Part shown: positions 1 to 64,000 of the stretch, piece by piece
Position numbering within the stretch: the first letter of the stretch is position 1
Layout: each line of letters starts with the position of its first letter
NCBI RefSeq assembly: GCF_009914755.1
Contig: NC_060939.1
Origin: the human T2T-CHM13v2.0 reference genome, Homo sapiens
Length of the DNA: 64,000 bases
Reading direction: 5' to 3' (one strand)
Notes under the pieces: model-generated
What the model was told of the DNA's origin: nothing
The model's database searches: none
Seen by the model: only the letters and a program-made list of their open reading frames with translations
Made by a program: the position numbers and the translations under genes

Positions 1-370
1 TATTTCTCTCCCATTTGGCTGTATTCTTTATAATAAGTGGATAAACATAGTAGTGTTGCCCTGGGTTCTCTGCGCTGTTCCACCAAATGACTGGACCTAA
101 GAAGGGGGGCGTGGGAACCTCCGATTTATAGCCAAGTTGGACAGAAGCTGTGGGTGACCTGCAGACCCACCACTTACAACTGGCATCTGGAGCAGGGCAG
201 TCCTGGGAATTGAGCCCCTCCCCTGTGGGGCTGGCTCTAACTCCAGTTAGTGTCAGAGTTGAGCTGAACGGTAGGACACCCAGCTGGTGCTGGAGAATGG
301 GTGGGATTTTTCCCCACACATGTGGAGACGGGAGGTGTTGTGTGAGTGTAAGAATGAACGAGAGAGGCAT
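1..370 (+). mobile_element. LTR fragment, MER21-like
   Basis: Similar to the LTR at ~14050-14400 (ccgatttatag, aactggcatct, taggacacccagctgg). Confidence 0.6.
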
Positions 371-771
371 CTCAGCATAAGAAATCAGTGGGGCTGATTT
401 TAAAAGCAGACAAATGTGAATTCAAGGTTAAGTATTGAAAATAGAATGAAAATCCGGTAAATCGTTAAACATCCTGTGGTAAATGGAAGGATGATTGAAA
501 GAGGAATGCTGCTGACAGGGAGCGTGGCCCCAGCCAGGCCAGTGAGCAAAGCCAGGGGTGGAACTCCCACACACCCGCCCAGGTCGTTCTCAGAGAGGGA
601 CCCATTCACAGGCACTGATCATACAAACCCCTCAGAAACACCTCAGCACATTATAAATATTAGAAATAGAACAAAAGGCATTTTGCTTAAAGCATAAGGT
701 AATGTAACTAGAAATTAATTTTTAAGTTAAAAAATGTGGAAATTTTAAAACACTCAACAAAGCTCAGTTCG

Positions 772-875
772 GGCTGGTCTGAGTGCAGTGGGGTGTACAA
801 GGAATTGATTACAAGCAGTTACAGGTTTCTTTGCTCCTTTTCCATTTCCACTGCTGCTTCACTTCACTAGCCTTT
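772..875 (+). pseudogene. Y RNA (RNY3-like) retro-pseudogene
   Basis: GGCTGGTCTGAGTGCAGTGG...AATTGATTACAAGCAGTTACAG...CTGCTTCACTTCACTAGCCTTT, followed by an A-rich tail. Confidence 0.88.
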
Positions 876-1109
876 ATTTAAAAAGTCAGCTTGAAGAAGG
901 TACAACAATTCAACTTATAGAATATCCAGAAAATACAAATGAAAACATTGCATATTAAGACGTATGGACTGCTGTTAAAGCTTTGATCAGAATAAAATGC
1001 AGAGCCAAAAATACTTATCTGATTAAATAAGAATAATTGGAAACACATGAATTAGGCATCTATTGAATAACTTAGAACAACAACAACAAAATAAAAGTAG
1101 AAGAGAACT

Positions 1110-1434
<325 letters not shown>

Positions 1435-1558
1435 TCATGGCTGAATCCTGAGGATATCTTATTTCATGTAATGTGAAATAAGTCAGTCACAAAAGGACAA
1501 ATACTATATGAATCCACTTGTATCAGGTACCTAGCCAAATTTATAAAGACCAAAAGGA

Positions 1559-1906
<348 letters not shown>

Positions 1907-3399
1907 TCAATTTGGGAAGATGAAAAGAGTTCTGGGAATATGTGGTTGTGAAGACTGTACAACAATGTGACTGTATTTAATGACACTGAATGGTACACTT
2001 AAAACTGGTTAAAATGATAAATTTTATGTTATGTATATTTTACGAAAATTTAAAAATATACAATAATTTTTAAAAAGTAAAATAGAATGAAAATATTAAA
2101 GATAAAAGCAGAAAACTAAAAATTAGAAAACATACCTGCAGAATTTGTTGATGGGAAGTATTTATCAAAGGTGAACACACAGAACTCTAACACAGCAGCA
2201 GAGGAAATGGTAGGAAGGCCATTGGCAGAAAAAAAGGAAATTTAGAAAGCAGTGCAAAATGTTACACGTGACGGTGGAGAGAAGACAAGAAAGAGTGTGG
2301 AACTGCAGCGCTGCAGAAAGGTGGCATTCCCGAAGCGGGCTGTGTGCAAACACAGGGGGCGTCTCGTCACAAAGAGTTTGAGAAAGATAGAATCTGTGGG
2401 CCGCATCCCCAGGGGCCATAACTTTGAGACCCCTTCCCCAACTCAGGACAAGCTATGGCATTAGAAGGTCAAACGCATATGAAGTAAACAGTAATTACAA
2501 AAGGAGCTATCCATGGTGAGGTCAGAAACACTGATAGACGGAAGGTCTAGGGAGGTTGGGAAGGGTTTGTACCACATAAAAAATGAAGGAATGAGAAAAA
2601 GTTAAATTATGTAAGAGTTCCTTCCTGAGGCGTGCACCTCCAGGGGGCTCTGCTTAAAGCTTCTGTCAGTCTTTTCTCCAACTCACTGGGGTCCCCGTGA
2701 GTGCAATGACCAGCTACATCTAACCCACCATGCTGCCCCGACTAGTTTGTCCCACAGGCTCCCAGGGCCCAGAGGAAGGGCTGAACCGTGTGTTGGGCCC
2801 AGCACTGGCTGGAGAAGCACCTGCAACAACTGTGGCTTCTGCTGTGCTGGCCCACTGCTGTCACCTGGGAGGGCTGGGTCAACGCAGGGACCCCCAAGAC
2901 CCTGCAGACAGGTCCTCGGACTGCAAAGTCTAAGGGTCCGATGTCTTAAAAATATAAACCGGTAAAACTCATGGCAAGCTAAATCAATAGGCACGGGAGA
3001 AAGGAGAAATGCACACAATTACAAACGGAAAAAGGAGAAAAAGCCACAAATACAGAGGAAAGAAAACACCTGAAGTGCATATATTACAAAACTACGCAAC
3101 TATGTTGAAAAGTGGATGGAATTAATTTTATTTTTAAAAATGTCATTAAAATGGACTCTAGAAGGGCTCGAGGACCTAACTTGCCTGATGAGCAAAATCC
3201 AGAAATATACCACGGCAGGCCCAGACAGCCCCAGCTAGTTCTTCTACACTTAAGCAGAAAATAATCCAAAACCAATAGATGATTGTAGAATATAGAGGTT
3301 TTTGTTTTATAATATTTCTTCCTTTAAGTCAGCATAAAGTTAAATCTGGACAAAAAACACATAAAAGCAAGATGTAGAATGATGAATCTTAATTATAAA

Positions 3400-5220
3400 T
3401 ATTGATAACCAAAGTCATGATACTAATAAGTAAAGAACATCTCAGGAATACACTAATGATTTGGTCTTAAGTATTCTATTAATATAATTAAACATACTAC
3501 TAGAGCAAAGGAAAAGACCTTCTGATAATCCCTCTGGACACTGAGAAGGCTTTGACAAAAATCTAACATCTACATTTTCCCCAGAGAGTCTTAATAGTTT
3601 GAGAACACACAGATACTTTTTTATTATGGCAAGGAAAATACATGTCTTCATACAAGTTAAACGCTGAGACATTAAAACGTCCCACTGATGTCACGAACAA
3701 GATAAGCATGCCACCTGAATCACTGTGACTCAACACTGATCTCAAATCAACTAGATACAAGAAAGAAATAAGAGACACATTGGAAAGGAGAAGTCAAAAG
3801 TATACCTTAGAAACAAGTAGGAATCACAATTTGTGGTTGATTATAACATTCATACATAAAAACCAACTACTTTCTTATACAATGGGATAAAATAGAAAAT
3901 AAAGTGGAATAAATCATTCCATTGAAAATGATAGCCAAATGATAAAACATCTAGAAATAAACTATAAATTCAAAGCACCTTAGTGAACAAAATCATAAAA
4001 CACTACTAAGTTACATAAAATTAGACTTAAACACAAGATTTCATGCTTTTGAATAGGAAGACTCAATCTGTAAATTCATTGTGACTCTAATTGAAAAAAG
4101 ATTCATATGAGAGAGAGATTCAGAGTTGATGGGAGTGTTGACTTGAAAATACTGATATTAGTATGAATAATGCTTTAGAAATGAAAGGCATTCATAGAGA
4201 TAAATAGAACAGAAACAGAACCAAACACTTAAAGAAATTTAGTTTACAAATAAGGCTGCATTTTGAACAACTGGGGAAAACACTATGACTGTATTTTAGA
4301 AATGCATTATTACATATTTATTGATACTGCTGACCACCATTTCGAGGAAAAAGTATGGATTTTTCCCTCATGTCCTGCAACAAATGAATTCCAGGGAGTC
4401 TGAAGATGTGAAGGTAAACCAATAAAACCATAAAGTTTCAGAAGAAAATGCGAGTAAGTCTATTTATAATCTCAGAATGAGGAAGGCTTTTAAAAACTGG
4501 AAACAAATCCCACGATCGACAAAGAAAAATACTCACAAACTGACAACATAAAAATTTAAACTCTATGCCAATAAATAAGGAAATCAATAAATAACATCGA
4601 AAGACAAATGATAAAAATATTTTAAAGACATAAGACAAAAATGTCCCAAAGTGCATGAGCAAATTAAGAAAAAGCCAAATAACCCAATTAGGAACTGGGT
4701 AAAATATATAAATGTATCAAAATTAAAACTACAAAAAAATTTTAAAAGATGTCCCATTTTATACACAAAATAAACCAAAATCAGAATAATATTCGTAAAT
4801 ATCATGTTTCACCAATTATATTGGGAAAAACATTAAGTTTGAAAATACCCAGTGCTATTATAGAAAGCTGAGAAATTGGGCCTTTTATTGTACTCTTGAT
4901 GGAGTTACATCCTTCGATCAGTTTCTAGAAGATAATCTGGCAATAGCTATCAAAATTTTAAATACATGTAGCCTTAAACCCAGCAATTCCATTTCTAAGT
5001 TGGAATTTATACCGTTTTAGTCACAAAACTATGTCAAGATGTATGTACAAGTATGCCAATTATAGATTTGTATATAAAAATAAAAACTGGAAGTATCCAT
5101 ATGTTCACCAATAAAAGGCTATTCAAATAAATGATAGTCCGCTGAGATAATGGAATGCTAAGCAGCTACTAGGAGGAATGAGGTAGATCTTTATATGTTA
5201 TTATGGGACGACCTCTAAGA
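3400..5220 (+). mobile_element. Degenerate old L1 (L1M) ORF2/3' fragments
   Basis: A-rich; motifs such as taggaagactcaat, cccagcaattccatttcta, aatggaatgctaagcag. Confidence 0.55.
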
Positions 5221-6145
5221 CAAAACACCACATGAAGAATGCAAGGTGCAGCGCCCTTCACAGAGCGTTAGTGCTGGAAAGGGAAGGTCTCTCTCCATAA
5301 CCCCCGTCCCTCCTTCTTTGGCCTCTTATCTTCTTTTCTTCCTTTCTAGAAATGCCCTTAGAAGCTCATTAGTGGTCCCCTCTGAGAGAGAAAACAGGCA
5401 GTATGGGAGACTGTTGTTTTTAACCACTCATACTTTTCTAACTATGTGCACATCTATTCCTTATTATTACTTTATTAAAGGACAGAGTAGTTATTTGAGA
5501 GTCCAAAATATGCACAACTTGTTTGCATTTTGTGTTCCTGTATAAAATACAAAACCAAAAAGGTTTCTTTTTAAAGCAAAAATGTGGGAGGGATCAATTT
5601 TGGGATAATGATAAGAAATGAAGCATTCCTTTTATATATCAAAACACTTCTACTTGTTTCTAAAGACACTGTAACAGAAAAAAAAAAAAACCGAAAATCT
5701 TGTGCATGGTTCATCCATAGCATGTGGAAGGAATGCCTGCTGAGGAATGATCCTGCTCCAAGCCGCCTGAGGCTGGAATGTCCTGATCCACCAACTTTCT
5801 CGTAAGTGAGGTCTCTTGTCACACACAAGGTACCTCACACTTACACACACACACACACCGCACACACGCAAGCTTCCATCTTCCTCCAGTGCAAACAAAG
5901 TCATGTGCATTACCCAGAAATGAGTGAGCCAGATGGCTGGAAAAGCACATACAATTTATTTAACTCTGAAAATCAAATCTTCCCTCATGATGTTCCCACC
6001 TCAGGGATTAGAAGCAAATTAAAAATCTCTAGGGGCTCAGAAGCCTTCTATAATTTTGAGCTCTGAGCAGTTGTTGGATGACACAATGGAACAGGAGAGG
6101 TCTTTCTTGGTGAATTACCCTCTGATCTCATTAAAGAATAAGAAT

Positions 6146-6353
<208 letters not shown>

Positions 6354-7241
6354 TCATCACTTAGGTTTAAAAATTAAAGTTTCTCTTGTTTTAAGTTGCC
6401 CATCTCCAGTGAATCCACCCAAGGACTTTGAGCCAGCTTTTGGGGCTGCAGCTGGGGTGGACTGGCTTGGAGCAGGCAGACTCCCAAAGGCCAGAACTCA
6501 GAATTGCTGGCTTGTCAGTCACTGAGGGTCGGCCAGCTCCTCCCTGCTGCCTGCCACTGGCCAGGTATCCAGAGAAGGGATGGGCCACACCATCCCCTCC
6601 CTGGCGCCTGCCATACTGGGGACCAGAAGAGTTCCCAGCCTCTACTTCCTGGCCCTGACACAGGCAGAAAGGGCCTAGGAATATGTTCACTTTATGTTGT
6701 GCATTTGTATGGATGCACACATTTCTAAGACTAATTAACTCCAGTGCATGTGAATCAGCTAACACATTATTTTTTTAAAGCCCACGTAAGTGGCTTCACT
6801 TAGCTGTAGCTATTCTTTTGGGCTGTTAATTCTAGTAGAACTCTTATTTGTCCTGTGGGTTCTGCAGAATAGAACAGATTTGCTCAACTCCTCAGTGTCT
6901 GAGAGCAGCACCTAGGAGTTATCTGGGATCCACCAAAGACACTCCGCGGGGCCTGGCCCTTGTTCAGAATAAACAGAAACCTGCGTCCCTTTGATCTCCT
7001 TGACAGGGTAGGTTTGCAGAAGTCAGGCAGGCTGGTAAAAACATCCTTAGTAAGACCAACAGTCTGTCTTTTTTTTTTTTTTTAATGTAGAAACAGCATC
7101 AAGCTGTTTCTCTCTACCGTCTTTGATAGAAATAAAAATAAAAATAAAAAGTTGAATTGCAGAAAAGCTAAGAGGTTTTTAGTTTTTGTTTTTTGTTTTC
7201 CTTCCACCAGTCAATTATTGGAAAGGATTTAGTGAGTCTGG

Positions 7242-7247
7242 TTTATT
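7242..7247 (-). terminator. Candidate AATAAA polyadenylation signal in the CHRNA7-type 3' UTR (another at 5960-5955)
   Basis: TTTATT on the + strand about 410 nt past the stop; use not provable from sequence. Confidence 0.4.
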
Positions 7248-7657
7248 TTAGCTTCAATCTGGGTTTGTACACAAGCAAAAAGCAAATGTTGAATTTTCAG
7301 GTAGACCTTCATGCAGACATGCAAAACCAACTGTCTCGGTGGTGAGGAGCCATGGGGAGCTCTCCGAAGGGCTTTCCAGGCAGTGGGCTAATGGGCAAAA
7401 TGACTACTCAGTGGCCCTGCTGACCGATGGTACGGATGTGCCAAGGATATCTATCAGCCCATCTGAGAATATGAAACAAAGTGCTGAGATTCTACTACCT
7501 AAAGTAACAAAGAAACCGTAAGCAACACGACTGACAGCCAGAAGGGAACACTGGAGTTGTGGCGTGTAATGCTGTCCTGGATTAGCACCCCCAAATCTCG
7601 CCAAGCCAAAGGCCTTGCCCATCTGTGAGTTTTCCACATGTACAGAACCAGGCGTGG

Positions 7658-28624
<20,967 letters not shown>

Positions 28625-29719
28625 CAAATTTAACCGATGGTGGTTGTTTCATTATCTGTGGTTAAAAAAAAAAAAAACTTTTGAGGCAATTTTAAAGATG
28701 GATATCTGTCTCCTTATATGTCCCTTATATCAGATAATAAATCAATGAGGACAAAAAAAGAATGTGTAAAATTTGTTACCAAAAACAAAAAGAACGATGC
28801 CTTTTCAGATTAAAACATACATATATAGATAATAATTTATTTTTTAAAATCATTTCAATTGATATCTGTAATAAAATAAAGCTTCAAAGAAAAAATTCAC
28901 CCCATCCTGGCTTACTTTTTAGGTAATTTACGTCTAATTAGAAATTCAGTCTTTCAACAAATATCTATTGCTTACCTGCCAAGGTAAGGCTCTATGTCAA
29001 GTGCTAAGGGGGATACAAAGATATAAAAGACACAATCCTATTTTCAGCGAGCTGACTTTCTGGTTGGGAAGATGAGACAAACATTTGATAAACAAGAAAA
29101 TATTTCACAATTCAAAAGAGGCAGGACATAACTACAGACAAAACCCTGGACAGAAAGAATTTTTTTTGTAAATAGTAGTTTAGAGAATACAGCAAGCACT
29201 TTACTTGATATAGTTGACACCGGGTTTACGGAAGAGGTAGAAGGTGGGTTGCGGTCTTGAAGGATGGCTAGAACTTTATGATTATATCAGAGAAGACACC
29301 ATTCAAGGAAGCCATAATAGCATGAATTGGAAAGTGCATAATTTATTTGAGAAATGTGAAGAAACCATGTAGTTGGATCCATGAGCTTAGGACAGCCAGA
29401 TACTGCATCTTGAGACTTTTAATTAAAAATTCAACCATCATTTCTATACCTAACTTCTGCAAAACTTCTATATGTAATATTTTTAAAACCTTTACTAATT
29501 AAGTAACCAGCATTACTGTATTTACTGTAGTATTCTTACTAAAATGCATATTCTCATTCTAATCTCATAATCCAAATTCATAATCTCATTCGAGTCATGA
29601 GAAACCCTTAGACAAACCTAAATTAAGGGACATTCTTCAAAACACCCAACCAGTTACTCTTCAAAGTGTCAAGGACTTGAGTCATACGTTTTATAACATG
29701 TATTACAAAAACATACAAA

Positions 29720-30081
<362 letters not shown>

Positions 30082-30602
30082 CTATATGAGACTAAGGAGG
30101 CATAACAACTAACTGTAATGTGGGATCCTGGAACAAAAAAAAAGAGGACATTAGAGGCAACCGGTAAAATTCAAATGCATTTGGTAGTTAGCAGCACTAT
30201 TCTCATGTTTTATTTTTCCCTTTTCAGGAAGAATTCGAAAGGAGCAGTCAGGGTATTGCATGCCATCATTACACAGAGATATGAATCAAGTATCATGCAA
30301 CTCCAACTACCACATTCTGCTGCCCTCCAAAAGGAGGCACAGGTAAGGATTATCCCGCCTGACTAACACTATACCAATGTTAATTCCCAGGTTTTGCTAA
30401 CTATACTATAGACCTATAAGATGTGAACATTAAGAGCAGCTGGGCAAAAGCTATACAGGAGTTCTCAACTATTTTTTAATCTTTTCTCTAAAAGTAGTTT
30501 AGAATTAAAAGTTAAACACAAAAATTTCCACTGATGAAGGCTTCCCATAAACTATCAAATATGGTTATAAGAGGAAAAAAGGAAACACAGAATATTGTGT
30601 AA

Positions 30603-30830
30603 AGCAAGCTTGTCCAACCCGCAGCCCGTGGGCTGGATGCGGCCCAAGACGGCTTTGAATATGGCCCAACACAAATTCATAAACTCTCTTAAAACATTGT
30701 AAGAATTTTTTTGCAATTTTTTTTTATTGGTTTTTTAGTTCATCAGCTATTGTTAGTGTATTTTATGTGTGGCCCAAGACAATTCTTCTTCCAGTGTGGC
30801 CCAGGGAAGCCAAAAGACTGGACACCCCTG
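30603..30830. mobile_element. MER30-like DNA transposon
   Basis: ttgtccaacccgcagcccg...gaagccaaaagactggacacccctg. Confidence 0.75.
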
Positions 30831-31116
30831 GGAAAGATATCACAAATTGTTCTAGAAAGCCCATTTTGAAAATGCGCCAATGCACATCAAACTTAGCATA
30901 ATAAAGTTACACTGCCAGACATATGAACTCACAAAAAGAATTAGCTCCATTATGAAAAACAGCTAAATCATCTATATAAAATGCTGTCTATCTAGAAAAT
31001 AAACATGAATCCAAAAACCCTTACATTGTTCTAAACCACACTAATGTTCCCAATGAGACAAGAAAAAAACAGTCATGAATTAATACAGAAAAAGATATTT
31101 AAAAAAGAAAAAGAAG

Positions 31117-31449
<333 letters not shown>

Positions 31450-32136
31450 TTAAAATAGAGAATAAGTAGTGGAATGTGAGTATGTTGGGGAGCTGGAAGT
31501 CAAGACAAAACAGAGGGACTTAGAAATGCATCTGTTTTTTAAAGTAAATACTCATTATCCCCCAGCAATAAAGTATTATATTCCAAAAGACAAGAAGCAA
31601 AAAAACTCACAGTGGTTTAGAAGTACATTGTGAACCATGACTCCTCAAGTTCCCATAGTGTCTCCCCACCATCTCCCCTGCAGTATTAACAACCTGTGAC
31701 AGGGCAGGGCTTCCGTGTGATCTGCCTGCCCAGCCCAGCCTGGTGAGCAGTGCCCTCTGACTGCTTCTGCCTTCAAAACACATCAGAGACTAGAATACTT
31801 AGAGTGATTCACATTAGTGCAGATGGAGAAACGATGGGACTGAGAGCTAAGGTCTGAGGTCAAGAGGCTGGCAACCCCTCCGTGGCATGTGGAAGAAAGC
31901 AGTAGTGAGAAGCAGAGCTGACTCATTCAAAACAGAGGGGGGAAAACTTAGAACTCCAGTGAAGCGGAAGTGAAGGCAGAGGAAAGGGTTGCAGACAGAG
32001 CGGGAGCTGGAAATGCAGACATGCAGCACAAATGAAAGAGTAGCGGACAAGAGAAACAGGAAAGATTAGACAGTAAATAATATTCTGAATGAAAATCTTA
32101 TGCAGATTTCAGATCTCAGTAAAGTCTACAACTCAC

Positions 32137-32261
32137 TTGTCAGAGTGCTTTCTGCACCTTTGGATTGTCAATAATGGGGGTGACAACAAGATCTGAGTCG
32201 TGTAGATAAGCTCTCTCATCTGGGATTCCAGGTCCTGCTGACTCAGGTGTCCACTTGTAAT
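32137..32261 (-). other. CHRFAM7A: FAM7A exon C (125 nt, 5' leader, ULK4-derived)
   Basis: CAG acceptor, GTGAGT donor; ITSGHLSQQDLESQMRELIYT then (frameshifted) SDLVVTPIIDNPK, ULK4-like. Confidence 0.9.
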
Positions 32262-32601
32262 CTGAAATGAGAACAAAAATTTGACTTTGTTTCTGTGACT
32301 AATATAGAGCTTTAAAACACTGAACTAATATGATGCTGAGGAAGACACCACTGTAAAATATCACCTATATCAATGTACTTCCACTGCTATTCAAGACACT
32401 TGCAGTCTCACTTGATTTTCACAAAAATCCTAAACTGTAGGTACCATAATTTCCATTTTACAGATAAAAATATAAAACTCTGAGAAAGTAACTGAATTGC
32501 TCATGTTACCATTAAAACTGGCTAGGACTACAAAAAAGATCTTTACAATTCAACGTTCTAAACTCTGATGAGGCAAACTGCTTTTTCGATTACCAGCATG
32601 G

Positions 32602-33110
<509 letters not shown>

Positions 33111-33545
33111 TAACATACAAAAATTTTCAGACTTAAATACAGACCGGTTACCTAAGTGTTAAACCTCAATTATTTATTAAGCCTCATTAGAGATGATACA
33201 TAATAAAATCAATCACCAGACATTCACCATCAGTTATTCCTTTGAGATGGTTCTTTGTGCTCTATTTAAACATAATTTGTATTCCTAGTGCTATGCCCCA
33301 GTATTTCCCATCAGAAAAAAAAAAAGGATTTATGCTTAAGAACCTTAAAAGAAACAATGACTAGCAAACTAAATAAAATAGAAAAGTAAATCAGTGAAGT
33401 AAGGAAGAAGGAAAATAAATTATCCAAAACTAGTGAGGAAGGGTCATAGATAAAGGAACAGAGTTAGCTAAGAAAATTCCTGGAAACCCAAGGTGCCCCT
33501 TGCAACTCAGATGAAAGATATACGAAAACACACAAAGAGGCCGAG

Positions 33546-33792
33546 GCCGGGCACGGTGGCTCAAGCCTGTAATCCCAGCAATTTGGGAGGCCGAGGCGGG
33601 TGGATCACGAGGTCAGGAGTTCAAGACCAGCCTGACCAACATGGTGAAACACTGTCTCTACTAAAAATACAAAAATTAGCTGGGTGTGGTGGCATGTGCC
33701 TGTAATCCCAGCTACTCAGGAGGCTGAGGCAGGAGAATCACCTGAACCTGGGAGGCGGAGGTTGCAGTGAGTTGAGATTGTGCCACTGCACC
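33546..33792 (+). mobile_element. Alu, 3' truncated
   Basis: Consensus stops at ccactgcac. Confidence 0.9.
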
Positions 33793-34251
33793 AATTAAAA
33801 CAATTGTATGCAAAAATTAGTTTCCTATAGGTAAATTGAGTGTAGGCACAAATGCCAAGTTATAACAAATATCCCACTCACAATAGCAAAAATATATAAA
33901 ACAAAATGTTCAGGAATAAACTAAATGATCAATAATTGCAATGAGATCATGATCATTAAATGAAAATAATCGTTATAAAATTATACTCTCTTGCTTCAAA
34001 GTGAACACATTATGTATAAAACCAGAAGTAGTAATATCAAAATGTATGAGATGTATGAGGTTACAGTGAACTATGATGGTGCCACTGCACTCCAGCCTGA
34101 GCAACAGGCTCTAAAAAAAAAAAAAAAGGTAATCAGTGTTTACTTGGGAATTACATTGTAAATACTTTTTCTATTGTCTTTGTCCTCTTTTATATTTTAC
34201 AAGTTTTTTACAATTATATATGTTTTGTAATAGAATAAAAAGTATCATTTA

Positions 34252-34589
<338 letters not shown>

Positions 34590-34636
34590 CTACCTTAGGT
34601 ATTCACATTATTGATTATATTTTCTCAATAGAATGA

Positions 34637-35003
<367 letters not shown>

Positions 35004-35229
35004 CAGAATAAATTTTTAAATTTACATTGATTTTCTATTTCACATAACCAAAAAATTAGCACAGTCAGATTTTATTATAACCAATTTATACTAAATTTCA
35101 AAGCAGAAATAAGCTTCACAAGGTCCAAATACAGTTCACATTACATCAAAACTACAGTTAAAAACTAAAAGCAATTATATTTGTCAACCAATAAGTAGCA
35201 TAAAAATTACTTAGAATTAATTCAAAGTA

Positions 35230-36795
<1,566 letters not shown>

Positions 36796-36796
36796 C

Positions 36797-36985
36797 CAGC
36801 AGTCCCCAAACTTTTTGGCATCAGGAGCCAGTTTTGCAGAAGACAATTTTTCCACAGACAAGGTTGGGGGAGATGATTTTGGGATGATTCAAGGACATTA
36901 CATTTATTGTGCATTTTATTTCTATTATTATTACATTGTAACATATAATGAAATAATTGTACAACTCACTATAATATAGAATCAG
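36797..36985 (+). mobile_element. MER1-like DNA transposon, left part only
   Basis: cagcagtccccaaactttttggcatcagg...cattacatttattgtgca...ataatatagaatcag. Confidence 0.75.
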
Positions 36986-37350
<365 letters not shown>

Positions 37351-37489
37351 TTAAAAAGGAAAATAAGATCAATATAAACTAAGAAAGAATTATTACAGAA
37401 CAAAGAGATTCTAGGGAGAAGACAAAAGAGTATCAAAATCACTTCGTAAAGATACTTGTGAATATATTACATGTATAAAACAAAACAGA

Positions 37490-38125
<636 letters not shown>

Positions 38126-38129
38126 AAAA

Positions 38130-39130
38130 AACCGAAAATCTTAAAGGCCTTTCCCCTTCCCCGCCTGGGCTCCAACAACGCGGGAGCCGCCCTGCCCCGC
38201 CCTGTCGCGGTCCCTAGAGCAGGTGGGCTGACTGAGGGCGACCATGGGTCCCAAGAGGGCTCCCGCAGCCGCGGGCTCCCACCTCGAGGCGCAGCGACAG
38301 GGGCCGAGAGGGGCCAGCAGCCCCCAAGCCAGCCCCGCGCTAGGAGTTGGAGAGACGCGCCCTCCGCCTTCTCCCACCCAAGCCTCTGCCTTGCCGGGCG
38401 GGCCAGTTGCGGGAGAAAGGGGCGGGGAACCGCGGCCTCTCTGGGGCAGCTTCCCCTTTCTCCTGGGACTCTGGGCACCCGCTTTCCGCCCTCGCCCTGC
38501 CCCGCCAGGCCGCCACCCGGCGACTCACCTTAATGTTGCGGTGGGGCGTGAGCCGCGGCTGTGGCTCCTGGTTCTCCTGGAAGATAGAGGCCAGTAACTT
38601 CGGTTTGGCCTTGAACCCGGACATGGACATCTTCCCCTCACCTCCGGCGGGAGGGGCGCGGAAAAGGAGCCTGTCCCGAGCCGCTGTCATGGCCGCGACC
38701 ACCAGGCGGGGCCCCCGGCCGAGCTCTCGCGGCTCCACCTCTCCCCGCCGCCGTGACCCTCGTGGGAGCGCGGCTGGAAAATGGCAAGGGGCACCGAGGA
38801 CTTGGCGGGAGCTATGTGGCGGCCTGCGGGGCTGCTCCCTTTATAACCGACTCCACCGACAGGAGGCGCGGCTCCCGTCAAGCCGCAGTTTAAAAGGGCA
38901 ACAGCACCACTGCCCCCGCTACCGCCTGGGAAAGGGCTGCCCCTACCCCGCCCCGGTCCTCGTCGCCCCTCACCTCTTACCCCTCACCCCTCACCCCTCA
39001 ACCCGGCGCGCCCCGCGCGCACCCGGCGTGCCCGCGCTACCGGCTGCCCCCTCCTCTCTTGACCCAGCACCTTTCTGCCCGACCGATCTGGTCCCTTCCT
39101 CACACTCGCGACTGGGCGGCACAACCACCA
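38130..39130 (-). promoter_or_regulatory. CpG-island promoter of CHRFAM7A/FAM7A
   Basis: Very high GC and CpG density; minus-strand TATAAA at 38845-38840; GC box CCCCGCCCC at ~38947-38955. Confidence 0.75.
38529..38830 (-). other. CHRFAM7A: FAM7A exon D (first exon; 5' end approximate), UBE2Q2 exon-1-like
   Basis: AAG|GTGAGT donor at 38528; lies in a CpG island; encodes MSMSGFKAKPKLLASIFQENQEPQPRLTPHRNIK. Confidence 0.85.

Positions 39131-39134
<4 letters not shown>

Positions 39135-39172
<38 letters not shown>
39135..39172. repeat. (TG)n microsatellite upstream of exon D
   Basis: Direct reading. Confidence 0.9.
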
Positions 39173-39177
<5 letters not shown>

Positions 39178-39186
39178 GTCCCAAGG

Positions 39187-39920
<734 letters not shown>

Positions 39921-40754
39921 GTTGGGGTGCAGTGTCCCAGGTTCACTCAACCCTTCCCGTTTTCCTCTCTGTGTGTGTCTACTTTGTCGTGTTCCCTGGT
40001 GGCGGCGGCGGTGGCAGTGTTGGTGCATGGGCCTCCCAGGACAAGGGGAAAGTGAGTATGCCCCTTTCTTGCCCCCTGCCAGGCGTCTGCAGCCTGGCAC
40101 AAGCTCTGGCCAGGTCTCCAACAGGGGACCTGGAGATGTTTTTTTCCAATTTCTGGATTGGTAACTTGAGGCAGATTCTGGGCACTAGAGTCAGAACTAA
40201 GAGGAGACTGAATCAGGGGAGTCTGGGGTCCTGAGAGGCAGATACCTGAAACCGTCTAGAGCGTGTGGGGAGCTCGGTGCATGTTCACGCCAGTTGTTTT
40301 TCTCTGTGCCTCAATGTTCCAGGTACCCTTGGAGGTGCTGAGATCCTAGGGATTCCTGGAGCCTGGCTGCATGGCCTGGCCACCCTGATGCCACTGTGTT
40401 CTCCATGACAGGACAGCAAGGCTGAGGAGAATGGCTCCGACAGCTTCATGCACTCCATGGACCCATAGCTGGAGCGGCAAATGGAAACCACCCAGAACCT
40501 TGTGGACTCCTACATGGCCATTGTCAACAAGACCGTGTGGGACCTCATGGTTGGTGTCATGCCCAAGACCATCATGCACGTCATGATCAACAACGTGCAT
40601 GCACCGCCTCATAGGGGCAGGGGGCTCCTGTAGCACTGGGGATGCAGGTGGCCATGTTGGCCTGGGGGAGATGCTGACCAGCCCTATGGGACCAAGGTCC
40701 AGGGAGGGAGGCACAGTCCAGACCAGAGCTGTCTCATAGAAATATAACGTGGGA

Positions 40755-41050
40755 CTGGGGACAGTGGCCCATGTCTGTAATCCCAGCACTTTGGGAGGCC
40801 AAGGCAAGAGGATAGCTTGAGCCCAGGAGTTCGAGACCAGCTTGGGCAACATAGTGAGACCTGATCTCTACACTAAAATTTTAAAAATAGCTGGGCTTGG
40901 TGGTGGCACGTACCTATAGTCCTAGCTACTCTACAGGCTGACATTGGAGGATCACTTTGAGCCCAAGAAGTTGAGGCTACAGTGAGTGGTGATCTCGCCC
41001 ACTGTCCTCCAGCCTAGCGACAGAGCAAGATCCTATCTCCAAAAAACATT
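40755..41050 (+). mobile_element. AluJ-like
   Basis: Diverged consensus. Confidence 0.85.
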
Positions 41051-42860
41051 TTTAAGAAACTGAGTAGACCGGTGTCCTGGTGGCATGATAGGTCCTGGGT
41101 CCCCTCCCAGATGTGTGACCTTGGACAGGTGACTTTTCCTTTGGACCTCAGTGTCCCTATCTGAGTGAGAAAAGGGCGGTGGGGAGGCAGATCTTTGAGT
41201 CTAAGCGGTGTAGAAGCCGCGTCTGAAAAGCCATACTCAGGGCTCCAAGTCCAGCACACAGTCCCAGCAGGGCCCGGCAGGAGGCCAGGGCAGCAAAGGC
41301 ATCAGGTCCCAACCTCCTTCCCTCTTTGCCCGCTCTCAGACCAAGGAGTTCATCTTCTCGGAGCTGCTGTCCAACCTGTACTCACGTGGGGACCAGAAAA
41401 CGCTGATGGAAGAGTCGGCAGAGCAGGCACAGTGGCGCGACGAGATGCTGCGCATGTACCACGTGCTGAAGGAGGCACTCGGCATCATCGGCGACATCAA
41501 CACGACCACCATCAGCACGCACATGGGGGCCCGTGGACAACTCCTGCCTGCAGGTGCAGAGCGTCCTTGCCGGATGCAGGTACCAAGGCTGGCTCCCACG
41601 GCCCCAAAGCCCCCCAGCCCCCATGGCTGAGCCTGGGGACTCTTGGAACAGGCTCCGTGCCCACGCTGGTAGACATGGGTGCTCCCTGGAGCCGTCACAG
41701 AGCTCGTGGTTTATGGTGTAAGGGCTGAGAGCTTAGAGGGGGTGGTGTGTGGGGCTGTACTCTGAGGCGGCCAGAGTCCTAGGATAGTCCTCCTGTGCAC
41801 ACCGCACCTGTTGGGCAGTCTGAGTCATGCTGCCAGGGCAGGGCATCCAGCTCCCAGCCTGGGAGTGCTGAGAGCCAAATCCACTGCAGAGCAGGGGTGA
41901 TAGTCAGAGTCCCACCTCCTCTATCTGTCGGCAATGCAGTGGTGAGATAGGATAAAACCTTGAGAGTCCCATACACACGGTCAACCCACAACACACCTCA
42001 CAGGCCAGGCAGGAAACACAGGCCCCTTCCCTCCCTCCCAGGTACCATCATAGCTGCTAGCGTGTGACTGAAGGCAGGGTCCCTGGCCCCCGCTGAAGCA
42101 CTATTGCTGGCCAGCAGGCTCACGCACCTTGGAGTGTTGCTCCTAGAGGTCACCTCTGCTATTCAGCCAAGGGGACCACAGTGCCTGCTGGCCCAGCTGA
42201 CCTCCGCCCCACAAGCCCACCCACCTCCCCTGCCATAGACTCTCCCTCTTCTGCTTTTCCCAGCAGGAAGGGCCCAGCCTCACCTATCCGACCTGCAACC
42301 CCCAACAAGCTGAGGCTCCCCTCTTAGACTTATAAGTCTATAGCCAGTGGCATCCAGCTGCATGCCCTCCTCTCCTCCCCCAGGGACCCTTCAAGGGTTC
42401 CTGGGCTTTCTGACCCCCCAGAGGGGGCTCCGGCGATCACTCCACCCATCCATCCCTTTTAGCTTCATCATCCTGGTTCAAGCAGTGTTTCTTCTCTATC
42501 AGGCCTGGTGGCTGTTGTTTTGGGCTCCCCAAGGCGAGAGGTGGCCCTGGACAAGTGGGTTGGAAGACACGGTGACCAGAGAAGAGGGAAGCCCAAAGGG
42601 GCTGAGCATCAGTCTTAACAGTGGGTGCACTGGGTGCCGTGGAAGAGGCCAGCACGTGTGGGGTGGGGAGGGCTGCCACAGCCCCCAGGCACTACCTGTG
42701 AAACTCCGGCTCCTCCCTCTGTCTTCCTCCCCTTTCCCTTCCAGCCCCTCTTTTCCAGGAACCTTGCCACACCCGCACGTGCACCCTTTACTCCTTGGCC
42801 CTCCCACAGCTGCTGTGGCACACCTGTGCTCTGCACTTGCCTCACCAGCTCTCTGCTCGC

Positions 42861-43577
42861 TTTTTTTTTATTATTATTATTATACTTTAAGTTTTAGGGT
42901 ACATGTGACAATGTGCAGGTTAGTTACATATGTATACATGTGCCATGCTGGTGCGCTGCACCCACTAAATCGTCATCTAGCATTGGGTATATCTCCCAGT
43001 GCTATCCCTCCCCCCTCCCCCCACCCCACAACAGTCCCCAGAGTGTGATGTTCCCCTTCCTGTGTCCATGTGTTCTCATTGTTCAATTCCCACCTATGAG
43101 TGAGAATATGCGGTGTTTGGTTTTTTGTTCTTGCGATAGTTAACTGAGAATGATGATTTCCAATTTCATCCATGTCCCTGCAAAGGACATGAACTCATCA
43201 TTTTTTATGGCTGCATAGTATTCCATGGTGTATATGTGCCACATTTTCTTAATCCAGTCTATCATTGTTGGACATTTGGGTTGGTTCCAAGTCTTTGCTA
43301 TTGTGAATAATGCCGCAATAAACATACGTGTGCATGTGTCTTTATAGCAGCATGATTTATAGTCCTTTGGGTACATACCCAGTAATGGGATGGCTGGGTC
43401 AAATGGTATTTCTAGTTCTAGATCCCTGAGGAATCGCCACACTGACTTCCACAATGGTTGAACTAGTTTACAGTCCCACCAACAGTGTAAAAGTGTTCCT
43501 ATTTCTCCACATCCTCTCCAGCACCTGTTGTTTCCTGACTTTTTAATGATTGCCATTCTAACTGGTGTGAGATGATA
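42861..43577 (-). mobile_element. Young 5'-truncated L1PA (L1PA2/3-like) with TSD TGCTCGCTTTT
   Basis: Near-intact ORF2 C-terminus ([26 protein letters not shown]...) plus 3' UTR; lacks the L1HS ACA diagnostic. Confidence 0.92.
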
Positions 43578-43915
43578 TGCTCGCTTTTCTCTCTCCTGTC
43601 TTCTCTCTGCTTTCTCTCCAACTGCCAGCCAATCGGCTCAGGCAAGTCCATCCCATCCTGAGAGCCCCAGGCCCCCCTTTGACCTCTAAACAGATTCCTC
43701 CTCTTCTCAGAGACTTCCCTTTCCAAGCCTGCCTGGGCGGCTGTTCTGTGACTTGGCAGTGGCTCCCCCAGCCCCAAAGGCAGCCCCCTTCATCTGTGAC
43801 TTCGTCTATTGTTGCGGTGAGCTGACACATCCAGGTGTGACCGTTGCTGAAAACTTGTGCCCCCCTCTGTGGTATGCCCCTGCCCTGTTCTAGAAATATC
43901 TACAAATACCCATAT

Positions 43916-43921
<6 letters not shown>

Positions 43922-43964
<43 letters not shown>
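43922..43964. repeat. (CA)n microsatellite
   Basis: Direct reading. Confidence 0.9.
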
Positions 43965-43968
<4 letters not shown>

Positions 43969-45846
43969 CATGTGGCCAACCGCCTCGCCTCTAGCGCTGG
44001 GAATCAGTCACCGTGCTGTCCTTTTGGAGTCTTGTGGCCAAACAAGAGAAAGCTAACCCCTGACATTGCCCCTCCAAAGTGCGCTACCTTCAGTGAGCCT
44101 CCCTGTCACGCCCAGCCTATGGAGAGACACACCCCGCCATCCCTCCCGCCCCCCCCCCCCCACCAAGCATGGGAGTGCTGTGCAGGCAGCTGTGTGGCCT
44201 GACAGTCTCTACCAGTCCTGCTGTCCCTTGGCTGAGAATCAAACCCGCTTCTGGATGGCGGGGAAGTGTGTCCTCTGCTGGCTGTGTTCTCTGTGGAGCT
44301 CAGGGGAGGGGAAAGGCCAAGCCATTTCTAGGGTGCTGTTGGGAGCAGTGAAAAGGCCATGCCCTTTCCAAGGGACACTTTTCCTGGAAAGCCCCTGGAG
44401 CTTAGCGGGCTCTTATCCTGTGAAGCCGGCTCTGGCCACCAGGGGGCAGGGCCATGAACTCAGCCCAGAGGGAGCCTGCAGGGCAGCCGGCACTCTGGAG
44501 GCACAGACAGAACAGGCCACCAGGTGCAGACAGGAGAGGGAGACAAGGGGATAGAACGGAAGATGCCGGGGCTGGGTGGAAGTCAGTGCCCTTAGGTGCT
44601 GGTACCTGTCTTCCCGGCCACCGCTAGATCAGGCTTCTGAGCCTGTTGGCTGTCAGGGCCAGACTGCGCCCCATAGACTACATGGCAGTCCCCTTGGAAT
44701 CCCCCAGGCGCCACCAGGCAGCATACAGGTAACACGCCTGGAAGGTCCCCAACAGCCTAGCTGGACATGCTCAAGACACTCTGGGACTCCTTGTTTGGTG
44801 GCACAAACTCCAGGACCCAGTGAGGGAAACGGAAACACACCAGGCCGAGCAGTATGGCTAAATCCATTTATTCCAAAATAAAAAGCAAAATAAACAGGAG
44901 TCGCATCACCAGGGAGCCACGACCCCATCCCCGCCTCCTTCCTCTGTCCTATGCTAGCAATAAATAAGTTTCCCAGCCACAAATAATTATTACAACCTCC
45001 TCCCCATGTGCCGGCTCCAACCTCAGCTAGGTATGACACAGGGGTGGCCCTACCCTCTGGAATATACAAAACCTTACACAGACACAATGTGTACACCGGG
45101 GAACGGGGGCCACCCCAGCAGCCCGTGCCCTCGCCTGGTCCACAGTTAGCCCCACTGTCCTGCCTCTCTGAATAAGAAGGGAGCCCCCCTGAGGGAAAAG
45201 TTGCTATGGTGAGAGTAAGGGGGACATCAGGCCTCCTCCAAACAAACCAACTCCACCAGCCTCTGGCTCTTAAATAACAATCATCATCATCCAGAAATTT
45301 AGGGACTCAGCCCTGGTCAGGGTGGCAAAGGGTCTGTTTGTCTTTCCCCATTAGACAGAGGTCTTGTCCTGCTACCCTAATTGTAAAGGGGTGCCTGGGA
45401 AGGGGTGGTAGGGACATGGTGGCGGTGGAGACTCCGGCCCCACTTCTCCAGGCTTTGCTGACAGGGGCCTGCTTTTAATTTTTATTTTTATTCCATGACT
45501 TTTTAAAAAAGAATCCCGTAACTTCTTTTTCATAACTTTTTTGGTAACTTTTCATAATACTGTTTTCTACTTTGTTCCCACAAGTTTTTTTGCCACAACG
45601 TTTTTACATTTTTTATCCCATAACTTTTTCACCCCATAACTTTTTTAATCCCATAACTTTTAAAATCTTGTGTTCTTTTAAGAAACACTTGCATAGTTAT
45701 ATCACAACTTTGTAAAAATGAAACACATTATCTCATGCCAAGCATGCCCAGCATTTGCACAGTATCAATACCTTTAATACTATAGTTTTCAAGAAACGCA
45801 AAATAAAATTTTAAGACAAAAACAACACATTGAAACAACTTAATAA

Positions 45847-45852
45847 TTTATT
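45847..45852 (-). terminator. Candidate AATAAA for the long GOLGA8 3' UTR (another at 44872-44867)
   Basis: TTTATT on the + strand, with U-rich sequence downstream on the - strand. Confidence 0.5.
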
Positions 45853-48800
45853 ACATTACAGTGGCATCACACCAGCAGTCAATAAGGCCACTCTAGGGAA
45901 AAATCTTTCAGTATTTCCACGACACATTCTCTTTACAATAATTCATAAACTGGTAAAATTCATTCTAAGAAAACTTGGCAAATAAAACTTTGGACTGGAA
46001 TTGGCATTTCTTTCTCTGCTTTTCGTTCCCACCATTTCTTTCTTTTATACTACAGTATTCATATTTTAAAATGTTTTAAATTATTTCAGAACATTAAGAT
46101 AGCAGTTACATTTTTTAATAGTTATTTTAAAATGACTCTTTAAAATAAAGTTTTAGAGAAACTATATTATGGATAGGGCTGATTTACATTTTCAAATTTT
46201 CTAAAATCAGCTTTGGTTTTAGAGCTGATTTTTTTTTTCATTTCTGGAAAATTATCAGGTTTAATCAAATACTTTTAAAATGATTATTATACATTGCCAT
46301 CTTTAAATAGGTATTTTGATTCTTCCTACAGAAATCAAAATGTATTCAGTGGAACTCACAGTTTAAAATTCTATGTTTCTGATGAACTCTAACATTCCAA
46401 TGTTGCCTTCTAAGCAAACTGAAAGCTGCCTTATACTGAATGAGGAAGAGCACAAATACTCGGCTGAATGAGGTATCACAAAAGACTGCATGCACTTTGG
46501 AGAAAGACTTGAGTTATTGTCATACAATTTCCATTCTTTTTAGCTTTTTCTTAAATATATGACAAATACCTACACAAAGAGTGGTATTTCAGTCAATATA
46601 GTAAATTTATTTTCCAGACTGACCTTCAGCTTAAATATGCCAGTGTGTGATTTAATCCATAGGCACCTCATGAACACATTATTGTCAGATTGGTTACAGA
46701 TGCTAAACGCTATCCGAAGGTCATTCCTAGTCACTGATATTTATCAGGGTAAAAGTGAAGTGATTTCAACGATAAAAGTACCTTTGCAATAATTTATCAA
46801 TGTATTAGATAAACCCAGTTTCAGAATGATAAAAGAAAAAACGTTAGACCAAATAATGTGGCTGATTAACAGTGGTCCGATTTCTAGCCCGAGGGTTTAA
46901 AATGCTCTTAAAGTAACTGTCTTTAAACTGAACTCAAAGAATGCAAAAGCGGCAAGTTCAGAAAATAAAAGGCGAGAACAGGACTTTAAGTGCATTTTAA
47001 ACCCACGGGCTACAAATCGTACCACTGTTAATTAGCCGCATTATTTGGTCTAAGATTTTTTCTTTATCATTCTGAAACTGGGTTTATCTAATACATTGAT
47101 ACATTCATAAAATTTGGAAGAGTCAGTGGAAGTCACAAGGACCGAATATTTGCACTCTTTCAGTGAATGCCAGCAAATCTGTTATTCCATCGGTAAAATC
47201 GTATTGTTGCTCTCCTGTTAATGTCATATTTATAGAAGTATCATGAGGATGCCAAATGCTAAAAATGGAGATGATCTAGTAACTAGAAATCCCCACCGCA
47301 GGGAGCACACACACCTATCTCCCTGCATCCTAACAATGTGATGTGTTTTGGAACACAGACATTAGAACTTCATGAAGTTTTAACTGTTGAGTCTTTCCCA
47401 AGCATCATCAAGTTACGATTTAGGCAATACATAACTGAAATGCATTCATTCATCATGCATAGGCACAATCACATAAATATTGCACAAAATATGTCCCGAA
47501 CAGAAACCCAGAGGTACAAAAACATATTTCACTTTGTAAAGAAGTTTGTGAGAAAATATAACTCTGTGGTTGTATAGACACGTTTCCTGATAATACATTG
47601 ACATTCACGAACAACAGTAGATTGCACTGCAGTTTGTACACATTTTAAGTTTCATAAACTTCTCCTTGATTTTCAAAGATAGTATAATACCATCTACTAA
47701 AACTCCTTTTTGTTTCAACTATCTCACATATATTAGTTTATAAGAATGTTTCTATTTTTTTAAAGTGTTTTCCATTCAAAGAAAAAGAAGTAAATTCCTA
47801 TGTCAGAGTAACCAAGGTGGTTGAAGAATAGGTATTAGCCAAAGAGGTCTAGATGGTAAAATCAATCTTCAAGCCTCAAAGAATCTCCGTGAACAGAGAG
47901 GAATGCCAGGAGTCACACAGCTTTCCTTCACTCTAATTCATTCTTGACTAGAGCCTGTATGCCTGTTCCAGGGACATTTGAACTCGTAAAGGATTTCTTA
48001 TGATCTTCACTAAATACATTAAGAAGAATGCCAACCAGTGCCCTTTTGTGTACTGGGGCATGTAGTCATGTGATTAAAACAGGTAACATGAACTCTGACT
48101 TTAAAATGTATTGTAGATACAAATGCTCTAAGCTAGGAAAGGTTTTCCACATCCACAGTCAACGATGGGAACCTTTCATTCCTCAGAAATAAGCCCTTTT
48201 TAGGTCATCGAAAAAGAGTGCAACTGCTGCAGCTCATGATGCAATATCTTCATGAGCCCAGAGCACATACAAATCCTAAGGGCACCACCATAATACACCG
48301 CTAATTCCTGGCACCGGAACAGATGAAACACACTCTATCTTGCACATACCTGCCAGAGGAGGCCACTTTCCTCTTCTGTGAGATTTAAAAAGCTCCCCCA
48401 AAAGGTTATCACTCCCATCACCAATACACAGAAAATGGAGGAAAGGCTGTTTCCAATTCTTGGCCTTTAAACAACTCTAAATGTCAGTACTCATAGTGGC
48501 GTATTACAAAGTAATAAACAGTGCACACTTGGGGGCAAACTACATATTGAGCTAAGGAAGAGCTCACTGTGATTAAGATTACATCAAACAACAGCAGAAC
48601 ATAGGCAAATTTTGTCTGAATGCTGTAGTGAATATACATGCTGCAATAACATTAAAAAAGCATGGCAGCCTATTCCAAACCAAAGAGAACAGTTTTGGGC
48701 AAAGAGTGGGTCTTTGTGTGTTTGAACTCCCACCACGTAAGGGCAAACTCGATATGCACGCTAATGACCTACAATTATGAAATTAAAAAAGAAAAATGCT

Positions 48801-49011
48801 AAAGGATGCCAGAGTGAACATCAGTGAGAGCCACAGACACCCACTCTCTTTTAACTTTTTACAAATAAACTTAAACTATAAATTAGAAACACAAATAATC
48901 ATGAGTGAGTCTAACATTCAAAGGAAGTAAATGAATTGTGTAGGAGATTAACCCCATAACTTGGTTTCTTATTTAAAAATTTCTTGAGCAGCTGTTTGAT
49001 GATGGTGATGT

Positions 49012-59436
<10,425 letters not shown>

Positions 59437-59559
59437 TGCAGGGTGGGGAGGGAGGAAGGGTTGGGGCCACAGCAGCAAAATCCCAATAAGAACCGATCAA
59501 GGCCTCCAGTCACCTACCAGGCAGCTGTGTGACTGAGCCAGAGGAGGCGTAACCAGGGC

Positions 59560-59660
59560 CCCAGTAGAATGCGGAATAGGGGCGTGGCCTTAATGCTCCA
59601 AGCCCATTGGTCAATGAGAAAGATGAAAGGGAAAGGGGGCGTGGCCAGACAGCAGCGTGT
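59560..59660 (-). promoter_or_regulatory. GOLGA8 proximal promoter
   Basis: CCAAT box (ATTGG on + at ~59606-59610) flanked by two GGGGCGTGGC GC/KLF boxes, 150-200 nt upstream of the ATG. Confidence 0.55.
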
Positions 59661-60170
59661 CCAGAGGGCCCTGTGGCTCACAAGGAAAGCTGCCCATGGC
59701 AACCGCTCTCCCCACCCACTCTAAGAGAGGGGAGAGGCCTCCCACTCTGGAAGAGAAGAGGGGCTGGCTTTTGCTTTAAAAGCTTTAAAACTTTAAAAAA
59801 TATATGTGTGTATACTTTATATATATGTGTGTCCATGTGTGTGTATCTATGTTTTTCTCCATAGCTGTCTTCATTATCCAGCTTCTATGCAAGGTCTATG
59901 ATTTTGGCCTATATTTTTCATCTTTGATTACAGTACAAAAATTACCAGTATTACCTTAACTGAGATACAGATCCTATAAAAATGGAAAATGCATAGCATG
60001 CTTGATGATTAATGAAGCAGACTATATTATCCAACATTCTAATAAGATAAAATAATCACAATGATTTCTCTTTTTTGGAAAAATGTTTCTCTTATTCTCC
60101 TACGTTTTCGTTAAGATTTTTTTTCTTAAACAAGAAACATGTCTAATATCTGTAAAAGCACAAAGCTTTT

Positions 60171-60490
<320 letters not shown>

Positions 60491-60798
60491 TAATAGTAAG
60501 AGCAATGTGAACAAAAGATGCAATAAAATAATTTAGAAAATACAAACTATTAAAAAATAGATTTTAAAACTTGTGCAACGAAGTCAAACAGCAGCCAATG
60601 AAAATGTATACCCTTACACGTTTGTTTAAAAAGCAATTTAAATTACATTGATCCACTAAACTAGGAAAAGCAAAACAAACAAAAAGGGGGAAATAATTAA
60701 GACCTAAGGAAAAAGAAAAACCACTAGATTTAAAAAATAAAACTAAAGGAGGATTCTTTCAAAAGACTGAGATAATAAAACAGTCAAGCCTCTGATAA

Positions 60799-61220
<422 letters not shown>

Positions 61221-61344
61221 AAAGTGTTCATTTTTTTTTAAGAACCTACAGTTACGAAAAGTAACTGAAGAAGTGGGAAATCTGGAGACCAATATGCAGA
61301 AGAAGGAAAAAGACAAAGACTCATCCTCCAAATTGGATATTTAA

Positions 61345-61565
61345 ACCAGAATTTGTCATCCTCAGCAATATTGATATATTGGGCCAGATAATTCTTTGTG
61401 GAGGGTTCTCTTGGTGTGTTGTCGGGCATTTAGTAAACATTCCCTCTACCCACAGAATGCCAATGAGACCTCCCGACCATGACCAGTTGTGACCACAAAA
61501 ATGTCTCCAGATATTTCCAAACGTCCCATAGGAGGCAAAATACTCCTGCAGTTGAAAATTACTGT
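61345..61565. mobile_element. MER20-like DNA transposon
   Basis: ttgggccagataattctttg...aaaaatgtctccagatatt...gttgaaaattactg. Confidence 0.75.
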
Positions 61566-62476
61566 GTAAACCAGATCTACATCCTAGATCTTAGAAAAAA
61601 GATGTAAAGCTTCCCAACTCAGCCCTGCATACCCTTGATACTGAAATAACAGCCTTAAAGGAAACAAACAAAACTATAATCTTATTTAATACAGAAGTAA
61701 AAATGCAAAAATAAAATATTACCATAGCCATTCTAACAGTGTTTATTATAGGAATGCAAAGATAATTCAAAATTAGGAAAATTTCATCAGGCAATTCACA
61801 AATTATATTTCTACATATAATTGAAGGCACAATCATGAAAAACAAAGTAGCTCTATATGCATTAAGTCCATGATCTATTCAGTGAAAAACACAAGTTGCA
61901 CATGTCTTACAGAAGGAAAACTTAACACTGAACACAGATTCTCACCATCTGCTCTTTGTCCTGAGGCTCCAATAGAAATACAGTGAAGAATAAACATTGT
62001 ATAAGCACACAATTACAAAAAAGGAATGGGGTTACCAACAGAAGAGAATTCATCTTCATTAGACAATGACAGTACATGGAAAATGGTTAATTCATGGAGC
62101 AAAGCAATAAAGGTGGAGGTCAGGGGGATACTGAGAACAAGGAGGCTAATCTGTCCCCAGCAACCTAGAAAGGTTCTAGACTCAGACACGAGGTACCCCC
62201 GACAGTGGGACTGATAGGCAAGACTGAAAACAGAGATTAAGCAAAAGCCCGGATAGAGAACACATTTCACAGGCCCTGAAACACACTGCTGGCCCCATCT
62301 CCTTAAACAGAACCCAAGCAAACGTATCCACCTCAGGCAAGAGAATGTAGATTTTACATCCAGAGGAATGGAGTAGTCATCCAGCCATCATTTATGATTG
62401 CAACAGGAGATAAGATAGAGGGATGGAGGATAACAATTAGGAATCAGCATACATTCCCCTTAAAGCTATCAGTTGA

Positions 62477-62848
<372 letters not shown>

Positions 62849-62912
62849 CCCAGTCTTTTAGTACCTCTCTCAAATATGAATGAACAAATAAAGGAATGGA
62901 AAAAAGACTACA

Positions 62913-63214
<302 letters not shown>

Positions 63215-63449
63215 GACTACAAATGATAAGCAACATAGAATAGATATTTAAGGAAAGGCTTTAAAAAGAAAAATAAGACCAAAATAAACTAAGAAAAAAA
63301 TTATTAAAGAACAAGGAGATGCCAGGGAGAAGACAAAGAGTATCAAAATCACTTCATAAAGACACTTGTGAATATATTACATGTATAAAACAAAACAATA
63401 TGAATAAGAAATAATCAGAGAAGAAAAAGTTCTTAGAACTCATGCTCCA

Positions 63450-63975
63450 TCTTGGGAGTTGGTCTCCAATGAGCCATACCTCCTGTCATCATGTCCTCAG
63501 ACAGGCCCATCCCATAGTCAATCTGGGTTGGCCCCAACACTCACTTTAACCTATAGCATGTGGTAGAAATGACACTGGACCTGTTCCAGGTCTAAGCCTT
63601 AAGAACTCCTGGCAGCTCCATTTCTGTGCTTCTGGAAGCCAAAAATAAGAATTGGCTACCTTCTTGGAGAAAGAAAAGCCACATGAAGAGATCCGAGAGG
63701 ATGAGATGCTATGCAGAGAGAAAGGCCACATCAAGAATCACCAAGGCAGCAGACCTGTGGGTAAAGAAGCCGTCTCAGACATTCCACTGCAGCTGAGCAT
63801 CCAGATGACCAGTCCCTGACACTGTTTAACCACACAGTGAGAGCTGCCAAATGAGACCAGCAGAAAAACTGTCCAGCTAGCCCCAGGTAATCCATACAGT
63901 CGTGACAGATAGACAGATGTGTAGTTTTAGGCCATTAGGTTTTGGGATAATTGGTTAAGCAACAATAAATAACCA
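63450..63975 (+). mobile_element. MLT1-type LTR
   Basis: ggtctaagccttaagaa...ggcagctccatttctg...ttaggttttgggataattggtt. Confidence 0.6.
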
Positions 63976-64000
63976 AAACAAAACTTAAAGTTATGACAGT

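What the first reader, a model, noticed from the sequence alone, without database searches (positions are those of the whole stretch)
38529..38960. CHRFAM7A exon D looks like UBE2Q2 exon 1: a three-gene chimera with a borrowed promoter
Seen: exon D encodes MSMSGFKAKPKLLASIFQENQE-PQPRLTPHRNIK|gt. Recalled UBE2Q2 N-terminus: [22 protein letters not shown][~26 aa][11 protein letters not shown], which I recall ending its first exon at the same point. Exon D thus appears to be that exon with an in-frame internal deletion. UBE2Q2 pseudogenes are known companions of chr15 GOLGA duplicons, while reviews, as I recall, call exon D of unknown provenance. This implies CHRFAM7A is driven by a UBE2Q2-derived CpG promoter, which would explain expression unlike CHRNA7.
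Basis: partly seen in the sequence, partly recalled or inferred. Interest (0 to 1): 0.85.

Follow-up and report, generated by a model that had tools for sequence, protein, structure and literature searches.

The report
CHRFAM7A exon D is UBE2Q2-derived
The first main exon and CpG-island promoter of the human-specific gene CHRFAM7A are an old, diverged copy of the promoter and exon 1 of the ubiquitin-conjugating enzyme gene UBE2Q2, which refines the textbook statement that this exon is "homologous to GOLGA8B".

Summary
Window 38630-38529 (- strand) encodes MSMSGFKAKPKLLASIFQENQEPQPRLTPHRNIK|gt. About 1 kb (38136-39115) aligns colinearly with chr15:73713978-73715036 (E about 1e-82). That locus encodes [22 protein letters not shown]...LTLHCNIT|gt, and a downstream exon there is 29/29 identical to PDB 1ZUO, which is UBE2Q2. 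The start codon and splice donor are the same, and exon D has one in-frame 78-bp deletion.

New details:
- The same deletion is in all 16 other copies found (15q13, 15q14, 15q25, 15q26, chrY), and UBE2Q1 keeps the segment. Exon D therefore came from an old UBE2Q2 pseudogene duplicon that travels with GOLGA8, not directly from UBE2Q2.
- The block is 79% identical to the parent but is still a CpG island.
- Its best-conserved 30-mer straddles the RefSeq exon-D start.
- The ORF is a decayed relic. It forms a 76-codon upstream ORF and is not part of the protein.

Reviews say it is "homologous to GOLGA8B". I found no similarity to the GOLGA8 gene body. The GOLGA8B-side homolog is itself a UBE2Q2 pseudogene copy. 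No searchable paper links CHRFAM7A to UBE2Q2.

The finding is solid but modest: it settles provenance. Whether the promoter behaves like UBE2Q2's is untested.

The parts
39071..39176 (-). RefSeq alternative first exon (probably 'exon F' of the literature). It holds a (CA)n run at 39130-39172 and, from about 39126 down, the 5'-most UBE2Q2-homologous DNA. Its GT donor at 39070 is GA in UBE2Q2.
   Evidence: Annotation supplied with the finding; sequence; multiple alignment.
38631..39126 (-). Homolog of the UBE2Q2 5' flank and 5'UTR, which is the CpG-island promoter part of the borrowed block.
   Evidence: Identity to the parent is 66% upstream of the RefSeq exon-D start and 85% in the 5'UTR part. 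GC 0.70 and CpG obs/exp 0.76 over 38130-39130.
38914..38943 (-). Most conserved 30-mer of the whole block (29/30 columns invariant across 8 lineages including UBE2Q2). It straddles the RefSeq exon-D start at 38938.
   Evidence: alignment.
38529..38630 (-). Relic of the UBE2Q2 exon-1 coding sequence: 34 codons with the same ATG and the same GT donor. The 78-bp in-frame deletion junction is at about 38566/38565.
38124..38528 (-). Homolog of the first 420 bp or so of UBE2Q2 intron 1 (80% identity).
37492..38123 (.). Inverted Alu pair inserted in the pseudogene founder. It is present at the same site in the 15q14, 15q25, 15q26 and chrY copies and is flanked by a 14-bp repeat of parent sequence 73715023-73715036.
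36986..37487 (-). Piece of UBE2Q2 intron 1 from about 18.6-19.1 kb into the intron (parent 73733086-73733253 plus the parent's adjacent Alu). It is paralogous to window 62918-63397.
36216..36499 (.). Alu that contains the upstream end of ULK4 homology (36403). This is the junction zone between UBE2Q2-pseudogene DNA and ULK4-derived DNA. 36500-36985 is unassigned.
24000..36403 (-). ULK4-derived segment (chr3:41912144-41923959, 83-93% identity) carrying exons C, B, A and 25625-25671. The lower limit was not mapped below 24000.
60481..64000 (-). Second UBE2Q2-derived block (intron 1, parent 73732470-73735781, 80-86% identity), upstream of GOLGA8R. It shows that GOLGA8R is embedded in UBE2Q2-pseudogene DNA.

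Best explanation
CHRFAM7A exon D, with the roughly 500 bp upstream and 400 bp downstream of its ORF, is a copy of the promoter, exon 1 and start of intron 1 of UBE2Q2.

How it got there:
1. The copy was not taken directly from UBE2Q2. An old partial duplication produced a founder pseudogene that lost 78 bp of exon 1 and gained an inverted Alu pair in intron 1.
2. That founder spread with GOLGA core duplicons over chr15 and to chrY.
3. One GOLGA8-flanking copy later received a ULK4 segment downstream (junction in or near an Alu at about 36.4 kb). This formed the FAM7A unit, in which the UBE2Q2-type exon 1 splices to ULK4 exons.
4. The human-specific CHRNA7 exon 5-10 duplication landed behind that.

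The UBE2Q2-derived block supplies a retained CpG-island promoter, the annotated transcription start, most of the 5'UTR and the start of an upstream ORF. It does not contribute to the annotated protein.

Shown: the homology, the shared derived characters, the anatomy and the CpG-island retention. Inferred: that this block is the working promoter, and the order of the rearrangements.
For: - Homology to UBE2Q2: E 1e-81 to 1e-85, colinear over about 1 kb.
- Parent identity confirmed by a 29/29 match to PDB 1ZUO.
- Same ATG and donor, one 78-bp gap.
- The identical gap is in all 16 non-parental copies. UBE2Q1 on chr1 and a chr3 copy keep the segment, so the deletion is derived.
- Shared inverted Alu pair with a 14-bp flanking repeat.
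- Tree: the four near-identical exon-D copies form a 100/100 clade nested among the pseudogene copies.
- ULK4 homology starts at 36403.
- CpG island kept: GC 0.70, obs/exp 0.76. Of 112 aligned parent CpGs, 51 are kept, and the copy has 91 CpGs in all, so about 40 lie at other positions. Non-CpG divergence is 19%. This is unlike germline-methylated DNA.
- The best-conserved 30-mer straddles the RefSeq exon-D start.
- A review states that a roughly 2-kb promoter upstream of and overlapping exon D drives expression in leukocytes.
Against: - No expression, CAGE or ChIP data could be examined, so promoter use rests on the RefSeq annotation and one review sentence.
- Only about 190 bp of UBE2Q2-derived DNA lies upstream of the annotated exon-D start. 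The published 2-kb promoter fragment also includes an Alu and DNM1P-flank DNA.
- A long-read study reports a CHRFAM7A isoform that starts at the downstream exon where the ORF begins, bypassing exon D.
- The block is 21% diverged from UBE2Q2, so UBE2Q2-like regulation cannot be assumed.
- Four near-identical copies of this promoter exist (three without CHRNA7 exons), so short-read or array evidence cannot assign activity to CHRFAM7A.
Confidence: 0.87

Rival explanations
1. Exon D derives from GOLGA8B, as the CHRFAM7A reviews state.
For: [quoted passage not shown] The closest non-FAM7A paralog (84% identity, covering both exon D and the alternative first exon) lies about 14 kb downstream of the GOLGA8 copy at chr15:32.334 Mb. 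That copy is 2.37 Mb distal to CHRNA7, matching the reviews' description of GOLGA8B. Every exon-D-type copy sits 13-14 kb downstream of a GOLGA8 gene.
Against: The exon-D block has no significant similarity to the GOLGA8R gene body (best hit 20 bp, E 0.04). The copy on the GOLGA8B side carries the same 78-bp deletion and Alu pair and then continues into UBE2Q2 intron 1, so it is itself a UBE2Q2 pseudogene. The statement is true as a neighbourhood or immediate-source description, not as the ultimate origin.
Confidence: 0.08
2. Exon D was captured directly and recently from UBE2Q2 when the chimera formed (the simple 'three-gene fusion' reading).
For: The transcript does contain pieces traceable to three genes (and the annotation).
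Against: Identity to UBE2Q2 is only 79%, against 90-92% for the ULK4 part and about 100% for the CHRNA7 part. The deletion and Alu pair are shared with 12 copies outside the FAM7A units, including chrY.
Confidence: 0.02
3. The similarity is a GC-rich or low-complexity coincidence, or UBE2Q2 exon 1 was itself derived from the duplicon.
For: The region is 70% GC. Weak GC-rich hits on chr7 also appear.
Against: The match is colinear over 1 kb with E about 1e-82 and keeps the ATG, frame and donor. The paralog UBE2Q1 on chr1 has the same exon architecture, including the 26 residues missing from the copies and the ...HCNIT exon end, so the UBE2Q2 form is ancestral.
Confidence: 0.01
4. The block is UBE2Q2-derived, but the promoter activity that matters for CHRFAM7A protein comes from elsewhere: the upstream Alu/DNM1P flank, or an internal start at the ORF-bearing exon.
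For: A long-read capture study found an isoform that starts at the ORF-bearing exon and argued it is more likely to be translated. The exon-D ATG opens a 76-codon upstream ORF that would hinder translation of the main ORF. The published promoter fragment is about 2 kb, of which only about 0.5 kb is UBE2Q2-derived.
Against: RefSeq places both annotated starts at or beside the UBE2Q2-derived CpG island. The TSS-spanning block is the most conserved element. The CpG island has not decayed.
Confidence: 0.2

Closest known systems
UBE2Q2 pseudogene copies on 15q25 and chrY (the loci I take to be UBE2Q2P1/P2/UBE2Q2L and UBE2Q2P4Y/P5Y; the names are from my own knowledge and were not checked here)
   Same: Same founder: identical 78-bp exon-1 deletion, same inverted Alu pair in intron 1, retained CpG island.
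   Different: The exon-D lineage is 81-82% identical to the 15q25 and chrY copies, on a long branch. It keeps an intact ATG-to-donor ORF where most others have stops or frameshifts. It loses the continuation of intron 1 after the Alu pair and is joined to ULK4 sequence.
FAM7A / ULK4P units of 15q13 as described in CHRFAM7A reviews (exons A, B, C, E from ULK4; D and F 'homologous to GOLGA8B')
   Same: This is that unit. Four near-identical copies are found at chr15:27.895, 28.186, 28.366 and 30.231 Mb, matching the 'four FAM7A copies' of the reviews.
   Different: The D/F part is here traced to the UBE2Q2 promoter and exon 1, not to golgin sequence.
Promoter or first-exon capture by 5'-truncated human-specific duplicate genes (for example the class defined in Genome Res 2018, PMC6169893)
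   Same: A 5'-truncated duplicate (CHRNA7 exons 5-10) that lost its own promoter is transcribed from foreign upstream exons.
   Different: Here the captured promoter is itself a much older pseudogene relic of a housekeeping-type CpG-island gene, and it had already been joined to ULK4 exons before CHRNA7 arrived.

Membership tests
UBE2Q2 exon-1 pseudogene duplicon | Significant colinear nucleotide homology to the UBE2Q2 promoter, exon 1 and intron 1 | tested here: met
   E 6e-81 and 1.9e-82, window 38136-39115 against chr15:73713978-73715036. Parent identity confirmed by PDB 1ZUO.
UBE2Q2 exon-1 pseudogene duplicon | Same start codon and same exon-1 splice donor position as UBE2Q2 | tested here: met
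   Alignment A1; multiple alignment.
UBE2Q2 exon-1 pseudogene duplicon | Shared derived 78-bp exon-1 deletion | tested here: met
   The identical gap is in all 16 non-parental copies. The segment is present in UBE2Q1 and in a chr3 copy.
UBE2Q2 exon-1 pseudogene duplicon | Shared inverted Alu pair at the same intron-1 site | tested here: met
   Window 37492-38123 matches the same insert in the 15q14, 15q25, 15q26 and chrY copies. A 14-bp parent overlap flanks it.
GOLGA8-derived exon (literature attribution) | Sequence similarity to the golgin A8 gene body | tested here: not met
   Best hit of 38124-39130 against GOLGA8R 45834-59534 is 20 bp, E 0.04.
GOLGA8-derived exon (literature attribution) | A homolog within or next to the GOLGA8B locus | tested here: met
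   An 84% copy at chr15:32.320 Mb lies 14 kb downstream of the GOLGA8 copy at 32.334 Mb, which is 2.37 Mb distal to CHRNA7. That copy is itself a UBE2Q2 pseudogene.
CpG-island promoter | Length over 200 bp, GC over 0.5, CpG obs/exp over 0.6 | tested here: met
   1001 bp, GC 0.699, obs/exp 0.76.
CpG-island promoter | Transcription starts inside it and it drives expression | not testable with these tools
   RefSeq exon starts are at 38938 and 39176 (annotation supplied). A review reports a 2-kb promoter overlapping exon D that is active in leukocytes. The primary papers are not held.
Functional UBE2Q2-like coding exon | Protein-level conservation of the N-terminal E2Q segment | tested here: not met
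   26 of 60 codons are deleted and 14 of the remaining 34 residues differ. The ORF ends before the annotated CDS start.

The most novel reading that the evidence does not exclude
The UBE2Q2-derived CpG island is not just a relic. It may be a portable promoter cassette kept active (unmethylated in the germline, with a constrained TSS element) in GOLGA-associated duplicons for tens of millions of years. It would seed new transcription units wherever the duplicon lands: the ULK4P/FAM7A transcripts, CHRFAM7A, and possibly long GOLGA8 read-through RNAs. CHRFAM7A's tissue pattern would then be partly inherited from a ubiquitin-enzyme housekeeping promoter.
Probability: 0.3. Interest if true: 0.6.

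Novelty: new member of a known kind. Interest (0 to 1): 0.4.

Why it matters
CHRFAM7A is a much-studied human-specific modifier of the alpha7 nicotinic receptor. Its regulation differs from CHRNA7 and matters for inflammation and neuropsychiatric work. Knowing that its promoter and first exon descend from the UBE2Q2 promoter has three uses:
- It corrects the review-level attribution to GOLGA8B.
- It gives a concrete comparator (the UBE2Q2 promoter and 16 paralogous copies) for finding the transcription-factor sites that drive it.
- It shows that the exon-D ATG is an inherited start codon that now opens an upstream ORF.

It also adds a documented case of a pseudogene promoter being reused by successive gene fusions inside a core-duplicon region. 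It does not change the protein model or the kind of mechanism already accepted for this gene.

Tried and rejected
- The first window-versus-parent BLAST was swamped by Alu hits and had to be filtered by depth.
- A PDB search with the UBE2Q2 exon-1 peptide found nothing. A downstream exon was used instead.
- The primary sources for the GOLGA8B attribution and for the promoter assays are not in the library (Sinkus 2015, Costantini 2015, Dang 2015). Only secondary statements could be cited.
- Literature searches: CHRFAM7A+UBE2Q2 gave 0 papers. UBE2Q2+CHRNA7 gave 2 irrelevant papers. UBE2Q2+duplicon gave 1 paper, and in the UBE2Q2/GOLGA8/segmental-duplication search the same paper (a CNV-method preprint, not read) was the only listed one that holds both UBE2Q2 and GOLGA8. 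UBE2Q2P/ULK4P names co-occur only in gene lists.
- A 2025 preprint on cis-regulatory divergence and a 2026 15q13.3 structure preprint discuss CHRFAM7A/FAM7A without mentioning UBE2Q2.
- Dating from divergence was considered and not pursued. The block is GC-rich, only 1 kb of it aligns to the parent, and no primate genomes are available here, so I give no age beyond 'much older than the ULK4 and CHRNA7 steps'.
- I could not check whether GENCODE/HGNC already annotate a UBE2Q2P pseudogene at this site. The RefSeq rows supplied for the window do not.

Full report
**1. Observation**

On the minus strand the window reads atg tcc atg tcc ggg ttc aag ... aac att aag | gtgagt. The RefSeq rows supplied with the finding make 38529-38938 an exon of CHRFAM7A and place the CDS start far downstream in 28592-28624. 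This ORF is therefore in the 5'UTR.

**2. Is it UBE2Q2?**

I searched window 38130-39130 against the whole T2T-CHM13 genome. The matches were:
- four essentially identical copies at chr15:27.895, 28.186 (this window), 28.366 and 30.231 Mb;
- an 84% copy at 32.320 Mb;
- 82% copies at 27.989 and 30.137 Mb;
- copies of about 80% at 80.309, 82.038, 82.117, 82.253 and 82.323 Mb and on chrY at 24.656 and 26.276 Mb;
- 82% copies at 97.570 and 99.503 Mb;
- two colinear matches at chr15:73713978-73715036 (72-75%, E 6e-81 and 1.9e-82).

The last locus has an ORF [60 protein letters not shown] that ends at a GT. A downstream exon of the same locus, about 32 kb further on (L031:2957-3043), is 29/29 identical to PDB chain 1ZUO_A, 'hypothetical protein LOC92912'. 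UBE2Q1 (2QGX) is the next hit. LOC92912 is the GeneID of UBE2Q2 (my own knowledge). The parent is therefore UBE2Q2.

The pairwise alignment shows the same start codon, the same donor and one 78-bp (26-codon) gap that keeps the frame. At protein level the first 22 residues alone give E 1e-8.

**3. Direction and route**

All 16 non-parental copies have exactly the same 78-bp gap. UBE2Q1 on chr1 has the corresponding residues ([35 protein letters not shown] ... IHCNIT at the exon end). A further UBE2Q2-like copy on chr3:72.046 Mb also keeps them. The UBE2Q2 form is therefore ancestral, and the deletion happened once, in a founder pseudogene.

A second shared derived character is an inverted Alu pair (window 37492-38123). 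It is inserted about 420 bp into intron 1 and flanked by a 14-bp repeat of parent sequence 73715023-73715036. It is present at the same site in the 15q14, 15q25, 15q26 and chrY copies.

A maximum-likelihood tree rooted on UBE2Q2 puts the four exon-D copies in a 100/100 clade on a long stem (0.12). That clade is weakly (81/83) sister to the 32.320 Mb copy. Identity of exon D to UBE2Q2 is 78.6% (85.5% in columns that never hold a CpG), and 81-85% to the other pseudogene copies. By contrast the ULK4-derived part is mostly 90-93% identical to chr3, with two blocks at 83% and 86%, and CHRNA7 exon 10 is about 100% identical. So exon D reached CHRFAM7A through an old UBE2Q2 pseudogene duplicon, not by direct capture.

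**4. Anatomy of the 5' end (minus strand, 5' to 3')**

| Window coordinates | Content |
|---|---|
| 39176-39071 | RefSeq alternative first exon. Contains (CA)n at 39130-39172. The GT donor at 39070 is GA in UBE2Q2. |
| ~39126-38631 | UBE2Q2 5' flank and 5'UTR homolog. |
| 38630-38529 | Exon-1 CDS relic. |
| 38528-38124 | Start of intron 1. |
| 38123-37492 | Inverted Alu pair. |
| 37487-36986 | Piece from about 18.6-19.1 kb into UBE2Q2 intron 1, with its adjacent Alu. Paralogous to window 62918-63397. |
| 36985-36500 | Unassigned. |
| 36499-36216 | Alu that contains the end of ULK4 homology at 36403. |
| 36403 down to at least 24000 | ULK4 (chr3:41912144-41923959), carrying exons C, B, A and 25625-25671. 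|

In the other paralogs UBE2Q2 intron 1 simply continues after the Alu pair. The break near 37490 and the ULK4 junction are therefore specific to the FAM7A lineage. A second UBE2Q2 intron-1 block (window 60481-64000, 80-86%) lies upstream of GOLGA8R, so GOLGA8R sits inside UBE2Q2-pseudogene DNA.

**5. The literature's GOLGA8B attribution**

[quoted passage not shown] The exon-D block has no significant similarity to the GOLGA8R gene body (best 20 bp, E 0.04). Each exon-D-type copy lies 13-14 kb downstream of a GOLGA8 copy. The 84% copy at 32.320 Mb lies downstream of the GOLGA8 copy at 32.334 Mb, which is 2.37 Mb distal to CHRNA7 exon 10. This matches the reviews' 'GOLGA8B, 2.5 Mb 3' of CHRNA7'.

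That copy aligns to window 37492-39187, which covers both exon D and the alternative first exon. It carries the founder's deletion and Alu pair. The GOLGA8B statement therefore describes a neighbour relationship: the thing next to GOLGA8B is itself a UBE2Q2 pseudogene. I infer, but could not check, that old GOLGA8B gene models extended over it.

**6. Promoter reading**

- The 1-kb block is still a CpG island: GC 0.70 and obs/exp 0.76, against 0.74 and 0.87 in the parent.
- Of 112 aligned parent CpGs, 51 are kept and 29 went to TG/CA. The copy has 91 CpGs in all, so about 40 lie at other positions. Non-CpG sites diverged by 19%. CpGs have thus been lost only modestly faster than other sites. 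This is not what germline-methylated DNA shows (inference from established CpG-decay behaviour).
- The best-conserved 30-mer across eight lineages (29/30 invariant) is 38943-38914, which straddles the RefSeq exon-D start at 38938. With about 51% invariant columns overall, this is unlikely by chance under independence.
- A review reports that a roughly 2-kb promoter upstream of and overlapping exon D drives CHRFAM7A in leukocytes.

Together these support the view that the working promoter is UBE2Q2-derived. Several caveats apply:
- Only about 190 bp of UBE2Q2-derived DNA lies upstream of 38938.
- An isoform that starts at the ORF-bearing exon has been described.
- The sequence is 21% diverged from UBE2Q2.
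- Four near-identical promoters exist.
- No expression or binding data could be examined.

That CHRFAM7A lost the CHRNA7 promoter is already in the literature. The claim that UBE2Q2 ancestry 'explains' its expression is untested.

**7. The ORF**

- The exon-D ATG opens a 76-codon frame that runs through exon C and stops at the start of exon B, upstream of the annotated start.
- It enters exon C in the only frame that is open in the chr3 ULK4 exon. A 1-bp deletion after nucleotide 62 of exon C then shifts it.
- Fourteen of the 34 retained residues differ from UBE2Q2, and 26 residues are missing, so there is no sign of protein-level constraint.
- Most other copies have stops or frameshifts. The exon-D lineage and the 82.323 Mb copy keep the short ORF, which is unremarkable for 34 codons.

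**8. Novelty**

No paper in the searchable library contains both CHRFAM7A and UBE2Q2. Other term combinations gave only gene lists or irrelevant hits. Recent structural and regulatory papers on the locus do not mention UBE2Q2. The primary sources were not available, and database pseudogene annotation could not be checked.

I rate this as a new member of a known kind: an unrecognised copy of the UBE2Q2 pseudogene family that serves as promoter and first exon of a chimeric gene. It is robust and useful for people working on CHRFAM7A regulation. It is also a provenance refinement obtainable with one BLAST search, and it does not alter the protein or the accepted fusion mechanism.

Noticed in passing
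window 60481-64000: A second UBE2Q2-derived block (intron 1, parent chr15:73732470-73735781, 80-86% identity) lies upstream of GOLGA8R and is overlapped by the lncRNA LOC124907528. GOLGA8R is thus flanked on both sides by UBE2Q2-pseudogene DNA.
   Followed up: partly
window 37492-38123: A roughly 630-bp inverted Alu pair lies in the intron right after exon D. It is shared by all UBE2Q2 pseudogene copies and flanked by a 14-bp duplicated parent sequence. Such pairs can form long RNA hairpins in the pre-mRNA.
   Followed up: partly
window 38630 through exon C (32137-32261) to the start of exon B (28655): The exon-D ATG opens a 76-codon upstream ORF. It enters exon C in the native ULK4 frame and is broken by a 1-bp deletion at about 32200/32199. 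It ends just before the annotated CDS start.
   Followed up: yes
window 30233-30365 (-): Full-length U8 snoRNA match (Rfam RF00096, 78.6 bits against gathering 41). It sits at the edge of a 936-bp stretch (29344-30279) that has no counterpart in the chr3 ULK4 intron.
   Followed up: partly
window 39130-39172 and 39070: A (CA)n microsatellite sits exactly at the 5' edge of the UBE2Q2-derived DNA, inside the RefSeq alternative first exon. That exon's GT donor is GA in UBE2Q2, so the donor is a derived feature of the pseudogene lineage.
   Followed up: partly
L038 (chr3:72045953-72046087): Another UBE2Q2 exon-1-like open frame (73% amino-acid identity) that keeps the 26 codons missing from the chr15/chrY family. 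It is presumably an independent (processed?) pseudogene.
   Followed up: no
L015/L016 (chr15:97.570 and 99.503 Mb): The 15q26 copies have Alu insertions immediately 3' of the conserved TSS block, splitting the promoter from the exon.
   Followed up: no
chr15:73650099-73654447 (not fetched): A GOLGA-like copy (86% to GOLGA8R) lies about 60 kb upstream of the UBE2Q2 parent gene. The parent therefore sits next to a GOLGA duplicon, which may be how its 5' end was picked up.
   Followed up: no
window 38775-38782 region: A GCCATTTT element (YY1-like core, judged from memory of the consensus) lies within a block conserved in all lineages including UBE2Q2. It is a lead for promoter dissection only.
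   Followed up: no
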